From sequence record MH243438.1: 64,000 nucleotides of DNA; one strand, 5' to 3'. The notes beneath the pieces are model-generated. The model did no database searches and was not told where the DNA came from. It was given only the letters and a program-made list of their open reading frames with translations. This DNA comes from Escherichia phage vB_EcoM_NBG1. Each line of letters begins with the position of its first letter. Positions within the stretch are counted from its first letter, which is position 1. The position numbers were made by a program, and so were the translations under genes. Of this stretch, positions 1 through 64,000 are shown piece after piece.

Positions 1-9
1 AATGTTTCC

Positions 10-2223
10 TTATTTGGCCGCTTCCACGGCCTTCATGAATTTAACGATTTGAGCGACCTGTTCTTTGGAAAGAGTACCACGTCGTCCCATGTAGTCTGAC
101 ACAATATGATAATTGGTTTCGAATTCAATAACCATTTTATCATCATTATCGTAAGCATTATCTTTAAGCTTATCGAAAATTTTAGCACACAATTCTAACT
201 TCTTATTCAGGTCTGTATTAGTAGCACCTGCGAATCGATTCCATCCCCAACGATTATTTACTGTTGAGAGTTTTGCAAAGTCTTTACTGATTTCTTTGTT
301 CTTAGAGCTAAAATACTTACTAAGGAAGTTAAGCTCTTCATTACGAGTAATATGATTCAAATAAGGCTGTGCTCTACGACTTGGTGATACATACTCATCA
401 TAATCCACTTTATCGATTAGCGTAATATAGTCATTAATTGATTTTTCGAACAAGCATTCTACTTCGCCAAGTTTACGAACTTTCTTAGCAATCTGTGGAC
501 GAACTACAGTGAACTCTTTAATACCTGACAAATCAGCAATACGGGTCAAGAAATTGGAGTTATAGTTCAACCAACCTTTATCTGAGTCAAGACATTCAGC
601 ATTAGAACGATTACGAACTATAGCATAACCTTGGATTTCATCTGCTTCACTTGCCGGAATAAAGAGGTCTTCTGATACCCAAACGTCATTTTCATTCTTA
701 AAGAATCGATGAGCACTTGGCGATTTAGGACGAGGCTCATTAGTCCGTTTCCTGACTTCAATCCATGGCTTAACGATTTGTAAAAGCTCTGAAGTCTTGT
801 ACATGTTAATGTTGTCGCCATCAAAGATAACTTTAAGGCGTTCCAGAAGTTTCATTGCATCTTCGTCTGTAGGGTCAACGAATAGTACACTTTTACCAAA
901 ACCGCGTGGAACTTTACCAGTTAATTTAACCTCGTCTTTAGACATTTCAATTGAATTAAGAGCTCGCATTAATGGAACGCGTCCCTTAACGTCGTCAATA
1001 ACAATTTCAACATTTTTAATGTTAATGCCAATCAGACTGTTAATTGAAATGGTTGCCGTTGAGCTACCGCTTTCACGAATACGACGAAGACGAGGGGATT
1101 CAACGATATCGTATACGACACCAAGATTACACCACTCAGGCCCCATTTTAAAACGTTTGTACAACTCAGAATAAGTTAGTTGTTCTTTAGAGTATTTCAG
1201 TGATTCAATATTAGACCCGGCCTTTTCCATGTATTTACGAGCGGTATAGCCAAGAGAATCAATTTCACGGAACACATGACGTGGGTATTTACAATCAATC
1301 CATTTCTTAGAATCTTCAGCAAACAATTTAGCATCGATTTCTGCAACGCGTTTATGGATATTTGCTACTGTACGTTTATCAAATGACAATGCTTCACGAG
1401 ACGGGGCTACATCTAGTTCACCCATAGGGAATTTAATATAAGCTGTAGTGCATCGTGTCATCATCCATGTTTGTTCTTTAATAACACTTCCGATTGGATA
1501 TACAATACCACCGTAAACAGCCATGATATTACCGCGTTCACCCCATGGAGCTTCCTTGGCCAAATATACATCGTCAAATTCAGGGAAGTATTTAATATCT
1601 TTAACACCACGAACTTCTGCAATATCACCTAGAGGACGCATAACATATGCAATTTCGGATGCGAACTTTTCAAAATCTTCTGGGTTAACAGGCACAACTA
1701 CTTCAACGCCGGTCCGGTCATCAGGACCCATCTTATCTACAAAGGTCGGCTTAATTTGTGGACCCGTGTCATCTTGGTAGATTACGTAACCACGAACTTC
1801 ACCGTTGTGATAAGACGTAAGGTTAAACGTATCGGTATATGCTAGTGGAGCTTTAGAGCCGAGTCCGAATCCACCAATGAAATCGTTACTCGATGTTTTA
1901 GTTGAAGCAAAATATGAGTTATAGATTCCTGGCTCTTCGTCATTACCTCGAATGGTGAAATCACTCATACCAGGACCAAAGTCTCGAACTACAAAACGTG
2001 GGTCTAAACGACCTGGAGCCTGAACAATAAACTTATCAGTGCAACCATTAAGAATTTGTCCATCGATACAGTTTGTGATTAATTCACGTACGCAAGCCAA
2101 TTCTTTGTTTGTATAAAGGTCATTAGACAAAATCTTATAAACTTTACTATTGCCTTGAATAGTAAATGCTGTGCTTTTACCACCAGAACCAATAATCGTT
2201 TCTTTAGCCGTTTCAATAATCAT
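10..2223 (-). CDS. rIIA: rIIA protein (GHKL-type ATPase N-terminal domain)
   Basis: 737-aa ORF; Bergerat-fold motifs ELITNCIDG, RDFGPGMS, GGFGLG; resembles remembered T4 rIIA N-terminus; first gene of T4 map. Confidence 0.88.
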   Translation of the reverse strand: MIIETAKETIIGSGGKSTAFTIQGNSKVYKILSNDLYTNKELACVRELITNCIDGQILNGCTDKFIVQAPGRLDPRFVVRDFGPGMSDFTIRGNDEEPGIYNSYFASTKTSSNDFIGGFGLGSKAPLAYTDTFNLTSYHNGEVRGYVIYQDDTGPQIKPTFVDKMGPDDRTGVEVVVPVNPEDFEKFASEIAYVMRPLGDIAEVRGVKDIKYFPEFDDVYLAKEAPWGERGNIMAVYGGIVYPIGSVIKEQTWMMTRCTTAYIKFPMGELDVAPSREALSFDKRTVANIHKRVAEIDAKLFAEDSKKWIDCKYPRHVFREIDSLGYTARKYMEKAGSNIESLKYSKEQLTYSELYKRFKMGPEWCNLGVVYDIVESPRLRRIRESGSSTATISINSLIGINIKNVEIVIDDVKGRVPLMRALNSIEMSKDEVKLTGKVPRGFGKSVLFVDPTDEDAMKLLERLKVIFDGDNINMYKTSELLQIVKPWIEVRKRTNEPRPKSPSAHRFFKNENDVWVSEDLFIPASEADEIQGYAIVRNRSNAECLDSDKGWLNYNSNFLTRIADLSGIKEFTVVRPQIAKKVRKLGEVECLFEKSINDYITLIDKVDYDEYVSPSRRAQPYLNHITRNEELNFLSKYFSSKNKEISKDFAKLSTVNNRWGWNRFAGATNTDLNKKLELCAKIFDKLKDNAYDNDDKMVIEFETNYHIVSDYMGRRGTLSKEQVAQIVKFMKAVEAAK

Positions 2224-2235
2224 ATTTTTCTCTCA

Positions 2236-2436
2236 TCACAAGTTACGTTTAAAAATTTCTGCCACTTCGAGAAGTTCTTCTTTAGTAGCTGTATCGGTTT
2301 GTATTTTATATCGAATTTCTTTAAAGCGTTCTTTAAAGGACTCTGCTGACTCGATATCAAAAAATCTTTGGATAAGCCGGAATTCCCGGAGCACTGCTTT
2401 ATCAAAAAGTTCCAAGTCCACGTTATATGTTCTCAT
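2236..2436 (-). CDS. hypothetical small protein (rIIA.1 position)
   Basis: 66-aa ORF directly downstream of rIIA, same strand; no recognisable motif. Confidence 0.5.
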   Translation of the reverse strand: MRTYNVDLELFDKAVLREFRLIQRFFDIESAESFKERFKEIRYKIQTDTATKEELLEVAEIFKRNL

Positions 2437-2528
2437 AATATTCTCTTCAGTAGATTCCTAGGGCACTATTACTAAAGACCATATAATCTATCATCTTATG
2501 TGTAATAGTGCCTCAGGCTATTCAGGAT

Positions 2529-3629
2529 TTACGCTGTGAAGATTTTATCCCACATCGCAACAACTGCATCTCGATTATACTTCTTCCATACTGCTTCAGC
2601 ACGTTTAACTCGAGCTTCGTATGTGTCAGTGAATTCTAATACAGCTTTTGTGTAAAGCGCAACTACTTCTTTCTTAGGAGTAGAGGAATCAATTTCTACA
2701 CGCACAGTATCTGGGTCATATTCGAATGTCGCGTGCGGATAATCCTTAAAAACTAACTGAATCACAGGGACACCTTTAGAGATGGCTTCAATAGAACTAT
2801 TCTCTACCGTACCCGTGTCAGGACACGTATTAATAAGTGCTTTAGCTGTTTTAAGACGTTCCATGATTTCACTGTGTGGAGCATCAATAATAACAGGATA
2901 CTTAGCCGGTGGTGCCCATTTACTAGGACAGTATCCTACACCATTTTCGCCTAGTGCTTTAATCGCTTCAAGAGCAACATCAGTACGACGCATTTTAGTG
3001 TCATAACGTTGTGCACTAATAATCAGATCAGTCGCCGTAAGAACTTCAGGTTTATCATTCAAACAAATAACCGGATAATCTTCGGCTTCAAACAACGGAT
3101 TTGCTCGCCAATAATCATAATCAATTTTGTCAGTCAGACCTGAAGTCATATAACAATATTTGCGTTCAAATTCACGGAAGGCTTTAGTAGGAGCATAACT
3201 CTTACCACCGTTCTTATGAATTTGAATAGTCTGGTCCCAAATTTGAACAATGCCACGAGATACCGGTTCAAATGGTGTTGCCATAAAATTCTTATGAACT
3301 TTAGAGAGACCCGCGTCTTTAATTGCCTGAACGGTTAGTTTAGTCGGTTCCATAGTAACAACAAAATCATATTCATGGATGCCGGCTAGTTCAACAATCT
3401 TACGAGCCATAGTATAACTCATACCTAGACTGAATTTAGTCAGATGACCAACAGGATGATGATTAACCTTCCAATCACCAAATGTGTCATTATCAAAACC
3501 GATATAATCAATATCAGCACCGATGGACACAAGATATTTCAACACATTTAAATGTACTGCTTCAAGACCACCTTGTACACGTTCTGGGTTAAATGGGACT
3601 GCACGAGATGGGATAAACATAACTTTCAT
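2529..3629 (-). CDS. putative glycosyltransferase (candidate DNA hmC sugar transferase)
   Basis: 366-aa ORF; N-terminus MKVMFIPSRA..GGLE loosely resembles T4 alpha-glucosyltransferase start; sits in an insert between rIIA.1 and gene 39 that T4 lacks. Confidence 0.55.
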   Translation of the reverse strand: MKVMFIPSRAVPFNPERVQGGLEAVHLNVLKYLVSIGADIDYIGFDNDTFGDWKVNHHPVGHLTKFSLGMSYTMARKIVELAGIHEYDFVVTMEPTKLTVQAIKDAGLSKVHKNFMATPFEPVSRGIVQIWDQTIQIHKNGGKSYAPTKAFREFERKYCYMTSGLTDKIDYDYWRANPLFEAEDYPVICLNDKPEVLTATDLIISAQRYDTKMRRTDVALEAIKALGENGVGYCPSKWAPPAKYPVIIDAPHSEIMERLKTAKALINTCPDTGTVENSSIEAISKGVPVIQLVFKDYPHATFEYDPDTVRVEIDSSTPKKEVVALYTKAVLEFTDTYEARVKRAEAVWKKYNRDAVVAMWDKIFTA

Positions 3630-3654
3630 AATTAAGCCTTATTAAAATTAAAAT

Positions 3655-3674
3655 TAAGCTCCCGAAGGAGCTTA
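3655..3674 (-). terminator. UUCG-tetraloop stem-loop at end of gene 39 (possible terminator/RNA stability element)
   Basis: minus RNA AAGCUCC-UUCG-GGAGCUU followed by A/U-rich tract; overlaps gene 39 stop. Confidence 0.4.
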
Positions 3675-5489
3675 GGACATCCATTCTTTACGAAGTTCTG
3701 AATCATCACCCATCAACATTTCAAAGAGTTCTTTCCAATTTTCAGGAAGTTTAACTACGTCGTACACAGGGTTCTGAATCATTTCACGATATTCTGACTT
3801 TTCAAGGGAGCCCAATCCCTTGATGTATCGAATACTATGCTTAGGCAGTGTATCTTTAACTTCTTCATACTCAGCTACAGTATAAAACCATTTTTGAGTT
3901 TTGCCAATTTGTGCAATAATTACAGGCGTTTTAACAAAGCGAATACGTCCTTGTTCGAACAATTCAGGCCAATTACTAAAGAAAGCAAGCAAAGCCGGAT
4001 AGATACTTCCAAGACCGTCGTGATCTGCATCAGTCATAATTGCAATATTACGATAGTTCGTATTCTCTGCCTTTTCACCAAGAATAAGACCTGTGATAGC
4101 ACAGATATCAAAGAGCTCTTTGTTCTTCATCATATCAGCATATGACATACCCCAGCTATTCATCACCTTACCACGTAATGGGAATCCGCCGTGTAGTTCA
4201 CGGTCACGAACATCAATGAGATAACCAATTGCCGAATCACCTTCCGTTAAGAACAATGTCGTATCTGCATCTTTACCACATTGGTTAGCTTTAATATGCT
4301 TATGAACCTTAGCTTTAGTTGCCTTTTTAGCTGCTTTAGTTTCTGCAGCCTTTTCTGCCGCCAATTTACGAGCTAATGCTGCTTCAACAATAGGCATAAT
4401 CAAGGCTTCGTTTTTAAGAAGTGCCTGAGCAATTTTCTTAGCATCTAATTGGATATGATTACGAATATCACCATACGTTGACGTTAAACGTTCTTTAGTC
4501 TGAGAATCAAAACGCATGTTGCTCATGTCTCTAATAAACATCAACATTGTGAGGCATTCTTTAACACGAGCTTTAGTGACTTCAATACCCTTATATTTCT
4601 TTTTAATACCCGGTAAAAGATGTTCGCAGATATCATCCATTACACATTCAACATGATGACCACCATTTTTAGTATGGATGTTATTCACATAAGTTAAATG
4701 ACGGAAGCCATCTGGTGATGTTGTGAATGCTATAGAGACTTTATCATTTTCTTGAATGATGTTATCTTCACCAAATTGTTTAGCAAATCGTTTAAAATTA
4801 CCATCAACCTTTTTACCATTAAATGTGAACTTGATATCAGGATAAACGACTGCCAATGTTTGAAGTCGGTCTAAAGTAATATCTAAATAAATTTGAGATA
4901 AATTATGCTCTTCAAATGAAGAGAAATCAGGAGTGAAGATTACTTTAGTGCCTTTACCTTTAGATTTCTTAGAAGACCATGATTTGTTTTCCATTCCGTT
5001 TGAACAGTTAACAGTGATTTCATTTTCGCCATCTGACGTGATGCCTGTAAACAACGTAGAGAAGATATTAGTTAAACTACTCCCGACGCCGTTCATACCA
5101 CCAGTCTTGCGTTCAGAATCATCACCAAAGTTACCACCAGCCTTTGGAATAGTCCAGGCCGCTACAGGACCAGGAATTTGTTCACCTGTTTGGTCGGTAA
5201 CTAAACCTTGAGGAATACCACGTCCGTTATCTTCCACCGAAACTTGATTATTTTTAATTTGCACATCAATTTTATTTGCAAACTTAAATGATGTACGAAT
5301 AGCTTCATCAACCGAGTTGTCAATAATCTCATCGATTAATTTAACCAGACCAGGAACATATTCAACTTGTTGATATTTACCAAACAAAAAACGCTCATGT
5401 GCTTCTTTAGCAGAAGAACCAATATACATACCACTACGTTTCTTAATATGTTCTACATCTGACAATACCTTAATTTCATTTTTAATCAT
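3672..5489 (-). CDS. 39: DNA topoisomerase II large subunit (gene 39 fused with gene 60 region)
   Basis: 605-aa ORF; GHKL ATPase motifs EIIDNSVDEA, EDNGRGIP, GGMNGVGSS plus TOPRIM-like C-terminal part; single uninterrupted ORF. Confidence 0.9.
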   Translation of the reverse strand: MIKNEIKVLSDVEHIKKRSGMYIGSSAKEAHERFLFGKYQQVEYVPGLVKLIDEIIDNSVDEAIRTSFKFANKIDVQIKNNQVSVEDNGRGIPQGLVTDQTGEQIPGPVAAWTIPKAGGNFGDDSERKTGGMNGVGSSLTNIFSTLFTGITSDGENEITVNCSNGMENKSWSSKKSKGKGTKVIFTPDFSSFEEHNLSQIYLDITLDRLQTLAVVYPDIKFTFNGKKVDGNFKRFAKQFGEDNIIQENDKVSIAFTTSPDGFRHLTYVNNIHTKNGGHHVECVMDDICEHLLPGIKKKYKGIEVTKARVKECLTMLMFIRDMSNMRFDSQTKERLTSTYGDIRNHIQLDAKKIAQALLKNEALIMPIVEAALARKLAAEKAAETKAAKKATKAKVHKHIKANQCGKDADTTLFLTEGDSAIGYLIDVRDRELHGGFPLRGKVMNSWGMSYADMMKNKELFDICAITGLILGEKAENTNYRNIAIMTDADHDGLGSIYPALLAFFSNWPELFEQGRIRFVKTPVIIAQIGKTQKWFYTVAEYEEVKDTLPKHSIRYIKGLGSLEKSEYREMIQNPVYDVVKLPENWKELFEMLMGDDSELRKEWMS

Positions 5490-5530
5490 GTTGTCTCCTC
5501 GTTATGAAGGTATTCTATCATCCGAAATCT

Positions 5531-5553
5531 AAAGCAAAAAGGGCCGAAGCCCT
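5531..5553 (-). terminator. intrinsic terminator-like hairpin (UUCG loop) followed by U tract
   Basis: minus RNA AGGGC-UUCG-GCCCU then UUUUUGCUUU. Confidence 0.5.
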
Positions 5554-5999
5554 TATTTAAATTTAATTTTCTGAAGTGCATCAATTGCAGCCAAACGCCC
5601 TTGTTCACTTTTAACTGTAATGACCACATCGCCTGATACGATCACCGAACCATCAACAAATTCTATGGAGCCTTTTTTGAAATCGACAGCTGTATCTGGT
5701 TCCGGAACTTCTTCAAAGAATTTAAATTCTGCACCATAAAGCAGAATATCACCTTGCATACTATGAATAGTTCGGCCGTAATCGCCTACGGCTTCTACAG
5801 CAATAACCGAAACACCGTAACCAATCATCTCTTCCACAATAAAATCTTTGGACAATAAAGTAGTATGCAGATTAGTATTAAGACGTTTACCAGTCGTATT
5901 AAGAATTCTCAAGAAATTATCTTCTTGACCTTTGATAATACGGTATTTCTTACCAACTTCAAAACCTTTAAAACCTTTAAAAGCCGTATTAAAAGCCAT
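5553..5999 (-). CDS. hypothetical protein
   Basis: 148-aa ORF, compact spacing, same strand. Confidence 0.55.
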   Translation of the reverse strand: MAFNTAFKGFKGFEVGKKYRIIKGQEDNFLRILNTTGKRLNTNLHTTLLSKDFIVEEMIGYGVSVIAVEAVGDYGRTIHSMQGDILLYGAEFKFFEEVPEPDTAVDFKKGSIEFVDGSVIVSGDVVITVKSEQGRLAAIDALQKIKFK

Positions 6000-6001
6000 A
6001 A

Positions 6002-6181
6002 TTAACCCTTCTTAAGTAAGTCGTAAAAACCACCATTCACATGTTTAGGAGCAGAAACCCGACGAGTAGACAGACGATGACATTCAGGGCAAACATCGTT
6101 TTCTCGTTCAGAAATTCTTTTAATTTTTTCATATTCATGACCACAATCTTCAGATTGACATTTATAGTCGTATATCGGCAT
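6002..6181 (-). CDS. small zinc-ribbon protein (CxxC..CxxC)
   Basis: 59-aa ORF found by manual translation ([24 protein letters not shown]); ATG overlaps upstream stop as TAATG. Confidence 0.5.
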   Translation of the reverse strand: MPIYDYKCQSEDCGHEYEKIKRISERENDVCPECHRLSTRRVSAPKHVNGGFYDLLKKG

Positions 6182-6594
6182 TATTGTTCCTTAAAATGTG
6201 CTTTCAACATTTGATACAAAGACCATGCCTGGTCGTTATTTTCGATAGTAATTGTCATCACCGGAAATTCAGACAATTCGTCAAGTTCACCAGAATCTTG
6301 CTCTTCGGACGCTTGATATGGATTTCCAACTTCGTCAAAGAACTCTGCTTCATTCGTGGAGAGCCAGATAAAGTTTTCATCAAGGATATCACCGCCTGTT
6401 GCGTATCCAACCATACCAGTAGATGTCACAATTTTAGTAGGACGACCAAGATGGTCAACATCTAATACTTTAAATGGTTCCATGCCAAGACGACGTGCAT
6501 AAATCCCATTATCAGTGTGGTCTTTAATAAACTCTTCTTGGGCACGTTTATCTTTAAATTGGTACCATGAGTTAACGCGGAATTTATTAGCCAT
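6181..6594 (-). CDS. hypothetical protein
   Basis: 137 aa from ATG at 6594 (MANKFRVNS..), which overlaps upstream stop as TAATG; ORF-track start at 6612 is a TTG. Confidence 0.55.
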
Positions 6595-6821
6595 TAGTAA
6601 GTTTCCTTCCAATAAGTTGTACCATTTTCAGTGATTTCACGGAAGATACCATAGATAGGCATTTCGTCGCCGAGTTTTTCGTAAACGTAAACCACTTCGG
6701 TGTAGCATAAAAATTCGGTCCAGTTTTTCTGTACAACAACTAAATCAGGATTAAACAGAACATCTTCAAACTCATCGATGTTTGAATCAGTAGTTACGTT
6801 TTTAATGATTTGACGTTTCAT
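6594..6821 (-). CDS. hypothetical protein
   Basis: 75 aa from ATG at 6821 (MKRQIIKNV..) preceded by AGGAGA SD; ORF-track 5' extension would run into the promoter. Confidence 0.5.
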
Positions 6822-6849
6822 AATATTCTCCTCTTGTTTTGATAGGTCT

Positions 6850-6878
6850 ATAGTATCATAGACCATAGTTGTTGTACA
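6850..6878 (-). promoter_or_regulatory. early promoter (TGTACA-N17-TACTAT) with GGTCTAT/ATAGACC inverted repeat
   Basis: -10 at 6850-6855 and -35 at 6873-6878 read on minus strand. Confidence 0.45.
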
Positions 6879-7403
6879 TCATTTTAGCAAAATAAAATCA
6901 ACTTGTTCTGCCAATGAACGTCTAAACATTAATTGACAACTTCCGAGGATGAAATCAGGTGCTTCATAGACCGCGATGTAGTATCCTTTAGCTTTCAAGA
7001 GTTCAACATCCACCTGGTCATCAAACCATGCATAAACCGCGTCAACACTTTCAAATCCAAAATAGAACTCTTGAGCCCAATCTTCGTTCAATTCAAATGT
7101 GTGCTCAATTCTATAGTATCTTAAGATATTTTGTTCAAGGAGTTTGTCTTCATTTACTGTAGGACGATTAGGGACATTATAGTTGTCACCGTGATGGTAG
7201 AAGTTACCTGAGATTATCCCATGTTTATCAAGGAACTCCCATGTTTCTTCAGAGTTATCGGTGCCCGACCAACCGTATGGCGAACGAGGTTCTTTATTCC
7301 AAGAGGTTTCCCAAATTCTGACGGCTTTACCGTCTTCGATAGCAATTCCTGGTAATGATTCACGTTGAGTACAAAAACTACGTTCTACGCGGTAAACTAA
7401 CAT
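6879..7403 (-). CDS. hypothetical protein
   Basis: 174-aa ORF; SD AGGAGA lies inside a 13-bp inverted repeat with the upstream promoter spacer. Confidence 0.6.
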   Translation of the reverse strand: MLVYRVERSFCTQRESLPGIAIEDGKAVRIWETSWNKEPRSPYGWSGTDNSEETWEFLDKHGIISGNFYHHGDNYNVPNRPTVNEDKLLEQNILRYYRIEHTFELNEDWAQEFYFGFESVDAVYAWFDDQVDVELLKAKGYYIAVYEAPDFILGSCQLMFRRSLAEQVDFILLK

Positions 7404-7407
7404 ATTA

Positions 7408-7458
7408 TTCTCCTCTGGTTGATACGGTTATAATATCAAAACCAGAGGAGAAGTAAAC
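7408..7458 (-). promoter_or_regulatory. early promoter (GTTTAC-N17-TATTAT) whose spacer is a perfect 13-bp inverted repeat of the downstream SD region
   Basis: arms 7408-7420 (contains SD AGGAGA) and 7440-7452 (promoter spacer); -10 at 7430-7435; -35 at 7453-7458. Confidence 0.55.
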
Positions 7459-7462
7459 AACT

Positions 7463-7882
7463 TTATGCAAAAGATGCTGGACAATATTTTTTGATTTGGA
7501 ACTCAGGAACTACCATGAACTGTCCAGCGAAAACGATGTTATAAAGCTTAACACCATCTTCTACCCATTGGTCCGAAATAAAACCAGCAACTTGATTCGT
7601 TGTCCATGGAGACCCGTCAGTTGCAGCAGCAATAGTAAATTCATGGTCTTTTACAACTAAAACAGACCTGCACAGTTTCCATTTGAACGCACGTTCTTCT
7701 GGCTCAATGAACTGGCTTTTAACGTAACCAATGTTACCATCGGCGTCACGAACTTTAACTTGGTTACGACCAAAAACCGGATCACTCACAGAAAGAACTT
7801 CAACCAACTTCCCAGCAACTTTAGAGCGAGAAGCATCCGATACGTGTACATAATCACCAATAGAGAGATTTGCAATATTCAT
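7463..7882 (-). CDS. MotB-like protein, paralog 1 (KOW-like N-terminus)
   Basis: 139 aa; N-terminal IGDYVHVSDASRSKVAGKLVEV and C-terminal GFISDQWVEDGVKLYNIVF shared with the next ORF; T4 motB map position. Confidence 0.55.
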   Translation of the reverse strand: MNIANLSIGDYVHVSDASRSKVAGKLVEVLSVSDPVFGRNQVKVRDADGNIGYVKSQFIEPEERAFKWKLCRSVLVVKDHEFTIAAATDGSPWTTNQVAGFISDQWVEDGVKLYNIVFAGQFMVVPEFQIKKYCPASFA

Positions 7883-7891
7883 AATAATTCC

Positions 7892-8389
7892 TTAAGCTTT
7901 ACGAGGAGACACATAGCGAGTGATTTCAGATTCTTCAACAACTCGGAAGTCACCTAAGAATACAATATTGTATAGCTTTTTACCATCTTCTACCCATTGG
8001 TCACTAATGAAGCCGCACATAGTATCAGTTTTGCTTGGATAACCGTATTCGTCGATGTAATCAAATTCTTTATCGGTTATAAATTCAACGCCTTTGCAAA
8101 GGGCCCATTTGAACTGTGTAGTAGGCTCAACGATATCGCTTGAAGCAAAGTGTGCAGGTGCAACTTCTTCGCTTGAAGCAAATTGAACTCGTATATGTTT
8201 TTCCAGGAATTTAGGACTCACGTAAGCATACTGGGCATCTTGTCCGCCAAAACTGGGCATGATTCGAACTTTAACTTCTTTAACACGTCCCATGCCGTTA
8301 GTACGAAGCCCTGCTACTTCAACCAGACGACCTGCAGCTTTAGAACGAGAAGCAGGAGATACACGAAGGATTTCACCAATAGTAATCAT
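7892..8389 (-). CDS. MotB-like protein, paralog 2
   Basis: 165 aa; shares SRSKAAGRLVEV and GFISDQWVEDGKKLYNIVF with paralog 1. Confidence 0.55.
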   Translation of the reverse strand: MITIGEILRVSPASRSKAAGRLVEVAGLRTNGMGRVKEVKVRIMPSFGGQDAQYAYVSPKFLEKHIRVQFASSEEVAPAHFASSDIVEPTTQFKWALCKGVEFITDKEFDYIDEYGYPSKTDTMCGFISDQWVEDGKKLYNIVFLGDFRVVEESEITRYVSPRKA

Positions 8390-8417
8390 AATTTCTCTCT
8401 TTGTTTAAATTGAATTC

Positions 8418-8446
8418 ACTATACTCCATCCATCCTTGGATGTACA
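8418..8446 (-). promoter_or_regulatory. early sigma70-like promoter, PeSL-type variant (TTGTACA-N17-TATAGT)
   Basis: minus strand TTGTACATCCAAGGATGGATGGAGTATAGT, about 25 nt upstream of the ATG at 8389. Confidence 0.55.
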
Positions 8447-8449
8447 ACA

Positions 8450-8944
8450 TTAATTAAGGATATTAACCACAGCACTACGCGGAACTACACTAAAATCACC
8501 TGCATGAACTACGTTCAGAAGTTCAACACCGTCTTCAATCCACTGATCAGTTACCCATCCACAAACTGGACCTGCGAACGGACGTCGAATTGAAACAGCT
8601 TTACACAACAAATCAGTAGGCTCAATAGGCTTAATCAGAGTACCGTACATACAAGCGATATCCATATCAATACAGATGTCTTTAACGGGTTCTACTTCTT
8701 CAATCAACAGTTCAAAGTCTGTGCTTGGAAGGGCGGTAGTAGAAATTGTACCATATGAATTTTTAATTTCTAAGAATAACCAAGGGCCTTCAGCTTGTTT
8801 GATGAAGTTAACAATAGTGAAACTGTTACCTTGAGTGGCACCTAAAATTTCACAAAACTTTTCATAAGCTCGCACTGAAGCACCGTACCAGTTGATTTGT
8901 TTTTCGTCTTTCAGGATGTAAGTAGCCGTAGTATTGATATTCAT
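8450..8944 (-). CDS. MotB C-terminal-domain-like protein, paralog 3
   Basis: 164 aa; C-terminus GWVTDQWIEDGVELLNVVHAGDF matches paralogs 1 and 2; N-terminus unrelated; own PeSL-type promoter. Confidence 0.55.
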   Translation of the reverse strand: MNINTTATYILKDEKQINWYGASVRAYEKFCEILGATQGNSFTIVNFIKQAEGPWLFLEIKNSYGTISTTALPSTDFELLIEEVEPVKDICIDMDIACMYGTLIKPIEPTDLLCKAVSIRRPFAGPVCGWVTDQWIEDGVELLNVVHAGDFSVVPRSAVVNILN

Positions 8945-8975
8945 AATGTTTTTCCTGTTTGGTTAAGATAGAAAG

Positions 8976-9005
8976 ATTATACTCCAACCATCCTTGGTTG
9001 TAAAC
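8976..9005 (-). promoter_or_regulatory. early promoter cassette (GTTTAC-N17/18-TATAAT with internal inverted repeat)
   Basis: minus strand AGTTTACAACCAAGGATGGTTGGAGTATAAT; identical 30-nt copies at 50967-50996 and 51987-52015. Confidence 0.6.
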
Positions 9006-9010
9006 TGATT

Positions 9011-9688
9011 TTATCGCTGTTTTACACTTAACGGGTCAGGATTCTCAGGGACATCTTCAAGGTCAAGCGCATAACGCTGAGCATATTTTAACATCAAAAT
9101 ATCTTTAGCGCAATCATGAATACTATCATGGGCAACAAATCCTTTTAGCGTACCCATCGGTAATGGACACGTACTTAATCCTCGTGTCAACGAGTAAGCT
9201 TCGATTGCCGTACGAATATCGCGTTGAGCCCAGAATTTAACCGGTTCTAATTTATCAGTATCAATATCTGGTTCAAGAACACCTTCATCACGATAGAGGT
9301 CACGAATCAAATCGACCAATATCGGGAAGTCAAAGCTCATACCACGGCACCACATCTGTGATTTCCATTGGTCAACTTTATTAGCTCGGCAATAGTCTAA
9401 AAAGATTTTAATGCCTTCAAGCGTAGTGACATCGTCTTCAGACGGAGCCAAGTTTTTACGTGCTTCAGCCGATTGTTCTTTCCACCATTTCATAGTGGAT
9501 TTAGCGAAAACTCGCTTCCCTTTCTGAGAAGCTAAATTAAATTTAATTCGCTTACCTCGTTGAACAAGTTCTTCAAATGATTCAACAACTTCAGGGTCGG
9601 AATTATATGCAATAACCGCAAGGTCAATAACAGCCGCTTTTGATGTATTGCCGAATGTTTCAAAATCTATAATAACATCAGTGCTCAT
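9011..9688 (-). CDS. dexA: exonuclease A (DnaQ-like 3'-5' exonuclease)
   Basis: 225 aa; Exo I motif IIDFETFG; T4 dexA length and position. Confidence 0.85.
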   Translation of the reverse strand: MSTDVIIDFETFGNTSKAAVIDLAVIAYNSDPEVVESFEELVQRGKRIKFNLASQKGKRVFAKSTMKWWKEQSAEARKNLAPSEDDVTTLEGIKIFLDYCRANKVDQWKSQMWCRGMSFDFPILVDLIRDLYRDEGVLEPDIDTDKLEPVKFWAQRDIRTAIEAYSLTRGLSTCPLPMGTLKGFVAHDSIHDCAKDILMLKYAQRYALDLEDVPENPDPLSVKQR

Positions 9689-9697
9689 AATTTTCTC

Positions 9698-11011
9698 TCA
9701 AATAAAATGGACGTCAAAACGACCACGAGTTGTGCCGACATACAATAACTGTTTAGCTAATTCTGAATCGGCATAATGGATACACGGTGTATAAACAAAG
9801 GCCGTGTCAACAGACATACCCTGGGCCTTATGGAAGGTTGATACTGGTAGTGCCTTCACCTTAGTGAACATACGTTTAGCATCCCAGAATTCGCTCCATG
9901 GAGCTTTACCACCTTTATTCCAGAATTTGTATGTTTCTGCGGTCTTAGCCAAAAACAAATTGAATTTATAAAGCTCTTCTTCAGAAGAAATAACCTTTAT
10001 ATCTTCGCGGATGTATTCTTCATCATCCCCATATGTTTCTACTGTAAGATTCCAGTATCGTATCATATATTCGCCTGAAACACCACGTGCTTTAACGAAT
10101 GTAGACGTTTCTACAGCATCTCGAATACGAACGAATTGCCCGTTATTGAAAAGCATTTCGGTCATATTTTTTCCATCTAGCTTGTACGTCTTAGTAAACG
10201 GCTCTTGTAGAACAATGACTTCGTCTTTAATAAATGGTTTTTCTGTTTCAAGAAGTTTTCGGCGAATAATTGAATTCAACTTGTCCACCGACTTATTTGT
10301 GAATGCCATCATTCGATTTTCGAAAAGGTCTTCAGGAGTTTTAACGACGTTAAAATAGTTCATCATATACGATTTAAGGTCTGTATATCCGTGAACACCG
10401 TGTCCATCAACTACTTTATCGTAAATCCATTTGCCATTACGAATATCAGTCGCAACATCAATAATTGGTGCATTGCTACGTTTAACTTCTGTAAGGTTGC
10501 ATTGCACGAAGTCTTTGTGAGTGAAGAAAGGACTTAGATACGCAGTTGATTCGCCTGGGTCTACCGGACGAATCTGGCATCGGTCGCCGATTCCAATTAC
10601 TGTGCACCATTTAGGGATACTAGCTAACATTATTTTAAACAGAGAACGGTCGCACATTGACGCTTCATCAAATAACAGTACACGACACAATGCTAAGTCG
10701 GGGACCTTTTTCTGTTCAAATAATACGTTTTCTTCGTATGTAGTTGGGTTGATTTTAAGAATGCTATGAATAGTCGATGCTTCTTGACCCGCAAGTTTGC
10801 TTAGAACCTTTTTAGCAGCATGTGTAGGGGCTGCTAAAATAATACCTGATTCTCCGGCAGAAATAAGAGCTTCAACGATGAATCTAGTAAGGGTTGTTTT
10901 ACCTGTACCAGCAGGCCCGTTAATAGTTACGTGATGTTTCTTTTCTTTAATAGCGTTCATAACAACGTTGAAGGCGTTTTTCTGGCCTTCAGTCAAATCA
11001 TCAAATTTCAT
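9698..11011 (-). CDS. dda: Dda DNA helicase (SF1)
   Basis: 437 aa; Walker A INGPAGTGKTT; T4 Dda length and position. Confidence 0.9.
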   Translation of the reverse strand: MKFDDLTEGQKNAFNVVMNAIKEKKHHVTINGPAGTGKTTLTRFIVEALISAGESGIILAAPTHAAKKVLSKLAGQEASTIHSILKINPTTYEENVLFEQKKVPDLALCRVLLFDEASMCDRSLFKIMLASIPKWCTVIGIGDRCQIRPVDPGESTAYLSPFFTHKDFVQCNLTEVKRSNAPIIDVATDIRNGKWIYDKVVDGHGVHGYTDLKSYMMNYFNVVKTPEDLFENRMMAFTNKSVDKLNSIIRRKLLETEKPFIKDEVIVLQEPFTKTYKLDGKNMTEMLFNNGQFVRIRDAVETSTFVKARGVSGEYMIRYWNLTVETYGDDEEYIREDIKVISSEEELYKFNLFLAKTAETYKFWNKGGKAPWSEFWDAKRMFTKVKALPVSTFHKAQGMSVDTAFVYTPCIHYADSELAKQLLYVGTTRGRFDVHFI

Positions 11012-11319
11012 CGTAAAGTCCCTGCAATTGGAATACTAACAATACGGCCTGTGTCCAGGATTCGTTGATACAATCTTTGCGTCTCCGCATCTAGTTTAAC
11101 GTGTTTCATTTCAAGCTTATTAAACCAGAACTTACGCGGAGTTTCAACCATTCTTAGAACTCCCATTTTTAAATCTGTTTTATACTGTGTTTTCAAAGTA
11201 TCGAAAACTTTATCTGCAATATCCTTTCTAAAAAATACTGCAGGACGATGTTCATCAAGTGGAACCGGGGCAGTAAATCCTTCCATATCTCGATAAACTA
11301 TTGCATATACATAAACCAT
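11008..11319 (-). CDS. hypothetical protein (dda.1 position)
   Basis: 103-aa ORF, start overlaps dda stop. Confidence 0.55.
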   Translation of the reverse strand: MVYVYAIVYRDMEGFTAPVPLDEHRPAVFFRKDIADKVFDTLKTQYKTDLKMGVLRMVETPRKFWFNKLEMKHVKLDAETQRLYQRILDTGRIVSIPIAGTLR

Positions 11320-11321
11320 AA

Positions 11322-12068
11322 TTAACCTTTAATCAGTTGGAATAATGATGCGCTAAGTGGTAAGCCACGTTTCAATTTTAATTTACCAATAAAACCAATC
11401 TTTTCAAACCGTTGCAGACCTTGGATAACTTTATCATATGTATCGAAAAGCGATTCAGCGTCAGTTAATTTAGTTTTAGTTTTCCAGTCAGAGCCTTTAA
11501 GAAGAACGTTAAGTTTAGTAAGTTCATGGCCTTCTGCTTGATGTGAGCCATTAATGCGTGCTTTCAAAGCAACAATTCTAAGTTTAGATTCGTTAGATAA
11601 AGGTTGATTTTTCATCATGTTCGCCATATGCTTAACACGATTTTCACGTTTTGCTCGGATTTTTAAAATAGTACCATAAACATTTTTAATTTGGGCCCAT
11701 TTCTTCTCGTCGAGATTAAGTTTCTCTACTTTACGGGCAGAAGGATTAGCGATACGTCTTGCAATGGCATCACGTTTCTCAATAAGTTCTTCTAATGTTA
11801 AATCAGAACGAGCCGTGTTATATTTTTTCTTAACTGGGATAACATTACCTTTAATGTAGCCTATATCATTATTAAAACGTTCTAAGGATAATTTCTCACC
11901 TTCAACAGAGTTATTGAAAGATTCACCTGAGTAAGCGCAGACCTTTTGATCAAGAATGTTTTTAAGGTAATTAAAGTCTAAGTTAAAATCCTTAGAGCGT
12001 CTCTTCGCAGAAGCTCTGGTGTGGTCAAGACGACGATTGATTTTGTTAATTTTATTATTTGATAACAT
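11322..12068 (-). CDS. Srd-like protein (syntenic with T4 srd)
   Basis: 248 aa, basic; position after dda as in T4; degenerate HNH-like patch CAYSGE..ERFNNDIGY..GNVIPV lacks catalytic His. Confidence 0.45.
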   Translation of the reverse strand: MLSNNKINKINRRLDHTRASAKRRSKDFNLDFNYLKNILDQKVCAYSGESFNNSVEGEKLSLERFNNDIGYIKGNVIPVKKKYNTARSDLTLEELIEKRDAIARRIANPSARKVEKLNLDEKKWAQIKNVYGTILKIRAKRENRVKHMANMMKNQPLSNESKLRIVALKARINGSHQAEGHELTKLNVLLKGSDWKTKTKLTDAESLFDTYDKVIQGLQRFEKIGFIGKLKLKRGLPLSASLFQLIKG

Positions 12069-12222
12069 AATATTTTCCTCTGTCTTACGGACGTTAAGGT
12101 CATTTAGCTGATAGGTCTATAATATCATGCCCTCAGGTAGTGTACACTCTTTTTTCGTAAAAATGCTTTAATTTTTTATGTGTTATAATGGTTCTGAGTT
12201 CCATCCGGTTATTCCAATTCAG

Positions 12223-12831
12223 TCAGTAACTGACAATAGACAGATTCCAGATTGTATAACGTCCATCCTGAATAATAGAATCTACACGCAGTGTAGTCCC
12301 TATAGGGAGCATAAATTCACATTCGTCAGATATAAGTCTAGCATTAGACCGTCTTGTCGCTTCAGGGAAAGCTCCATTGAACTCACAAGATGGCGCAGCC
12401 AGAATCATGTTAAGCATATGTTCACGGAAGTTGAAAGCAAATGGTGCATCTTTGATGCAGAACATATTAAATGTTCCGTAAAAATTATACGAAGCAAAGT
12501 TACGTGCTACACCGAACACTGGGCTGAAGCTCATTACTCTGTCAAATTTAATAATACTACCAATGCCTTTATCATCGAGTGTAGCCATAGTTTTCTTAGA
12601 GATTCCACGATACATTGTCTCAGGAACAGAAGACGTCCAATTTCTACGAACGATTGAACTTAACTCCTGTTGAATACAGTCTGGCTTGTTTTCCATACAC
12701 TGCCACAGTACACTTTGTTCAATGTCGCTGAATTGACTATCAATTTCGTACTGCAATACATCTTGATATTCGGGGTTTTGAGCACGACGAACCATTTCTT
12801 CAATTTCACACTCGTTATACGGCATAAACAT
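12223..12831 (-). CDS. modA: ADP-ribosyltransferase ModA-like
   Basis: 202 aa; R-S-E ART signature (ETMYRG, RVMSFSP, SDECEF); tandem paralog of next ORF; modA/modB order assumed from T4. Confidence 0.7.
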   Translation of the reverse strand: MFMPYNECEIEEMVRRAQNPEYQDVLQYEIDSQFSDIEQSVLWQCMENKPDCIQQELSSIVRRNWTSSVPETMYRGISKKTMATLDDKGIGSIIKFDRVMSFSPVFGVARNFASYNFYGTFNMFCIKDAPFAFNFREHMLNMILAAPSCEFNGAFPEATRRSNARLISDECEFMLPIGTTLRVDSIIQDGRYTIWNLSIVSY

Positions 12832-12888
12832 TTAGGTTTCTCCTGTGGTTGATAAAGGTATAGTATCATCGTTGGTAGAGTTTGTACA

Positions 12889-13470
12889 CTAAAAATTCAA
12901 CATTTTCAAATGAATGATTTTGTATAACCGAGATAAAGGGTCATATTCTAAGTCTTCAATTTCCACAATCTCAAATCTAGAGATACCTGAGACCATGTAC
13001 TCTTGTTCAGATTCAATCATATCTAGGACATCGATACGAGCTTCTTCCATAACATGCTTAGGGTTCTTTCCGGCGAGTACAATGTTAACCATGTTTTGGT
13101 AGTAATCAAAAATGAACGGAGCATTCCTGAGACTAAGAATAGTGTACGTCTGATATTCCCAACTCCCAGAGAATTGACGAGCTGTACTGAAATCAGTTGT
13201 GAACGATGTTACTCGTCCAGGAGACCAATGGCATCCAACAGAAAGAAGTGAAAGACGTTCTACTTCTTCTGGAGTTACACCACGGTAGAGTTCTACTGGT
13301 ACTGTAGAAGTCATATGCTTACGAACAAGATGGTCTAATTCATAGTGGAAATCCGGGTCTTCCTTAGAATCGGTGCAAGCCCAGAGAATGTTTTGTTCTT
13401 GGCGGGTGAATTTGCTATCAATCAGATTTGTTAGGTATTCACGTTCTTGAAGTTCAGATTGACATGTCAT
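12889..13470 (-). CDS. modB: ADP-ribosyltransferase ModB-like
   Basis: 193 aa; ART signature (VELYRG, RVTSFTTD, ESEQEY); paralog of previous ORF. Confidence 0.7.
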   Translation of the reverse strand: MTCQSELQEREYLTNLIDSKFTRQEQNILWACTDSKEDPDFHYELDHLVRKHMTSTVPVELYRGVTPEEVERLSLLSVGCHWSPGRVTSFTTDFSTARQFSGSWEYQTYTILSLRNAPFIFDYYQNMVNIVLAGKNPKHVMEEARIDVLDMIESEQEYMVSGISRFEIVEIEDLEYDPLSRLYKIIHLKMLNF

Positions 13471-13497
13471 GATAGACCTCCATTTAAAGATAAGCCT

Positions 13498-13526
13498 ATC
13501 ATAACACGAGAGGAGGGAATGTAAAC
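13498..13526 (-). promoter_or_regulatory. early promoter upstream of modB-like gene (GTTTAC-N17-TATGAT)
   Basis: spacer contains CCTCC complementary to the downstream GGAGG SD. Confidence 0.5.
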
Positions 13527-13690
13527 TACTTTTTAAGCTTTCCTACTAAAGGTCCATCAGGGCCAGGTTGTTCTAACATGAATAAGGATGCTTTAAAAAG
13601 CAATGTCAACCCTTTCACCATTCGATACCATGTCTCAAAGTCTTTTTCCTTGATTTCTAGTAAGAATTTCTCTTTCAATTTCTCTTTCAT
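13526..13690 (-). CDS. small hypothetical protein (54 aa)
   Basis: manually translated MKEKLKEKFLLEIKEKDFETWYRMVKG..; ATG overlaps upstream stop as ATGA; below ORF-track size cutoff. Confidence 0.3.
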   Translation of the reverse strand: MKEKLKEKFLLEIKEKDFETWYRMVKGLTLLFKASLFMLEQPGPDGPLVGKLKK

Positions 13691-13866
13691 TTCCAAGGAC
13701 TCCATGGTGGAGGGTCATCATAATAAGAGGCGAGGTCTTTCAGGACATCTAATGGTAAACTAAAGCCATGACGCTGTATAATACTATCTAGTTCATCAAC
13801 AAGTTCACTACGATGCACTTTAGGAGCCTCAACTTCAGGCTCGTCAAACATACTCATAAGGTCCAT
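13687..13866 (-). CDS. hypothetical protein
   Basis: 59 aa from ATG at 13866 (MDLMSMFDEPE..), placed directly after the upstream stop. Confidence 0.45.
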   Translation of the reverse strand: MDLMSMFDEPEVEAPKVHRSELVDELDSIIQRHGFSLPLDVLKDLASYYDDPPPWSPWK

Positions 13867-13867
13867 A

Positions 13868-14332
13868 TTACTCACCTAAATAAAAACTAGGCTGCTCGGA
13901 GAATGTTTCTAGCGCTACACCTTTTGTCTTAAAAAATTTCCAAATAGCTCGTTGCAAATGGATTAAATCTGCTAATGATGTAATAAAGTATTTTTTGGCA
14001 AAATACTTATGGTCTCGCTTTTCAAACAAGTCTAAACGCTTTTCAGGATTCACATAAACGGCATTTTCCGTAGATTCATAACCTAAGTCCTTTATGCCTT
14101 CTTCAAGACTAAACGGAGAATTTTTAGAACGAGTAATAGCTCCAACTCGCTCTACACGAATTTTGTAACCTTTAGGAATCTGCAATTTGCAGAATTCTTC
14201 TACGATATATTGCGGATTATTTAGACTTTTGTTAATGAGAATAGCTATTTCTAGTGGAGTCTTATCTTCTACTGGTATATGTTTAAACGACTTGGCTTCA
14301 AGCAAATACATTTTAAATAACATAGCATCCAT
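13868..14332 (-). CDS. hypothetical protein
   Basis: 154-aa ORF. Confidence 0.6.
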   Translation of the reverse strand: MDAMLFKMYLLEAKSFKHIPVEDKTPLEIAILINKSLNNPQYIVEEFCKLQIPKGYKIRVERVGAITRSKNSPFSLEEGIKDLGYESTENAVYVNPEKRLDLFEKRDHKYFAKKYFITSLADLIHLQRAIWKFFKTKGVALETFSEQPSFYLGE

Positions 14333-14511
14333 TATAATTTCCTCGATGGTTCACCCATATAAAGTTTTACAATACGTTCGCCTTCATCTTCGACGAGCTT
14401 TTCTTCATGTTTCTGGAATTCTTTAGCCATATTCTCTTCAAGAACATCCAGCCAATCTTCTGGACCGACACCATCGTCCCAGCTTTTAAACCATTTAACT
14501 ATCTTGTTCAT
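14332..14511 (-). CDS. hypothetical protein
   Basis: 59 aa from ATG 14511 (MNKIVKWFKSWDD..), SD GGGAG, ATGA overlap with upstream stop. Confidence 0.45.
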   Translation of the reverse strand: MNKIVKWFKSWDDGVGPEDWLDVLEENMAKEFQKHEEKLVEDEGERIVKLYMGEPSRKL

Positions 14512-14756
14512 TCGCAGCTCCCTGAGCTTGAACCACAATCAGAATAACTTGACCCAGAATCACCAGGCCAAGACGATACGTATGAATGATTATAACTTGA
14601 AGAGCTTGAAGCATTAACCTGTTTTGTTTTTGGACGAACAACTTCTTCCATCATTCCGTCACCGATATATTCCCAACTTTTTTCGTGTGTATCAGGAATA
14701 GGCATCATACCTTCGCCCGGTTTAACAGCAAACAACTTCTTCAGCATCGTAAGCAT
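14508..14756 (-). CDS. hypothetical protein
   Basis: 82 aa from ATG 14756 (MLTMLKKLF..), SD GAGGAA; longer ORF-track version overlaps the neighbouring gene. Confidence 0.45.
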   Translation of the reverse strand: MLTMLKKLFAVKPGEGMMPIPDTHEKSWEYIGDGMMEEVVRPKTKQVNASSSSSYNHSYVSSWPGDSGSSYSDCGSSSGSCE

Positions 14757-14949
14757 TAATTGTTCCTCGAACAAAACGAACACCACCGTCATCCCAGCGG
14801 ATTTCGGCATTAAATTTGACGTCTTCACCATCCATCATGAATGAGTGTACGACTACATCATCGTAATATCCAAGACAGTATTTCAACGAAACTTCTTGAG
14901 CAATCAAAGCACCTAATGTGTTATTAGGTTTAATCCAACGATTTAACAT
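14722..14949 (-). CDS. hypothetical protein
   Basis: 75 aa from ATG 14949 (MLNRWIKPNN..), SD AGGAGA 5 nt upstream. Confidence 0.5.
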   Translation of the reverse strand: MLNRWIKPNNTLGALIAQEVSLKYCLGYYDDVVVHSFMMDGEDVKFNAEIRWDDGGVRFVRGTINAYDAEEVVCC

Positions 14950-15013
14950 ATTGTTCTCCTCTTGAGTAAGTAAGAATATATTAACACAGTTTTTAGTGGT
15001 TGTAAACTGTAGA

Positions 15014-15046
15014 AACAAAAAAAAAAGGAATCCCGAAGGATTCCTT
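15014..15046 (-). terminator. intrinsic terminator after soc
   Basis: minus RNA 9-bp stem AAGGAAUCC-UUCG-GGAUUCCUU followed by U9. Confidence 0.7.
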
Positions 15047-15053
15047 AAATTAT

Positions 15054-15290
15054 TTAACCGCTTACTGGTGTAGGGGTAAACATTGCAGCGTTCTTAGTTT
15101 TCCAGTCAGCTGCATCAGAAACTACAGTAGAATAAGCTGCCTTTTCTGATGGAAAGATTTGGTAATGAGAATCTGCAATCCGATGTTCGTTTGAATAAAT
15201 CTCAAACGGCACAGAAACTTCCATACCTTTAACTTCTTTGCCTTCACCAGCCGGATGTGTAAAGGTTTTGATATTAACGTAACCACCCAT
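15054..15290 (-). CDS. soc: small outer capsid protein Soc
   Basis: 78 aa; GYVNIKTF..HYQIFPSEKAAYSTV matches remembered T4 Soc; TATAAATA late promoter upstream and UUCG terminator downstream. Confidence 0.85.
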   Translation of the reverse strand: MGGYVNIKTFTHPAGEGKEVKGMEVSVPFEIYSNEHRIADSHYQIFPSEKAAYSTVVSDAADWKTKNAAMFTPTPVSG

Positions 15291-15321
15291 AATTAACTCC
15301 TTTGTTGTTTAATTACAGGTG

Positions 15322-15329
15322 TATTTATA
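15322..15329 (-). promoter_or_regulatory. T4-type late promoter TATAAATA (soc)
   Basis: exact TATAAATA on minus strand about 32 nt upstream of soc ATG. Confidence 0.65.
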
Positions 15330-15335
15330 ACTTAA

Positions 15336-15857
15336 TCAGTAACCATTATCCTGACGTTCAAAGTTGTGTTGGTTTTTCAAGTAGTAAAGTTTAAAGATTT
15401 CTTCAGCGGAAAGACCCAGACCTTGGAACATATTCAGAACAAAGTGGAGGATATCAATCATCTCGAATTTAATTTCAAGCTGGTCTTCAGGAGACAGTTC
15501 ATCGATACGACGATTACGATATTCAGCATGTTGTGCTTTCCATGGCTTCCATACACTGCTGGCGGCTTTTTCACCATTGCTCATACCGCCAAGTGAAGTC
15601 AGCAGTTCACGGAATTCATCATCAATATAATCTTTCTGATTACGCAGCCAATCAACAACATCACCAGCAGTAGCCAATTCATCAGGATGTTTGTTATGTT
15701 CAGGCTTGTCATTTGCCAGACGAACTTGTAAAGATTTCTGCATATCAAGCATTACCTGCAGTGGGTCTTTATCTTCGTGAATCAGAGCATTAAAATAAGC
15801 TTCTTCTGCTTTATCAACACCAGAAATAAGTTGTGAACATTCGTTAAAGTGCGCCAT
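15336..15857 (-). CDS. 56: dCTP pyrophosphatase (dCTPase/dUTPase, MazG-like)
   Basis: 173 aa from MAHFNEC..; strong resemblance to remembered T4 gp56; SD AAAGGA. Confidence 0.85.
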   Translation of the reverse strand: MAHFNECSQLISGVDKAEEAYFNALIHEDKDPLQVMLDMQKSLQVRLANDKPEHNKHPDELATAGDVVDWLRNQKDYIDDEFRELLTSLGGMSNGEKAASSVWKPWKAQHAEYRNRRIDELSPEDQLEIKFEMIDILHFVLNMFQGLGLSAEEIFKLYYLKNQHNFERQDNGY

Positions 15858-15947
15858 TATTTTTCCTTTCAATTCAGTATAAGAGAGTTTAATTCTAACA
15901 TTAATTTTATAAAGCGTAATAAATAATAAGGTAACTAAGGAGATATT

Positions 15948-16145
15948 ATGTTTAAACTTCCATCGTTAATCAACGCTATTAAAGGCAATAAAAAGAAAAC
16001 TGCTATCGCTGCAATAGTTGTAGGTGGCATTATTTCATGGAACTTCGGGATTGCACCATTGTTAGTTGCCCATGGTGTTATGGTTCCTTCTGTTCCATTG
16101 GATACTGTGGTTGACCTAGCTTTTGCTGTTATAGGGCTTGTTTAA
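15948..16145 (+). CDS. small hydrophobic membrane protein (plus strand)
   Basis: 65 aa; strong SD AAGGAG 5 nt before ATG; two predicted TM segments; only plausible plus-strand gene; 3' end overlaps primase stop. Confidence 0.45.
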   Translation: MFKLPSLINAIKGNKKKTAIAAIVVGGIISWNFGIAPLLVAHGVMVPSVPLDTVVDLAFAVIGLV

Positions 16146-17164
16146 ATCTTCGAATAACGAGATAATCTCATTTTAGCATGCAACCCACTTGAAATATTCT
16201 GTTTCATATATTCTAAAATTTCTTGTGGTGTTGCATTTTCTTTCATTACCATATCATTCACATCCTTTGAACTCCATGGAGCTCTATCCCAGAACATGAC
16301 ACGTTCGCCTGCATCAACTAATCGCTTCATGCGAGCTATAGTATCTGGATGCCTAGGTTCATTATCCATTACCCATACCCGACGTTCTTTAAATGGTACC
16401 ACATCTAAATCTATTGAGCCGCCTGTAATAGCGATTGCATTGGGTATGAATAAACTATCAATAGGGCCTTCCATTACCCAGACGTCTCCTTCCTTAACAC
16501 GTTCAACACCATAAATTTTTGTTGCAGACTCAAACGCTTTAATAGTGATATATTTCTGAGGAGCATCTTTACGAAGTGCACGTCCTTGGAATGACTCGGC
16601 CTTCCCATCTTTATTAAAAATAGGAATAACTAAACGCGGTTCGGGGATCTCTTTCTTATACGTACCAGGTTGAATCTTGTTGACCAATTTAGGCCATTCT
16701 AATGTGAACCATAATCTGTTCCATGATTCTTTAGGAATACACCGAGACTTAACATATTTCACAATAGGATGCTCTTCAGGCAGCTTGTCCAGACGAGAAC
16801 AAGACGGCAAAGAATTTATAGTCTTTTTCTCCGGTTCTGGTTTATGTTCAGGAACCTTTTCAATCTTTGGTTCCATTCTAGCTTTTTCTTTACGAACTTC
16901 CATTAGATACTCGCGATAAAGCTCTTCATCATACTCTTTTAAGTATCCGGAAATTGTATTGTGGTATTGACAGTTATAGCAATGTACATTACCAGGAGTA
17001 CCGCCATAATACCATCCGCGAGCTTTCATTGCATCTGTCTGGGAGTCGCCACAAACTGGACATCGAAATGTTAATTTAAATGTACTTGAATTATTGATTT
17101 GTCTAAAACGAGGTAGGTGAGAAAACGCACGATAAGCAAATTCATTATCTATCCATTCAGCCAT
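16142..17164 (-). CDS. 61: DNA primase
   Basis: 340 aa; zinc ribbon CPVCGDS..CYNC followed by TOPRIM region; T4 gp61 size and position. Confidence 0.9.
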   Translation of the reverse strand: MAEWIDNEFAYRAFSHLPRFRQINNSSTFKLTFRCPVCGDSQTDAMKARGWYYGGTPGNVHCYNCQYHNTISGYLKEYDEELYREYLMEVRKEKARMEPKIEKVPEHKPEPEKKTINSLPSCSRLDKLPEEHPIVKYVKSRCIPKESWNRLWFTLEWPKLVNKIQPGTYKKEIPEPRLVIPIFNKDGKAESFQGRALRKDAPQKYITIKAFESATKIYGVERVKEGDVWVMEGPIDSLFIPNAIAITGGSIDLDVVPFKERRVWVMDNEPRHPDTIARMKRLVDAGERVMFWDRAPWSSKDVNDMVMKENATPQEILEYMKQNISSGLHAKMRLSRYSKI

Positions 17165-17203
17165 AGTATTCTCCAGAGGCCTTAAATTAATAAGGCCATC
17201 TTA

Positions 17204-17698
17204 TCACAACTTATTAATATTTACTTTAATTCGCTTTCTTTTCTTGGAAGGAATTTGTTCGGGTCCTTTATTTACAATTGCACCTGTAGTAGTTCCTGAT
17301 GCAATAGCTTGAGGGCTGCCACCTGAATCGCCAGCAACCATATCCTCAAATAAAGGGAGCTCTTTAAATATTTCTTTCTGTTGTTCTTCCGTAATGTTAT
17401 AGCGTGAAGCTACAGCACTCCAGGCAGACATCATTGAGGCCATTCCATTAAGACCTGGAACAGTGCTCATCATTCGCTTCATTGAACGAACTGAAGCATG
17501 AAAAGGTGTATAAGCCGCTTTCTCTTCAGGAGTAGAAGGACGTTTAAGAACACTTCCACGTTCATCGATGATTTTGGCTTCGTATGCTTTCCATTCGGTA
17601 AAAGGTTTTTGCATTAGTCGAATAAACTTATATGCGTAAACAGAATCTATTGCAGTGTTAATAATACCCATAGGTACCTCCTGAGTATATTTAATCAA
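17204..17698 (-). CDS. hypothetical protein (61.1 position)
   Basis: 164-aa ORF with basic C-terminal tail KKRKRIKVNINKL. Confidence 0.6.
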   Translation of the reverse strand: MIKYTQEVPMGIINTAIDSVYAYKFIRLMQKPFTEWKAYEAKIIDERGSVLKRPSTPEEKAAYTPFHASVRSMKRMMSTVPGLNGMASMMSAWSAVASRYNITEEQQKEIFKELPLFEDMVAGDSGGSPQAIASGTTTGAIVNKGPEQIPSKKRKRIKVNINKL

Positions 17699-17888
17699 TC
17701 ACAAAGATCGCTTTATCACCATTTATATCTGTGACTTCATATGTAGTGCCTTCATACTGTGGAATATTCCAAATTACACCATCATTAGCTTTTACGCTAA
17801 TATGGCATTGGTGTTTTGAAACAACTTCATAATCTTCAAAACTTGTAAAAACACTAATTTTAGAACCAGTGCAAATTGCAGTAGTCAT
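17691..17888 (-). CDS. hypothetical protein
   Basis: 65-aa ORF. Confidence 0.5.
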   Translation of the reverse strand: MTTAICTGSKISVFTSFEDYEVVSKHQCHISVKANDGVIWNIPQYEGTTYEVTDINGDKAIFVID

Positions 17889-17889
17889 T

Positions 17890-18549
17890 TTAACCTCGAT
17901 TCATAAATGCATTAAATATTTGGTCATCAACAGAAATTTCTAATTCGACTTCAATTGCTTCAGCCTTTTCTTCAGGTGGTAATTCGTATCCACACACTAC
18001 AATTTTTTCATCGATATCAAAATATACAGAAGCAATACGATTAATGTTACTTTCAGTTAAGTCTAAATCAACATCAACATCTTTTTGACCTACACTTAAA
18101 GGATAACTAATACGGGTTATTTTATTATCTTTAACAAAGAGTCCACCAACATACTCTGTACTGCGTTTGAAGTTTACACGTTTCCGAATTGAAAGATATG
18201 ATACATCTTTACCGTGAGCTCGGCTCATAGGACATAATGAATAGCTAGAATAAGAGATGTCAAATCCTACACCTTCAATATGAGCCAACGTGTCATGATT
18301 AAACCAATTATAATCATATGCCAAATCCATTATATTGTAATATGTGAAAGGCACAGGATTAACATCATATGTTGTACCTTTAAAATCGGCCCAGGCAACG
18401 ATTTCGTTATCTTTAACAATTACAAAAATTACACCAATATGATATCCGTTATTATTTTCGTTCGGCGTTATATTATAACATTGTGCATTAGGAAATTTAC
18501 CATATTTAAATGGTGCGTTTTTGTGCATATAATAAATCATATTATTCAC
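17890..18549 (-). CDS. hypothetical protein (syntenic with T4 61.2 region)
   Basis: 219-aa ORF, AT-rich; precise start uncertain. Confidence 0.55.
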   Translation of the reverse strand: MNNMIYYMHKNAPFKYGKFPNAQCYNITPNENNNGYHIGVIFVIVKDNEIVAWADFKGTTYDVNPVPFTYYNIMDLAYDYNWFNHDTLAHIEGVGFDISYSSYSLCPMSRAHGKDVSYLSIRKRVNFKRSTEYVGGLFVKDNKITRISYPLSVGQKDVDVDLDLTESNINRIASVYFDIDEKIVVCGYELPPEEKAEAIEVELEISVDDQIFNAFMNRG

Positions 18550-18835
18550 CTGTGATTTCGGTTACGATATCTTTGTTATCGAAATTAGGGTCACAATACA
18601 AAACATAGTTGTACTGCATGATACCACCAGACTTAAGTTGTTCAACAACTTTATTAACCATATTAGGACGGTCTCGTTTAGTGATGTTCATGATATCAGA
18701 GAAGATTTGTTGTTCAACATCTTCTTGATTTGCAGTCATTGACCACTCACAGAGGTCTTTATCATAACCTGCCGTAACTGGAGCCGGTGCACATGATACT
18801 GCAAGTAAGATTGCTGCCAATGATAACTTTTTCAT
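18542..18835 (-). CDS. sp: Spackle-like periplasmic protein (signal peptide/lipobox)
   Basis: 97 aa; N-terminal signal peptide with LAVSC lipobox-like cleavage site; size and position as T4 sp; own early promoter. Confidence 0.5.
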   Translation of the reverse strand: MKKLSLAAILLAVSCAPAPVTAGYDKDLCEWSMTANQEDVEQQIFSDIMNITKRDRPNMVNKVVEQLKSGGIMQYNYVLYCDPNFDNKDIVTEITGE

Positions 18836-18864
18836 TTTAACTCCTTAGTTGATTTGATAGGACT

Positions 18865-18894
18865 ACTATACTATAGTCCATCTATAATGTAAAC
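18865..18894 (-). promoter_or_regulatory. early promoter upstream of spackle-like gene (GTTTAC-N18-TATAGT)
   Basis: minus strand GTTTACATTATAGATGGACTATAGTATAGT. Confidence 0.45.
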
Positions 18895-18898
18895 AAGT

Positions 18899-19147
18899 TT
18901 ATTCTTTTTCGCGAATAATAATTACTTGTTGAGGCTGCTGAGCAGATTTCTTTTCGGCAACGATAGACCAAATTAAAGTTCCAATCCAACCAATCATCGT
19001 CCAGTTAAAGAGTAAAGATACAAAGAAGATTGCTGTTGTGCTTTTTGTGCCACGAATAAGTGCGATTACCCAAGGCAACATGTAAATGATGATTGAACCA
19101 ATACCTGCGATTAAAACTGCTACTGAACTAGCTACGAATAATTCCAT
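18899..19147 (-). CDS. superinfection-immunity family membrane protein (Imm-like)
   Basis: 82 aa; YMLPWVIALIRG....LLFNWTMIGWIGTLIWSIV fits the Imm_superinfect pattern. Confidence 0.55.
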   Translation of the reverse strand: MELFVASSVAVLIAGIGSIIIYMLPWVIALIRGTKSTTAIFFVSLLFNWTMIGWIGTLIWSIVAEKKSAQQPQQVIIIREKE

Positions 19148-19208
19148 GTTAATTTCCTCTTGATTTGTTATGTTTATAGTATCTTGTTTTAACTTTTGCG
19201 TAAACCAA

Positions 19209-19577
19209 TTAATTAAATTTGTTTAAACGTTCAATACACTGGACGTAGTTATTCGCGATTTGTTTCTGGGTAGGCTCTTTACCAGTTGTTTCAACATAGC
19301 GAATGAATGCGATTTCAGTAGCCTGTAAGCAATGTTCTTTAACGCGTTGTTCTTTTGACAACGCTACGGTATCAGAATCACGATAACGTTGAGCATGGGC
19401 ATCAGCTTGAATCATTCGATTACCTACAGTAACCGGGTCTTCCACTTCAACTTTAGGTTGGTTGTACTGTTTAACATTCGGATTGTAAATCAGTTGGCCA
19501 ACGTTATTAGGGATAAAGCCATGAGCACCACATCCGGTTAATCCAAATACCATTGCTAAAGCGATTAATTTTTTCAT
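19209..19577 (-). CDS. putative lipoprotein
   Basis: 122 aa; signal peptide with lipobox LTGC. Confidence 0.6.
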   Translation of the reverse strand: MKKLIALAMVFGLTGCGAHGFIPNNVGQLIYNPNVKQYNQPKVEVEDPVTVGNRMIQADAHAQRYRDSDTVALSKEQRVKEHCLQATEIAFIRYVETTGKEPTQKQIANNYVQCIERLNKFN

Positions 19578-19649
19578 TTCAATTTCCTCTGTAGTTGATA
19601 GAAAGATAGTAACACAGTATGTGGGGCTTGTAAACAGTTATTTTTAAAA

Positions 19650-19838
19650 TTATCGAAAATCTGCTTCGAAAACTTTCTCGTCATTAATAAATGCTTTAAC
19701 TAATGCATTGTTCACTTCAGCAAGTTGTACCGTAACCCACTCGATTTCTTCGCGATCACCTGATAACATGATATCTTTAGTGAACATCTCACCGCTTTTA
19801 AACCAACCGATAAAAGTAACTTTAGTTAATTTGCTCAT
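19650..19838 (-). CDS. dmd: Dmd-like antitoxin (inhibitor of RnlA/LsoA-type toxins)
   Basis: 62 aa from MSKLTKVTFIGWFKSGEMFTKDI..; resembles remembered T4 Dmd; ATGA overlap with upstream stop. Confidence 0.55.
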   Translation of the reverse strand: MSKLTKVTFIGWFKSGEMFTKDIMLSGDREEIEWVTVQLAEVNNALVKAFINDEKVFEADFR

Positions 19839-20152
19839 ATTTCCTCGCAAAATGCCCATTCAGCGTGATAAACTGTAGCGCCTTTAGTATCATTCATTTG
19901 AACTACATCTACAGGAGAAATTACTCGATAGAGACGTGGTTCACCTCCATAAGAGCGTGCTGCTCGTCCTGCATAAATCTTTGCTAAACCGATATCTTCA
20001 GTAAAGAATACACGATCCAAGTTTTTCTTACGTCCAGTTTCAGACAGAACTCCTGTTTCTTCAGGAGGACAAAGCATGTTTTCGATGTTAGCTGAACTAC
20101 TTGAACCGTGATAAAAAATCTTAAATTCTGCTTTACAATCGATGGTTTTCAT
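19835..20152 (-). CDS. hypothetical protein
   Basis: 105-aa ORF; SD GGAG inside a perfect 12-bp inverted repeat with the promoter spacer. Confidence 0.6.
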   Translation of the reverse strand: MKTIDCKAEFKIFYHGSSSSANIENMLCPPEETGVLSETGRKKNLDRVFFTEDIGLAKIYAGRAARSYGGEPRLYRVISPVDVVQMNDTKGATVYHAEWAFCEEI

Positions 20153-20158
20153 TTTGTT

Positions 20159-20207
20159 CTCCAGTAGTTGATAGGTCTATAATAACACAACTACTGGAGA
20201 AGTAAAC
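20159..20207 (-). promoter_or_regulatory. early promoter (GTTTAC-N17-TATTAT) with perfect 12-bp inverted repeat pairing spacer and SD
   Basis: arms 20159-20170 (SD GGAG of gene 19835-20152) and 20189-20200 (spacer); -10 at 20179-20184; -35 at 20202-20207. Confidence 0.55.
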
Positions 20208-20582
20208 TTAAAAATGTAATTTAGATATATCTGCGTTGATTTCGTTTTGGTTTGCGTCGTATGCAATTAAACGAACCGCTTTAGATGGGTCATTCAATGC
20301 ATAGAAATGATGGAACATTGCTCGAACGATATCACCATTTACGAGTTCTACCTGGATAGGAGAACCTTTTTCGAGTTGGAAATGTTCATAAGCTTTGATG
20401 GTTCGTAGATAATCAAGTTTTTGATTTCCAGCTCCAACTATTTGTACGATACGTTTGCCCATGTTTTCCATACGAGATACAATAGTTTTAGGAGCAAGAA
20501 TAACGTAGGTTGCCAGCGGAGAAACTACTTCAACAGTTGTGTTTTCGGTGATTGCAGTAAAAATTGCTTGAGACATATTCAT
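20208..20582 (-). CDS. hypothetical protein
   Basis: 124-aa ORF. Confidence 0.6.
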   Translation of the reverse strand: MNMSQAIFTAITENTTVEVVSPLATYVILAPKTIVSRMENMGKRIVQIVGAGNQKLDYLRTIKAYEHFQLEKGSPIQVELVNGDIVRAMFHHFYALNDPSKAVRLIAYDANQNEINADISKLHF

Positions 20583-20645
20583 AATGTTTTCCTCTTGGTT
20601 GGTGTAAGTACATCATATCATGCCTAGAGGAAGATGTAAACCCCG

Positions 20646-20667
20646 AAAGGAGACCGAAGTCTCCTTT
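20646..20667. terminator. UUCG stem-loop after gene 41 (orientation ambiguous)
   Basis: 9-bp stem AAAGGAGAC-CGAA-GTCTCCTTT; T tract follows on plus strand, none on minus strand. Confidence 0.4.
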
Positions 20668-20670
20668 TTA

Positions 20671-22113
20671 TTAAAATTTTAACTCGTTGGCTAAGCTATC
20701 TAGGTCAGCACGTGTTGCTTTGGCTTTACCTACGCGTTCCGTACGATTCACCTCTGCCTGACGCATCTGAGCACCTGCGTTTTCATTTACTGTGTTAGGT
20801 GTGTTCATGCCTTCTTGCTCAATCTCAATCCATTTCTGGTTGCCTTTACGTACACCCATCAGGAATTTATTCCACTTATTCTTATCACCATATCGTGATT
20901 TGATTTGTTTGATAAGTTGTTGTTCAGCTTGTGCAAGTTCTTCGGTTTCAATTACGGCCAACATGAAATCTGCCGTTGCTGGTAAACCTGCTGATTCTGC
21001 GATATCACTCATGTTCATGTCTGAAGCATCCCATGCTGCACGTCCTACTTGAGCTGCAGTCCATAGAACTGTTTCAGATTCTACTGCTAATGCACGAAGT
21101 TCTTCTGCGATAGCTTTAACTAATGTGTAGCTATTTTCAGTGTAAACTCTGATACGACAAGACCCACAAATACCTAAGTAATCAACCATGATTACAGATG
21201 GCACAAAGTTCTTCTTAAGTTTTAACTCATTAAGCAATGCACGAAATGTATTAGCATTAGCTCCGCCAGTAGGATACTGTTTAACTACTAAACGTCCTAA
21301 TGTGGATTTTGAACGCCATTTTTCCATCTTGGCTTTATATTCAGCATAAGATACGTTACCATCATCAATATCATCAAGTGATACGTCAAGCATGTTTGCA
21401 TCTATACGCTTAGCACAAACTTCTTCAGCCATTTCCATGGAAATATAAAGAACATTATGACCTGTTTGAAGATAATCTGCAGCAAGTGAACAAAGGCCTA
21501 AAGATTTACCAACGTTAACACCGGCCATTAAAACATTCAGTGTACCGGTTTCAGCACCACCTTTAGTGATTTTATTCAGAATGTTTAATTTGAACGGGAC
21601 CTTACGTGCCTTGTTCAGATAAGAAAGCCAGCGTGCTTCATAGTCTTCCATCCAGTCATGCCCAACATAACTATCAAACGAAATTGAAAGTGCTTGACGC
21701 ATAATATCAGGAATAGCTCCTACGTCAGGCATTTTCTTGTTACGTTGTTCTGGAGGTAGTTCAGCATTAGACTGAATCTCAATGATTTTGGATGTAGCAT
21801 TATACATCGCTTTTTGCTGGACATATTTCTCAGTTTCTTTAACCAACCATTCGTGGTCTTCAGGAGTATCAGCCAATTTTTCAATTAGGTCTGAAGTTCC
21901 TTTATATTCGGCTTCAGTTAAAGAACTGTTATCTAAAGCCACCTTTAATGCATTGATAGATGGCATTGCATTATATTCGTTAACGTGGCTCTTTATAATT
22001 TTAAAGACATTTTTTGCCGGTCCACGCTCAAAATACTCAGAATCCATATAAGGCCAGACCTTAGAAAAATAAGCCTGGTCATATACGAGATGAGACAAAA
22101 TAATTTCTACCAC
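20671..22113 (-). CDS. 41: replicative DNA helicase (DnaB-like)
   Basis: 480 aa; Walker A LMAGVNVGKSLGL; T4 gp41 size and position. Confidence 0.92.
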   Translation of the reverse strand: MVEIILSHLVYDQAYFSKVWPYMDSEYFERGPAKNVFKIIKSHVNEYNAMPSINALKVALDNSSLTEAEYKGTSDLIEKLADTPEDHEWLVKETEKYVQQKAMYNATSKIIEIQSNAELPPEQRNKKMPDVGAIPDIMRQALSISFDSYVGHDWMEDYEARWLSYLNKARKVPFKLNILNKITKGGAETGTLNVLMAGVNVGKSLGLCSLAADYLQTGHNVLYISMEMAEEVCAKRIDANMLDVSLDDIDDGNVSYAEYKAKMEKWRSKSTLGRLVVKQYPTGGANANTFRALLNELKLKKNFVPSVIMVDYLGICGSCRIRVYTENSYTLVKAIAEELRALAVESETVLWTAAQVGRAAWDASDMNMSDIAESAGLPATADFMLAVIETEELAQAEQQLIKQIKSRYGDKNKWNKFLMGVRKGNQKWIEIEQEGMNTPNTVNENAGAQMRQAEVNRTERVGKAKATRADLDSLANELKF

Positions 22114-22122
22114 GATAACTCC

Positions 22123-22464
22123 TTAAAAGAATTTAAATTTTTTCTTGGTCCGTTCATTAAAAGCTTGTTGTACTTGCATTGTAACACATTTTTCAACATG
22201 TGGTGCAAGTTCTGCTTTTCTGTCCTGGTCAAGAACTGCAAAGTCCATTACGATTTTACCATCAACCCAGTCTAGTTTTGTAATATAGACTATATGATGG
22301 GAACCGTCTTCAAGTGTAATCAGAATCTCTTGAATGACATTTTCCATTGCTGAACGGACAATTTTAAGAGATTCATTAAACACTCGTTCTTTGCGAATGT
22401 CTTCCCCTTCCGAAGAAGGGGATTCATCAACGATTTCTAGATTCAAATCATCGAGATTATTCAT
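22123..22464 (-). CDS. 40: gene 40-position protein (head vertex assembly chaperone-like)
   Basis: 113 aa from ATG 22464 (MNNLDDL..), overlapping uvsX stop; synteny with T4 gene 40. Confidence 0.5.
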   Translation of the reverse strand: MNNLDDLNLEIVDESPSSEGEDIRKERVFNESLKIVRSAMENVIQEILITLEDGSHHIVYITKLDWVDGKIVMDFAVLDQDRKAELAPHVEKCVTMQVQQAFNERTKKKFKFF

Positions 22465-23629
22465 CGAAATCTTCCATTTCGTCAAGGTCGTTTTCTATAT
22501 CTGCTGCAGACGGAGCATCAGAAGTTTTAACTGGAACCTTAGTTGTTGCTTTGCAATTAATAAGGTCGTTAACAGCGTCATCAACTTCTTTAATAGAAGA
22601 GATAGCACCTAGTTTATATTTAGTTTCAATTGCATCTCGGAAAGGTTTGTGTTTAAACAAAGGTCCCCAGAATTCTACACAATCAGTAGCTTTAGCACGC
22701 CATGATTTTTCTTCACGAATCATTTCGCCTGTTTCTTCGTCAAGGAATTCGCGAGCATACCAACCGGCTTTAGGCTTAACTACAAAACCAATTTCAGTTG
22801 CCATTTCTAACAAGCCACTGAATGGGTCGATACCACCATCGAAATTAACCGTGATTGGGAAAGTAGATTTTTCTTTAACGGTGCGAGATTTTTCTGCTTT
22901 CAACGTGAAGTCATAACCGGTCAATTCTGTACCTTCTTTAACCTGACGTTTAGAGATAAAAAATACCGTGTTGGCAGAATAAAGAATACCTGTACCACCA
23001 CCCATAATCTCTTTAGGATATAGTCCGCCGATTTCCATTGCTGTATGGTTGATTGCAACACATGGAATATCTTTAATAGTCAGATAAGGAGTCACAATGC
23101 GGAACAGAGATTTAAGTGCCTTAGCACGAGACATATCACCTACAACTTTCTCGTTCAATGCATCTTCGGTTTCTTTCTTAGATGCAGTATTACCGATTGA
23201 ATCGATAAAGATAATAACTTTATCACCTCGTTCAATCGCGTCAAGCTGATTAGTCATATCAACTTTAAGTTGTTCGACGGACTGAATTGGTGTATGAACT
23301 ACACGGTCTAAATCAACACCCATTGAACGAAAATAAGATTCCGAAGCACCGAATTCCGAATCATAGAACAAACAGATTGCATCTTTATATTTCTTCATAT
23401 ATGCTGCGACCATAGTTAGTCCAAACAATGTTTTAAAATGTTTAGAAGGTGCAGCAAAAATAGTCAAGCCTGATTGCAATCCTGCATTCAGAGCACCACC
23501 TAGTGCAATATTCAACATCGGAATACGAGTAGGGACTTCATCGCGATTATTAAACAGCTTAGACTTAGTCAAGTCTGCAGTCATTTTAGAAGTAGAAGCT
23601 TTAATCAGACGAGATTTTAAATCAGACAT
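22457..23629 (-). CDS. uvsX: UvsX recombinase (RecA-like)
   Basis: 390 aa; RecA-fold with P-loop-like APSKHFKT; T4 UvsX size and position. Confidence 0.92.
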   Translation of the reverse strand: MSDLKSRLIKASTSKMTADLTKSKLFNNRDEVPTRIPMLNIALGGALNAGLQSGLTIFAAPSKHFKTLFGLTMVAAYMKKYKDAICLFYDSEFGASESYFRSMGVDLDRVVHTPIQSVEQLKVDMTNQLDAIERGDKVIIFIDSIGNTASKKETEDALNEKVVGDMSRAKALKSLFRIVTPYLTIKDIPCVAINHTAMEIGGLYPKEIMGGGTGILYSANTVFFISKRQVKEGTELTGYDFTLKAEKSRTVKEKSTFPITVNFDGGIDPFSGLLEMATEIGFVVKPKAGWYAREFLDEETGEMIREEKSWRAKATDCVEFWGPLFKHKPFRDAIETKYKLGAISSIKEVDDAVNDLINCKATTKVPVKTSDAPSAADIENDLDEMEDFDE

Positions 23630-23727
23630 TGTATTTTTCCATAGGCATCATTATATTTTACTCATGTTTAAAAGATAAGACGATTATATACTAATGGTTA
23701 TACAGCATTTAAAACTTTAAATGGCTC

Positions 23728-24276
23728 TTAACGAGCCCATTTGATAATTTCTGTAATCAAATCATTACGTTCGCTTGCGTTAAATCCTATAACTTTGTTA
23801 GCACCATCATGATTAAGTAATTGATACGTTTGGATTTCGTTATGAATTGCAAACTCTTCAAAATGTGAAATGACTGTATTAAAACCGAATGAAGACAAAG
23901 TAATAAGGTCGTCTTCAAAACTTTCAGTCATTTCGTTACGTGTTAAAATAATTGTGAACACATCATGGTTTTGGCAAAGACGAACATAATCCTGTTCATA
24001 AACGTCAAGAACCGAGTCCGCATCTTGTCGAATACGTCCATAAACCCAGTTACTAATATATCCACGGTCTAACAGATAAATCTTAGTAGGGTCTAAATAA
24101 TTCAACATTGTTTCGAAACAGCCAACTTCATTTCGAGACTTAACATCGAAACGTCCATCAACTGTTCGTTTAGGGAAATCAATCTTTACATATCTTTCAC
24201 TAATTTCCATTATGTCATTAATGAAAGTTGTTTTACCAGCGTTATCCGGGCCATCTACTAAAATAATTTTAGCCAT
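23728..24276 (-). CDS. P-loop nucleoside/nucleotide kinase-like protein
   Basis: 182 aa; Walker A VDGPDNAGKTT and DRGY motif typical of dNMP/thymidylate-kinase-like enzymes; sits where T4 has beta-gt. Confidence 0.6.
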   Translation of the reverse strand: MAKIILVDGPDNAGKTTFINDIMEISERYVKIDFPKRTVDGRFDVKSRNEVGCFETMLNYLDPTKIYLLDRGYISNWVYGRIRQDADSVLDVYEQDYVRLCQNHDVFTIILTRNEMTESFEDDLITLSSFGFNTVISHFEEFAIHNEIQTYQLLNHDGANKVIGFNASERNDLITEIIKWAR

Positions 24277-24277
24277 T

Positions 24278-25177
24278 TTATTCCTCGATTACGACATCTT
24301 CGTATTTAGGTATATTATACGGTGAAGAAATTAAAGCATTAAAGTAGATGAACTCACCAAGACCTGGATGAAATACTTCTTCAGGATTTTCGAAATATTG
24401 AATCTTCGGACGTCCTTTAAGAATTTGATAGTACTCAGTTTTAGTTGGTTTAAAAATTCTAATCAGCGCTTCTTCAGGATACTTATTTCTGTCAAAGCTA
24501 TTATTTGGATCGGTTATATAAAGCGGTTGACCTAATTGAATTGCGCATTCAACCACTTGTTCAAAACGATAACATGGGTCACTAATTCGAAATGGATGAA
24601 AAATACCATCTAGATGAATAGGAGCCAAATCACCTACAAGACGCTGCATGATGGAAGGACGTATAACTTTCTGCGTTACGATAATCTTATTACCATCTGC
24701 ACCTGCGTTAACCAGCACTTCTTTTTGACGTTCATTCAACACAGTAGTTTGAAGTGAACGATTAACCGACAACATGTCGGTTTTTAAGAATTCGTCAATA
24801 TAAAAACGTGGTTTATTAGGGTCTGCAGTGATATTGAAATTGAATTCTACATCAAAAGCGCCGTCATATCCGGTGATATCTGTGATTAGAAAATCACAAT
24901 CATAATAAGCAATTAATGAATCAACCACAAATTCATTTTCAGACCAGAAATATTTACGAGTGTTATACGCGTTATCTTTATACCATAATGGAACAAACTT
25001 AAATTCCGGGAAAAGACGTTCGCATTCTTTAATATCAGATGCATTACGTGGATATGTAATCACATCACCTGGATTAGCACGGTGCAAATGAAGTTGGAAG
25101 TTGCCATCCTTAAGGATAGCATACTGTCCAGTTTCATAAGACCGCATACTCAAAATAGGTACGCGGAAAATAGCCAT
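24278..25177 (-). CDS. hypothetical protein (beta-gt syntenic position)
   Basis: 299-aa ORF between the P-loop kinase and gene 42; no confident motif. Confidence 0.6.
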   Translation of the reverse strand: MAIFRVPILSMRSYETGQYAILKDGNFQLHLHRANPGDVITYPRNASDIKECERLFPEFKFVPLWYKDNAYNTRKYFWSENEFVVDSLIAYYDCDFLITDITGYDGAFDVEFNFNITADPNKPRFYIDEFLKTDMLSVNRSLQTTVLNERQKEVLVNAGADGNKIIVTQKVIRPSIMQRLVGDLAPIHLDGIFHPFRISDPCYRFEQVVECAIQLGQPLYITDPNNSFDRNKYPEEALIRIFKPTKTEYYQILKGRPKIQYFENPEEVFHPGLGEFIYFNALISSPYNIPKYEDVVIEE

Positions 25178-25893
25178 TAGTCAAGGAATCCTTTAACATA
25201 ATCAAAATCACGTTCAAACACATGGGCACTTACCATGGTATGAGTATAATCACCAACTTCTACACCACATTCGTTAGCGATATAATGAAGTAATTTTCCT
25301 TGGAGATAAAAATCCAACTGCATAACAACAGCACAGTTCTGAGAACGCATATGACAGTGGGTATAAAGCTTACCATCACGAATATAATAAGTCACTGAGT
25401 CAGTACATGGATATTCAAGCGTTTCGTCTGAATCAAGCAAAGCCTGATCAGAACTTTCTAGAATTTGGAACACAACTCTTCGGGAGTTAGGCTTCTCTTT
25501 AAGTTCTTTTAGAAGAGCTGGTAATTGGGCCGCAATGCGAGGACCATAGAAAGTGTTGAAGTTCGCCGGCAAAACATCTGATTTTGGTTTAGAAATAAAT
25601 TTAGCGACATTAGGATATGCCTTAAACGCTTCTTCTGCGTTGGTACCACCAGAAATCATAAACTTCCAGAAATCTTCAGCATATTCATAAGAGATGCGGT
25701 TAATACGTGGGTCGGTCATTTTGAATGTTGACGGAGTGTCAACAACTACTGTCATAGACCCAATTTCATTACAACGTCCAATACGAGAATCAGTTACGAA
25801 TTCCGGGTTTTCTAAAATTTCACGATTGACTGCTTTAAATGCGGCTTGAAAATCTGCGGCTTTGATATATTTCATTGTGTTATGTTTTCCCAT
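25177..25893 (-). CDS. 42: dCMP hydroxymethylase
   Basis: 238 aa; thymidylate-synthase-like, active-site region EYPCTDS; T4 gp42 position. Confidence 0.85.
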   Translation of the reverse strand: MGKHNTMKYIKAADFQAAFKAVNREILENPEFVTDSRIGRCNEIGSMTVVVDTPSTFKMTDPRINRISYEYAEDFWKFMISGGTNAEEAFKAYPNVAKFISKPKSDVLPANFNTFYGPRIAAQLPALLKELKEKPNSRRVVFQILESSDQALLDSDETLEYPCTDSVTYYIRDGKLYTHCHMRSQNCAVVMQLDFYLQGKLLHYIANECGVEVGDYTHTMVSAHVFERDFDYVKGFLD

Positions 25894-25934
25894 GTTTACC
25901 TCAATACAGTTATTATATACTCAATTCATAAAGC

Positions 25935-26174
25935 TTATTTGAATTTCTTAGTGATGTTGATATAACGTAGAGCTTCGGCATCGATACTTCCAAGAACACT
26001 ATGAAGAAATGCATCAGCGTAGTATTCCAATTGAACAGGTTCTTTAATCACTTTAGCCGCTTTGGTTTCAAACAGGCCCATAAGGGCCTTTTTAAGAATT
26101 TGTTCATTAGTGTTCAGTTTCATAGTCAAAATCTCTTCATTAAGTTGGTGGTTAAAAGTTTTTCTAGAAATCAT
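25935..26174 (-). CDS. hypothetical protein
   Basis: 79-aa ORF, start overlaps stop of the 386-aa gene. Confidence 0.5.
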   Translation of the reverse strand: MISRKTFNHQLNEEILTMKLNTNEQILKKALMGLFETKAAKVIKEPVQLEYYADAFLHSVLGSIDAEALRYINITKKFK

Positions 26175-27331
26175 TCCGGGTACCTCAAAGCGTCATCAGA
26201 GTTAGTTATATCAATAATAGATATAGAGTTTTCTGCTAACCCATTTTTAGATAACTGACGTTTATAATATCTTTCACAATATGTACACGTCGTCCCGCAG
26301 ATTTCATTAGCACAATCGAAATCTGGATGTCTGAACCACCTTTTTTCTAAAAAGCCATCTAACAAAGAGGTTTCAATATTTACTGTATGTGAAAACTCGG
26401 TCTCATTTTCAAGAGTGAAAATGGTCTCTAAAGGCTTCCACAATTCCAACAAATTACCTTCAAACTTTTCAGAAGCATAAGCTTCAAGAACTTTCAAAAT
26501 GTAGTCGGTGCTACCTGTACGTCCTGAAACTTTGAATTGAGTGATACCAATATCATTATAAAGTTTCAAATCTTGAGGACGAACAAAACGAGTTCTCAAC
26601 CAGTTAAATGGGTCTGTATCACGAGCTTTAATGCAGTGTTGCATTGGATATCCATTTAAGGATTTGGCATCATCTACTGTAACATCGGTGCTATGGAAAA
26701 TATAGCAAGAGTCACGATAGCTACAATGTGTTGTATACCCTTTACCAGCATTAGAACAGAACTCATTTACAAGAACTTCAAATATTATATTGTTCTTATT
26801 GCAAAACTCTGCTGCACGCTTCAGGAAAGAAACCGAACGGTTCTTATGAATTCCGCAACAGACTTTTTTGATGTTATATTGGTCATGCAAGTATTTGATT
26901 TGAGTTACAGCATCAACATGTAGAATTGTTGAAACTTCAATCTCAATGTCTTTATTGACTTCACGAACAATTTCCATAACAACAGGATTAGCGATAGTAA
27001 TACGCCATACGCCTATTGACCAAAGATACTGAACATAATCCTGAATAGCTTTCTTCTTCCACTCAACTAGTTCTCTTTTTGAACCAGGATTTATCGTGTT
27101 GAGTGTATAGTTAAAGCAAATACCTAATTCGTTACAACGTTTAACATAATCTTCTAACATCTTTTTGTCAACGTCAGGAAGCCTAAAATCAGGTCTGGCT
27201 GCTACAAAAGCCATTTCTCTTGTAGAGCCATATACTTCGTTTATCAAGCTATTAGGATAAGTTTTATTGAGCTCTACGATTTTATCAAGAAGAGCTAAAT
27301 CAAAATTCGTTCCGATTTTAAAAGTATTCAT
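26171..27331 (-). CDS. Cys-rich hypothetical enzyme (candidate Fe-S/metal-binding protein)
   Basis: 386 aa; Cys clusters CCGIH, FCSNAGKGYTTHCSYRDSC and C-terminal CANEICGTTCTYC (CX3CX-aromatic-C pattern); inside the sugar module. Confidence 0.65.
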   Translation of the reverse strand: MNTFKIGTNFDLALLDKIVELNKTYPNSLINEVYGSTREMAFVAARPDFRLPDVDKKMLEDYVKRCNELGICFNYTLNTINPGSKRELVEWKKKAIQDYVQYLWSIGVWRITIANPVVMEIVREVNKDIEIEVSTILHVDAVTQIKYLHDQYNIKKVCCGIHKNRSVSFLKRAAEFCNKNNIIFEVLVNEFCSNAGKGYTTHCSYRDSCYIFHSTDVTVDDAKSLNGYPMQHCIKARDTDPFNWLRTRFVRPQDLKLYNDIGITQFKVSGRTGSTDYILKVLEAYASEKFEGNLLELWKPLETIFTLENETEFSHTVNIETSLLDGFLEKRWFRHPDFDCANEICGTTCTYCERYYKRQLSKNGLAENSISIIDITNSDDALRYPE

Positions 27332-27387
27332 TTTTTTGCATCTCGCGTTAATTGATGCGATGGTTTTTGCAGGTCTTACTTAAATTA

Positions 27388-27789
27388 TTATAGATTCGGT
27401 TTATATGATTTAAATGTTTCGAATTCGCCTTTATTCATAAGAGCTTTGAATTCGTCAGGACGCATAGCTTTGTCGTCGATAATCCAATCATATACTGGTT
27501 TATGTGTTAGCAAATTATGGTACTTCAAGCCAATGTTTGCCAAGTTCTGAATCAGACTCGGGAGAATGTCAATTGCTATACGACCAGGACCTACTGACTT
27601 CATACCACGAGCAGTGTAAAGCGTTATGGTATGCCCTGCATCATACAGGGCATTAATGGCAGACACCATTTCGACGTCTGGTTTGAAGTTCACGTAATCA
27701 CGATTGTTATTCCACTCTGTTATACAATCATCGACATCAAAACAAAGATTAAGCATGTTTTCTACACGGTGCATTAGATTCGTTCCCAT
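27388..27789 (-). CDS. HAD-superfamily phosphatase (KdsC-like small sugar-phosphate phosphatase)
   Basis: 133 aa; HAD motif I FDVDDCIT, motif II TITLYTAR, motif III/IV K..IIDDKA. Confidence 0.7.
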   Translation of the reverse strand: MGTNLMHRVENMLNLCFDVDDCITEWNNNRDYVNFKPDVEMVSAINALYDAGHTITLYTARGMKSVGPGRIAIDILPSLIQNLANIGLKYHNLLTHKPVYDWIIDDKAMRPDEFKALMNKGEFETFKSYKPNL

Positions 27790-29459
27790 TGATGAGTGAT
27801 ATCGCCACCGATTGGACGATAGGAAACACCAGTTTCTTTATCAGTTAGTACCCATTTACCAGGATTTTTTGTAATCAGAGTAGCCGTTACAGGTTCTGCT
27901 ACGTCATAACTAATAGAGCCGTCTTGAAGTACACGGCCCATGTTACGTAATTGCTTAGTCAGAAGTTCCATACCTTTATAATATGCGGCTACCGCTTTAA
28001 GTGGATTATTCTTGAAATAACCACCTAATGCAATCCAGATAATTGCTACAGCCAAATGATGATATTCATTAAACGAACTCAGCTTTCCATATTTGTAAAC
28101 TAATGGATTGATGTTAATAGTCACATTACAAGTTGTTTCATCAATAGTAAACTGTCCCCAGGTCGGATTAGCGTTGAATTCATCATAACCTGAAACAGCG
28201 TAAAGCACTTTAGCTTCATCATACAATTTTGGCCCGTAAATCTTGGTTTCACCAAAATATCCACGAGGGTCGATAAACTTGACTTCGCCATTATCAGTAA
28301 TCATAGTATTACTGAAGTTCGGGTCGCCATGAATAACAGAGTACTGTCCCTGAGAACGGTTATGATAACGAATAAGGTGTTCTAAAGCTTGTTTCAGCAT
28401 TGGCTTCAGACGTCCAATCTTAGTGTAGTTCACATGTGTGATTTTACCAAATGAATCAATCAACGGTTGAATGCTTTCACAACGATCAATAACTTTCGTA
28501 TAGAATTCTTTAGTGAAATCACGACGAACAGTTTCAGGACTTACAAAATAAGTGTCTGTGCTGAATTTCAGTGCATCTAAAATTGCATCAACAATTTGTG
28601 GACGAGCAAGACTTGATTTGGATTTAATATATTCAAATGCTGGCTTACCTTTAATGCGTTCCATTTCAAAGTTATTTTCATTAACAGAAACTAACTGAGG
28701 AACTGAATCTGATTTCACTTTCAAATACCACGAAATCTCATCTTTCTGAAGAGCTCGTCCCTGTTCGGTTAATGCGAATTTAGTTACAGTTTCTTCACCA
28801 ATTTCAACTGCATTAAAACTACGATTAAGTTCACGAACTTCATGAGCCTTTTCAAGTTTAGGCATATCACCTAAATCAATTAGATTCATAAGCTCTGATT
28901 TATTGAATGCGCCACTGTAAAGGAATTCTACGAAATCACGTCCTTTGCAGTATTCATGAATTTCCTCATCAGTAGAACCCATGTAGAATTCCCAGTCTTT
29001 GAACTGGTAAATTCCCACAACATTACCGCCTGTTGCACCTACATTAGTGATATTTTCACCGTCGAAATTATATCGACATTCGTCACCCTTAACATAGATT
29101 GCGTTAACATTCCAAGACCATGAACCAAAATCGGGAATAATATCACACCAGTTAACAATTACGTTATGGCCGTCTAAATCTTTGTGTAATTTAGCAAGAG
29201 CATAAGCAGAACCATACGCTTCATCAACTGTACGAATAGTCACATTGAACCCTTCTTGCTCGCAATAAGCTCGAACAGTTTCAGCAAATTTTGAATGAAC
29301 TACTACAATAATTTCATCTGCGCCAAGGCCAGAATAAATTGTATACAAATTGCTCAGAATAGTGTCTTGTTTATAGTTAACAAGCACCTTAGGAATATGA
29401 TGCGTTATTGGATACAAACGAGTCGCCAGTCCAGCACCAAGAATAACAGCTTTTTTCAT
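27774..29459 (-). CDS. bifunctional sugar-1-phosphate nucleotidyltransferase / sugar kinase
   Basis: 561 aa; N-terminal ILGAGLATRLYPIT..PK nucleotidyltransferase signature; C-terminal APH/choline-kinase-like VIHGDPNFSNT..FIDPRGYFG. Confidence 0.8.
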   Translation of the reverse strand: MKKAVILGAGLATRLYPITHHIPKVLVNYKQDTILSNLYTIYSGLGADEIIVVVHSKFAETVRAYCEQEGFNVTIRTVDEAYGSAYALAKLHKDLDGHNVIVNWCDIIPDFGSWSWNVNAIYVKGDECRYNFDGENITNVGATGGNVVGIYQFKDWEFYMGSTDEEIHEYCKGRDFVEFLYSGAFNKSELMNLIDLGDMPKLEKAHEVRELNRSFNAVEIGEETVTKFALTEQGRALQKDEISWYLKVKSDSVPQLVSVNENNFEMERIKGKPAFEYIKSKSSLARPQIVDAILDALKFSTDTYFVSPETVRRDFTKEFYTKVIDRCESIQPLIDSFGKITHVNYTKIGRLKPMLKQALEHLIRYHNRSQGQYSVIHGDPNFSNTMITDNGEVKFIDPRGYFGETKIYGPKLYDEAKVLYAVSGYDEFNANPTWGQFTIDETTCNVTININPLVYKYGKLSSFNEYHHLAVAIIWIALGGYFKNNPLKAVAAYYKGMELLTKQLRNMGRVLQDGSISYDVAEPVTATLITKNPGKWVLTDKETGVSYRPIGGDITHQWERI

Positions 29460-29500
29460 GTTGAAGTCCTCATTGGTAAGTAGGAGTATTGTACACTATT

Positions 29501-29644
29501 CTAGTTAAAGCATTCATACTTTGCTTGTAGTCCAATCATAATCCATCCAATTACAAGTGTTGGAATCATTACTGGAGCCGTTAAGCTCCAGTAGATAGTC
29601 ATGACAAGCATCAATAGTAAAAGTCCTATTGTTATTGCTTTCAT
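29501..29644 (-). CDS. small membrane protein (47 aa)
   Basis: manually translated MKAITIGLLLLMLVMTIYWSLTAPVMIPTLVIGWIMIGLQAKYECFN; ATGA overlap with the isomerase stop. Confidence 0.35.
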   Translation of the reverse strand: MKAITIGLLLLMLVMTIYWSLTAPVMIPTLVIGWIMIGLQAKYECFN

Positions 29645-30276
29645 TGTTCGCCTCGTAACATGGCACCTAGTGCACCGCCTGGATGGAACTTAAGGAAATC
29701 ATTAGAGGTAAATCCACGTTCAGACGAAAGGTTGATAGCGAACGTATCGATAAGCGCTAACAACAATGTAGTAGACATTGTCGGAGCTAAAGAGTTCTCG
29801 TCAACTTCTACCGCGATACCGGTACAGAACGTATAATCAAAAAGAGCTTCGTATTCTTGTGGAATGTCAGGGTTACAATGTAACAGAATCTGTTTAACCT
29901 GAGGACGAATCATACGAAGATGTTTAGCAACACCTATCATTTCTTCAGTCTTACCAGAACGACTGATGTGAACTAATACATCATTAGGTGCAATAAATCC
30001 TGCGTCACCATGAGAATAATGCCCAGTGTTCAAGTACATACTTGGGATACCGAGTGAAGCAAAAGTCTCGGAAGCTTTAGTTGCGATATTAGCGTTCTTA
30101 CCAACACCTGTAATAATTACTCGGCTTTCATAATTACTAAGTCCCGGGCGTCGAAGAGTTTCTAGAATAGCATTATAACGAGCAGGGTTTTGACTAATTA
30201 CTTTAGCCATAGTGGCAAGAGATGAAGCTTGTTTTACGATTGCGTCAATAGCGATAGTGATTGGTGTAGTTTTCAT
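29641..30276 (-). CDS. D-arabinose-5-phosphate isomerase (SIS domain only, KdsD/GutQ-like)
   Basis: 211 aa; ITGVGKNANIATKASETFASLGIPS, ISRSGKTEE and FHPGGALG align with remembered E. coli KdsD SIS domain; no CBS domains. Confidence 0.85.
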   Translation of the reverse strand: MKTTPITIAIDAIVKQASSLATMAKVISQNPARYNAILETLRRPGLSNYESRVIITGVGKNANIATKASETFASLGIPSMYLNTGHYSHGDAGFIAPNDVLVHISRSGKTEEMIGVAKHLRMIRPQVKQILLHCNPDIPQEYEALFDYTFCTGIAVEVDENSLAPTMSTTLLLALIDTFAINLSSERGFTSNDFLKFHPGGALGAMLRGEQ

Positions 30277-30316
30277 ATTTCTCTCATTTAATTAGTTGGC
30301 CGTCCTTGGCATTATA

Positions 30317-33028
30317 TCAAAAATCAAACATATCGAACAGAGATGCTTTCTTCTCGTAATCGAGTTTAGCTGCTGATGTGAATCCTTCAAGTGGTTTAAT
30401 AAATGTCTTCTCAAGGAGAACAGTGTAGTCCATCCAATGAAGTACGTCGTCTTTAATTAAATCTGTGATTTCAGTACCAGAAGGCCATGCGATACATTTA
30501 TCACCGAATGGGTTTCCTTCACGTAAAGGCAGAACATATACTTTTTCACCTTCTACAACTTGTGGTGCATCAATATTACCTTTGATAGCTCGGTTATACG
30601 TCAGAATTCCACGAATATGGAACGGGCATTTAGGACCCGGGAATCCACCTACGTCGTATTTAGCAATGTTATTCGCAGAAGATACCGACGCGATGCTAAT
30701 ATAATTCAATTGACGGAATTCTTTTTCAAACTCTTTAAAATATTCTTGTAATGATTCTTCACCTTCTTGAAGCATACGACGAATACATTCTTTAAGAGCT
30801 TTCTGTACTGCTTTAGGAGTCGAAGATTTCTGAGTCTCTAGACCCATGATTTTGAGTTTAGGCTCAGCGTAACGAGTGCCTTCCATATCCCACACGTTTA
30901 ATGCATAACGTTTCTTACCAGTCCAGAATCCACCAATACCTTTAGAACCGAGCGGAGGACCAGCGATAGCTTCTCGGTCCATGAACATTAAGTGTTGTTT
31001 ATTGTTCATGTATTCACACATTTCACGGAAACCTTTATCAATAGCTGGTTCCATACGTTCACGTGCAAACTTATCTAAGAAGTCTACCCAATGGTTGGTA
31101 TCACGGAATTTAGATTCACCAACCTTATCAATAATTTTATCAGCAGATACGTAAATAGAGTCTGTATCACCATATAGAACGAAAGCTTCGCCTTCTGTAC
31201 CACAAACTTCATTCAGATATTCATTAACTTTACGTTCAATCCACTGTAAAGCCATTTGTCCGAATGTTGTGATTGCAGTAGCATTACGCAAATCGTAATA
31301 ACGGAACCATACGTTACCAAGTGCACCATAAAGCGAGTTGATAAGCAATTTACGGTTAATTTGTGCAGTCATACCTGCAACTTCAGTACGTTGAGCTCTG
31401 AACAACATTTCATTAAGAGATTTAGCAGACAACTTTTTAATCTTTTCTTTAATCTCATCACTGAAGTCGAAACGATAATCAACATCTAATGGTTCGTCAA
31501 CAGAAAGATTAGGATTATGCAATGCCTCTTTAATTATTTCACAATTACGTTGAGCTGCAAGCATGTAACCTTTATGTTCTTTACGTTGGTTAAAGACCTT
31601 AGTGATTTCAGTTGGAACTACACCATCACGGTCTTTATAATACATCATGCCGTTAGGAGAGCAACTGTACACATCTGAAGGACGTTCAGCGATTGCGTTA
31701 ATATAATCATGCAGTGGAGCTACTTTAAACGTTCCTGCTATTGTTTCCGGGCTAATATTCACTTGGCGAATAATACTTGGATACAGAGATGTAAGGTCGA
31801 AACTCATTACATATTTGTATCGATTTGGAATAGGTTCCTTAACAAAAGCGCCAGGATAAGGTTGAACCGGGTGAGAACGACCTTGTGGAATCACCTTGTT
31901 CTGCTCTTTAAGGCTATTAAAAATAATAGCATCCCATGTTTTAATTGGGCTAAACACAGATTGAATCTGTATCTTAGCATAATAACCCATGTCCAAACTC
32001 AAGTTGATGAACTGACGCTTAGCATCAATTTGCAATACACGATACACGTCGATAATGTTATAAGAAATATATCGTTGGTGATTGCTTTCACGAAGCTTAG
32101 AAATAGGGCCGTCATATTTCAGTTTACCAACGTTCAATTCAAATTCTGAAATGTAATCCAGAGAATACGACGGTTGATTGGTAAAAGAGAATTTTTTGTA
32201 AAGGTCAATGTAATCAAGAACAGAGATACCGAACAATGTAATGATTTCACGAGAACCATACATGTTTTCGATAACTTTAACACGAGTTTTACGATGTGGC
32301 GATAAACGTTTCGCAGTAGATTCGCCAAAAATATTCTTGATTCGGTTATACACATATGGAATATCAAATGACTCAACGTTCCATCCAGTCAAAATGACAG
32401 GAGTTTTCTGTTGCCAGAAGTTGAGATATTCCATCAATAATTCTTTTTCATTATCAAACGGCATATAAACAATTTTGTCGATAATTTCGGATGGAACTTC
32501 ATCACCACCTTGTTCTTGAAGCTTAGCAGCGATTTCAATAGACCATTCTTCTACATTACCGTATGGAGAATTCAATAGATCAAATACGTAGAACCTGTCA
32601 TCAATTGAGTCATAATGGGTGATAGCATCAATCGGATGTTTTGCTTGTGACGGCTCAGGGAACCCGTCCGGAGATGTTACTTCGATGTCGAAGTTAGCCA
32701 CACGAATTTTTGTATGGTCATATTTGATTTCATAGTTATAAGTGTCAGACAAATACGCCAATTTGAAATCGTCCATGCCAAGTGCTTCAAGTCCGATATC
32801 TTCCATGCGTTTAATCCATTGGGAAGCATCACGCATATTAGCGAACAGCTTACGAGTACACGGCTTACCGTAGATATCGAAATATTTCGTAGCCTGACTT
32901 TCTGGACAATGAGCAAACAGTGATGGTTTATATTCTACTTCACGAGTACGTTCACGGCCATTAGAATCGATGTAACGTTCAAAAATTGAATCACCAATCT
33001 GTTCAACCGTTAAGTAAAATTCTTTCAT
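30317..33028 (-). CDS. 43: DNA polymerase (family B)
   Basis: 903 aa; exonuclease motif FDIE and polymerase motif YGDTDS; T4 gp43 size. Confidence 0.95.
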   Translation of the reverse strand: MKEFYLTVEQIGDSIFERYIDSNGRERTREVEYKPSLFAHCPESQATKYFDIYGKPCTRKLFANMRDASQWIKRMEDIGLEALGMDDFKLAYLSDTYNYEIKYDHTKIRVANFDIEVTSPDGFPEPSQAKHPIDAITHYDSIDDRFYVFDLLNSPYGNVEEWSIEIAAKLQEQGGDEVPSEIIDKIVYMPFDNEKELLMEYLNFWQQKTPVILTGWNVESFDIPYVYNRIKNIFGESTAKRLSPHRKTRVKVIENMYGSREIITLFGISVLDYIDLYKKFSFTNQPSYSLDYISEFELNVGKLKYDGPISKLRESNHQRYISYNIIDVYRVLQIDAKRQFINLSLDMGYYAKIQIQSVFSPIKTWDAIIFNSLKEQNKVIPQGRSHPVQPYPGAFVKEPIPNRYKYVMSFDLTSLYPSIIRQVNISPETIAGTFKVAPLHDYINAIAERPSDVYSCSPNGMMYYKDRDGVVPTEITKVFNQRKEHKGYMLAAQRNCEIIKEALHNPNLSVDEPLDVDYRFDFSDEIKEKIKKLSAKSLNEMLFRAQRTEVAGMTAQINRKLLINSLYGALGNVWFRYYDLRNATAITTFGQMALQWIERKVNEYLNEVCGTEGEAFVLYGDTDSIYVSADKIIDKVGESKFRDTNHWVDFLDKFARERMEPAIDKGFREMCEYMNNKQHLMFMDREAIAGPPLGSKGIGGFWTGKKRYALNVWDMEGTRYAEPKLKIMGLETQKSSTPKAVQKALKECIRRMLQEGEESLQEYFKEFEKEFRQLNYISIASVSSANNIAKYDVGGFPGPKCPFHIRGILTYNRAIKGNIDAPQVVEGEKVYVLPLREGNPFGDKCIAWPSGTEITDLIKDDVLHWMDYTVLLEKTFIKPLEGFTSAAKLDYEKKASLFDMFDF

Positions 33029-33085
33029 TTAATTTCCTTTAGACGAGTTATTGTCTTTTGTTTGTTGATGAACTTATTATACTCC

Positions 33086-33107
33086 AAATGGGACCGAAGT
33101 CCCATTG
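33086..33107 (-). other. intercistronic UUCG stem-loop between regA and gene 43
   Basis: 9-bp stem with CGAA/UUCG loop, no U tract; adjacent to a TTATACTCCAA promoter-cassette remnant. Confidence 0.4.
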
Positions 33108-33109
33108 CT

Positions 33110-33487
33110 TTAATTACCAATTGTATATTTTGCTTTCAGAGTCCAGTCATCTTTCTGTTTAAAAGAGATAACACGGAAGTTATTAGTCAGGCCAAACAGA
33201 TCTTCACGAGCGGAGTCTTCAATAACAATCAAGCCCCAGTCTTCAAGCAACTGAGCAATCGAATCACGTCGTTGGTAGTCTTCACCATTGATATCAACTT
33301 GACGTCCGTCCATACGCAGCATTTCTTTAAAGTGGACGATGTAGTATTTACCTTGCTTTTGGAGGATATGACAGGACTGATAAAGGATTTTATCCTTGTT
33401 ATTAGCGATACCCATACGGGTCAGAGTCTCTTTGACTTTCAGAAAATCTTCAGGGTTCTTCAATTTAATTTCGATCATTTTTACCAT
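33110..33487 (-). CDS. regA: RegA translational repressor
   Basis: 125 aa; near-identical to remembered T4 RegA ([28 protein letters not shown]). Confidence 0.9.
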
Positions 33488-34044
33488 TCCAATGCTAATT
33501 TTTTAAATTGTTTTTGTTCTTTCACATTTTTTGTAACTTCTTTGAGAAACTCATCAGTGACCATGGCCTTCAGTTCTTTAAGGACTATTGGCAGCTTGTT
33601 ATTTTTTTCAAGGAGCCGCTTATACTCGGTAGCATCATTCATGTTGATTGTGTAATGTTTCATCAACAATTTGATAACTAGTAACTCTGAAGTGTCTTCA
33701 ACCAGTTTAGCCCATTTAGAGAATCGTCGGCCACGCGGAATGGCGGCCATCATGTAGTTGAAGTGTGCTTCATCACTTAATTCAGAACCGACCAAGTTCA
33801 TCATGTAAACTGCGGGCATACATTCTGGAAACTGGGACAATGAGTTTTCAACCATAAATTTTGAGTAGTCAACCTGAGCAATTGACATCGATTTCTTTTC
33901 ATTAATTGCGTTAATGATTTTAAAGAATTCGTTCTCAGGTTTTTCTTTAAACATGTCAGCACATTTTTGAATCGCATCAGCGTCGTTAGACTTCCATGCG
34001 ATTTGGTGCTCGTTAAGTTGGACGTCATCATCAAATAAGTTCAT
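33481..34044 (-). CDS. 62: clamp loader small subunit
   Basis: 187 aa; T4 gp62 length and position; overlaps regA start. Confidence 0.85.
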
Positions 34045-34045
34045 A

Positions 34046-35008
34046 TTATTTCCAAGTCAATTCACAAGTCAATTGAAGAAGCATATACATAACATGTAAT
34101 TCAATATTACTAGCTAGTCCATGAAACTTATTATTTTCACCTGCAATTTCATAAAGCGAAATAATACTTTTACCTGGTGCGACTTTGTCATAACACTCAG
34201 AAACTAATTTATCGATGAACCATGAATAATCAGCGGCATATTTTGGAGCTAATGCACGAAGCTGTTTGATATCTTTATTTTTCATTGCTTCTATGACATC
34301 ATCTACCGTGCCACGATCATTGGTTACAATCGACAAAATACCTGCATCAAGAACACCTTTAGACGAGTACTGGTCTAATTGACCAATTGTACGACGAAAG
34401 TCCGGGAAGTTCTTTTTAACCAGAGCTGCAACAACTTTCATATCAGCGATTTCGATATTTTCGTTCTTACAGATTTCAACCATACGATGAATCATTTTCT
34501 TCATCATTGAGATTTTATCTTCTTCGGTTGGACGTCCGAATTCGATAACTCGACAACGACTACGTAACGGTTCGATAATTCCATCGATGTTGTTGGCAGT
34601 AATAATAATAGAACAGTTACTAGAGAATTCTTCCATGAATGTACGAAGGTGACGTTGTGATTCAGCGAGGCCACTACGGTCAAATTCATCAATAACAATA
34701 ACTTTAGGCTTGCCTTCCATTGAGACTGAACGAGCGAATGCAGTTAATGGACCACGCACAAAATCAATCTTACAATCAGAACCGTTGACGAACATCATTT
34801 CGGCATTGATATCATTACATAATGCTTTTGCTACGGTTGTTTTACCGGTACCAGGAGATGGAGAGTGTAAAATAATATGAGGAAGTTTTCCTTTAGATAC
34901 TAAAGACTTGAATGTTTCATGGTCATACGCAGGCAGAATACATTCGTCAATGGAAGAAGGACGATATTTCTGTTCTAGAATGTGTTCTTTGGAATTGATA
35001 GTAATCAT
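34046..35008 (-). CDS. 44: clamp loader large subunit (AAA+)
   Basis: 320 aa; Walker [11 protein letters not shown]; T4 gp44 size and position. Confidence 0.9.
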
Positions 35009-35083
35009 GTAATTTTCCTCATTATCATTAAACTGGAGGATTTCTCCTCCATAATCGTATCACAATAAACGTAAAGCTTTGAC

Positions 35084-35770
35084 TTAGAAGTCGTGAGTAG
35101 AATCGGCTTCCATCGCAATAACATAACTTACTTGAGAGCTTTCAAACTTAGCTGCAACTTTATCACCAGCTCCCCACAACATTACTTTATAGTTACCTGG
35201 CTGGATTTTCATATTAGCCATATTGATTACGAAGTTAAAGTTATTAGAACCGTCATAATCAGTAAGAGTCAAAGAATACTTAGGACGAGTTAGTCCGGAA
35301 TCTTCAACTTTATTATAGCCATTGATAACAATTTTACCATCTTTATTTGTAATAGCAATTGTATCAATCTGAAGACCACGTGAAACTCGAAGCAATTGTT
35401 GAAGGTCTTCAGCTTTAATTTCAGTAATCACAGAAGCCACTGGGAATTGAATTGGCTTATTAGGAAAAACAATGGTGCTCTTGTCGGCAGCAGGCCAATA
35501 AACTGTGGAACGTGTATCTGCAATTTTAATATTGCCATCAGTATGCATTGAAATTTCGGCATCATCAGACACTAGACTCAAAATGCTTAAGAAGCTATTC
35601 AAATCATAAAGTGCTACGTCAAAATCAATTTCATCAGAGATATTTGCTTCCGCATAAGTGGTGCCATTAACTGCACGAGTCATAATAAATTTACCTTGAC
35701 TCAGCAGAATGCCAGAGTTAATAGAGGCAAAGTTTTTCAGAATAGCGATAGTATCTTTAGACAGTTTCAT
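35084..35770 (-). CDS. 45: sliding clamp
   Basis: 228 aa from MKLSKDTIAILKNFASINSGI, closely matching remembered T4 gp45; ORF-track 5' extension rejected. Confidence 0.9.
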   Translation of the reverse strand: MKLSKDTIAILKNFASINSGILLSQGKFIMTRAVNGTTYAEANISDEIDFDVALYDLNSFLSILSLVSDDAEISMHTDGNIKIADTRSTVYWPAADKSTIVFPNKPIQFPVASVITEIKAEDLQQLLRVSRGLQIDTIAITNKDGKIVINGYNKVEDSGLTRPKYSLTLTDYDGSNNFNFVINMANMKIQPGNYKVMLWGAGDKVAAKFESSQVSYVIAMEADSTHDF

Positions 35771-35812
35771 TTTATTTCCTTTCAAGACAATTCAAAGTTT
35801 ATAACAAATTTA

Positions 35813-36229
35813 TTATGCAGCAACCATCTGCTTTTTAATAGCTTCAGGCAGTGATTCAATATATTCTGGAATTTTAGAAGCAACAATTTCGCCAGCTGCA
35901 ATTAGTTGTTCGTCGGCATCAACACAGTAAAAATCTTCAAGGCGTTCAGAACCGTCTTTATCAAGAACGATTTTAGCACCTGCTTCGATAGAATCTTTAT
36001 AGTGCTTACGCATCAAATGAATCCACATATCAGACACATCGTTATCAATAAAACCATAAATCATAAAACGAGTTTCTTGTGGCAAAGATTGGAGTTTTTT
36101 AGCACTTGCGTCATCACAATGCAGGACCCATGCTTTACGAACACGATTATGGTTATGCGGGTTAGCGTCAGTACGGATAGAAGTAACTTTCAGATCAGCA
36201 GCGGTAAAACCTTTAGCAGTAGTAAACAT
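35813..36229 (-). CDS. RNA polymerase-binding protein RpbA-position protein
   Basis: 138-aa ORF in the position of T4 rpbA; sequence identity not verified. Confidence 0.5.
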   Translation of the reverse strand: MFTTAKGFTAADLKVTSIRTDANPHNHNRVRKAWVLHCDDASAKKLQSLPQETRFMIYGFIDNDVSDMWIHLMRKHYKDSIEAGAKIVLDKDGSERLEDFYCVDADEQLIAAGEIVASKIPEYIESLPEAIKKQMVAA

Positions 36230-36241
36230 ATTATTTCTCTC

Positions 36242-36442
36242 TTATTCGTAGAAGTCGGTAACTGTCCATGCGGAATTGCGATTAGACATTATTTTATTAT
36301 ACTCATCTTTAAAAGCAGATTTGAGCATTTGTTCAGTAACAATATGTTCTTCACCTGAAAACGTATTGGTCAAAACATATTTTTTAATTTCAGGGACAAC
36401 GAGAAGATGTTGTCCAGTTGAATACTCCATGTTGTTCTCCAT
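36242..36442 (-). CDS. hypothetical protein
   Basis: 66-aa ORF. Confidence 0.5.
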   Translation of the reverse strand: MENNMEYSTGQHLLVVPEIKKYVLTNTFSGEEHIVTEQMLKSAFKDEYNKIMSNRNSAWTVTDFYE

Positions 36443-36484
36443 TTAATTTGATGTGGTCATTATAACCACATCGTGTTAAAGCGT

Positions 36485-38173
36485 TTATGAAACAGTCATT
36501 ACAGTAAATCGTCCAACTTTGCTCATCTGAAGATGTTGTCCATAACGTTGAGGGTCATGGTCTCTATGAGAGATAATGAACACATTAGTATTTTGTAAAC
36601 TACCAAGGATGGTATCTATAGCCTTAACAGCTTCAGAATCCACAGCGCCGTCAAAAACTTCATCTAAAATCAGAGTGTTGATTTTAACACCAGAAACCTT
36701 TTCAGCAATATCTCGCCATGTAAACAACAGTGCGATATCGATACGTGCTTTTTCACCTTGACTAAATGAAGCATAACTGAACTCTTCACGGCCACGTGAT
36801 TTTATAGACTCATTGAATTCTTCGTCAATAGAAAACACGTAATCGGCTTCCATGATTTTAAGATAATGGTTAATCTGCTTATTGAACAAAGGCACGTATT
36901 TTTTAATGATAGCACCTTTAATACCAGAATCTTTTAACATATCTGTGATAATACCACGATGGTATTTTTCAAGAACGATGTCTGATTTTGTTTTAATGAT
37001 TTTATCAAGTTCTTTTTGAAGCAAAGCTATCTCATCAGCATGGTCGATAAATTCTGCTGAGGCTTGCTCTATTGCAGCTTTAACTTTCTTAGCTTTATCA
37101 ATAGTGGCAATCATTGCTTGTTTCTTGGTACGAATATCAGATGCAAGGTCCTGTTTAGTCTTAACATTAGCTCTATATTCGTCCACTAGGACACTCAGAT
37201 TATCTCTGTGACAGGTAAGTTGCTCGAATGAGTGATTACATTCATGAAGCTTATCGGTAATCTTAGAGACAATAGGATCACCCTGGTGCAACTGTGATGC
37301 ACAAGTAGGACATGTACCGCCATCATGATACATCTTAATAACTTTGTTATATGAGTCAATTTTAGATTTAATCAAGAATGCTTCTTGTCCTATCTTGTCG
37401 AATGCCTCAGTAGGGTCTTCATCAAGAACGATATTAAGTAGTCGCTCATTAGCTTCTTCGATTTCTGCTTTTAATGAACGAGCTTCTTTGGCTAGGTCGT
37501 CATACATATTCTGTAGACGCGCTACATTATCACCGGATAATTTCTTTTGACGTTCGATATTCTCATTATAAATCTTAATTTGTTGGATAACACCATCTTT
37601 CTTGGCGTCGAGAACTTGCCCCTGGGAATTAAGTTCTCGAACTTGAGACTTATTGATTTTATCCATTTCAGCGAGCGTGCCAACTTCTAAAAGGTCTTCG
37701 ACAAGTTTTCTACGAGCAGGGGTGCTAAGAGCCATGAAAGGGGTATACCCTGCCGTCCCAAGCACAACGATTTGTTTAAAAGACGCGTATGACATTCCGA
37801 TGCTACGTTCAAATTCTTCTTGGAAGTCACGACTGCTGGCAGATTCATCGAGACGAACACCGTCAACGGAGATTTCGAAAATATTGGGCTTTTGGCCACG
37901 TTTAATGAAGTATTTTTTATCATCGAATTCCATCCAAAGCTCAACTAAGAGCTCTTTCTTGTTCGTGCTATTAATGATTTGTCCTTTCTTAACATCACGA
38001 AATGGTTTACCGAAAAGTCCGAAAGTAATGGCTTCTAACATCGTAGATTTACCACCGCCATTTTTACCAGTGATTAATGTCTTTTGGACTTTATCTAATT
38101 GGATATCAATAGGATTCCCACCTACCGACATGATGTTTTGATAACGAACACGATTTAATTTAAATGATTTCAT
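36485..38173 (-). CDS. 46: recombination endonuclease subunit (Rad50/SbcC-like ATPase)
   Basis: 562 aa; Walker A GKNGGGKST, long coiled-coil middle; T4 gp46 size. Confidence 0.9.
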   Translation of the reverse strand: MKSFKLNRVRYQNIMSVGGNPIDIQLDKVQKTLITGKNGGGKSTMLEAITFGLFGKPFRDVKKGQIINSTNKKELLVELWMEFDDKKYFIKRGQKPNIFEISVDGVRLDESASSRDFQEEFERSIGMSYASFKQIVVLGTAGYTPFMALSTPARRKLVEDLLEVGTLAEMDKINKSQVRELNSQGQVLDAKKDGVIQQIKIYNENIERQKKLSGDNVARLQNMYDDLAKEARSLKAEIEEANERLLNIVLDEDPTEAFDKIGQEAFLIKSKIDSYNKVIKMYHDGGTCPTCASQLHQGDPIVSKITDKLHECNHSFEQLTCHRDNLSVLVDEYRANVKTKQDLASDIRTKKQAMIATIDKAKKVKAAIEQASAEFIDHADEIALLQKELDKIIKTKSDIVLEKYHRGIITDMLKDSGIKGAIIKKYVPLFNKQINHYLKIMEADYVFSIDEEFNESIKSRGREEFSYASFSQGEKARIDIALLFTWRDIAEKVSGVKINTLILDEVFDGAVDSEAVKAIDTILGSLQNTNVFIISHRDHDPQRYGQHLQMSKVGRFTVMTVS

Positions 38174-38424
38174 ATGTATTCTCTTCGAATGAAGTCCTCT
38201 ACATATTTTAACATGTCATCTCTATCAGCAAAATATTCATCTAGTTCTGCATACATAACAACACCTGGTGCGTACTCACAGGTAACATACATTGTTCCAA
38301 AGAAACGAGGAGTTGATTCCTCGTAATTCTCAGTCCATTCAACGATACCAATATAACCGTCACCAATACTAAATTCATGACGATGGATTTCATAATCAGT
38401 CTTCGTCATTATACGCATCCTCAA
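38170..38424 (-). CDS. hypothetical protein
   Basis: 84-aa ORF overlapping the gp46 start. Confidence 0.55.
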   Translation of the reverse strand: MRMRIMTKTDYEIHRHEFSIGDGYIGIVEWTENYEESTPRFFGTMYVTCEYAPGVVMYAELDEYFADRDDMLKYVEDFIRREYI

Positions 38425-38653
38425 TACACGCTTCAGCCATTTTAAGAATAGAGCCGGGAGTATCGTTGTCCATTATATTAAAGCTAAATTCAATAGCCCA
38501 GTCGGTGCAGACATGAACTGCTTTAACTTCATTGCCTTCAACGCGTAATGGCTCAATCCAATACTTGATGGTGTTCTCGAATCCATCATCATCTTTAACG
38601 TCTATTTCAACTTCAAGCCCGAGCCCAGCATTGTTAAATTCATCTAAAGTCAT
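38396..38653 (-). CDS. hypothetical protein
   Basis: 85-aa acidic ORF. Confidence 0.55.
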   Translation of the reverse strand: MTLDEFNNAGLGLEVEIDVKDDDGFENTIKYWIEPLRVEGNEVKAVHVCTDWAIEFSFNIMDNDTPGSILKMAEACIEDAYNDED

Positions 38654-39669
38654 TGTGTTGCCTCAATATAAAGTTCGTTGGAATATTTGACCAGCGCTTC
38701 TCTGTCTTCGTCTGAGATATCTGGAATCGCGTCAATATATTCTTTAATGATATCTTGAAGTGATTTAATCTCGATTTCCTGGTCATCATCAGATTCAACA
38801 CTGTTATCAACTTTAGAAACCATACGAAGAGAGTGAACTACTTTTTCAAGTTCAGATTCAAACTTAGTCAACTCTGAATCAATTTCTGATACTATAACAC
38901 GTACGGCTAGATTAGTATAATCAGAATAATTAATTTTGCCTTTAAACGGATAAGTGATTCGTCGATGCCATGTTGTTTCATTAGGAATAAATTCCATACG
39001 TTCAACATCAGTGTCAAATACCCAGAATCCGCGCGGGTCGTTCTCGTCACCTGCAGTAAGGGTCCATGGTGTCCCAATATATTTGACGTTAGCAGCTTCA
39101 GAGATTGTGTGGAAGTGGCCAGACCAGACTTGTTTATAGGTCTTTAAGAAATCAGGTTCAAGCCCATGAGACTTCATTCCTTTATAGAAATAAAAGCCAT
39201 TCAGTTCCCAGTGCCCAACACAATACGCTGCGGAAGAAGTCTTGATGTGCTCTAAGATTTCACCTGTATTTTCTTCACACATCCATGGAACGATATCAAT
39301 CAGACATCCGTCAAAATCTACAGTAGTCGGATGCTCGTAAATAGTAAAGTTTTCAAATTGAGTTAACAATTCAGAAACAGTGTTAGGTGTTATTGTATTC
39401 TTAAACGCCATGTCATGGTTTCCTATCGTGACATGAACGTGAATGCCTGCTTTAGAAATCATATCAACGATTTCACGATTGAATTCCATTGTACGATGTG
39501 TTATTGCTTTACGGACGTCAAACCAATCGCCGTACTGAATCCAAGTTTTAATCCCGTGTTTCTTAGAGTATTCAATTGCTTGACGAATACCATCACGTTG
39601 AATATCTTGAACCCATGGGTCGTCTTGTTTGACTCCGATATGGAAGTCGCCTAAGTGCAAAATTTTCAT
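38650..39669 (-). CDS. 47: recombination endonuclease subunit (Mre11/SbcD-like nuclease)
   Basis: 339 aa; phosphoesterase motifs LHLGDFHIG, GNHD; T4 gp47 size. Confidence 0.9.
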   Translation of the reverse strand: MKILHLGDFHIGVKQDDPWVQDIQRDGIRQAIEYSKKHGIKTWIQYGDWFDVRKAITHRTMEFNREIVDMISKAGIHVHVTIGNHDMAFKNTITPNTVSELLTQFENFTIYEHPTTVDFDGCLIDIVPWMCEENTGEILEHIKTSSAAYCVGHWELNGFYFYKGMKSHGLEPDFLKTYKQVWSGHFHTISEAANVKYIGTPWTLTAGDENDPRGFWVFDTDVERMEFIPNETTWHRRITYPFKGKINYSDYTNLAVRVIVSEIDSELTKFESELEKVVHSLRMVSKVDNSVESDDDQEIEIKSLQDIIKEYIDAIPDISDEDREALVKYSNELYIEATQ

Positions 39670-39710
39670 ATTATTTCCTCATTAGTTAATTCATTCTATC
39701 ATCCGTTTAT

Positions 39711-39740
39711 AAAGCAAAAAAGGAACTCCGAAGAGTTCCT
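39711..39740 (-). terminator. intrinsic terminator upstream of gene 47
   Basis: minus RNA AGGAACUC-UUCG-GAGUUCCU followed by UUUUUUGCUUU. Confidence 0.6.
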
Positions 39741-39912
39741 ATCCACATAGTACACCGTACAGAGGCTCATTTGAACTTTTAAATCGAATGGGCTTGTATG
39801 TAATAGTTCCTTCGGCTTTAGCTTTATCATAAGACTCTTTAAAACGTCTCATTCTTTCTGCTTTGCCTTTACGGATTTTATCGAAATTTTCAGAAGTCGG
39901 GATGTTCGTCAT
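39739..39912 (-). CDS. small basic protein (57 aa)
   Basis: manually translated MTNIPTSENFDKIRKGKAERMRRFKESYDKAKAEG..; SD GAGAGGTG; stop lies in the terminator hairpin. Confidence 0.35.
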   Translation of the reverse strand: MTNIPTSENFDKIRKGKAERMRRFKESYDKAKAEGTITYKPIRFKSSNEPLYGVLCG

Positions 39913-39951
39913 GCATAAGCACCTCTCAGAAAATGCCTAAATCAATTTCTC

Positions 39952-40173
39952 TCATCGTTTCCACCATTTCTTAACTTGAAATGAATCAACCCACACGAGT
40001 TGTTTTGGGTCTGCCTTTACAATAGGCGGACAAATTTCTGTAATAGAACCGTCGTGATATTCCTTTTCAGAAATTTTAACACAAAGAGGACCTCCCAATT
40101 TAAGGGTGAACCCTGCGTTCAGCTTCAGACGTTTAAACTTTGTTTGAACTAGCGCCATTAATGATGTCCTCAA
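39952..40173 (-). CDS. hypothetical protein
   Basis: 73-aa ORF. Confidence 0.45.
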   Translation of the reverse strand: MRTSLMALVQTKFKRLKLNAGFTLKLGGPLCVKISEKEYHDGSITEICPPIVKADPKQLVWVDSFQVKKWWKR

Positions 40174-40456
40174 TAGCCTGACGAGTAGTAACCCACTGGA
40201 TTTTAATTAACTTGTCATTGTATGGTTGTCGTAGAATATCCCGAGATTTCTTAATAGCATATTCGTAAGCTTCGAAGTTGTTTTGAATTGCTGCTTCTTG
40301 AGCATGAGCATAAAGACGGTTTAGTTCAAAACGATTCTTTTTAAGAATCTTTTCGGATTTTTTACGTGCTTCAGCTTCATTTTTCTTTTGGATTTCTTGT
40401 AGCATTTTAGCTACTGCATCTTCTGCTTCTTTATTTTCAATAATCTCGGTAGTCAT
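40133..40456 (-). CDS. hypothetical protein
   Basis: 107-aa ORF, predicted helical. Confidence 0.5.
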   Translation of the reverse strand: MTTEIIENKEAEDAVAKMLQEIQKKNEAEARKKSEKILKKNRFELNRLYAHAQEAAIQNNFEAYEYAIKKSRDILRQPYNDKLIKIQWVTTRQAIEDIINGASSNKV

Positions 40457-40457
40457 A

Positions 40458-40673
40458 TTATCTCATTAAATTAAAATAAAAACGTCCATCCTCTTCAATA
40501 CAGAACTCATATTCAACTGGAGTCCCGTTTATCGAAAATGACACGTCATGTGGGTTCAAAGGGTCGATGTCAAAATTAATTTTAAATTCACGACCCAACA
40601 GTTTTACCAAATAAGGGATTGCTTCGTCAAAAGGTTCTTCTAAGTAGTTAGAGATGTCAATTGTCATCCTCAT
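40458..40673 (-). CDS. hypothetical protein
   Basis: about 71 aa from an internal ATG; the ORF-track 5' extension overlaps the gene 55 3' end. Confidence 0.4.
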
Positions 40674-41214
40674 ATAAAAAATCCAAACTAGGCGAATCGC
40701 TAACAACTTCCTTCTTTTCAGCCCCAGGAGCTTTATAAGCGGATTCTTCATAATGCGTCATTTTATCGTAGATGTCTTGAATAAACGTTTCATCTACCAA
40801 CGCTACCATATCATCGTCATGACTGTCGTAGACATTATGAACGAAGTAACTATATTTCTTTGCAACTTCCTTACGTTCTTTTTTGATACGTTGGACAAAA
40901 GCATTAAAACAAGCTCGAGTTATGTATGCATGTGGGTTATTGTACTTAGTTTCGTCGAAATTATGAAGTCCCTTAATAGAGGCTTCAATCCCATCTGCAA
41001 TCATCTCCTGCTTCCAAGACTGGGTATATCCTGAAAAGTTGAAACGTTTGGACAGGCCTTCGGCGATAAGCATAATTGCTAAACCGATAGTATCATTCTG
41101 ACGAATAATTTTGTTTGGGTCTTTATTATTTAAGAGCTCCTTTTTCCACTCGATTATAGCGGCGAGAAGCTCTTTATTATTCACATAGTTATTTTTAGGT
41201 TTTTGTTCAGTCAT
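40657..41214 (-). CDS. 55: late sigma factor gp55
   Basis: 185 aa from [17 protein letters not shown]; long stretches match remembered T4 gp55 ([45 protein letters not shown]). Confidence 0.9.
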
Positions 41215-41286
41215 AAGTACCTCTTGGCTCAATTCATAGGTCTATTATATCATAATATTTAGAGACCTATCTTAAAGCACGAGATA

Positions 41287-41556
41287 CTATCGGAGCAAAC
41301 AATAAGCCTGAAACACTTTTTCCATTAAACGTTTGAACTCATGGATATCGATATAAAGCTCAGTAAGACCGGCATTATAAAGAAAATCTAAAAAGTTCTC
41401 ATGTGTTTCGTTATAGTCGCCTTCGTTTAATTGAGATACATGAGTTTCCCAAAAACCAACACCTTTAACGAATGGAAAATACGTGACTTTCATGTATTCG
41501 TCAACATAAAATTCGCCCAGCTTTTCTTCAGTTATACTGATTCGAGTTAATTTCAT
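41287..41556 (-). CDS. hypothetical protein
   Basis: 89-aa ORF. Confidence 0.55.
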   Translation of the reverse strand: MKLTRISITEEKLGEFYVDEYMKVTYFPFVKGVGFWETHVSQLNEGDYNETHENFLDFLYNAGLTELYIDIHEFKRLMEKVFQAYCLLR

Positions 41557-41780
41557 TCTAGTTCCTTTGCTGCTTCAAGAGCAGCATCCAGCGAATCAAA
41601 TTGGTCAACGAAATCAATATTCAACGCATCGTCAACCGTAGCATATAACCACCATTGTTTGAATTCGTATTCTAGAATAAATCCAGGACCTTCAATCTGA
41701 GGAAGACCTAGACTATTTGTACCAACTTCGTAACCAGCTAGACGCAGGTCATTAATCAAAGTTTCTGTTAATACGCTCAT
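41553..41780 (-). CDS. hypothetical protein
   Basis: 75-aa acidic ORF. Confidence 0.55.
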   Translation of the reverse strand: MSVLTETLINDLRLAGYEVGTNSLGLPQIEGPGFILEYEFKQWWLYATVDDALNIDFVDQFDSLDAALEAAKELE

Positions 41781-42109
41781 TTTACCGCCTTAACAATTTT
41801 AAGGTCAACGAATTTTTTCTTACGTTGATTTTTCATACGACGGATAGTCTTTTCAGAGATTTCATGTTTCTGATAAGCTTTAGATTCAACACCAAATGCA
41901 GCAACGTCAAATTCAGAAAGAATATATTGTACTAGAATTTCACGAATAGAATTACGTCCAATTTTCTGGTCGTGTTTTTGCATGATTTCATAAAGACGGA
42001 ATTCCCACGCATCAAGAACTTGAGGAGTAACAATATTGCCAGATTCCAGAAGAGCAACAACTTTATCGAAAGCGAAAGAATTAACTACGTTTTTGATTTT
42101 AGTAGACAT
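41777..42109 (-). CDS. hypothetical protein
   Basis: 110 aa from ATG 42109 (MSTKIKNVVNS..) with SD GAGGAAAA. Confidence 0.55.
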   Translation of the reverse strand: MSTKIKNVVNSFAFDKVVALLESGNIVTPQVLDAWEFRLYEIMQKHDQKIGRNSIREILVQYILSEFDVAAFGVESKAYQKHEISEKTIRRMKNQRKKKFVDLKIVKAVK

Positions 42110-42175
42110 ATTATTTTCCTCGGTTATTTTATTATCCAACGAGAGAATTATACTCATCTCTCAAGAGTTTGTATA

Positions 42176-42415
42176 CTATTTTTTAAGCATGAAAAGTAAG
42201 TAATTTGTATCACGTGGAGTAATATCAACACCCATATCAAAGATGCCTTTATAGATTGGGTATTTGTTTTCGGTTGTATCGAAGCTGAAACTATTTCCAT
42301 CACATCTAACAGTAATAGCATCTGTTAAAATGTCATACTCAATCCTAACAATTGAATCCCCAATTTTAACGTCGAGGTGTTTTTTGAATTTGATAAAATC
42401 TAATTCTTGGGCCAT
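42176..42415 (-). CDS. hypothetical protein
   Basis: 79-aa ORF. Confidence 0.55.
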   Translation of the reverse strand: MAQELDFIKFKKHLDVKIGDSIVRIEYDILTDAITVRCDGNSFSFDTTENKYPIYKGIFDMGVDITPRDTNYLLFMLKK

Positions 42416-42478
42416 GATATTTTCCTCATTTTAAGACGATAGGAAGTCATGTTATTATCTTCCTATCGTTGTACATTA

Positions 42479-42691
42479 TTAACCGAACTTTTTAGCGCCT
42501 TTCCAGCCTTCGTACATAACTGCGCAAGTCAATAGCACGGCATGTTGGCATTCTTTGTATTTGTAAATCCAGAACCAGCGTAAAAAGTCTTCATCCTCAA
42601 CACCGTTGAGTTTCATATTGGCAAAGAATTCGGCACGTTCTTCACGAAGCTTTTGCGATAACATAGATTCAGGATTCATTTTGTGTTCCAC
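42479..42691 (-). CDS. hypothetical protein
   Basis: 70-aa ORF. Confidence 0.5.
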   Translation of the reverse strand: MEHKMNPESMLSQKLREERAEFFANMKLNGVEDEDFLRWFWIYKYKECQHAVLLTCAVMYEGWKGAKKFG

Positions 42692-42810
42692 GCCCCATTT
42701 TCATCGATGAACTTAATCCAGTCATTTACAGACCATTTAGTTGTATCACCCTTTGGATTAACATTTAAAGTATATAATCCCTGCTTAAAAAGCATTCGTT
42801 TGATATTCAT
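42676..42810 (-). CDS. small hypothetical protein
   Basis: 44 aa from ATG 42810 (MNIKRMLFKQGLY..) with SD GAGGAAA. Confidence 0.35.
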   Translation of the reverse strand: MNIKRMLFKQGLYTLNVNPKGDTTKWSVNDWIKFIDENGAWNTK

Positions 42811-42817
42811 AATTTCC

Positions 42818-43111
42818 TCAACTGTAACGATAACATTCGTTAGCTTTACGTTTGGCTTCAGTATGAGAAGTATTATAATCATACTCTTCTTTACTGTAAA
42901 CATCTTTTTTCAACTTACGAACTTCTTTGCGGAGTTGTCGATTCATTTCGTTCTTGACTTCAGAATCAACGCCTTTCATACGTTTCCATTTATCTGAGCG
43001 GAAGATGTTTTCAACCATGTCTTTGTGGCTAACACCGTCAGGAGCTTTACGCTTACCAAAATAGTCGTAATCGCGAACTTTCAAATCTTTACGACGATAT
43101 GTTTTACCCAT
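42818..43111 (-). CDS. lysine/arginine-rich basic protein
   Basis: 97 aa from ATG 43111 (MGKTYRRKDLKVRDYDYFGKRK..), SD GAGG. Confidence 0.5.
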   Translation of the reverse strand: MGKTYRRKDLKVRDYDYFGKRKAPDGVSHKDMVENIFRSDKWKRMKGVDSEVKNEMNRQLRKEVRKLKKDVYSKEEYDYNTSHTEAKRKANECYRYS

Positions 43112-43118
43112 AAGTACC

Positions 43119-43367
43119 TCAGAGGTTGATTGATACAACGCGTTTGATAAAATTCACTTCACTTACTGAAAGGTCTTTAAGACCGATTGATTCTAAACGC
43201 TGAGTAAGCGTCAACATCGGGATATAATCCCAATGAGTTTTATTTGCTTGATAAGTACGAACGCCATTAGCAATTTCAACATGCAAATCGGAAATGGTAA
43301 CGAATACCGGACGTTCGTCATTAACTTTAAGGGTTAGAACAACTTTCTTTGAATCTAAACTAATCAT
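43119..43367 (-). CDS. hypothetical protein
   Basis: 82-aa ORF. Confidence 0.55.
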   Translation of the reverse strand: MISLDSKKVVLTLKVNDERPVFVTISDLHVEIANGVRTYQANKTHWDYIPMLTLTQRLESIGLKDLSVSEVNFIKRVVSINL

Positions 43368-43546
43368 GACTTAATTTCCTTCGCAATTGAACAGAAGATA
43401 CCACGGTCACAAAGCATTTCACCAATTTCTGGATATTTGATTGAACGGTACCAAACATCCAGGCTTGAAACTTTGGTTATCTGTATTGCATTACCGTTGA
43501 CAGAATAGTACTGGTCAACCTTAATTTCTTTATCTTCAATTGTCAT
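43364..43546 (-). CDS. hypothetical protein
   Basis: 60-aa ORF, first gene after the terminator at 43677-43706. Confidence 0.5.
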   Translation of the reverse strand: MTIEDKEIKVDQYYSVNGNAIQITKVSSLDVWYRSIKYPEIGEMLCDRGIFCSIAKEIKS

Positions 43547-43576
43547 TTTATTTTCCTCTATAGTAAGATGGTGTTA

Positions 43577-43605
43577 ATCTTAACATATCTATCGAGGATG
43601 TAAAC
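43577..43605 (-). promoter_or_regulatory. early promoter (GTTTACA-N16-TAAGAT)
   Basis: first promoter after the terminator at 43677-43706, upstream of gene 43364-43546. Confidence 0.4.
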
Positions 43606-43676
43606 TGGTTTTATGAAAATATTTTTGATTTGAGAGGGGCACAAGGAGATAGTGAAGTGAAGATTCCAATGGATTA

Positions 43677-43706
43677 TATTAGAAATGAGATAAAGAAGAC
43701 CAGGCG
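43677..43706 (-). terminator. intrinsic terminator after nrdH-like gene
   Basis: GC-rich 7-bp stem GACCAGG-UGCCG-CCUGGUC followed by UUCUUUAUCU on minus strand. Confidence 0.6.
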
Positions 43707-43714
43707 GCACCTGG

Positions 43715-44038
43715 TCAATCTTCTATGATATCGGAGTCATATCCTAATGAAATCAAGGACTTTTTAAACTCTGCAATATTCTTTTGTTTCTTATCATTTA
43801 AAAATATGACAGGATAACGAATATTAAGTGAAGTGAATCCTGCACGTTTAGCAAGAGATACGATTAAAGGACGGTCATATTCAATCTTACCATTATTAGT
43901 GAGGACTTTATAAAATGTATAAGGAGCATTGAGCTCCTTTAAAAGTTTTGTAACAGCATAACATCCTGGACAACGTCCTACTTCTTCAGGGATGCCATAG
44001 ATTTCAATCTTGTTCTTTAAGTTCGAGTTTTGTTCCAC
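43715..44038 (-). CDS. nrdH: glutaredoxin-like protein NrdH-like
   Basis: redox motif CPGC in KIEIYGIPEEVGRCPGCYAV; probable GTG start at 44038 with AAGGAA SD; ORF-track N-terminal extension overlaps the upstream gene. Confidence 0.5.
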   Translation of the reverse strand: MEQNSNLKNKIEIYGIPEEVGRCPGCYAVTKLLKELNAPYTFYKVLTNNGKIEYDRPLIVSLAKRAGFTSLNIRYPVIFLNDKKQKNIAEFKKSLISLGYDSDIIED

Positions 44039-44321
44039 GAGAAATAATTCCTTGGTAAGCCCAATAAGGAGGATTAACAGAATCCTCACCAGAGTTTTCT
44101 TCAGGAAAATAAACCTGGATAACAAATCCAGACTCATCAAAGGTAAAATAAACCGTAGGCAGTTCACCTAACAAATCGGCACGAGCGTTGATTTCTTCGA
44201 GGTCTTGTTCACGTCCAGCCCAAAAACTAGGATTTAGATTACATTCGTAAAAATAATAGTCATTACCGAACATATCAAACCCCTTCCAACTCTCTACCAC
44301 ATACCGCTCAAAACTAATCAT
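44004..44321 (-). CDS. hypothetical protein
   Basis: 105-aa acidic ORF. Confidence 0.55.
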   Translation of the reverse strand: MISFERYVVESWKGFDMFGNDYYFYECNLNPSFWAGREQDLEEINARADLLGELPTVYFTFDESGFVIQVYFPEENSGEDSVNPPYWAYQGIISRGTKLELKEQD

Positions 44322-44323
44322 AA

Positions 44324-44539
44324 TTAAGCCTTTTTATCAAGAACAGAATTCAGTTTATTAGTAATTTTGTCCAAACGTTCATTGAATTCGCTGGAGGATA
44401 AACCCTTTTCCGGAGAAATTAAACTAATCACGAAAAATACACCAGTAAAAGGAATAAGAAAAATAGCTCCAACTGCCATAAACAAAAAGAACGTTACAGT
44501 TGTAAGAAAATCAGCTAAACCTTTACGAAATTTGTACAT
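44324..44539 (-). CDS. small membrane protein
   Basis: 71 aa with one hydrophobic TM segment. Confidence 0.5.
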   Translation of the reverse strand: MYKFRKGLADFLTTVTFFLFMAVGAIFLIPFTGVFFVISLISPEKGLSSSEFNERLDKITNKLNSVLDKKA

Positions 44540-44649
44540 ATTTACCCTTAATTAACTAAGCATTGATAATCATTAAACTATATTGCGAATAAAATTCTGG
44601 ACCAAAACGAAAAATCATATCATTTATAGTATCCATAATGTAATTCAAT

Positions 44650-45120
44650 TTAATCATGTTTCCACACCCCATCGGTATTTGACCAAAGTCGCTGATTATC
44701 TGATCCTCGCCACAGCTTTTTGGTCGGAAGATTTTTCTCATACTTCCCATCAATAATAACATCAACATATTTAAGCATTTCTAGTTGTTTAATATCTTCA
44801 AACTTATATCCTGTCCACAACCAAATGCTTTTACTGGGATAAAGATTTTTAATAGTTTGAACCACAGAGTGAATCACATCTCGGTTATCAGGATAGAGAG
44901 GGTCACCTCCGGTTATAGTCAATCCTTCTATATAATCATTATTCAAACATTCAATTAATTGTTCTAGTGTTTCACCAGTGAATGGAATACCATTTCTAGC
45001 ATTCCATGTTGATTTATTATAACACCCTTCACATTTATGCAAACAACCTGTAACGAAAAGAACGACCCTGCAACCAGGGCCATTCACAAAATCGCAAGGA
45101 TAAAATCTATCATAATTCAT
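44650..45120 (-). CDS. nrdG: anaerobic ribonucleotide reductase activating protein (radical SAM)
   Basis: 156 aa; radical SAM cluster CLHKCEGC; start overlaps nrdD stop. Confidence 0.85.
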   Translation of the reverse strand: MNYDRFYPCDFVNGPGCRVVLFVTGCLHKCEGCYNKSTWNARNGIPFTGETLEQLIECLNNDYIEGLTITGGDPLYPDNRDVIHSVVQTIKNLYPSKSIWLWTGYKFEDIKQLEMLKYVDVIIDGKYEKNLPTKKLWRGSDNQRLWSNTDGVWKHD

Positions 45121-46934
45121 TGGTGTTTAACCCTATGCATGATTTCTTTATTTTTACCGAGATTAAATCCGCGTTCGTTCGGATTTCCCAAATAGCCGCA
45201 TGTTCTTCTTATTGTGTTCATCTTTTTAGGATCAGTTTCTCCACAGATAGAACAAACAAATCCGTTTTCAGTAGGAGTCATTTCATGAGTACTTCCGCAT
45301 GTAAAACATTTATCTACTGGCATATTAACACCAAAATAATCTAAATGTTGTGCAGCATAATCCCACACGGCCTCAAGACCTTTTAAGTTATTTTTCATAT
45401 CAGGAAGTTCAACATAAGAAATGTGACCACCTGTCGCAATGAAATGATATGGCGCTTCACGAGAAATCTTTTCAAACGGAGTAATATTTTCTTCTACTGA
45501 AACGTGGAAACTGTTAGTGTACCAGCCTTTATCGGTAACATATTTTACACTTCCATATTTTTCTGTATCAAGTTTACAGAAGCGGTAACAAAGGTTTTCA
45601 GCAGGAGTCGAATATAAACTAAAAGCAAATCCAGTTCTTTCAGTCCATTGCTTAAGATGAGCATTCATTTTAGTTAAAATTTCTTGTCCAATATCACGAC
45701 CAACAAGAATATTCAATTCGTGAATACCAATGTATCCTAAAGACACTGAACTTCTACCGTTTTTAAATAACTCAATTATGTCGTCATCAGGTTTAAGACG
45801 AACCCCGAATGCACCTTCTTGGTAAAGAATAGGAGCAACAGTCGCTTTAACTCCTTTTAAGGAACTAATTCTACACATCAAAGCTTCAAAACACAGGTCC
45901 ATTCGTTCGTTAAATAGCTCAACAAATTTCTGTTCATTGAACTGTGTTCCAATATAAGAATCTAACGCAATACGAGGAAGATTCAGTGTTACAACACCAA
46001 GATTATTACGTCCATCAAGAATTTCATTACCAGTCGAATCTTTCCATACGCTCAAGAAACTACGGCAACCCATCGGAGAAACAGGAACTGAAGAACCGGT
46101 AATAGCTTTATTATTCTTAACCGAAATAATGTCAGGATACATTCTTTTGCTTGCACATTCTAACGCAAGTTGTTTAATATCATAGTTTGGATCATCTTTA
46201 TAAAGATTAACACCTTCTTCAACAAACATAACAAGCTTAGGGAAAATAGGAGTTATCCCATCACGACCAAGACCTTTAATACGATTTTTCAGAATTGCTT
46301 TCTGAATCATTCGTTCAGTCCAGTCAGTTCCCGTACCAAATGTAATTGTTACAAAAGGCGTTTGCCCGTTTGAACTAAAAAGAGTATTTACTTCATATTC
46401 ATAAGCTTGGAATGCATCGTATACATCTTTTTCTGTTTTAGATTGAGCATAATTCAACGCATCAGCGATTTGCCATTTTTCTGCATCCTCAATATGTTTT
46501 GCATAGGTGCGTTTAACATAAGGAGAAAGTACTTTATCTACATTAGCAAAAGTCGTTCCGCCGTATTGATGGGAAGCAACTTGTGCAGTAATTTGTGCCA
46601 TAACTGCAGTAGCAACACCAATCGATTTAGGCGTTTCAATTTGAGCATTGCCTAATTTAAATCCGTTCTCAAGCATCCCCTTTAAATCGACTAAACAGCA
46701 ATTAGTAAATGGAAGAGCAGGGGAATAATCAATATCGTGGAAATGGATAATTCCGCTTTCGTGTGCTTTCATAATAAAAGACGGGACCATATTTTTGGCA
46801 ATGTGTTTAGACACAATACCAGCCATAAGGTCCCGTTGAGTTGGAAAAACACGAGAATCTTTATTAGCATTCTCGTTTAAAAGGTCTTTATTAGTTTTAT
46901 GAATCAGTCCTTCAATTTCTTTTTCAATTTTCAT
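45117..46934 (-). CDS. nrdD: anaerobic ribonucleoside-triphosphate reductase
   Basis: 605 aa; glycyl radical site RRTCGYLG; C-terminal zinc site CFTCGS..CSICG; uninterrupted ORF (no intron). Confidence 0.92.
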   Translation of the reverse strand: MKIEKEIEGLIHKTNKDLLNENANKDSRVFPTQRDLMAGIVSKHIAKNMVPSFIMKAHESGIIHFHDIDYSPALPFTNCCLVDLKGMLENGFKLGNAQIETPKSIGVATAVMAQITAQVASHQYGGTTFANVDKVLSPYVKRTYAKHIEDAEKWQIADALNYAQSKTEKDVYDAFQAYEYEVNTLFSSNGQTPFVTITFGTGTDWTERMIQKAILKNRIKGLGRDGITPIFPKLVMFVEEGVNLYKDDPNYDIKQLALECASKRMYPDIISVKNNKAITGSSVPVSPMGCRSFLSVWKDSTGNEILDGRNNLGVVTLNLPRIALDSYIGTQFNEQKFVELFNERMDLCFEALMCRISSLKGVKATVAPILYQEGAFGVRLKPDDDIIELFKNGRSSVSLGYIGIHELNILVGRDIGQEILTKMNAHLKQWTERTGFAFSLYSTPAENLCYRFCKLDTEKYGSVKYVTDKGWYTNSFHVSVEENITPFEKISREAPYHFIATGGHISYVELPDMKNNLKGLEAVWDYAAQHLDYFGVNMPVDKCFTCGSTHEMTPTENGFVCSICGETDPKKMNTIRRTCGYLGNPNERGFNLGKNKEIMHRVKHQ

Positions 46935-47404
46935 TTTAAACTCTTTCTAAGCTGCTTTTTGAATGAAGCTATTAATTGTGTTTTAGTATCAGATTCATTA
47001 TATTCAAATCCTCTTTGAAGCATCTCAGCCATCATTTCCTCTTTACCTAGTCTTGAGAACTCTTTAGTTTTGTCTGGAACAAAATTAGGATGGATATTAT
47101 TATCAGAATAATCTTGTTTCAAATAAGCAAGAAGAGCTTCAAGCCATTTGAGGTAGTCGACATCACGACCTTTAAGACCAGAACGGTTGAACTTATGCTT
47201 CATTTGGCCTTCTGCTGCGTTGCACAGATTACAGAGTAACCCACGAACTCTACCTGCTTTTGGCCCGTTTAATTCGTGGTCGTGGTCAAGATGGTTACCT
47301 TGAACATCAGGGTCTAATTCACGGTGGCAAATAGGACACTTACCGTTCTGTGCATCATAAAATTTTTGTTTTTCTTCTTTGTATAATTTGCCAGATAATA
47401 ACAT
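46931..47404 (-). CDS. 49: endonuclease VII (Holliday junction resolvase)
   Basis: 157 aa; CPIC..HLDHDH..CNLCN zinc/His-Me finger motifs; TATAAATA late promoter and SD-sequestering hairpin upstream. Confidence 0.9.
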   Translation of the reverse strand: MLLSGKLYKEEKQKFYDAQNGKCPICHRELDPDVQGNHLDHDHELNGPKAGRVRGLLCNLCNAAEGQMKHKFNRSGLKGRDVDYLKWLEALLAYLKQDYSDNNIHPNFVPDKTKEFSRLGKEEMMAEMLQRGFEYNESDTKTQLIASFKKQLRKSLK

Positions 47405-47409
47405 AATAA

Positions 47410-47440
47410 ACCCTTACCATATTAGATAAGGGTATTTATA
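47410..47440 (-). promoter_or_regulatory. late promoter TATAAATA plus SD-sequestering hairpin upstream of gene 49
   Basis: TATAAATA at 47433-47440; inverted repeat ACCCTTA/TAAGGGT (47410-47433) with the gene 49 SD AAGGG in the 3' arm. Confidence 0.6.
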
Positions 47441-47442
47441 AT

Positions 47443-47622
47443 TTAATAAATGTTATAAAAGTCACGATGGAAACGTTTGTATTGACGAATCATTCTTTTA
47501 GTAGGACGTGTTACCGAAATGATTGAAGTCCTCATGTTCGGATTGTTTGGAGCACCAATTATAACAAATTTCCAAGATTTTTGGCCGTTTGTTCTTTCGC
47601 CAAAAAATAATGCAGTTTTCAT
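47443..47622 (-). CDS. small basic protein, paralog 1
   Basis: 59 aa (MKTALFFGERTNGQKSWKFVIIGAP..VTRPTKRMIRQYKRFHRDFYNIY) by manual translation; shares RPTKR..FY..Y with ORF 48047-48217. Confidence 0.4.
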   Translation of the reverse strand: MKTALFFGERTNGQKSWKFVIIGAPNNPNMRTSIISVTRPTKRMIRQYKRFHRDFYNIY

Positions 47623-47631
47623 AATAAGCCC

Positions 47632-48045
47632 TTAACTTAAACGTCTTTCTAAATATTCAATGTATTCCGCTGCGGCTTGCATCAGATTACCTTCATAACC
47701 GTCATTATTTTCTTGACCGGCTAATTTAGCTAAAGCATAAGAAATACGTTCACCTTCGAATTCGCCAAGTCCACCATCACAAACTACTTGGTCAATTTCT
47801 TCGAGTTCATCTATTGAATGGGATTCCCAGAAGCACCAAAGAGAAGTATCACGGTCATAGATGCAAAGTTTCTCACCTGTGTTCAACATCACTTCGTTAA
47901 TGCCATGGTCGCCATAACCATCTTCGGTAGTAGTACCAATTACCTTGATGATTGTTCCTTTCTTTAATTCAGGAAACTTGACTTGTAGTTCTTCATCTTC
48001 TTTAACAATCTTGAACCATTTACCGCGAGTTTCAGAAATATTCAT
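47632..48045 (-). CDS. hypothetical protein
   Basis: 137 aa from ATG 48045 (MNISETRGKWFKIVKEDEEL..). Confidence 0.55.
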   Translation of the reverse strand: MNISETRGKWFKIVKEDEELQVKFPELKKGTIIKVIGTTTEDGYGDHGINEVMLNTGEKLCIYDRDTSLWCFWESHSIDELEEIDQVVCDGGLGEFEGERISYALAKLAGQENNDGYEGNLMQAAAEYIEYLERRLS

Positions 48046-48046
48046 A

Positions 48047-48217
48047 TCAATATTCTCTATAAAAGTTACGATGAGAACGTTTAGCTTTGCGAAGCTGACG
48101 TTTAGTAGGACGAACTGTAAATGGTTGTCCAGAGAAAAAATTAGGATCGGTTTTAATAAGCAAATACCAATCATGTTTGCCATTTTTTAATAAACGGTAC
48201 AATAATTTAACTTGCAT
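48047..48217 (-). CDS. small basic protein, paralog 2
   Basis: 56 aa from ATG 48217 (MQVKLLYRLLKNGKHDWYLLIK..TVRPTKRQLRKAKRSHRNFYREY). Confidence 0.4.
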   Translation of the reverse strand: MQVKLLYRLLKNGKHDWYLLIKTDPNFFSGQPFTVRPTKRQLRKAKRSHRNFYREY

Positions 48218-48345
48218 AATAATCTCTTCCCATTTCCATATCAATTAATTCATTTATTGAAGGTTCATCATAACACGTTTCTTCGTCGTTGTAAACTGTT
48301 TCGACGTCTGGCTCGACCGTCTCCCATCGAGCCGAATACCACGGT

Positions 48346-48702
48346 TTAACCGCGGAGCTTATTGAGCTCTTCATAATCAATCCAGGATTCTAACCCAGAT
48401 GGCAGGTCACATTCGATGTTCCACAGAAGCTCTTCAATGGCTTGTAGACGATTGAGTTCTTCAACGGTAATAGTAACCATTGGTTCAACCGGTTTTGCCT
48501 TTTTAACCATCATGTCATTCATCAGGACGTACAAGTCGTCACGAACAACGGTATCATTCCAACCCCATGATTTGGCTGCATACGCTAATGATGATGGGAG
48601 CACATTTAAAACTTCAATAATAGATGGAGATTCAGGACCAAGCTCAGATACACAAACTTCGTATACATCTTGGAAATCTTTAAGATTTAATGAATATGTC
48701 AT
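48346..48702 (-). CDS. hypothetical protein
   Basis: 118-aa acidic ORF; its start region is a 22-nt duplicate of the nrdC 3' end. Confidence 0.55.
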   Translation of the reverse strand: MTYSLNLKDFQDVYEVCVSELGPESPSIIEVLNVLPSSLAYAAKSWGWNDTVVRDDLYVLMNDMMVKKAKPVEPMVTITVEELNRLQAIEELLWNIECDLPSGLESWIDYEELNKLRG

Positions 48703-48721
48703 TTAAAATATTCTCGCAGTT
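48700..48721 (-). repeat. 22-nt direct repeat copy A (CATTTAAAATATTCTCGCAGTT)
   Basis: identical to 49015-49036; contains ATG of gene 48346-48702. Confidence 0.8.
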
Positions 48722-49017
48722 TATTGTTCTACACATGCACAGGAAACTTCGAAATCAGGACCGTCGTACTTCCAGTGATATTCACCAACAGGAATCCAGT
48801 CACCATGCTCGTTTTCTTCATAGTCCTCAGGCTCAAGGCCAACGAATCGCCATTGGACACCGATGATTCTATTACCCATCATTACTCGAAATTCGCCCCA
48901 TGGATTATCAATAGCATACTGAATATCGTTCTTAGCACGAGAGCACATTTCTTGATATAACAAAGTTTCTAATTCGTCCTGGTCATAAGGGCCTGGGAAA
49001 GTTAAATCGATATTCAT
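48721..49017 (-). CDS. hypothetical protein
   Basis: 98-aa acidic ORF with C-terminal CAC; ATGA overlap with nrdC stop. Confidence 0.55.
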   Translation of the reverse strand: MNIDLTFPGPYDQDELETLLYQEMCSRAKNDIQYAIDNPWGEFRVMMGNRIIGVQWRFVGLEPEDYEENEHGDWIPVGEYHWKYDGPDFEVSCACVEQ

Positions 49018-49277
49018 TTAAAATATTCTCGCAGTTGGTCAAATCCACCAATGTGACTTCCGTCAGGAGCAAACACTTGAGGCATCGTCAATCCAACATG
49101 TGTTTCACGTCCAAGCTTAGCCAGAAGCTCAGCAATTTTCTCATCGTCGAACACACCTTTTTCTGGCATAACATTAATGAATTCGAATGGTTGTTTCTTA
49201 ACAGTCAGCAATCGTTTCGCATTATCACAATAAATGCATTTATGAATAGTAGAGTCATACCCGTACACTTTAAACAT
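49014..49277 (-). CDS. nrdC: thioredoxin/glutaredoxin NrdC
   Basis: 87 aa from MFKVYGYDSTIHKCIYCDNAKRLL, near-identical to remembered T4 NrdC; CIYC redox motif. Confidence 0.88.
   Translation of the reverse strand: MFKVYGYDSTIHKCIYCDNAKRLLTVKKQPFEFINVMPEKGVFDDEKIAELLAKLGRETHVGLTMPQVFAPDGSHIGGFDQLREYFK
49015..49036 (-). repeat. 22-nt direct repeat copy B (3' end of nrdC plus ATG of downstream gene)
   Basis: identical to 48700-48721; encodes the nrdC C-terminus QLREYFK. Confidence 0.8.
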
Positions 49278-49683
49278 TATTTTTCCTTTCATCAATTAAA
49301 TATGCAATGCCAAATACAATACATGTAATAAAACCTGTGATACAGATAGAAACCAACAACACTGTACCAAAGAACCAAATCAAGTTATCTTTAGTAGTTT
49401 GTTTGATATCCATCTCACGAATTTCTATAGCTATCGTATCACCTTTATTCAGAAGCGTATAAAACGATGGCGATACACGTCTGTCAAAAACTCGTCCTTG
49501 CTCATCTTTATAGACTGCAATAAATTCTAATTTAGAATATTTTCCTGTAGATTGACCTGAGATTAGCTCTACTACCTCCACAGGAATTACTTTAGTTTCC
49601 ATGTAAGTATTCTGGCTGTTCCAAATGAATGGAATAATAGCAAAAACTAAAGCTGCGATAAAACAACGAAAGCTATATCTCAT
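49270..49683 (-). CDS. membrane protein
   Basis: 137 aa; N- and C-terminal hydrophobic TM segments. Confidence 0.55.
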   Translation of the reverse strand: MRYSFRCFIAALVFAIIPFIWNSQNTYMETKVIPVEVVELISGQSTGKYSKLEFIAVYKDEQGRVFDRRVSPSFYTLLNKGDTIAIEIREMDIKQTTKDNLIWFFGTVLLVSICITGFITCIVFGIAYLIDERKNNV

Positions 49684-49988
49684 TATAATGTTCTCTCAAA
49701 TTTGTGGAAGCATTTACGGCATTTCAATTTCAAGTTATCACTGGTCCAGTTAACCAGTTGGACTTGGATAGTTCCACATTCCGGACATGGATGTTTTGCT
49801 GCCGATTTGGCAGCATTTTCACGTCGTTCAACCATTTTCATTATTTCGTTCCATGCTGGAGGAACGAACTCTTCTTCACCATGAATTTTATCTCGCTGAA
49901 CAAATTCAATCTTTGAACTATCATCAATAAACTTAACCAAGTCATGATTAGTGCTCATATCAATATCCTCTAAAAGACGTAGTTTCAT
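49683..49988 (-). CDS. zinc-ribbon protein
   Basis: 101 aa; CPECG..CRKCFHKF. Confidence 0.55.
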   Translation of the reverse strand: MKLRLLEDIDMSTNHDLVKFIDDSSKIEFVQRDKIHGEEEFVPPAWNEIMKMVERRENAAKSAAKHPCPECGTIQVQLVNWTSDNLKLKCRKCFHKFERTL

Positions 49989-50938
49989 TATAAAACCTCA
50001 ATGGCATTTCGTAAACCATCCGCTTTCGCATTCAGAGCTTTTAACGATTTAGTTTGTTCTTTAATCTGAGCTTCGACTTCTTTCAGACGAGATTTGAGAT
50101 ATTCACGTTCTTCGGCCATAATATCTACCTTTTCTGCTTTAGGTTCTTTAATAGGCTTAGGCTTATACGTATTAGGGTTCTTCAACTTAATTTGAATGCG
50201 AGAACTGAATAACATCGAACCGTTATCTTCGGTTTCATCATGCATTTCTACCACGTCCATGATTCTTAACATCATGCGAAGTTTATAAGACAGCGAACGA
50301 ACGGTTTTATTGTGCTTCTTAATTTCTTCAGCTTTCATGGTGCCGAGATTACGTGAGTAATAATAAGGAACCTGAATATCAATTGATAATGATGCAGTAC
50401 CATTACCGGTTGGTTTGAACACTGCAGTAACCCAATCTTTAGCATGAACTGTATTTGTACGATCATCGCCGCCTGTGAATAATTTACGAGAATGTTTAAA
50501 AAGCATATTCACTTGGTTATTGAATTCACAAGCAAATTTATCAGCAAATTTAGTTTCAGGAATGGTAGATAACCAATCAGCCAAATGAGTCTTTTTAACA
50601 TCATTAACAATAGTGAATTCAACCAAATCGGTTTTAGATGTCACAGATTTAATAAAGCTCGGCTTCATAAAGTTTTTAATGTTATCGCGAGCTACAGTAG
50701 AAGATAATAAACGAGAACGTTTGAACCATTGAAGCAGTGTCCCTAATGAATGAGAATATGCATTTTGAGTATCTTTACAGATATGATTTTCTTGGCCTAT
50801 GTATGTACCAAAATCTCGAAGAATACCACTTACTACATCTCGGTGTGGAACATCAAATCCTAGTGCACCAGAAGCACGTTGGGCATGAACGTTAGCGATA
50901 AGACCTGCAAAGTATTCAATGTAATGTGAACGTGTCAT
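49988..50938 (-). CDS. hypothetical protein with C-terminal coiled coil
   Basis: 316-aa ORF with its own PeSL-type promoter at 50967-50996. Confidence 0.65.
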   Translation of the reverse strand: MTRSHYIEYFAGLIANVHAQRASGALGFDVPHRDVVSGILRDFGTYIGQENHICKDTQNAYSHSLGTLLQWFKRSRLLSSTVARDNIKNFMKPSFIKSVTSKTDLVEFTIVNDVKKTHLADWLSTIPETKFADKFACEFNNQVNMLFKHSRKLFTGGDDRTNTVHAKDWVTAVFKPTGNGTASLSIDIQVPYYYSRNLGTMKAEEIKKHNKTVRSLSYKLRMMLRIMDVVEMHDETEDNGSMLFSSRIQIKLKNPNTYKPKPIKEPKAEKVDIMAEEREYLKSRLKEVEAQIKEQTKSLKALNAKADGLRNAIEVL

Positions 50939-50966
50939 AATATTTTCCTCTCGTTAAGATAAATTC

Positions 50967-50996
50967 ATTATACTCCAACCATCCTTGGTTGTAAAC
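50967..50996 (-). promoter_or_regulatory. early promoter cassette (identical PeSL-type copy)
   Basis: plus strand TTATACTCCAACCATCCTTGGTTGTAAAC; upstream of ATG 50938. Confidence 0.6.
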
Positions 50997-51000
50997 TATT

Positions 51001-51960
51001 TTATGATTTTAATGCATTCATTGCGTTAAAAAGTTTAGAATACTGCAACTGGAGATTCGTTACAACACTTTGAGCATCACGAAGCTTAGCTTGTGCTTTG
51101 TCAAGTTCAACAGACAGTTGGTCCATAGTGGCCTTGATTTGATTGTAATGGTAATCTTCGGCCGGAAGAAGGTCATTAGAAACATTTAGTTTTACTGCAG
51201 ACAGTTTGCACACATTTGGCAAACCTTTAAACATTGATTTAGCCGAAGTAGAATAAGCACTTAGGACTTCGGCTTGTTCAATTGGGGTCCCAGTAAGCGA
51301 TGCTTCAAACAATGCATTTTCCTTTTTAAGATTTTGATAGTATTCAGAGTCTTTGTGCCACCATGGCGCAGGAACCTTTTTACCAATAGATACACGAGCC
51401 TGGATAGCGATATTGCCCTTATTCTTGATAGGGTCGATAATATTAAGCTCACGAGAATAAATTGCTTTAATCTGGTGAATATTATCACCTAAAACTTCCA
51501 ACGCTTGGTGGAATACACGAGCAACGTTATCATTCTTAGGTTTATACGTGAGAGTGAACTCGTTCTCACTGATAACCATGATTTCCAACTTATCGTAAGT
51601 ATATTTCAAATGTTTCATGTTAATTGCTTGAGGACGAATACGAGAAGCAATGGCCATCAGATTGTTAAGGTTATTCCGGAACTGCTTAGCGAAATATTGT
51701 CCTTCACCGCCAATACAAAAATTACGAAGTTTCTGTTTGGCCAATAAACGGCTGAACTCGCCATTTTTAATGAACTCTTTAACGGGTGTGTTAGTAACGC
51801 ATTCAAATTGAGTAAACTTACGAGAATTAATCCCATAATACGAACAGATTTCCTCAATCTCTTCAGGAGTCTTTACAGGCATACGGATAGGATTAGGTCC
51901 TGGAGTATATGCGTTCGAGGTAAATTCTTTGATAAGTTCTCTACGTGTAATAAAAGCCAT
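51001..51960 (-). CDS. hypothetical protein with C-terminal coiled coil
   Basis: 319-aa ORF with its own PeSL-type promoter at 51987-52015. Confidence 0.65.
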   Translation of the reverse strand: MAFITRRELIKEFTSNAYTPGPNPIRMPVKTPEEIEEICSYYGINSRKFTQFECVTNTPVKEFIKNGEFSRLLAKQKLRNFCIGGEGQYFAKQFRNNLNNLMAIASRIRPQAINMKHLKYTYDKLEIMVISENEFTLTYKPKNDNVARVFHQALEVLGDNIHQIKAIYSRELNIIDPIKNKGNIAIQARVSIGKKVPAPWWHKDSEYYQNLKKENALFEASLTGTPIEQAEVLSAYSTSAKSMFKGLPNVCKLSAVKLNVSNDLLPAEDYHYNQIKATMDQLSVELDKAQAKLRDAQSVVTNLQLQYSKLFNAMNALKS

Positions 51961-51986
51961 TTTATATTCCTCATGTTGAAAAATTT

Positions 51987-52015
51987 ATTATACTCCAACC
52001 ATCCTTGGTTGTACA
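51987..52015 (-). promoter_or_regulatory. early promoter cassette (identical PeSL-type copy)
   Basis: plus strand TTATACTCCAACCATCCTTGGTTGTACA; upstream of ATG 51960. Confidence 0.6.
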
Positions 52016-53011
52016 TCATTCCTTAAGAAGTTTTACTACTTGAATAAGATTAGCTCGTTCTGTTTTATTTTTACCATTTAAGCCTGCTAATCGTGAGATT
52101 TCATCGTCAGTCTGTTGAATAGTTACATTAAGTTCGTTAATCAAAGCTTCAAAGTATTTGATTTGCTCAGCATGTTTTGATTCAAATTTCTGAACAGGAA
52201 TAACGTCTTGGTTCAGTTCATCAATAAGGTCTTTAAGAGCATCTTCTTGGTTGATATCATATTCAACTTCTTTTATTTCTTCAACGAGCTCGTCTTTATA
52301 TCTAACGTCTTTTAGTCCTGGTGCTGGTCCTGAAATCTCTTCTTTAAGAGTACAAACATATCCAATACGGTATCCAATGCCGTCTCGCTTGATATCAACT
52401 TCGTCGATAAATCCACAATGTTTAAGCCCGGAGCCGATTATGTCAAAATATCCTTGACGTCGTCCTTCAAACGTTACACGAACTACTAAGACAGTTTTAC
52501 CTGCAACCTTTTGAAGCTCACATTTATAAAAGTCAGTTGAACCTGAATAACGTGGATTAGTTTTAAAGTTCATCTGACGATCTAGGCCCATTTGTAAGCG
52601 TGCTGTTACGGCCATAAAACGTGTTTGGTTCTCGTTAAGATGAGCAACAATCCATTTCAAAGGCATTTTACACTGTTCACGGCCGAACAAATCAGTACGT
52701 CCTAAATTACGCAGGATATTGTTAGAGTTAATCATCGACAGAACGTTAAGTTTATTCAGCGCGCTGAAGATTCCATCGGCCATTGATTTTCCGTAACCTT
52801 TACACGCTTTAATAAGTGCTCGCGGTAGATTAGTATAGATTTCAGACGGCATATGAAAATCAAATTTACTAACCAGTAATTGATGAACTTGGATAGCAAT
52901 TTGTTCATAATTAAGTGCTCTGCGATCATTATGGTCTTTAAACCACACTTTAATCTGTGAAGCACATAAACCGTTAATTTCATGTTTTACCGCATCAGAT
53001 GTAATGCTCAT
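52016..53011 (-). CDS. hypothetical protein with C-terminal coiled coil
   Basis: 331-aa ORF; degenerate PeSL-like element upstream (53041-53070). Confidence 0.65.
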   Translation of the reverse strand: MSITSDAVKHEINGLCASQIKVWFKDHNDRRALNYEQIAIQVHQLLVSKFDFHMPSEIYTNLPRALIKACKGYGKSMADGIFSALNKLNVLSMINSNNILRNLGRTDLFGREQCKMPLKWIVAHLNENQTRFMAVTARLQMGLDRQMNFKTNPRYSGSTDFYKCELQKVAGKTVLVVRVTFEGRRQGYFDIIGSGLKHCGFIDEVDIKRDGIGYRIGYVCTLKEEISGPAPGLKDVRYKDELVEEIKEVEYDINQEDALKDLIDELNQDVIPVQKFESKHAEQIKYFEALINELNVTIQQTDDEISRLAGLNGKNKTERANLIQVVKLLKE

Positions 53012-53073
53012 AACTATTTCCTCAGATTGAATTGGAACTCAAAACCATTATAACCCGTCCTTGGGTAAAGCGT

Positions 53074-53601
53074 TTATGCGTGAACCGTCTTTAAACGTTC
53101 TTCAAATTTCCGAAGAGTACTAATACGTTCTGCTTTCTGTTTTGTATAGTTTGCAATACGTTCTGAAGTGAGAGCGTATCGTTCGTTTACTGTTTCTTTC
53201 ATGAAGTCAGGGATTTCACGAGAAGCTTTAATTTCATCAAACTTATCGAGTACTGCCTGGTCTTCAGCAATTAAATTTTCGTACATCTCGATATCTTTCT
53301 TGATGAAGTCGATATCTTCCTGGGTTACTTTGGATAAACGAGATGCTTTATCCTTTTTGTACTGCTCGTTAGTTTCACGAGACCAGAATAATGTACGTTT
53401 TTTGTTAGTGTTTTTGTAGACTTCCACAATTCCAACTGAATCGATGATAACAATCCAATTCCAGCGAGATTTGAAAATCTGACCTCCGTCCACGGTAATC
53501 TCGTTACCATAAGCAATGTCATTAAAGAACTTACTTTGTGCTTCAGATTTAAATTTACCGTCGTTATAATTTACCAGGTTGAAAATATCTTTAGCGTTCA
53601 T
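53074..53601 (-). CDS. hypothetical protein
   Basis: 175-aa ORF with early promoter GTTTAC-N17-TATTAT upstream. Confidence 0.6.
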   Translation of the reverse strand: MNAKDIFNLVNYNDGKFKSEAQSKFFNDIAYGNEITVDGGQIFKSRWNWIVIIDSVGIVEVYKNTNKKRTLFWSRETNEQYKKDKASRLSKVTQEDIDFIKKDIEMYENLIAEDQAVLDKFDEIKASREIPDFMKETVNERYALTSERIANYTKQKAERISTLRKFEERLKTVHA

Positions 53602-53659
53602 GTTTTACCTCCAGTAGTTGATAGGTCTATAATAACATAACCATAGACCTTGTAAACAA

Positions 53660-53947
53660 CTAAAAGAAACTTTTTTCGGTATTTTTTCCACTGAACCAAA
53701 CAGACTTCGGGATTTTTTGTAATTTTTCAGATTTAAGTTTCTCTTCCTGTTCTTTCTTATATACACCCTTGTCGTACTGGAGCATCTCTATGGCATTCTT
53801 TTGCAAACGATCTAAGGTAATTAAGGCTTTAGTTTTTCCTTTCAAGGAAGAGTCCTGGCGAACCTCCTCACTATATTGCATCGTAGAACTAACCATACGA
53901 TGAGCATACAGTTCGACTGCGGCTTTAATTTTTTGCATAAAATCCAT
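53660..53947 (-). CDS. hypothetical protein
   Basis: 95-aa ORF. Confidence 0.55.
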   Translation of the reverse strand: MDFMQKIKAAVELYAHRMVSSTMQYSEEVRQDSSLKGKTKALITLDRLQKNAIEMLQYDKGVYKKEQEEKLKSEKLQKIPKSVWFSGKNTEKSFF

Positions 53948-54084
53948 AACATATCCTCTTTGATTTGTACATCATTATTTTAAATATTTCTATGCCCTCA
54001 GTAGGTTCCTGGTGTCCTTCTTTGAGGTAAGCCATATGATTATTCATCTTTATGGCTTTTGTTACCTCAGAACTTCCTATAAGC

Positions 54085-55086
54085 TTATTTCAGTAAAGTT
54101 ACTTCAGAGATTTCCTCCCAACCATCTTTATCAGTTGAAATAAAATCTGCTACATAAAGAGCGGTACGTAATGATACATTGCGAAGACGAGATACATTAG
54201 CCTTCATCCAGGACAATGCTTTGTACGTTTCTGCATCCGTCAGGCCACGTTTCTGCATCATGTCAGTAGATAATATTACATCTTCAACTCGAACCATAAT
54301 CTCTTCATTAGAGTGTACTCCAAGGTCGAGATACACTGAACGAGATACTAAAGCTTGAAGGTGTGGAGCAAGTTTCGAACCCCGTTCTAACTCTTTATCG
54401 ATATCAACGTTTGTAATGAAAACGATAGTACCTTCAAACTCAAATTCTTTATCAATACCCTTATCCTCGAGATAAGATGACGCAGTGCTCCAACAAACTT
54501 TGCGTTTATCGCCTGTATCTAATGCTGCTTTAAGAAGGTTCAAGATGTCCATATCTGAGAATACGTCAACGTCGTCGATTAAGAGAACGCTGTCTGCATC
54601 ACGGTTGAGCCAAAGTTGTTCGTAAAGGCCAATACCAGAGATTTTACCATTAATGCTTTTGTATTTGATGAAACCATTACCATTAGCATTATTAAGTGCT
54701 TTATCCAGAGAGTACGTCTTACCAATACCGGCTGCACCTGAAATAATGAGTGAACGAATTTTGCCATCGATAATGCCATTCGTCATCATGTTCATTACTT
54801 TAAAGCGTTTGTTGATACGAGTTTTCATATCTTCAGCGCTTTCAATAACTGCAACTGGTGACGTCTCAACTCCTTCCATTACGATGTCTGATTTGAAGAC
54901 CCATACTCCACGTTCAGAACCATCAATCATAACGAAAATTTTACCATCACCTAAGTGGGAACATTCAGGATTAAGCTTTGCCGGGAACCATGTCTTTGTG
55001 GCGACATAAGAACCAGAGATTTCGTTATTACGATAGATACCTTTTTTGATTTGAACGTTGAACATTTTATTCTCCAATTTACTCAT
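54085..55086 (-). CDS. P-loop NTPase (AAA-like ATPase)
   Basis: 333 aa; Walker A ISGAAGIGKT and Walker B VLLIDDVD, preceded by an about 110-aa N-terminal domain. Confidence 0.7.
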   Translation of the reverse strand: MSKLENKMFNVQIKKGIYRNNEISGSYVATKTWFPAKLNPECSHLGDGKIFVMIDGSERGVWVFKSDIVMEGVETSPVAVIESAEDMKTRINKRFKVMNMMTNGIIDGKIRSLIISGAAGIGKTYSLDKALNNANGNGFIKYKSINGKISGIGLYEQLWLNRDADSVLLIDDVDVFSDMDILNLLKAALDTGDKRKVCWSTASSYLEDKGIDKEFEFEGTIVFITNVDIDKELERGSKLAPHLQALVSRSVYLDLGVHSNEEIMVRVEDVILSTDMMQKRGLTDAETYKALSWMKANVSRLRNVSLRTALYVADFISTDKDGWEEISEVTLLK

Positions 55087-55163
55087 TTCGTTTCGATAGG
55101 TCTATAATAACATATCCTAAAAGCATGTACACTACTTTTTTAAAAATATTTTAACCCCCTAAA

Positions 55164-55178
55164 GGGACCCGAAGGTCC
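55164..55178 (-). terminator. UUCG-tetraloop hairpin after the late 88-aa gene
   Basis: minus RNA GGACC-UUCG-GGUCC followed by UUUAGGGGGUU. Confidence 0.4.
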
Positions 55179-55184
55179 TCGCAT

Positions 55185-55451
55185 TTACTTATCGCACTTA
55201 GCAACATAATTAGGCATATCACAGAATACGGAGCGAGTAACTATTCGTCCCTTTGACCATGCTTCAGTTGCTTGTCCGGCCGTGCTATTAATATAGCTTG
55301 ATTTGATATTCTCAATACCCTGAGAATGTGATGCATTTACCGAACCGTTGGAAGGCCCAGAAGACTGGTTACCACCAGCTCCTGTACCTGTGGTAGCACC
55401 AACAGAGAATGCCATCATTACTGCGAATAAACCAATTACTAATTTTTTCAT
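55185..55451 (-). CDS. small secreted Gly/Ser-rich protein with C-terminal Cys pair
   Basis: 88 aa; signal peptide MKKLVIGLFAVMMAFSVGA; CDMPNYVAKC; TATAAATA late promoter upstream and UUCG hairpin downstream. Confidence 0.6.
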   Translation of the reverse strand: MKKLVIGLFAVMMAFSVGATTGTGAGGNQSSGPSNGSVNASHSQGIENIKSSYINSTAGQATEAWSKGRIVTRSVFCDMPNYVAKCDK

Positions 55452-55482
55452 ATTTACCTCAAGTTAAGAGTTATTTATCTAC

Positions 55483-56472
55483 TTATTTATAGTAAGAATT
55501 ATGATTTTCGAGATAGACTTGCTCAAGGAAATCATCCCAGAAACTCATATCTACTTTTTGTTGCATACCGTTCTTAGCGGCTTGTTCTGATGCTTGTTCT
55601 ACCTGGTCAACAATGACTTCCAGGAATTCTTGTACAGTTTTAAACGTATGTTTACCAAGCTTAACATCGAGAATAAATGGAGCATCCTGAAGTGGGTAAA
55701 CCAAGTCACCGGTTTTGTAAATTTCCAATAATTGAAGTCCACCACGACATGCATGACTCAATGCTTTCCAGTCAATACCTTCGTTAGCTTCTGCCTTACG
55801 AGCACGTTCACCATAGTTCTCTTCCAGTTTAACCAGGATGGCATTGAACTCTTTATTGGTTAACGTATCTTGGAATTTACGGTCTAACAGATTATAGAAT
55901 GTTTGCTTACCTGTTTTCTCGTTTTCGGTTTCAATCCACGAAGCAAATTCACCTACAGGCAGAACATTCTTCATATGTGATAAACGAATTACTGCGCCAT
56001 TATCAAAGTATTGTCCCCATTCATTAGAACGTTTAAGGGCTTGACGAAGAACAGCCAGTCGAGAACCCTTGACACCGTATTTAGAAGCTTGCTTACGGAC
56101 ATACCCCAAATAAGATTTCATGTTAGTGGTATAGAAACGAGACCTGTTATCTTGAATATACTTCCACACGTCAGGCAAATCAGATTTAACCACTAGACTT
56201 GGTGGAGTGTGAAGCATATCTAATGCGACAGTTTCACCATCCGCAGCTAGTTTAAAGAAATATTTGAGACTATACAACTCATGGTCCACGTCGTCTTTTG
56301 TGTTCTTAGAAGATGTGTTATTCGTGTTCTTGCTCATGTGTTCTTTAACGTTACCGGTCAAGATATCACGAGCATGAGGGACATAAATTTCTTTAAAATC
56401 GACGTCAGATTCAGGAGTAGACGTTCCATAAAGGTGGCTACCAAAGTAGCCTTTCATAATTGTTTTCATCAT
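55483..56472 (-). CDS. Pol-beta-superfamily nucleotidyltransferase
   Basis: 329 aa; N-terminal GYFGSHLYGTSTPESDVDF fits the NTase-fold GS-x9-SDxD signature. Confidence 0.7.
   Translation of the reverse strand: MMKTIMKGYFGSHLYGTSTPESDVDFKEIYVPHARDILTGNVKEHMSKNTNNTSSKNTKDDVDHELYSLKYFFKLAADGETVALDMLHTPPSLVVKSDLPDVWKYIQDNRSRFYTTNMKSYLGYVRKQASKYGVKGSRLAVLRQALKRSNEWGQYFDNGAVIRLSHMKNVLPVGEFASWIETENEKTGKQTFYNLLDRKFQDTLTNKEFNAILVKLEENYGERARKAEANEGIDWKALSHACRGGLQLLEIYKTGDLVYPLQDAPFILDVKLGKHTFKTVQEFLEVIVDQVEQASEQAAKNGMQQKVDMSFWDDFLEQVYLENHNSYYK
55484..55491 (-). promoter_or_regulatory. T4-type late promoter TATAAATA (88-aa secreted protein gene)
   Basis: exact TATAAATA on minus strand about 33 nt upstream of ATG 55451. 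Confidence 0.55.
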
Positions 56473-56942
56473 TTAGCCTTATATTCAAGAGTAGGACAGA
56501 CTTTTTCTTTACGAGCTTTAAGGTATTCGCCTATTAATGATTTCTTACGTTCAATAGGCTCAAGTCCATTTTTAATTCGTTCTTGGTTTTGCGCAATGAG
56601 CTCAATTTCTTTATAATATTTTCTGTCGTTATATTTGTCTAACAGCCAAGACGGACCAATTACCAACCCGGTAGCAATAAAAGCCATGACTGCTACAATT
56701 AAAATGCCCACACCAATTGAGGCCGGAACTAATGTCCATAGACTGCTAAAAACAAAGAATTTAGTTAAAATTTCCTGGCCAATGATTGTGACTGCTGCTA
56801 AAATCGCAAATCCAATAATTGAAGCAGCCAATACCGGGATTAACGTTTTCCAAAAATAAGCACACAACGTTTTCGGACGATTCCATGTACTATTGAACGC
56901 GGCATAAATTTTAAAGTGCCAAGAGTTTTCATTGATAATCAT
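56469..56942 (-). CDS. membrane protein (3 predicted TM helices)
   Basis: 157 aa; hydrophobic segments and a basic C-terminal tail; stop overlaps NTase start (ATGA). Confidence 0.6.
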   Translation of the reverse strand: MIINENSWHFKIYAAFNSTWNRPKTLCAYFWKTLIPVLAASIIGFAILAAVTIIGQEILTKFFVFSSLWTLVPASIGVGILIVAVMAFIATGLVIGPSWLLDKYNDRKYYKEIELIAQNQERIKNGLEPIERKKSLIGEYLKARKEKVCPTLEYKAK

Positions 56943-56951
56943 AATAATTCC

Positions 56952-57482
56952 TTATTTCAAAGTTGGGATAATAGAATCGAGATAAGCTTTAAGAGCAACT
57001 GCTTCATCTTTGTCTAATGTAATGATATGCTGACGAAGGTCATCAATTTGGCGAATAACTACGACATCACCGTCTTCATAAGAAGGATTAACGCCTAGGA
57101 CTGTTGTATAGTCAGGGCGGTCCTGATTTGTAATAAAAGCATTACGGCATTTAGCCCATTGAAGTTTGGCCTTTTTGGCAGTTTCAGATTCTATGAATTC
57201 TTTCACCTTAGTGACGAATGTTTTCCAATTATTGATAGAAAGGCATTCATCTTCTGTTTCGATATTAACCCCACTATAAAGACCGTGATAAAAACGAACT
57301 TGAAGGTCTTCATCAATGTTAATTACAGATGCATGGCCGGGCGGATTGAGTTTCAAAATCTTGTCCAGTTCCATAGGAAGAATAGTAACAGCATCATCTT
57401 CTTGTGTCAGAACGTAAGCATAACCACGTTTTTCGATACATAAATCGCCAAACAACTCGGTTGTTTCAATTACAGTTTTCAT
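56952..57482 (-). CDS. hypothetical protein
   Basis: 176 aa from ATG 57482 (MKTVIETTELF..). Confidence 0.6.
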   Translation of the reverse strand: MKTVIETTELFGDLCIEKRGYAYVLTQEDDAVTILPMELDKILKLNPPGHASVINIDEDLQVRFYHGLYSGVNIETEDECLSINNWKTFVTKVKEFIESETAKKAKLQWAKCRNAFITNQDRPDYTTVLGVNPSYEDGDVVVIRQIDDLRQHIITLDKDEAVALKAYLDSIIPTLK

Positions 57483-57483
57483 A

Positions 57484-57663
57484 TTATTCACCAATTAAAG
57501 TTTCAACAAAATTCACCAAATCATTCAGACAAGCATCAACCTGATTTTCATAAAAGTCTTCGTTATCATTTACTGCATGATAAGCTACATCATTCAAATC
57601 TGAATCGGCTTCACGTAAGTTACGGATAAGTTCCATCAATTTATTAGCTTGTTCACGGGTCAT
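57484..57663 (-). CDS. small acidic protein
   Basis: 59 aa (MTREQANKLMELIRNLREADSDLND..) by manual translation. Confidence 0.4.
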   Translation of the reverse strand: MTREQANKLMELIRNLREADSDLNDVAYHAVNDNEDFYENQVDACLNDLVNFVETLIGE

Positions 57664-57827
57664 TTTACCATACTCGTTTCAATAAGATTCACTATGCCGT
57701 TTACCATGTTATAAGTAAACATCGGATAATTGTATTGTACTACAACATAAGAGATAAGCAAAAGTTTCATTTTGTTCTCCGTTCGTTTTGGTAGGACTAC
57801 TATAACATAATCCTACCAAGATGTAAA

Positions 57828-58034
57828 CTACCGATTGTGTTTTAAATGTTGATAAAGTTCTTCAACTTGTTTAGGGTCCAAAACAATTAGGTCATTTTCT
57901 TGACGAAGATAAATCCATCCCTTATCCCCAGGTCCATTTTTACAAAACATCACCACCATATCATCATCTTCAGCGCTTTCAGGTAAAAGTTCAAGTACAC
58001 CGTCTTCAGATTTTCCAGTATAATCGTAAAGCAT
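57828..58034 (-). CDS. hypothetical protein
   Basis: 68 aa from ATG 58034 (MLYDYTGKSEDG..), SD GAGGA. Confidence 0.5.
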   Translation of the reverse strand: MLYDYTGKSEDGVLELLPESAEDDDMVVMFCKNGPGDKGWIYLRQENDLIVLDPKQVEELYQHLKHNR

Positions 58035-58041
58035 AATATCC

Positions 58042-58221
58042 TCACATAATCTCGTTAACATACATTTGCAATTCGGAGTGGGCGATGGTCATCTTTTTCA
58101 TAGCTCTGTTAATGTCGATGTCTCCATCTTCGCAACCATGAGCATTTTCCCAATCAGATACCGCATTAGCGTACTCTTCAATCAAAAACATTAACTTTGA
58201 AATCTTTTCTTTACGCGTCAT
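58042..58221 (-). CDS. hypothetical protein
   Basis: 59 aa from ATG 58221 (MTRKEKISKL..); SD GAGGAG inside the promoter-spacer inverted repeat. Confidence 0.45.
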   Translation of the reverse strand: MTRKEKISKLMFLIEEYANAVSDWENAHGCEDGDIDINRAMKKMTIAHSELQMYVNEIM

Positions 58222-58225
58222 AATG

Positions 58226-58277
58226 TTCTCCTCTAGTAAGTAAGGACTACTATAACACAACCTGAGGAGAAGTAAAC
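58226..58277 (-). promoter_or_regulatory. early promoter (GTTTAC-N17-TATAGT) with spacer/SD inverted repeat
   Basis: spacer arm 58261-58271 complementary to SD arm 58226-58236 (8 of 11 contiguous). Confidence 0.5.
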
Positions 58278-58322
58278 TGATAGATGCCAAAAAGCCCCAA
58301 CCATAAGGAAGGGGCTAGTAAA

Positions 58323-58625
58323 TTAGATAGATGTAGGCTCTAATTTTATTTTCATGAACTCGGCAAATTGTCTGGCTGTTTTTATGCCTTGTTCATGACA
58401 TTCAAATGCATCATCACAGGGGCTATTTTTGTAATGCTTTGCCATATACTTATAGAATTTTTCAGAATTCTCGACATTTTGAATTTCAAACAAAGTATAT
58501 ACGTTTTTAATCCCTGATTCCATAAAGTTATCAAAATATGGGTCAACATATGCAGTGCCAACAATAGGAGTTGTTACTGCAAAAAACCCCAGCATCACCA
58601 TGACGGCTATCGCTCTTAAGGCCAT
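58323..58625 (-). CDS. rI: lysis inhibition regulator RI-like membrane/periplasmic protein
   Basis: 100 aa; N-terminal signal-anchor MALRAIAVMVMLGFFAV; position just before tk as in T4; identity not verified. Confidence 0.55.
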   Translation of the reverse strand: MALRAIAVMVMLGFFAVTTPIVGTAYVDPYFDNFMESGIKNVYTLFEIQNVENSEKFYKYMAKHYKNSPCDDAFECHEQGIKTARQFAEFMKIKLEPTSI

Positions 58626-58637
58626 ATAGGCCTCCTG

Positions 58638-58850
58638 TTAATTTTGGCCAGTATTTATTTTTCGCCTTTGGACGGCCTTAACATCTGCGAGGTATTTTTC
58701 CAGCTTGCGCTTGCGTGTATAATCAGCTTTAGAACCAGTTTGACGGATATCCTCGTTTAAATGAGAAATAGAATGTCCTAATTCTCTTCGGATTTCATCC
58801 AATTGGGTTACAGTAAGATTACGAAGTTGTCTTTCGTTTAATTGCTGCAT
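58638..58850 (-). CDS. hypothetical protein (rI.1 position)
   Basis: 70-aa basic ORF. Confidence 0.5.
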
Positions 58851-58877
58851 ATATACCTCTTGGTTAGATATTAGTAT

Positions 58878-59459
58878 TTATAACAATCCTGTTAAATCAT
58901 TCCAATGCTTCCGGCATAATGACACATATCTATCGGTATCACCAATTTCAATTTGACTGCCATCTGTAATTGGAAGACCGTCTTCCGTGACTCTAGCTAC
59001 CATTGTGGCCTTTTTACCACAATGACAGACACCTTTAAGTTCAACAAGCTTATCGGCAATAGCCATTAATGCTTGAGAACCTTCAAATAGATTACCTTTA
59101 AAATCTGTTCGTAGTCCATATGCCATTACCGGCACATTGTATACGTCAACAATACGACTAAGTTGATACACCTTTTCAGTAGTTAAGAACTGAGCTTCGT
59201 CAACAAATACGCAGTGAATATCCTTTTGTGCTGCAGCCCATTTATAGAATTCAAAGATATCCATGTCTTTTGTAATTATATTGGCGTCCTGACGAATACC
59301 AATACGAGAGACTATTTCACCTTTTGAATCGCGAGTATCAATAGCCGGTTTAAGAACTAATACACCCATGCCACGTTCTTTATAGTTATGTGCGGCAGTA
59401 AGTAATGAAGCAGACTTACCAGCGTTCATAGCGGCATAGGTAAAAATTAAACTAGCCAT
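58878..59459 (-). CDS. tk: thymidine kinase
   Basis: 193 aa; P-loop AMNAGKS; zinc site CHCGKKA..CRKHW; strong similarity to remembered bacterial/T4 Tk. Confidence 0.9.
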   Translation of the reverse strand: MASLIFTYAAMNAGKSASLLTAAHNYKERGMGVLVLKPAIDTRDSKGEIVSRIGIRQDANIITKDMDIFEFYKWAAAQKDIHCVFVDEAQFLTTEKVYQLSRIVDVYNVPVMAYGLRTDFKGNLFEGSQALMAIADKLVELKGVCHCGKKATMVARVTEDGLPITDGSQIEIGDTDRYVSLCRKHWNDLTGLL

Positions 59460-59468
59460 AAGAGTCCC

Positions 59469-59651
59469 TTATAGTGAATTCACGTAGTCAATGAGTTCTT
59501 GTTCTTTCCTGTCAAATGATTCCAACAATGCTTGATATTCTTCGTCCGTCAAAGGAGCATATTCATCATACGCATTGGTGGCTGCTTGCTCATCCAATAG
59601 GTCATGGATAAGTTCAAACAGTTTAGTTTTCTCTTCTTTAGTCAATTTCAT
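59469..59651 (-). CDS. hypothetical protein
   Basis: 60-aa acidic ORF. Confidence 0.5.
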   Translation of the reverse strand: MKLTKEEKTKLFELIHDLLDEQAATNAYDEYAPLTDEEYQALLESFDRKEQELIDYVNSL

Positions 59652-59875
59652 TTAGGTTCACCTTCTTTAACGAAATCTGGGTAAGGGTAAAATCCTGAGT
59701 AAAACCATTCACCTTTATGATTGCTACAACCTTTGTTCGAACAGTAACACCAATAATCAAAATCACAAGCCATTTCGTCATTGCATAAAGCAAAAACTAC
59801 AGGCCATTCGCATTTTTCGCATTTAGCACCTGTAAGAATTTTTGTTTGACTCATAGCCATGTCACCTTTAAGCAA
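59648..59875 (-). CDS. Cys-rich small protein (putative zinc-binding)
   Basis: 75 aa with 10 Cys (CEKCEW..CNDEMACDFDYWCYCSNKGC). Confidence 0.5.
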   Translation of the reverse strand: MLKGDMAMSQTKILTGAKCEKCEWPVVFALCNDEMACDFDYWCYCSNKGCSNHKGEWFYSGFYPYPDFVKEGEPK

Positions 59876-60078
59876 TATTCTTCTACATGTTGTTTACGGC
59901 CTTTCTTATCAATAAAGGTATATTCAACGAATGTTCCGATGTAGTCTTTATCTACATCATGTGGACTATTAATTGGACATTTAGTACGACAAATGCGTTC
60001 CCATTGACGAATAATTACTGCCTTATTCTTTGGATCGTATGGATGTGGATAATGTATATTCATAATAACGGTTCCCAA
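59851..60078 (-). CDS. hypothetical protein
   Basis: 75-aa ORF. Confidence 0.5.
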   Translation of the reverse strand: MGTVIMNIHYPHPYDPKNKAVIIRQWERICRTKCPINSPHDVDKDYIGTFVEYTFIDKKGRKQHVEEYCLKVTWL

Positions 60079-60557
60079 TCAACAATCACAATTTCTAGTT
60101 TAGTAGAATACGTATCTAAAATCTCTTCGATGACATCCCAGTTTCCACCACCAATACCTGCACCAATTCTTGGCATATAAATTACAGGCTTTGTTATCTT
60201 ATTCTTTCCGAATTCATTTAATTCTATTATACAATTCATTAAAGCAGAGTACTCAAAATTAGGTCCCGGCTCAAACTGTGTATAAAGATTAAAGCAATAA
60301 GCTTTATAGGTCTTAAAATATTTTTCATAAACCGAATAAGTCCCGAGTTTAGACTTGTCTCCGAATTCGGTTTGAAGTTTATCGGCTTCTAAAATTTTTG
60401 GATAAGCCTTTGCTAATTGGCCTGCTACACCGGCGCCCATTGTATGAAAACAATTACACCCATGAGCAATATTATTACCTTTAGAAAACAGGGCGACAAT
60501 ATCGCCCTTGATATAGTTTTTAATCACTTGCTGCAAGTCCTCTATTATAAGAGTCAA
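60060..60557 (-). CDS. macro domain protein (putative ADP-ribose binding/hydrolase)
   Basis: 165 aa; macro-domain signatures NNIAHGCNCFHTMGAGVAGQ and PRIGAGIGGG. Confidence 0.7.
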   Translation of the reverse strand: MTLIIEDLQQVIKNYIKGDIVALFSKGNNIAHGCNCFHTMGAGVAGQLAKAYPKILEADKLQTEFGDKSKLGTYSVYEKYFKTYKAYCFNLYTQFEPGPNFEYSALMNCIIELNEFGKNKITKPVIYMPRIGAGIGGGNWDVIEEILDTYSTKLEIVIVDWEPLL

Positions 60558-60867
60558 CTAGACGGTCCACCATAGAATTGCATGCTGCCTTATCTTTAGG
60601 TTCCGCCACTGAGCATTCTAATATTTGCCATTTTTTATAGTATCTTTTAATTAAGGTAGACGCCTTGAACCTACTAGACGCCCCATCTTTTTCTCCGTCT
60701 TTATACGCGTATAACAATTTTTGTGAAAAATCTACTTTACACTCTTGACTTTTACCACAATAATCAGACGCCGTTCTGTTTGTATACTCCGTTACATCAG
60801 TATATGTAGTATTAGCAAGAGCGTTAAATGAAACCAAGCTAACTATTAAAGCCAACATTTTGGTCAT
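60520..60867 (-). CDS. small secreted protein with 4 Cys (vs position)
   Basis: 115 aa; signal peptide MTKMLALIVSLVSFNALA. Confidence 0.55.
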   Translation of the reverse strand: MTKMLALIVSLVSFNALANTTYTDVTEYTNRTASDYCGKSQECKVDFSQKLLYAYKDGEKDGASSRFKASTLIKRYYKKWQILECSVAEPKDKAACNSMVDRLVDSYNRGLAASD

Positions 60868-61406
60868 TCTTTTATTTCCAGTAGTTTATTTGATTTAAGG
60901 TAATTAGCCTTTTCTAGGACTTCAGAAGCATATTTACTTCCAGCACTTGTCTTCCATCCCGCATTATATGAGGATATAGCTTTTCTTATATCCCCGTTAT
61001 GTATATTTAACCAATAAGAAAATTCGATATAAGCCCATCTGGCTGAATTAGACCGCTTAGATAGCATTTTCTTAATTTGGGCATCAGTCATATTATAACC
61101 AAGCTGGTTAATTCTTGCCCTCATTGTTGGTAGATAATTTTGGAACATTCCATACGCATGGTGACCTTTCTTATCTTTAAGATTAATACCGGCAGATGAT
61201 TCCTGCCATAGTATTGCGGCCATTATGTATCCAAGTCCTTTCTTATGCATATTTTCATGCGTTTTAAATTTTCCGTCCTTAGAAAACTGTTCCCCAAACT
61301 GATAAGCATAATTCAAGTTATCGAGTTGGACATTACTAAAAGTATGCTCGGAGCTATGTGCTGATAACGAAAGAGCAAATAGACCAGCGAGTAGTGCTTT
61401 TCTCAT
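60864..61406 (-). CDS. secreted lytic transglycosylase (SLT domain)
   Basis: 180 aa; signal peptide; SLT motifs LWQESS, AYGMFQ, SYNAG. Confidence 0.7.
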   Translation of the reverse strand: MRKALLAGLFALSLSAHSSEHTFSNVQLDNLNYAYQFGEQFSKDGKFKTHENMHKKGLGYIMAAILWQESSAGINLKDKKGHHAYGMFQNYLPTMRARINQLGYNMTDAQIKKMLSKRSNSARWAYIEFSYWLNIHNGDIRKAISSYNAGWKTSAGSKYASEVLEKANYLKSNKLLEIKE

Positions 61407-61414
61407 GTTTACCT

Positions 61415-61873
61415 CTAGATTTTAATCACTGCTTTAGAAGCTTTTCCTGGTAGTCGTTTACTGTTAATAATAGCCATTCTGCATTGAAGAGTCTTCATTT
61501 TGAATGCCGGATTTTCGCGACAAACTGTAAGTCCTAACCAAAGATTTCCGTCAGTTATTTCTAAACGGCCTGGACGATACTCGACACCTTCGACAAAATC
61601 TTCATCAACATCTGGACGTGCCGGCATTGATAAAAATTCTGCAACTTCTTTAACGTGATTTTTTACTTTATGAAATAATTCAAAAACGTAATTCTCATCT
61701 ATTTCTCTCTGGATGGCACGATCTAAGAGATGTTGAGAATACTTGATATGAAAGCCTGGTAGTCCAAGAGACTTTGCAGCATCTTTTATACCGGCATTTA
61801 TTTTGCGGAACTCCGTTTCAAAGATTCGACGGAGTTTATTACGGCGGATAAAAACTTCCGAATTGATAGTCAT
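61415..61873 (-). CDS. regB: RegB endoribonuclease
   Basis: 152 aa from MTINSEVFIRRNKLRR, near-identical to remembered T4 RegB; ORF-track start at 61897 is a TTG. Confidence 0.85.
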   Translation of the reverse strand: MTINSEVFIRRNKLRRIFETEFRKINAGIKDAAKSLGLPGFHIKYSQHLLDRAIQREIDENYVFELFHKVKNHVKEVAEFLSMPARPDVDEDFVEGVEYRPGRLEITDGNLWLGLTVCRENPAFKMKTLQCRMAIINSKRLPGKASKAVIKI

Positions 61874-61880
61874 TTTGATT

Positions 61881-61930
61881 TCTCCTCTAGTTGACAAGTC
61901 TATAGTAACACAACTAGAGGAGAAGTAAAC
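61881..61930 (-). promoter_or_regulatory. regB early promoter (GTTTAC-N17-TACTAT) with perfect 13-bp spacer/SD inverted repeat
   Basis: arms 61881-61893 (regB SD GAGGAG) and 61911-61923 (spacer); -10 at 61902-61907; -35 at 61925-61930. Confidence 0.6.
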
Positions 61931-62229
61931 TACTCTTTGAAAGGAATTAACTTTTTAACTGCTTTAGATACTTCGTCACGAACCTGATGGAAGTTCTTGA
62001 GCTGTTCAAGGCGTTGTTCGTAATACGCAATCTCATCTTCTTCAAGACAATCGTCAGCGTCTTCTTTCAGATATGCCTTGTACTCATTAAAGAGGGCCCA
62101 TAGGCGGTTCTCAAAGTCATCAAGGCTTTGAATTTTCTTGTGCTTCGGAACAAGGCCAAAAGGATTGCTTTCAGTTATGCGTCTAGATGCTTCATAATGA
62201 GTTCCAAAGCCTGATAGGATTTGAGCCAT
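61930..62229 (-). CDS. hypothetical protein
   Basis: 99-aa ORF. Confidence 0.55.
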
Positions 62230-62495
62230 TAGTATTTTTCCTCAGGTCGAAATACTGCACGACATGCCCACATGCTGGCTTCTTTTAGATGTTGCTTAGC
62301 ATACTTAAGAGCCTGTACTGCATCCATATCTTCTTTGGTTTGTTGCTCTGTTTCATTTTCTTTCAAGATATATGCTTCTTCAATCAGAGCATCAAACAAC
62401 AATCCAAGACGGACTTCTGCATCTTTAATAGCGTTCACTTTACCGATTTTATCATCGGTATGCGGCTTGTAGCCTTTGATGTCTTCAATCGACAT
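62229..62495 (-). CDS. hypothetical protein
   Basis: 88 aa from internal ATG 62495 ([15 protein letters not shown]..), SD GAGGAAA; longer version overlaps the upstream ORF. Confidence 0.45.
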
Positions 62496-62709
62496 AAGGA
62501 ATTTCCTCATCGGTGGCAAGGTCATATTCGACCAATTGGATAGGCTCATTAATACCATATCCACGTACAGTGATATCAGTTGCCGGATAGTTTCCAGTAA
62601 TATCACCCATTCTAAATGCTTCAATGAATGATTGCTCGCCTGAGCAACTAAACCAGGCGGCAAAACATTTTAAAACATCTTCAGACCCTTCTATAATCAA
62701 TTTAGCCAT
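62485..62709 (-). CDS. hypothetical protein
   Basis: 74-aa acidic ORF. Confidence 0.5.
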   Translation of the reverse strand: MAKLIIEGSEDVLKCFAAWFSCSGEQSFIEAFRMGDITGNYPATDITVRGYGINEPIQLVEYDLATDEEIPYVD

Positions 62710-63071
62710 TATAGACTCTCAGTAAAGGTACGAGCGATAACGTCGCGCTGCTGTTCCGGAGTCAGAGAGTTAAAGCGAACTGCATAACCGGATACACGGA
62801 TGGTCAACTGCGGATATTTTTCTGGATGCTTAACTGCATCTTCCAGAGTTTCACGACGCAGAACATTAACGTTCAGGTGTTGACCACCTTCAATTTTAAC
62901 TTTAGGTTGATGTTCAATTTCAATTTCACGGGCATTCAAACCGTAGAAAATTTCCGGGTCTACAATAGCGTCTTCTTTAAAAGTCTTAGAGACAATAATC
63001 CGGGCTTGAGTACCGTCTTCAAAATAAATAGTGCCTTTGTGTGTGCCTTCAAGAATTTGATATGCTTTCAT
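62709..63071 (-). CDS. autonomous glycyl radical cofactor (GrcA/YfiD-like)
   Basis: 120 aa; glycyl-radical motif [27 protein letters not shown]; C-terminal half closely resembles remembered E. coli GrcA. Confidence 0.85.
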
Positions 63072-63077
63072 ATAACC

Positions 63078-63386
63078 TCAATTAGAAAATAAATTTATCC
63101 AAGTTTTTTCTTTAATCAAAAATGGGTCGGAATTAAACGCCATTAAACTTTGAGTGATTAATCCCTTAAATGGCCCATCAATAAATTCCATTTTGAAATG
63201 TGGAATACTAGTCATCAACCGTGCATTAGGAGCAGTACAAAGAACCTGCTGCCCTGCGAACGGACCTTTAGTCAAACGGTATCGTTTAGGTTTAAAATGG
63301 TAAATCTCGTAATTTTCTACAAGGGCCCTTTTATTGCATACTGGGCTGGTATAACAATATTCAAAAACTTCAATAGTGGTCATCAT
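63078..63386 (-). CDS. hypothetical protein
   Basis: 102-aa ORF. Confidence 0.55.
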   Translation of the reverse strand: MMTTIEVFEYCYTSPVCNKRALVENYEIYHFKPKRYRLTKGPFAGQQVLCTAPNARLMTSIPHFKMEFIDGPFKGLITQSLMAFNSDPFLIKEKTWINLFSN

Positions 63387-63922
63387 TGCATTCCAATCAC
63401 AAAAAATTGAGGACGAGCATTACCGCCGATGCAATATTTGCTTTTGCAACAGTGTTGGACTGTTTTAATATGTACATTGTAAATCTTATCCATATCAGGA
63501 GCTTTAATAGGCTCGTCAATTATATACAGAATACGAGAAAGCGTTAATCCACGGAATTTAGAACCTTCATTGCCAATAAAACTACGAACAGAATCAGTAA
63601 ATAAACGGAATCGAATATCGTCGCTAGAATAACGAGAAAATTCTTTTTCAATGTTGCCAGCAGAAATTTTAGCATAAGCTGAAGTATTAGAAAGAACAAT
63701 AACTGTTCCGCCATCATACAGCCAATTAGCAGCAAAGTTAGTCACAGCAATTGATTTACCTGATTGTCGGCCGCCGTCTAAACGAAGTGTACAGTACTGC
63801 TTGAGTACGTCTTCAAATGGTGGGACGTAACCGTTCTTACAAATTTCTTCTACTCTAGCATCAGAATGGTGTGTAAAAGCATTCATCAGGGATAGATAAG
63901 GTCCAGTTAAAAATGTTCTCAT
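63383..63922 (-). CDS. hypothetical protein with P-loop-like motif
   Basis: 179 aa from ATG 63922 (MRTFLTG..); GGRQSGKS Walker-A-like segment. Confidence 0.5.
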   Translation of the reverse strand: MRTFLTGPYLSLMNAFTHHSDARVEEICKNGYVPPFEDVLKQYCTLRLDGGRQSGKSIAVTNFAANWLYDGGTVIVLSNTSAYAKISAGNIEKEFSRYSSDDIRFRLFTDSVRSFIGNEGSKFRGLTLSRILYIIDEPIKAPDMDKIYNVHIKTVQHCCKSKYCIGGNARPQFFVIGMQ

Positions 63923-64000
63923 ATTATTTCTCTTAAGGTTGGGGCCCTTCCGTGGCACATGTTAGGTCCTTCGACTCGCTATGTAAACCCATTACCGCAT

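Follow-up and report, generated by a model that had tools for sequence, protein, structure and literature searches.

The DNA of phage RB69 holds arabinose, and ORF003c, the only transferase recognisable in that genome, was nominated as the arabinosyltransferase, with hmC assumed as its acceptor (Thomas et al. 2018). In that study HHpred matched ORF003c to the T4 a-gt structure 1XV5 (E 1.9e-24), and Gly-20, Arg-207 and Glu-281 of ORF003c were aligned to the phosphate and ribose contacts of the T4 alpha-GT. The RB69 cytosines have been identified by MS/MS and NMR as beta-D-Araf-(1->3)-alpha-D-Araf-5-hydroxy-dC, accompanied by a mono-arabinosyl form (Lee, Peters, NAR 2026; PMC13326640); RB69-type DNA contains 5-hydroxycytosine to which arabinose is ether-linked at C5, with no hydroxymethyl bridge. 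The 5-hydroxy-dCMP precursor is made by a thymidylate-synthase homologue, RB69 gp46:47 was proposed as arabinosyltransferase 1, gp51, gp52:53 and gp55 were assigned to UDP-Araf synthesis, and RB69 gp3, the product of ORF003c, was listed as 'beta-arabinosyltransferase 2' (PMC13326640). Of the DLP3 transferases examined in vitro in the same work, the single proteins were inactive and none acted on 5hoC DNA; the gp76+gp77 pair alone worked, placing a third Araf on RB69 DNA with UDP-Araf as the donor (PMC13326640). Double arabinosylation is also known from Bas46 and Bas47, deletion of the arabinosyltransferase 'Aat' from Bas46 results in sensitivity to a defence system, and the mono:di arabinose ratio in phage NP is about 1:4.

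We analysed a 64,000-nucleotide stretch of the genome of Escherichia phage vB_EcoM_NBG1 (MH243438.1; hereafter the window), a T-even-type Mosigvirus, in which an ORF between rIIA.1 and gene 39 had been singled out from the sequence in an earlier note. The coordinates, the length and the position between these two genes were correct, as was the remark that T4 lacks the insert: there, gene 60 comes 54 nt after rIIA.1. The minus-strand map reads rIIA, rIIA.1, a 92-nt spacer, the 366-codon ORF, a 42-nt spacer and the fused 39+60 gene (Table 1). The region from 2200 to 3700 is 98-99% identical to that of more than 150 RB69-like coliphages and Shigella phages. Promoter scans found no promoter-like site above chance between gene 39 and the transferase ORF, and transcription of the gene is probably by read-through from the promoter region of gene 39, where a middle-promoter-like site was detected.

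Table 1 Features of the transferase locus and of the arabinosylation gene cluster in the NBG1 window.
Feature	Position	Strand	Remarks
rIIA	10-2223	minus	
rIIA.1	2236-2436	minus	
Stem-loop	2457..2517	minus	imperfect 16-bp stem with a loop of 29 nt; within the 92-nt spacer from the transferase stop codon to the rIIA.1 start
ORF003c-type GT-B glycosyltransferase gene	2529..3629	minus	366 aa, ATG start; proposed DNA beta-arabinofuranosyltransferase 2
Shine-Dalgarno-like TAAGG	3637..3641	minus	7 nt 5' of the transferase ATG; direct sequence reading
C(UUCG)G hairpin	3655..3674	minus	8-bp stem; opens with the gene 39 TAA stop codon, then AUUUUAAUUUU (U-rich tail)
39+60, fused topoisomerase subunit	3672-5489	minus	605 aa
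T4 middle-promoter-like site (TTTTGCTTTA ... TAGAAT)	5512..5539	minus	5' of gene 39; pattern scan
Thymidylate-kinase-like ORF	23728-24276		
First arabinosyltransferase candidate, RB69 gp46:47 orthologue	24278..25177	minus	299 aa; 99.3% tblastn match to RB69 ORF046c/047c
Thymidylate-synthase homologue, putative 5-hydroxy-dCMP synthase	25177..25893	minus	Pfam Thymidylat_synt; function per PMC13326640
U32-peptidase-like protein	26171-27331		
HAD-like phosphatase, RB69 gp51 / AfhF-like	27388..27789	minus	position and size match RB69 gp51 and DLP1_079
Bifunctional sugar-1-P nucleotidyltransferase and kinase, RB69 gp52:53 / AfhE-like	27774..29459	minus	561 aa
SIS-domain arabinose-5-phosphate isomerase, RB69 gp55	29641..30276	minus	Pfam SIS

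The encoded protein is identical to RB69 ORF003c (gp3, NP_861693) at 361 of 366 positions (98.6%) and occupies the same locus. A sequence search of the PDB returned a single match, 9iqz/9ir0, at 98% identity (7 substitutions); these entries, the apo form and the complex with UDP, respectively, are titled 'phage HY126 glycosyltransferase' in Foldseek. All 7 differences from the NBG1 protein are common to the HY126 GenBank protein, from which the crystallised sequence departs at 2 adjacent residues and is otherwise the same. Judging from the PDB codes, we take the source of these structures to be He et al., Nat Chem Biol 2026. The RB69 and HY126 orthologues share with the NBG1 gene the arrangement rIIA.1, glycosyltransferase, 39+60 and the same protein length, differing merely by the 5-7 substitutions mentioned, none of which falls at a family-invariant residue.

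Curated resources say little about this protein. A Pfam scan returned no family at E<=1, the family being too divergent for curated models, and in PHROGs the protein belongs to phrog_8302 (E 5e-222), whose function is given as unknown. GenBank labels of relatives are mostly 'hypothetical protein', 'putative DNA alpha-glucosyltransferase' or 'putative hmC-arabinosyltransferase'. The earlier note's assignment of a GT-B-like glycosyltransferase was nevertheless borne out by structure prediction: an AlphaFold2 model built from a 13-sequence alignment (pLDDT 88.6, pTM 0.85) has the two-Rossmann GT-B fold and superposes on the UDP complex 9ir0 with a TM score of 0.96 and an rmsd of 1.7 A. The next Foldseek neighbours, all with probability 1.0, TM scores of 0.6-0.68 and 11-15% identity, are GT-B enzymes of the GT4 type, namely tetrahydrobiopterin glucosyltransferase, BshA, PimA, MshA and WaaG. 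A profile search of 1.84 billion cluster representatives recovered 23 proteins alone at E<=1e-3, which indicates a very small family. Eight of the ten remote matches (E 4e-11 to 1e-3) carry Pfam Glyco_transf_4 together with Glycos_transf_1, and this weak tail of homologues thus provides a sequence bridge to GT4. Residues G20, G21, R208, E276 and E281 and the motif EAISKGVPV are invariant in the family. With respect to the E-x7-E motif of GT4 enzymes, the second glutamate is the invariant E281 (EA(I)SxGxPV), and the invariant glutamate upstream, E276, gives an E-x4-E spacing. The NBG1 protein is the Mosigvirus orthologue of RB69 ORF003c, a GT-B enzyme of GT4-like architecture that is predicted to be soluble and to bind UDP.

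The same genome contains the remaining functions expected for DNA arabinosylation, namely the 5hodCMP synthase, the UDP-Araf genes and the first transferase, in a cluster at 23.7-30.3 kb between uvsX (22457-23629) and the DNA polymerase gene (30317-33028). The thymidylate-synthase homologue matches the crystallised HY126 enzyme (PDB 9iqc/9ir2) over its full length with an E-value of 2e-160. The isomerase matches the arabinose-5-phosphate isomerases 3etn, 5uqi and 2xhz (E 1e-24 to 2e-18). [quoted passage not shown] The NDP-sugar module that the earlier note had placed at 27-30 kb is real, with genes found from 27.4 to 30.3 kb, and it is very probable that the transferase uses their product, UDP-arabinofuranose, as its putative donor. 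The hmC acceptor suggested in the same note did not hold: the base is 5-hydroxycytosine, and the thymidylate-synthase homologue is essentially identical to the HY126 enzyme. BLASTP detected no similarity between the ORF003c-type transferase and the first transferase, and the two are thus not recent paralogues.

The two transferases also differ in their distribution among phages. A tblastn search with the ORF003c-type protein matched 211 phage records, comprising about 155 of Mosigvirus type (coliphages and Shigella phages) with one copy each, 55 Acinetobacter T4-like phages with matches at two places each, and 1 that bears the label Tegunavirus; none belonged to a Serratia, Shewanella or Klebsiella phage or to a Dhakavirus. 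The first transferase matched 348 records, including Serratia phage LC53, Shewanella phage Thanatos, JS98 and phages of Klebsiella, Proteus and Yersinia. When set beside the known chemistry, the ORF003c-type family is absent from LC53 and Thanatos, which carry one arabinose and contain the first transferase. A single copy is found in phages of the RB69, Bas47 and HY126 type, and the DNA of RB69, Bas46, Bas47 and NP contains mono- plus di-arabinose. Two copies are found in the Acinetobacter phages, of which DLP3 carries tri-arabinose. In each characterised phage, the ORF003c family thus has one copy fewer than there are arabinoses, the chemically characterised phages being few.

Because of its orthology, its pathway context, the match between copy number and sugar number and the activity of DLP3 gp76+gp77, we consider it likely that the ORF003c-type transferase is the DNA arabinofuranosyltransferase for the second sugar, with UDP-Araf as the predicted donor. 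We infer that its acceptor is the first arabinose rather than the base, and also the linkage that it forms. The other transferase (24278-25177) most likely attaches the sugar next to the base, since it is present in all arabinosylating phages and the ORF003c family occurs only with a second or third arabinose. In the proposed pathway, dC would be replaced by 5-hydroxy-dC, the thymidylate-synthase homologue making 5-hydroxy-dCMP, while ribulose-5-P would be converted to UDP-D-arabinofuranose by the isomerase, the kinase/uridylyltransferase and the phosphatase. The first transferase would then put an alpha-Araf on the 5-oxygen, and the ORF003c-type enzyme would attach a further Araf, taken from UDP-Araf, at O3 of this sugar, giving beta-D-Araf-(1->3)-alpha-D-Araf-5-O-cytosine in the DNA. 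The bulkier disaccharide would confer extra protection against DNA-targeting host defences. Points against the second-sugar reading are the inactivity of the single DLP3 transferases, the addition of a third sugar and not a second by the gp76+gp77 pair, the retaining chemistry of the closest structural relatives (GT4) in view of a beta second and an alpha first linkage, and the small number of chemically characterised phages behind the copy-number match.

An enzyme acting directly on the base was the original proposal for RB69, with arabinose placed straight onto the modified cytosine (Thomas et al. 2018, on hmC). It was also assumed in the earlier note, and it agrees with ORF003c having been singled out as the sole recognisable RB69 transferase, with the Bas47 annotation 'putative hmC-arabinosyltransferase' and with the choice of the HY126 orthologue for crystallography. 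We regard such a base-proximal role as unlikely for the NBG1 enzyme, however, as the base is not hmC, all arabinosylating lineages have the GT-B candidate of 24278-25177 in synteny with the 5hodCMP synthase, even where the DNA bears just one arabinose and the ORF003c family is missing entirely, and the DLP3 members were inactive on 5hoC DNA but elongated arabinosylated DNA. An acceptor other than DNA (for example a lipid, a protein or a glycan of the host envelope) would be in keeping with PimA, WaaG and BshA, and the close structural neighbours outside the phage family all use lipids, LPS or small molecules. Against this, the ORF003c family is restricted to phages with arabinosylated DNA, it sits within the DNA-modification cluster in the Acinetobacter phages, and the DLP3 paralogues act on DNA in vitro, which together make a non-DNA acceptor most improbable.

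The gene was also described in the earlier note as a mobile cassette bracketed by an 11-bp inverted repeat (2462-2512) and a UUCG hairpin. Both structures exist, the repeat with a perfect 11-nt core (2462-2472 / 2502-2512) that extends to 16 nt at 88% (2457-2472 / 2502-2517) and the hairpin with the stem and loop given in Table 1, but they do not bracket the gene as the ends of an element, because both repeat arms lie on one side of the ORF and form a stem-loop instead of terminal repeats. The possibility of a recently acquired cassette that moves between phages as a unit with these boundaries has some points in its favour: the junction between rIIA.1 and gene 39 varies by genus (gene 60 abuts in T4, JS98 has 588 nt and Mosigvirus the transferase), the homologues of Acinetobacter phages lie in the modification cluster, so that the gene changed place at least once, and in JK45 a stretch of 503 bp at the 3' end is duplicated exactly and in tandem. 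We nonetheless judge it very unlikely, given that the GC content of 0.38-0.41 equals that of the flanks, that no integrase, transposase or homing endonuclease is present, that the repeat-arm sequence is found nowhere else, that the UUCG hairpin shares bases with the stop codon of gene 39 and is one of 8 of its kind in the window, and that the gene is a fixed component of about 155 Mosigvirus records, where its identity of 90-99% matches that of the first transferase. The transferase gene has moved or been gained at some time in its history, and nothing marks it as a mobile cassette. The 588-nt rIIA.1-39 region of JS98 holds two small ORFs without annotation, and neither its DNA nor its encoded proteins retain any trace of the transferase; this comparison shows a variable locus and does not indicate the direction, gain or loss.

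Both stem-loops are structures of the transcript. Folded as RNA, the 2457-2517 stem-loop has a free energy of -28.6 kcal/mol (z = -4.4 against shuffled controls). It is kept in RB69, HY126, Bas47 and JK45, with no informative covariation: the relatives are about 99% identical and differ by a G-U-compatible change in HY126 and an A-C mismatch in RB69. The 3655..3674 hairpin, whose C(UUCG)G loop is of the extra-stable kind, resembles a terminator or a hairpin of intercistronic RNA, and in the relative OL960576 it is annotated as a rho-independent terminator. C(UUCG)G hairpins with a stem of at least 5 bp number 8 within the 64-kb window where 0.67 would be expected, and all of them are on the transcribed minus strand. 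Another of these 8 lies just 5' of gene 39, beside the middle-promoter-like site.

Members of the same family are the DLP3 proteins gp77 and gp76 (Acinetobacter; Lazarusvirus arabinosyltransferases 2/3), to which the NBG1 transferase is 43% and 40% identical over its full length. The DLP3 genome has the same pathway genes as NBG1, and the pair uses UDP-Araf and acts on arabinosylated DNA (PMC13326640). The DLP3 genes differ in being tandem paralogues (58% mutually identical) inside the modification cluster, both needed together to add a third arabinose, whereas the single NBG1 copy lies about 21 kb away from its cluster. The T4 alpha- and beta-glucosyltransferases share with the NBG1 enzyme the GT-B fold, a UDP-sugar donor and a DNA acceptor, the last two being proposed for NBG1, but they are only about 10% identical to it, act directly on hmC and did not come up in the 50 best Foldseek matches of the NBG1 model. 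The hmC enzymes of the T-even phages need the product of a gp42-type dCMP hydroxymethylase, while the synthase family present in NBG1 makes 5-hydroxy-dCMP instead. A second-sugar (gentiobiosyl) DNA transferase is known from T2 and T6, the beta-glucosyl-HMC-alpha-glucosyltransferase. It is a functional analogue, as it elongates a sugar on a modified cytosine in phage DNA, but it takes glucose from UDP-Glc and works on an hmC base; a sequence relationship was not detectable, and tblastn with the NBG1 transferase gave no Tequatrovirus-type matches.

Outside the phage family, the best structural neighbours are the bacterial GT4 enzymes BshA (3mbo), PimA (2gej), MshA (3c4q) and WaaG (2iv7), from which the NBG1 protein differs by its low identity and by failing every Pfam model. 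These GT4 enzymes are retaining and have lipids, LPS or small molecules as acceptors. With retaining GT4 relatives, a second linkage that is beta and a first that is alpha, the assignment of retention or inversion hangs on the anomeric configuration of the donor. Somewhat speculatively, a GT4-like scaffold might make the beta-(1->3) Araf-Araf bond on DNA and an unrelated transferase the alpha bond to the base, either with UDP-beta-D-Araf as donor, in which case the ORF003c-type enzyme would retain and the first would invert, or with a GT4-type fold that has turned inverting; as part of the same tentative proposal, the single Mosigvirus copy, so far from the cluster and behind a leaky gene 39 hairpin, could set the mono:di ratio. 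We hold this combination to be possible but rather doubtful.

The finding is real but not new, since the literature already covers the gene, named a putative DNA arabinosyltransferase several times (Thomas 2018; Lee/Peters NAR 2026; AEM 2026), its likely role and, for an orthologue with 98% identity, a crystal structure; it raises no biological question beyond those pursued in the 2025-2026 literature. Its practical value is a corrected annotation, as a putative UDP-Araf-dependent DNA arabinofuranosyltransferase for the second step of the 5-hydroxycytosine pathway. Assigning genes to sugars in this way helps to forecast the fate of therapeutic phages against host defences and supplies enzymes for making glycosylated DNA. 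For RB69-like and related phages, arabinosylated 5-hydroxycytosine is a shield against restriction enzymes and several CRISPR types, and at the same time makes them vulnerable to type IV enzymes, GmrSD/BrxU among them.

The window holds eight hairpins closed by a C(UUCG)G tetraloop, as against 0.67 expected from shuffled sequence; their stems measure 5-9 bp, and all eight lie on the transcribed (minus) strand with none on the opposite strand. They constitute one class of RNA hairpins or terminators that recurs genome-wide between cistrons. Upstream of gene 39, one of these hairpins is followed directly by a promoter-like site, in which a MotA box and a -10 element resemble a T4 middle promoter, and the pair is a compact junction of terminator and promoter.

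Features of the transferase locus, the arabinosylation cluster and the UUCG hairpins (window coordinates unless stated)
Feature	Coordinates	Strand	Remark
Stem-loop	2457-2517	-	-28.6 kcal/mol, z -4.4
C(UUCG)G hairpin	3655-3674	-	
C(UUCG)G hairpin	5539-5554	-	
Junction of the 5539-5554 hairpin with MotA box and -10 element	5512-5554	-	hairpin 5554-5539; promoter-like site 5539-5512
C(UUCG)G hairpin	15025-15046	-	
C(UUCG)G hairpin	20646-20667	-	
C(UUCG)G hairpin	22403-22422	-	
U32-peptidase-family protein gene (RB69 gp50)	26171-27331	-	386 aa; within arabinosylation cluster
C(UUCG)G hairpin	33087-33106	-	
C(UUCG)G hairpin	39721-39740	-	
C(UUCG)G hairpin	55165-55178	-	
Tandem duplication, Shigella phage JK45	locus 2207-3212; record about 2412-3417		

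A strong stem-loop takes up the greater part of the 92-nt spacer that precedes rIIA.1, where it could act in termination, in processing or in translational control of rIIA.1. The structure is kept in Mosigvirus relatives and has no counterpart at the same position in JS98 or T4. The rIIA.1-gene 39 interval of JS98 (NC_010105.1, 2437-3024) comprises 588 nt without annotation; its minus strand holds two small plausible ORFs of about 53 aa (MRKYWVTL...) and about 100 aa (MIMQDNSIV...), separated by a terminator-like hairpin with a GCAA loop.

Shigella phage JK45 (NC_054940.1), classed under Tequatrovirus despite its Mosigvirus-type transferase locus, carries an exact tandem duplication of 503 bp (100% identity). 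The duplicated unit runs from the final ~400 nt of the transferase gene across the 92-nt spacer into the initial codons of rIIA.1, and it creates a chimeric ORF of 136 aa in which five rIIA.1 codons precede the transferase's C-terminal 131 aa. The duplication could be either a genuine recent event or an assembly artefact. A discrepancy was also found in HY126, whose GenBank protein (PP658200.1) reads LG at transferase residues 288-289, within the invariant KGVPV motif, where the crystallised enzyme (PDB 9iqz), the window protein and all family members have PV; the mismatch is likely due either to an error in the sequencing behind the record or to correction of the construct.

Within the arabinosylation cluster, the U32-peptidase-family gene is flanked by the 5hodCMP synthase and UDP-Araf genes. 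For RB69 gp50, a table published in NAR in 2026 offers just a guess, "sugar or heterocycle reductase" (PMC13326640), and the corresponding interval of the clusters of Acinetobacter phages DLP1 and DLP3 contains no annotated equivalent.

Beyond Mosigvirus and the Acinetobacter phages, transferase family members were found at 36-41% identity, namely P0007 from Tegunavirus sp. BRC001, a 167-kb genome carrying the Tegunavirus label, and P0011 and P0012, metagenomic variants of 381 aa each, whose contigs reach at most 26.7 kb. These three proteins may be signs of additional poly-arabinosylating lineages.

Follow-up and report, generated by a model that had tools for sequence, protein, structure and literature searches.

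The window analyzed here, the whole 64,000-nucleotide stretch (64 kb), begins at rIIA, carries nearly all of its genes on the minus strand, and is collinear in gene order with genomes of the RB69 group. A 7-kb piece of it is 96-98% identical to RB69-group Escherichia and Shigella phages, the best matches being vB_EcoM_G53, mar005P1, ST0, APCEc01 and JK36, of which JK36 is classified as Mosigvirus mar005p1. Judged by its sequence, the window is that of a Mosigvirus, a T4-like phage of the RB69 group. No Rfam families were found in the whole 64 kb. Four intergenic gaps of 55-59 nt are each occupied entirely by one copy of a cassette 55-60 nt long, and because essentially all genes lie on the minus strand, the cassettes are to be read on that strand. 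A preliminary description of this DNA had placed at these four sites early promoters whose spacers form inverted repeats with the leader just downstream, and each was present at the coordinates it gave, with the minus strand as the functional one.

Read in the direction of transcription, each cassette consists of a GTTTAC -35 element, a 17-nt spacer, a TAYTAT or TATAGT -10 element, about 9 nt, a Shine-Dalgarno (SD) segment, 4-6 nt, and the ATG of the downstream gene. The spacer, which starts with TTCTCC, is the reverse complement of the SD-bearing leader. The outer half-sites, TTCTCC and GGAGAA, are conserved among the sites, and pairwise identity among the four cassettes is 75-85%. At sites 1-4 the 5' arm of the repeat falls wholly within the -35/-10 spacer and therefore lies upstream of any start site used by the embedded promoter; transcription is expected to start about 7 nt after the -10 element, and the 3' arm starts 1-3 nt further on.

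Site 1 (7401..7458, minus strand) lies between a MotB-like ORF (7882-7463) and a motB.2 homologue (7403-6879) whose 174-aa product is 33% identical to T4 MotB.2. Its -35 element, GTTTAC, is at 7458-7453 and is followed by the 17-nt spacer, a TATTAT -10 element at 7435-7430, and the ATG at 7403-7401. The 5' arm, an anti-SD sequence within the promoter spacer (TTCTCCTCTGGTT, 7440..7452), pairs with a 3' arm that holds the SD (AACCAGAGGAGAA, 7408..7420; GGAG at 7413-7410) in a perfect helix of 13 bp with a 19-nt loop. At site 2 (20150..20207, minus strand; -35 at 20207-20202, -10 TATTAT at 20184-20179, ATG at 20152-20150), the arms TTCTCCAGTAGTTG (20188..20201) and CAACTACTGGAGAA (20157..20170, holding the SD GGAG) form a perfect 14-bp helix. 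The upstream neighbor there is an inserted 124-aa ORF (20582-20208) and the downstream one a 105-aa ORF (20152-19835) whose product is widely conserved among T4-like phages. Site 4 (61871..61930, minus strand; -35 at 61930-61925, -10 TACTAT at 61907-61902, ATG at 61873-61871) follows a 99-aa ORF and precedes regB (61873-61415), the gene of the GGAG-specific endoribonuclease (PF10715, E 4e-69). Its arms, TTCTCCTCTAGTTG (61911..61924) and CAACTAGAGGAGAA (61880..61893, holding the regB SD), also form a perfect 14-bp helix, and the G of its -35 element is the final base of the TAG stop codon of the upstream ORF. The ORFs that precede sites 1, 2 and 4 end within 0-4 nt of the -35 element, no terminator intervening, and their stop codons lie 5-10 nt before the first paired base. 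All strong sites have GGAG followed by A-rich sequence, and what follows the helices (AAUAAUAUG, ACAAAAUG, AUCAAAAUG) is A-rich and contains no U-tract.

The remaining copy, site 3 (58219..58277, minus strand; -35 at 58277-58272, -10 TATAGT at 58254-58249, ATG at 58221-58219), is degenerate. Its arms, TTCTCCTC (58271-58264) and GAGGAGAA (58233-58226), pair over 8 contiguous bp, or at 10 of 12 positions when one G.U pair and one mismatch are allowed. It lies between the rI antiholin gene and a 59-aa DUF7438 ORF, and an intrinsic-terminator-like hairpin (AGCCCC..GGGGCU followed by UUUUU; 58294..58317, minus strand) stands after rI, 13 nt before the -35 element. The preliminary description was right that the repeats are perfect at three sites and imperfect at the fourth; its lengths of 12-13 bp fell slightly short of the actual 13, 14 and 14 bp. 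A fifth element precedes a modB-like gene (13463..13526, minus strand; -35 at 13526-13521). Here the extended -10 region (13508-13493) serves as the 5' arm, and the 3' arm (13478-13463) covers the AUG (13470-13468) and overlaps only the 3'-most base of the SD, GGAGG (13482-13478), the remaining four SD bases being only partly paired in the fold (-24.2 kcal/mol, z -4.9). As modeled, this element would follow the same logic with a different promoter segment serving as the arm.

Perfect inverted repeats of at least 12 bp with a loop of 10-30 nt occur in the 64-kb window only at sites 1, 2 and 4, and 200 first-order Markov simulations yielded a mean of 0.135 such repeats, a maximum of 2, and never 3. 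The motif GTTTACTTCTCCTC occurs 4 times against an expectation of 0.46. The predicted RNA folds have minimum free energies (MFE) of -24.8 kcal/mol at site 1 (z -5.6), -21.6 kcal/mol at site 2 (z -4.5), and -22.8 kcal/mol at site 4 (z -3.7), and the fold at site 3 is no better than that of shuffled sequence (-14.0 kcal/mol, z 0.04).

The consequence for the ribosome site was estimated as the free energy required to open the region from -14 to +3 on two modeled RNAs, one starting 7 nt after the -10 element (promoter-proximal) and one reading through from upstream. The predicted opening energy rose from 4.9 to 20.4 kcal/mol at site 1, from 3.0 to 17.9 at site 2, and from 2.9 to 16.4 at site 4; the rise was from 5.1 to 13.1 kcal/mol at site 3 and from 3.0 to 17.9 at the modB-like promoter (13526). 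Computationally, then, the two halves of the preliminary proposal are supported: that read-through RNA would fold into a hairpin that sequesters the SD (MFE of -21.6 to -24.8 kcal/mol at sites 1, 2 and 4, with 16-20 kcal/mol to open), and that RNA started at the embedded promoter would lack the 5' arm and keep the SD free (the arm being in the spacer, with 3-5 kcal/mol to open). The specificity of each pairing was gauged with chimeras, in which the upstream part of each promoter was joined to the leader of every other promoter. In the window, a difference of at least 10 kcal/mol between the two RNAs was found for 4 of 19 native promoters and for 12 of 342 chimeric pairs (p=0.0013), and in the first 78 kb of T4 for 4 of 21 native promoters and 2 of 420 chimeric pairs (p=5e-5). 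A permutation test on helix length gave p=0.001 for the window and p=0.0006 for T4, with the swapped promoter/leader pairs still forming helices of 5-6 bp on average.

It is established for T4 that early transcripts extend into downstream genes. Promoter-like sites lie upstream on the same strand at 8446 and 9004 (site 1), at 20640 (site 2, 430 nt away), and at 63547 (site 4), and since no terminator intervenes, read-through RNA is expected at sites 1, 2 and 4. Among unique regB and 105-aa-gene cassettes, strong masking (at least 8 kcal/mol) was present in 0 of 15 cassettes with a detected upstream terminator and in 28 of 53 without one (Fisher 9e-5, Mann-Whitney 2.5e-4), p-values that are optimistic because the sequences are related. 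The few terminators that the detector misses (L090, L094, L097) all accompany low masking. The 105-aa gene illustrates both arrangements: in several genera gene 41 and a terminator stand immediately before it and only a 5-6 bp ATCTCC/GGAGA(T) remnant is left, and in Mosigvirus it is preceded by the inserted 124-aa ORF, without a terminator, and the helix is 14 bp. Relative to phages of the L084/85/91/92/97 types, the 124-aa ORF and its cassette have been inserted together between gene 41 and the 105-aa gene. By folding, the two weak versions in the window (site 3 and a 7-bp helix at 20641) are both preceded by terminator-like hairpins; at site 3 this hairpin should keep read-through low, which matches the decayed helix. 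An absence of strong masking where a terminator is present is what would be expected if the helix deals with read-through RNA, and suggests that masking and terminators are separate means of coping with read-through, used in place of one another, and not a single device.

For regB, loci gathered from IMG/VR and metagenomes provided 36 unique promoter-to-ATG cassettes, most of which fold with the SD paired to the spacer, and they do so with at least 11 different helix sequences. The Mosigvirus helix is TTCTCCTCTAGTTG/CAACTAGAGGAGAA and the T4-like helix is UUUUCCUCUUGACUG/CAGUUAAGAGGAGAA, with two G.U pairs; further lineages have TTTCTCCTCTTTATG, TCTCCTGTAAGT, ATCTCCTTTTAGT and ATCTCCTGTAG, and additional ones ATCCTCATTTG, ATCCTCTCTG, CCTCCTTT and CTCCTCTTG. 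A plain MAFFT alignment of whole regB cassettes misaligned the two arms and could not serve for pair counts. Pairs were counted instead in 18 lineage representatives, with the arms anchored at the -35 element and at the helix end or GGAG, and with the variable loop replaced by a constant TATAAT filler. The 3' register was fitted to the helix in 14 of the 18 rows, and the slid and shuffled controls therefore matter. In these 18 lineages, 73.3% of cells were paired (56.4% when shuffled), 63 cells had changed on both sides (27.6 when shuffled), and the covariation score was 0.499 (0.229 when shuffled), values that 0 of 500 shuffles reached in each case; sliding the partner by 1-3 columns lowered the covariation score to 0.13-0.22. 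The sequences are related by descent, which makes such significance estimates optimistic. From this sequence comparison, the regB hairpin is under selection, its pairing having been kept through compensatory changes over many T-even lineages.

In one regB lineage (L027-type) without spacer pairing, the -10 region pairs instead with the stretch running from the SD to the AUG (-16.6 kcal/mol, z -3.8), and because this lineage and the modB element use the -10 region as an alternative arm, the ribosome site is the likely target of selection. Not every lineage is masked: the regB lineages L031/33/72 and L047-50 have no terminator and little masking (a difference of 2-4 kcal/mol), and masking is absent from the distant regB loci of the Aeromonas-phage type, which a strong terminator immediately precedes. 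For the gene at site 1, IMG/VR holds only three loci, which are near-identical, and covariation there consequently rests on the comparison with T4 motB.2.

T4 itself (NC_000866) carries a helix between spacer and SD at regB, nrdC.8, denV and motB.2, with z values of -3.8 to -5.6. The regB helix is 15 bp (MFE -22.4 kcal/mol), that of nrdC.8 is 13 bp (-19.4 kcal/mol), that of denV is 10 bp (-18.0 kcal/mol), and that of motB.2 is an extended helix (-23.7 kcal/mol); the ORFs that abut the respective -35 elements are vs.3, nrdC.9, ipII and dexA. The regB and nrdC.8 helices contain G.U pairs. At the T4 modB promoter (13186) the -10 region is the 5' arm, as it is at 13526 of the window. In the GenBank record AF158101, promoter features are absent from the annotation of the regB region, and the regB promoter has been described in a review as a typical early promoter.

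Taken together, and with the energetics resting on modeled RNAs, these elements are probably self-masking cassettes of early promoter and ribosome site, in which translation depends on where the mRNA starts, and which would serve as an immediate-early translation gate and as a shield from RegB. A polymerase that had started at an early or middle promoter further upstream would copy both arms; a helix of 13-14 bp, worth about -20 kcal/mol, would form once the 3' arm emerges and would bury the SD, and the gene would be left untranslated on such delayed-early or middle read-through RNA. RNA from the embedded promoter would be missing the 5' arm and would present a short, open, A-rich leader with a strong GGAG SD for immediate translation. 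T-even early promoters are shut off within minutes, and synthesis of the protein would for that reason be confined to a brief immediate-early pulse. A corollary concerns RegB, which cuts single-stranded GGAG in early SDs and is blocked by structure, middle and late RNAs being largely resistant to it. Because RegB requires single-stranded GGAG, read-through RNA would be shielded, the helix hiding its GGAG, and promoter-proximal RNA would stay cleavable. As a second corollary, read-through RNA left untranslated may be susceptible to polarity caused by Rho, with an outcome that would resemble attenuation. The cassettes would, in addition, act as exchangeable PeSL-like modules (promoter-early-stem-loop). 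Since hairpins at some other early promoters leave the SD free, hairpins that span a promoter may also have a role additional to, or different from, SD masking. For regB, production of the nuclease must be tightly limited, which is attributed in a review to an early promoter that is off at 2-3 min and to self-cleavage at the SD; the hairpin would add a third, cis-acting layer, with read-through regB RNA neither translated nor cleavable. Much more tentatively, about one-fifth of T-even early promoters (4 of 19 in the window and 4 of 21 in the first 78 kb of T4) might constitute a distinct self-masking class, which would impose an obligatory immediate-early pulse on proteins such as RegB, ModB, DenV and MotB.2, protect read-through RNA from RegB at those junctions, and, via untranslated RNA and Rho, account for the reported PeSL attenuation and for part of the rapid, still unexplained halt in early protein synthesis.

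Several other explanations were weighed against this reading. The one that fares best, although we regard it as unlikely, is that the cassettes are PeSLs in the published sense, that is, terminators or attenuators combined with patches of homology for recombination, with the overlap of the SD incidental to a short leader. The repetition of the cassettes at 75-85% identity is in keeping with this, as is the sharing of cassettes between non-orthologous loci, where the cassette of one regB lineage (L029-type) shares 93% identity with that of T4 denV and only 67% with that of T4 regB. The gene-plus-cassette module that Mosigvirus carries as an insertion between gene 41 and the 105-aa gene fits as well, and Arbiol et al. 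found that a PeSL stem-loop lowers expression of a downstream lacZ and that PeSLs recombine into mini-circles. Other early promoters, moreover, bear hairpins from spacer to +1 that spare the SD (57828 in the window; ipII, dmd and ipI in T4). Nevertheless, the sequence after the helices is A-rich rather than U-rich, so that they are not intrinsic terminators; recombination needs homology and not self-complementarity, which leaves the compensatory changes unexplained; the helix always crosses GGAG, and the alternative arms still target the SD or AUG; and strong masking is absent where a terminator is detected.

Less probable again is a role chiefly in RNA fate rather than in translation, in which the helix would hide GGAG from RegB or block exonucleases and thereby stabilize delayed-early or middle polycistronic RNA. 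The preference of RegB for single-stranded GGAG in early SDs, with structure being protective, speaks for such a role, and the GGAG and A-rich sequence of all strong sites is the RegB/S1 target context. Burial of the AUG in the modB and L027-type solutions is unexplained by it, however, and in vivo some structured GGAG sites are still cut, perhaps on nascent RNA (Durand et al.). Masking of the SD would, in any case, also block initiation, the two effects being inseparable by sequence alone.

We hold it improbable that the inverted repeat acts at the level of DNA, as an operator for a dimeric protein or as a cruciform that aids early-promoter shut-off. The repeat is centered on the -10 element and its outer half-sites TTCTCC/GGAGAA are conserved, and the literature regards the mechanism of early-promoter shut-off as incompletely understood. 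Yet the inner helix sequence varies freely while pairing is kept, which argues against a sequence-specific protein, and the SD accounts for the conserved GGAGAA. In DNA, and equally on the opposite strand, the G.U pairs of T4 regB and nrdC.8 would count as mismatches, and nothing about a DNA element would lead one to expect the anticorrelation with upstream terminators. G.U and A.C mismatches within the helices number only 5 and 2, a weak asymmetry that leaves room for a DNA element; the count had been considered as proof of a sense-strand RNA helix and was rejected as such, since the ratio was 10:1 under biased scoring and 5:2 under unbiased scoring.

SD-masking hairpins that are opened by upstream ribosomes are a classical device for translational coupling, and the upstream ORFs end right before the cassette, so that the hairpin could keep the SD inaccessible until opened by a ribosome reaching the end of the upstream ORF, and read-through RNA would be translated only in step with the upstream neighbor. 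Given the position of the ribosomal helicase, a ribosome that terminates melts no more than about 5 nt of RNA beyond the stop codon. With the stop codon 5-10 nt from the first pair, at most 1-2 of the 13-14 bp would open, and in none of the regB lineages examined does the upstream ORF run into the 5' arm, which together make coupling very improbable. Finally, a mere by-product of consensus sequences, in which a pyrimidine-rich promoter spacer and a purine-rich SD are complementary by accident, would account for the 5-6 bp TCTCC/GGAGA remnants that persist even where terminators are present, and for the similar average of the swapped pairs, but it is scarcely credible for native pairs that exceed the swapped ones, for helices that reach 5-10 bp beyond the SD core with compensatory variation, and for three perfect helices of 13-14 bp against 0.135 expected, and is thus disfavored by the covariation and chimera controls alike.

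If the self-masking reading holds, its implications would extend to a textbook system for timed gene expression, as T4 has long been. Promoter shut-off and RegB account for only part of the sharp halt in the production of many early proteins, and T4 timing would acquire one more simple level of control from a cis-acting device that lets a gene be translated only on RNA begun at that gene's own early promoter. The account of RegB autoregulation would be refined, and some PeSL "attenuators" would gain a mechanistic reading. A rule would also follow for annotators and phage engineers, namely that moving or deleting an upstream terminator or gene alters which transcripts express the next gene. The compact design, with a promoter spacer doubling as anti-SD, could also serve synthetic biology as a way of insulating translation units. 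Because regB, denV, modB and motB.2 of T4 all carry the device, existing T4 genetics would permit direct tests.

The closest functional parallel is found among T4 late genes. At e, soc, 49 and I-TevI, and also at mobE of Aeh1, a helix masks the SD or AUG, and its 5' strand lies at or upstream of the gene-proximal promoter (PMC3014915). Long transcripts from upstream are translationally silent at the four T4 genes, and proximal transcripts, which lack the 5' strand, are translated (Uzan & Miller 2010, PMC3014915). The analogy with e, 49 and soc drawn in the preliminary description is therefore apt, the SD/AUG-masking logic being the same, with the difference that the cases in the 2010 review are all driven by late promoters. 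Those promoters carry TATAAATA, whereas the cassettes have early promoters of the sigma-70 type: at sites 1-4 they follow GTTTAC-N17-TAYTAT, and the TATAAATA motif of late (gp55) promoters is absent. The arm differs as well: in the cassettes it is supplied by the spacer between -35 and -10, and at modB by the -10 region, unlike at e, soc, 49 and I-TevI. So does the timing, for the T4 late cases delay translation to late infection and the cassettes are predicted to do the opposite, restricting it to an immediate-early burst. The genes regB, denV, motB.2, nrdC.8 and modB are absent from such cases in PMC3014915, and older papers may already note their stems. RegB autoregulation acts on the same regB GGAG SD, and the hairpin layer is absent from the accessible sources on it. 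Valerie et al., in 1986, reportedly pointed to possible stem-loops ahead of ipIII, ipII, denV and an ORF in the vicinity of regB.

In architecture, the closest relatives are the PeSL cassettes known from RB49/phi1, PST/T4 and nt-1/KVP40 (Arbiol 2010, PMC2839356; Comeau 2014, PMC4122927). Like them, the cassettes described here recur between genes as modules about 50-60 bp in length that unite an early promoter, a stem-loop, an SD and a start codon; they match the PeSL promoter consensus TTTACW-N17-TAYWAT, are common to unrelated genes, and flank gene insertions. At the loci examined, association with insertion or replacement was evident from the 124-aa ORF and from the sharing of a cassette between denV and regB. 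The stems themselves are different. In the published PeSLs the stem is a compact hairpin, either G/C-rich or of the AGNA/TCNT kind, whose position varies from ahead of the promoter to inside it or directly behind it, and the stems of PST/T4 are drawn just upstream of the promoter, whereas here the stem spans the -10 element and its 3' arm is the SD. Published stems have been read as terminators or attenuators, and the stems here have no U-tract; the PeSL papers (PMC2839356, PMC4122927) make no mention of SD sequestration or of a translational effect. The PeSL likeness noted in the preliminary description thus stands for the cassette and its shuffling behavior and does not carry over to the function of the stem. 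What appears to be new, on the strength of the modeled folds, is the extension of promoter-embedded masking, documented for T4 late genes, to early genes that include regB, and to those of T4 itself.

At the modB-like ADP-ribosyltransferase gene (window 13463-13526, minus strand), the early promoter carries a ribosome-site helix in which, according to the RNA fold, the extended -10 region GUGUUAUGAUAGGCUU is paired with the sequence from the edge of the Shine-Dalgarno (SD) element (GGAGG) through the AUG, with a predicted energy of -24.2 kcal/mol and a z score of -4.9. The promoter is predicted to mask its own ribosome site, using an arm other than that used by the spacer cassettes. An equivalent helix is present at T4 modB, with compensatory differences relative to the helix in the window. 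No Rfam family scored at or above its gathering score over window positions 1-64000.

The same masking logic may extend to middle promoters, because the T4 promoter upstream of gene 1 (comparison locus L019, 25365-25445, equivalent to T4 75365-75445; minus strand), which by its AATGCTTCA box looks like a MotA-dependent middle promoter, also carries an AUG-region helix. Here the spacer and -10 region are predicted to pair with the region of the AUG at -21.4 kcal/mol (z score, -4.7). SD masking does not account for promoter hairpins that spare the SD. One of these, a 9-bp helix of TTGGTAGGA and TCCTACCAA in the early promoter preceding a 36-aa ORF (window 57788-57828, minus strand), spans the -10 element and stops 6 nt short of the SD, which is left free; similar SD-sparing promoter hairpins occur at T4 ipII, dmd, mobD.2a, and ipI.

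Many T-even early promoters share TATCAACTAC(T/A)G, a conserved leader motif that recurs immediately after the -10 element as the initially transcribed sequence (for example, at window 53657 and 20207, and at T4 53943, 65413, and 73572). The motif is kept at two comparison loci (L090 and L094) where a terminator replaces the -35 element and the 5' arm.

Among the promoter-SD cassettes compared (T4 65353-65413 and loci L029, L058, and L084), likeness is higher between different genes than between orthologues in separate phages. At T4 denV, the cassette (65353-65413) is 93% identical to the regB cassette of L029, and the cassettes of the 105-aa gene (L084) and regB (L058), from one genome, are 88% identical. 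That non-orthologous cassettes are more alike than orthologous ones suggests exchange or gene conversion.

The 105-aa protein (phrog_2110; window 19835-20152, minus strand), whose gene overlaps the start of a Dmd-like ORF, is found at 55-100% identity in very diverse T4-like phages, including those with genomes of about 230 kb; a Pfam search with it gave no match. Between this gene and gene 41 lies a 124-aa ORF (phrog_10668; window 20208-20582) that is missing in several related genera (loci L084, L085, L091, L092, and L097). At the loci that lack it, a terminator and then the 105-aa gene come directly after gene 41. Judged from this arrangement, the 124-aa ORF and its cassette look like a gene-plus-cassette insertion of the promoter-early stem-loop (PeSL) type published from T4-type phages.

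Follow-up and report, generated by a model that had tools for sequence, protein, structure and literature searches.

A MotB-like gene trio between dexA and cef of a Mosigvirus: a probable conserved early cassette motB.1-motB-motB'

Introduction

Phage T4 makes MotB in abundance early in infection; the protein binds DNA, whether modified or not, without sequence specificity (PMC6070864, PMC7827196), and the binding is tight (PMC6070864). The protein co-purifies with H-NS and StpA, is toxic when overexpressed, shifts the H-NS footprint, de-represses part of the H-NS regulon on overproduction and doubles the burst size (PMC6070864, PMC7827196). Its gene is an abundantly expressed early gene with a mapped promoter (PMC7827196); a T4 motB promoter and RegB cleavage at a GGAG of motB mRNA were shown experimentally (PMC1702504). 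Both motB and motB.1 of T4 are dispensable in the laboratory, and deletion of motB.1 gave no phenotype (PMC12152347).

Between MotB and MotB.1 the C-terminal domain is conserved, whereas the N-terminal domains are different (Patterson-West et al. 2021, Viruses 13:84, PMC7827196). In that study MotB residues 69-149 were matched by HHpred to the cold-shock/eIF5A OB family, the C-terminal domain was called an OB-fold and a possible DNA-binding domain, and MotB.1 proteins of the phrog_2333 type were designated 'Category 2' (PMC7827196). Two MotB proteins and one MotB.1 were tabulated for the Mosigviruses APCEc01, JS09, PhAPEC2, Shf125875, SHSML-52-1 and O157 typing phage 3, and also for the Tequatroviruses RB51 and Sf24; for Mosigvirus RB69 the numbers were two and two (PMC7827196 Table S6).

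Results

Locus and gene order

The window (the whole stretch of 64,000 nucleotides that was analysed) is 95-98% identical in this region to Mosigvirus genomes, such as vB_EcoM_G53, ST0, HX01 and APCEc01, which identifies its source as a Mosigvirus (RB69-like T-even phage). Three consecutive minus-strand ORFs, here named g3, g2 and g1, together span exactly 7463-8944. The neighbourhood order is dda, dexA, g3, g2, g1, a MotB.2-like ORF and cef:

9698-11011: dda, first gene of the neighbourhood order
9011-9688, minus strand: dexA, the gene preceding g3
8450-8944, minus strand: g3, 164 aa, MotB.1-type
7892-8389, minus strand: g2, 165 aa, full-length MotB
7463-7882, minus strand: g1, 139 aa, second MotB copy (MotB'), ortholog of RB69 ORF010c
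6879-7403, minus strand: MotB.2-like ORF, 174 aa, after g1
6594-6866, minus strand: cef, end of the neighbourhood order

The dexA-cef interval is thus made up of four minus-strand ORFs. This is the early dexA-cef position of a Tevenvirinae genome by which MotB-family genes are recognised, and the neighbourhood is the same in T4, RB69 and RB68. The 174-aa ORF was considered as a fourth paralog, since it is labelled 'MotB' in the GenBank record of phage pEB20, and rejected: it has no PF17613 match, the module described below is absent, and it is a homolog of T4 MotB.2.

Shared C-terminal module

All three proteins matched the Pfam family PF17613 (motB) above its gathering score of 25 bits: g1 with 85.4 bits, g2 with 125.7 bits over residues 1-160, and g3 with 40.5 bits over residues 84-159, which match only the C-terminal half of the profile (positions 78-153). 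In PHROG, g1 and g2 were assigned to phrog_1671 and g3 to phrog_2333. What the three share is a C-terminal module of ~57-80 aa (pairwise E about 1e-11), located by alignment as follows:

8453-8623, minus strand: module of g3, residues 108-164 (EPTDLLCKAV...GWVTDQWIEDGVELLNVVHAGDFSVVPRSAVVNILN)
7895-8128, minus strand: module of g2, residues ~88-165, with a first beta-hairpin longer than that of g3
7466-7696, minus strand: module of g1

The module contains ...GFISDQWVEDGVKLYNIVFAGQFMVVPE in g1, ...GFISDQWVEDGKKLYNIVFLGDFRVVEE in g2 and ...GWVTDQWIEDGVELLNVVHAGDFSVVPR in g3. Its core across the trio is G-[FW]-[IV]-[ST]-DQW-[VI]-EDG-x-x-L-[YL]-N-[IV]-V, and the positions that do not change in the alignments are G, D-Q-W, E, G, L, N, V, G and V. 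The pattern by which the module had been recognised in the original prediction, DQW(V/I)EDG..L(Y/L)N(I/V)VF..DF..VV, picks out a real module and is slightly too strict in its details: g3 has VVH, not VVF, and g1 has QF, not DF.

BLASTP aligned g1 with g2 over the whole length (E = 1e-31, 40% identity) and g3 with g2 over 38 aa (E = 1e-11). When each protein was compared with all 64 kb by tblastn, the module was found at three loci only (E about 6e-9; next matches E > 1). A chance similarity of the three proteins, which had been named as one outcome that would undo the proposed relationship, was rejected on these E-values; together with the PF17613 scores they bear out the claim of three consecutive genes with a common C-terminal module.

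A profile of the module was searched against 1.84 billion representative proteins and gave 32 matches at E <= 1e-3, nearly all of them small T-even-type proteins, to judge from which the module is essentially restricted to T-even-type phages. In the relatives it is joined to varied N-termini, namely a KOW-like domain or else a single or double LSm-like domain. Five long proteins (532-934 aa) meet only a short part of the profile, in several stretches; in three of these five, P0194, P0199 and P0201, the matches coincide with repeated motifs, GYATEQWVEDKGYL or GYQWQKNGV, and were rejected as motif-level coincidence. Searches of PDB sequences with the g2 sequence and with the C-terminal-module profile returned nothing meaningful (best E = 0.87 and 0.89, unrelated proteins).

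N-terminal domains and family assignment

The N-terminal motif SRSK[VA]AG[KR]LVEV is present, as predicted, in two of the genes, g1 (SRSKVAGKLVEV) and g2 (SRSKAAGRLVEV), and the SRSKxAGxLVEV N-terminus is absent from g3. The SRSKxAGxLVEV motif is invariant across 24 homologs. The Pfam KOW family (PF00467) gave no match to g1 or g2 at E <= 1; P0197, a distant family member found via the module profile, matched PF00467 with 24.8 bits (cut-off 22.3) at the equivalent N-terminal position, and on the strength of this match 'KOW-like' is a reasonable description of the g1 and g2 N-terminus.

In g2 a basic KOW-like domain forms the N-terminus (residues 1-63), residues 65-90 are a disordered linker whose length varies, and the module follows. 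With 45% identity to T4 MotB (E = 7e-42), the protein is the MotB ortholog. Its linker contains one further feature:

8136-8182, minus strand: two 14-bp direct repeats TTTGCTTCAAGCGA, 33 bp apart, encoding FASSEEV and FASSDIV

In the alignment, the 154-aa orthologs of g2 lack exactly 11 aa at this repeat site. The g1 protein has the two domains of g2 with a very short linker and an N-terminal domain that is not basic; its identity is 40% to T4 MotB (E = 1e-29) and 91% to RB69 ORF010c (dN/dS 0.19).

In g3 an LSm-like N-terminal domain (~residues 1-85) is followed by a disordered linker with a DMDIACMYGTLIKP motif and by the module. The protein matched the MotB.1 profile phrog_2333 at full length (E = 1.3e-83, residues 1-164) and T4 MotB.1 by BLASTP (E = 5e-28, 38% identity along the whole T4 protein). 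A full-length phrog_2333 match, an LSm-like N-terminus and a MotB-type C-terminal module are thus combined in g3, as in the MotB.1 family, and it is filed under MotB.1 rather than MotB proper because the SRSKxAGxLVEV N-terminal domain is missing. On this evidence g3 is the ortholog of T4 motB.1 and, since it has the different, LSm-like N-terminal domain of that family, not the product of a lineage-specific motB duplication. The description of the genes as three MotB-like paralogs accordingly stands for the C-terminal homology and for g1 and g2, which are full-length MotB proteins; g3 belongs with MotB.1.

In the legacy T4 reference, MotB.1 is cut short by one extra G. The motB.1 gene of resequenced T4 has the full C-terminal module, and work on 'T4 MotB.1' based on NC_000866.4 used a protein missing most of the shared module.

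Promoter-like sites and gene junction

Two promoter-like sites and one short junction were located:

8976-9004, minus strand: promoter-like site upstream of g3, sigma-70/T4-early-type TTTACA-17-TATAAT, 11/12 consensus positions
8418-8446, minus strand: weaker promoter-like site upstream of g2, TGTACA-17-TATAGT, 9/12, with palindrome CATCCAAGGATGGATG in the spacer
7883-7891, minus strand: g2-g1 junction of 9 nt, TAA, GGAATTATT, ATG, read from the sequence

The site of g3 is conserved in pEB20 and RB69, and its spacer holds the palindrome CAACCAAGGATGGTTG; a pair of compensatory changes distinguishes the two palindromes, each of 16 bp. The regions upstream of g2 and of g3 share 76% identity along 66 bp. 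TGGAGTATA, the putative -10 of g2, is homologous to the GGAG-containing element (RegB site) in the 5' leader of T4 motB, and for this reason the g2 promoter call is the less secure of the two. A promoter scan of this AT-rich region gave 15 sites against 16.3 expected from shuffled sequence and carries no statistical weight. Both promoters are putative: they are consensus matches, judged by position and by homology to the mapped T4 motB promoter. That two of the genes have promoters of their own, as had been claimed, holds at this level; the term 'PeSL-type' applied to them could not be matched to a standard one.

For g1 the scan with the sigma-70/T4-early consensus gave no promoter-like site of its own. 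The Shine-Dalgarno sequence of g1 (AAGGA) overlaps the g2 stop codon, the g1 start lies 9 nt past the stop, and the junction is identical in RB68. From this junction it follows that g1 is co-transcribed and probably translationally coupled with g2.

Predicted structures

AF2 models calculated from family alignments (g2, pLDDT 77; g3, pLDDT 79) show two beta domains and a disordered linker in each protein. The N-terminal domain of the g3 model is a helix with five strands. A Foldseek search with g3 found T4 P39415 (MotB.1, E = 1.7e-9) and GoF of phage VR7 (E = 0.016); this match of the predicted N-terminal domain is in line with the family of LSm-like folds reported by Kim et al. 2025 (PMC12152347).

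In both models the module runs through four strands and a 3-10 turn into a fifth strand; in g2 the DSSP strands are 100-112, 118-134, 137-144 and 147-152, followed by the 3-10 turn and 156-159. An OB-fold has a helix between strands 3 and 4. The module models do not show the combination of a five-stranded barrel, a helix at that place and OB-fold neighbours, and no OB-fold protein was found among the top 60 structural matches with the whole two-domain predicted models as query. Small SH3-like beta-barrels of the KOW/Tudor/chromo type are known from the NusG C-terminal domain, Spt5 KOW and the tandem Tudor of 53BP1. From the predicted models and the whole-chain search we infer that the shared module is an SH3/Tudor-like barrel, contrary to the OB-fold assignment of 2021.

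Charge distribution

The calculated charges are distributed as follows:

T4 MotB: N-terminal domain +4.6, C-terminal module +0.8, whole protein +5.8 (pI 9.2)
g2: N-terminal domain +4.5, C-terminal module -4.6, whole protein -1.3
g1: N-terminal domain -1.4, C-terminal module -0.1, whole protein -1.3
g3: N-terminal domain -5.5, C-terminal module -3.1, whole protein -9.4 (pI 4.5)

Within the trio a basic N-terminal domain is found in g2 (165 aa) only. As g1 and g2 are slightly acidic overall, unlike T4 MotB, an equal affinity for DNA is not to be assumed. The 'DNA-binding' of the original prediction is known for T4 MotB only, and the charges give no support for carrying it over to the strongly acidic g3 or to g1, whose N-terminal domain is not basic.

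Discussion

Function of the trio and of the shared module

The best explanation, to which we give a probability of about 0.8, is that the trio is a conserved early cassette motB.1-motB-motB' of Mosigvirus that encodes small two-domain all-beta proteins with one shared C-terminal small-barrel module. By analogy with T4, the proteins are likely to be abundant early in infection, to bind the nucleoid and to alter the complexes of H-NS with DNA, and the role of T4 MotB itself would, by homology, fall to g2. If they behave as T4 MotB does, they would be made in quantity within minutes of infection (PMC6070864, PMC7827196); the MotB-type protein would bind host and phage DNA nonspecifically, probably through its basic KOW-like domain, and the binding would reshape H-NS/StpA-DNA complexes and so raise the phage yield modestly. 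The paralogs may couple a single common function to N-terminal heads that bind nucleic acid and differ from one paralog to the next. Because of the charges of the individual domains, the basic KOW-like domain rather than the shared module is suggested to be the better candidate for DNA binding. The module, with its invariant acidic-aromatic loop G-[FWY]-[IV]-[ST]-D-Q-W-[IV]-E-x-G, would more plausibly serve docking or assembly than present a DNA-binding surface.

An extension of this reading is offered tentatively, as one possibility that we consider rather doubtful: the module, rather than a DNA-binding OB-fold, might be a docking domain of the Tudor/SH3-like type, exclusive to T-even phages, that brings interchangeable heads to one partner or assembly. 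The heads would then be basic KOW-like, neutral KOW-like, or one or two LSm-like domains, and the partner could be H-NS/StpA-coated DNA. The paralogs would act jointly, for example in a mixed complex in which the neutral g1 modulates the DNA-binding g2, and a linker peptide that recurs, D-x-D-[IV]-A-x-x-Y-x-x-x-[IV]-K-P, might be a second short binding motif.

It is improbable that the module is an OB-fold binding DNA directly and that all three proteins are DNA binders through it. The HHpred match of MotB to the cold-shock/eIF5A OB family (PMC7827196) and the tight DNA binding of T4 MotB (PMC6070864) would fit this explanation; the SH3/Tudor strand order in both AF2 models, the acidity of the module in g2 and g3 and the low pI of the whole g3 protein argue against it.

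The second MotB copy

MotB was found by tblastn in 773 phage records, about 207 of which have a g1-type copy (at least 80% identity). These copies have an intact frame, full coverage and 84-99% identity, and each of the 16 rows sampled among them had a second MotB locus. The other 566 records have no g1-type copy (best g1 match below 60% identity), and the rows sampled from these each showed a single MotB place. With orthologs from pEB20, RB69 and RB68, dN/dS was 0.10-0.28 for each of g1, g2 and g3 (dS up to 0.7), values by which all three genes are under purifying selection. For g1 against RB68 and RB69, dN/dS was 0.10-0.19 at dS 0.3-0.66.

We regard it as quite unlikely that g1 is a decaying, functionally redundant duplicate heading for loss. 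Several of its features could be read in this way: it is shorter, lacks most of the linker, has lost the positive charge of the N-terminal domain and has no promoter of its own; T4 and most Tequatroviruses manage without it; and in a hybrid protein, P0036, an N-terminus of g2 type is joined to a C-terminus of g1 type, so that the pair can evidently collapse by recombination. This is countered by the intact copies in the 207 records, by the low dN/dS of g1, and by the junction and Shine-Dalgarno sequence conserved between Mosigvirus and RB68. Since its charge is neutral and a second MotB is always present, g1 is taken to be sub-functionalised rather than redundant. The MotB doublet is in this sense a stable, selected configuration in about a quarter of MotB-bearing phages.

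Origin of the array

T4 has the order dexA, motB.2, motB.1, motB, cef. The earlier statement of a lone motB at this place in T4 is incorrect, as motB.1 carries the same module; by this comparison two T4 genes here bear the module, and g1 is the only one that T4 lacks. The synonymous sites of g1 and g2 are saturated (dS 1.4, similar to g2 against T4 MotB), for which reason the duplication is considered old. A recent lineage-specific tandem triplication of motB, from one copy in T4 to three here, would account for three adjacent genes on one strand with a module in common and for the similar upstream regions of g2 and g3, and is refuted by the comparisons with T4, RB69 and RB68, being extremely unlikely in view of the T4 motB.1 that adjoins motB and in resequenced T4 has the full module, the other PHROG and different N-terminal fold of g3, the saturated g1/g2 divergence, and the occurrence of the trio in RB68, of another genus, and of the second copy in 207 records. 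Duplication and divergence, as had been proposed, are thus both reflected in the array, with the restriction that g3 is not a lineage-specific copy.

Comparison with known systems

The trio is real but ordinary, and the arrangement is not new: it is already annotated in RB69, where the order is dexA, motB.1, motB, ORF010c ('similar to motB'), motB.2, cef, and the arrangement was published in 2021 (PMC7827196 Table S6). As it stands, the array is of little import, and it has modest value for work on host takeover by T4. Order and content are identical in RB69 and the Mosigviruses APCEc01, JS09, PhAPEC2, Shf125875, ST0 and HX01, with proteins that are 86-99% identical. The RB69 reference differs in that frameshifts split its motB.1 into ORFs of 132 aa and 29 aa; the gene is intact here (164 aa). 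The g2 linker of the window has the 11-aa repeat that is missing from some relatives. In RB68, a Tequatrovirus, the order is motB.2, motB.1, motB, motB', and only the position of motB.2 differs; the block motB.1-motB-motB' is therefore a cassette that crosses genus borders.

Compared with T4 MotB.1, g3 has the same N-terminal fold, C-terminal module and place immediately upstream of motB, and differs in an additional linker insert of 20 aa, which holds the DMDIACMYGTLIKP motif. In Mosigvirus, motB.1 directly follows dexA and has a promoter-like site to itself, whereas in T4 and RB68 it comes after motB.2 and has no such site. The g1 and g2 proteins resemble T4 MotB, with which comparison had been recommended, in the two-domain layout, the SRSKxAG N-terminal motif, the C-terminal module and the location in the dexA-cef early region, and the upstream leader with its GGAG element is homologous between the MotB genes of the window and T4 motB. 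They differ from it in sequence (40-45% identity only), in copy number (two against one), in net charge (-1.3 against +5.8) and in the linker, which is shorter in g1 and of different length and sequence in g2.

Reference sequences of motB.1

The T4 motB.1 gene in the legacy reference (AF158101.6 / NC_000866.4) was found to contain one surplus G (TGGATTGGAAGATGG versus TGGATTGAAGATGG), by which MotB.1 is cut to 119 aa with the end ...TDQWIGRWR*. The two T4 forms and the RB69 reference gene are as follows.

NC_000866.4, 2292-2651: T4 motB.1, legacy form, together with a 150-bp gap downstream
MT984581.1, 70-501: T4 motB.1, full form
NC_004928.1, 2877-3373: RB69 motB.1, split by frameshifts

Among the near-identical matches listed (at least 99.3 % identity; 13 T4-named records, RB55 and RB59), all 15 aligned spans were one base shorter than the NC_000866.4 query; the position of the missing base was pinned down in a single record, MT984581. 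Translation of motB.1 from MT984581 gave 143 aa with the C-terminal module shared by the MotB family complete, and a MotB.1 protein of 143 aa (P0068) was present on 256 contigs. In the study of Kim et al. 2025 (PMC12152347) genes were synthesised, some constructs were derived from NC_000866.4 coordinates, and a mass of 13.8 kDa was given for MotB.1; on these three points, the form tested there probably lacked most of the shared module.

In the RB69 reference, frameshifts leave the gene as two separate ORFs, of 132 aa and 29 aa; the shorter one is the "Category 3" peptide of PMC7827196. Every piece of the module could be read across three frames of this region, and motB.1 is unbroken (164 aa) in the window and in the related phage pEB20. 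From these sequences it follows that the 29-aa peptide is a piece of motB.1, split off by a sequencing error or a mutation of the strain, rather than a gene of its own.

Linker variation and possible paralog recombination

Repeats and a conserved peptide were located in the linkers of the MotB ortholog (g2) and the MotB.1-type protein (g3).

8136-8182: two 14-bp direct repeats, 33 bp apart, g2 linker
8629-8670: conserved short peptide, disordered g3 linker (residues about 92-105; MotB.1-type alignment A4)

The g2 repeats code for FASSEEV and FASSDIV, and the 154-aa g2 orthologs lack exactly the 11 residues at this place; lengths of 151 to 172 aa occur among other relatives. Length variation is thus concentrated in the MotB linker as a hotspot, and slippage or recombination between short repeats is the probable cause. 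A hybrid MotB was also found: P0036 (173 aa, from a metagenomic contig of 3.8 kb) combines an N-terminal domain and linker of g2 type with a C-terminal module of the type of the second MotB copy, g1. Its composition matches the product to be expected if unequal recombination between the tandem paralogs had reduced the doublet to a single gene.

The g3 peptide follows the pattern D-[MF]-D-[IV]-[AV]-[CS]-x-Y-x-x-x-[IV]-[KE]-P. In alignment A4 it also occurs, at other positions, in further MotB.1-type proteins: at the N-terminus of the 180-aa forms and between the two LSm-like domains of the 250-aa forms. It is absent from T4 MotB.1. The peptide has the appearance of a portable short linear motif.

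Palindromes in promoter-like sites

The spacers of two promoter-like sites each contain a perfect 16-bp palindrome.

8976-9004, minus strand: g3 promoter-like site, palindrome CAACCAAGGATGGTTG
8418-8446, minus strand: g2 promoter-like site, palindrome CATCCAAGGATGGATG

A compensating A/T swap distinguishes the two palindromes and points to a conserved hairpin or to a site bound by a dimer. Both pEB20 and RB69 carry the g3 palindrome in identical form; that of g2 has one mismatch in RB69 (GGACGG).

The cef start and the MotB.2-like gene

6594-6866: cef, longest ORF (90 aa)
6879-7403: MotB.2-like gene
7408-7452, minus strand: inverted repeat upstream of the MotB.2-like gene

The Pfam T4_Cef match begins 15 codons downstream of the longest ORF start, and an internal ATG at 6821 is preceded by a promoter-like site and the Shine-Dalgarno sequence GAGGAG; because of these two signals, 6821 is probably the true cef start.

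The repeat at 7408-7452 is a perfect 13-bp inverted repeat (TTCTCCTCTGGTT / AACCAGAGGAGAA) with a folding energy of -24.2 kcal/mol (z = -5.8). Its 3' arm includes the Shine-Dalgarno sequence GAGGAG, and its loop holds the -10 element of a promoter-like site (7457..7430). The hairpin would mask the ribosome-binding site in read-through transcripts from upstream, and transcripts begun at the local site would leave it exposed. In T4 and RB68 motB.2 a hairpin stands at the equivalent place with a sequence unlike that of the window (CCTCGGTTAG.../...CTACTGAGG), so the structure co-varies. The MotB.2-like gene, its promoter and its hairpin lie downstream of motB' (g1) in the window but upstream of motB.1 in T4 and RB68; on this comparison of gene order, the three are relocated as one relative to both phages.
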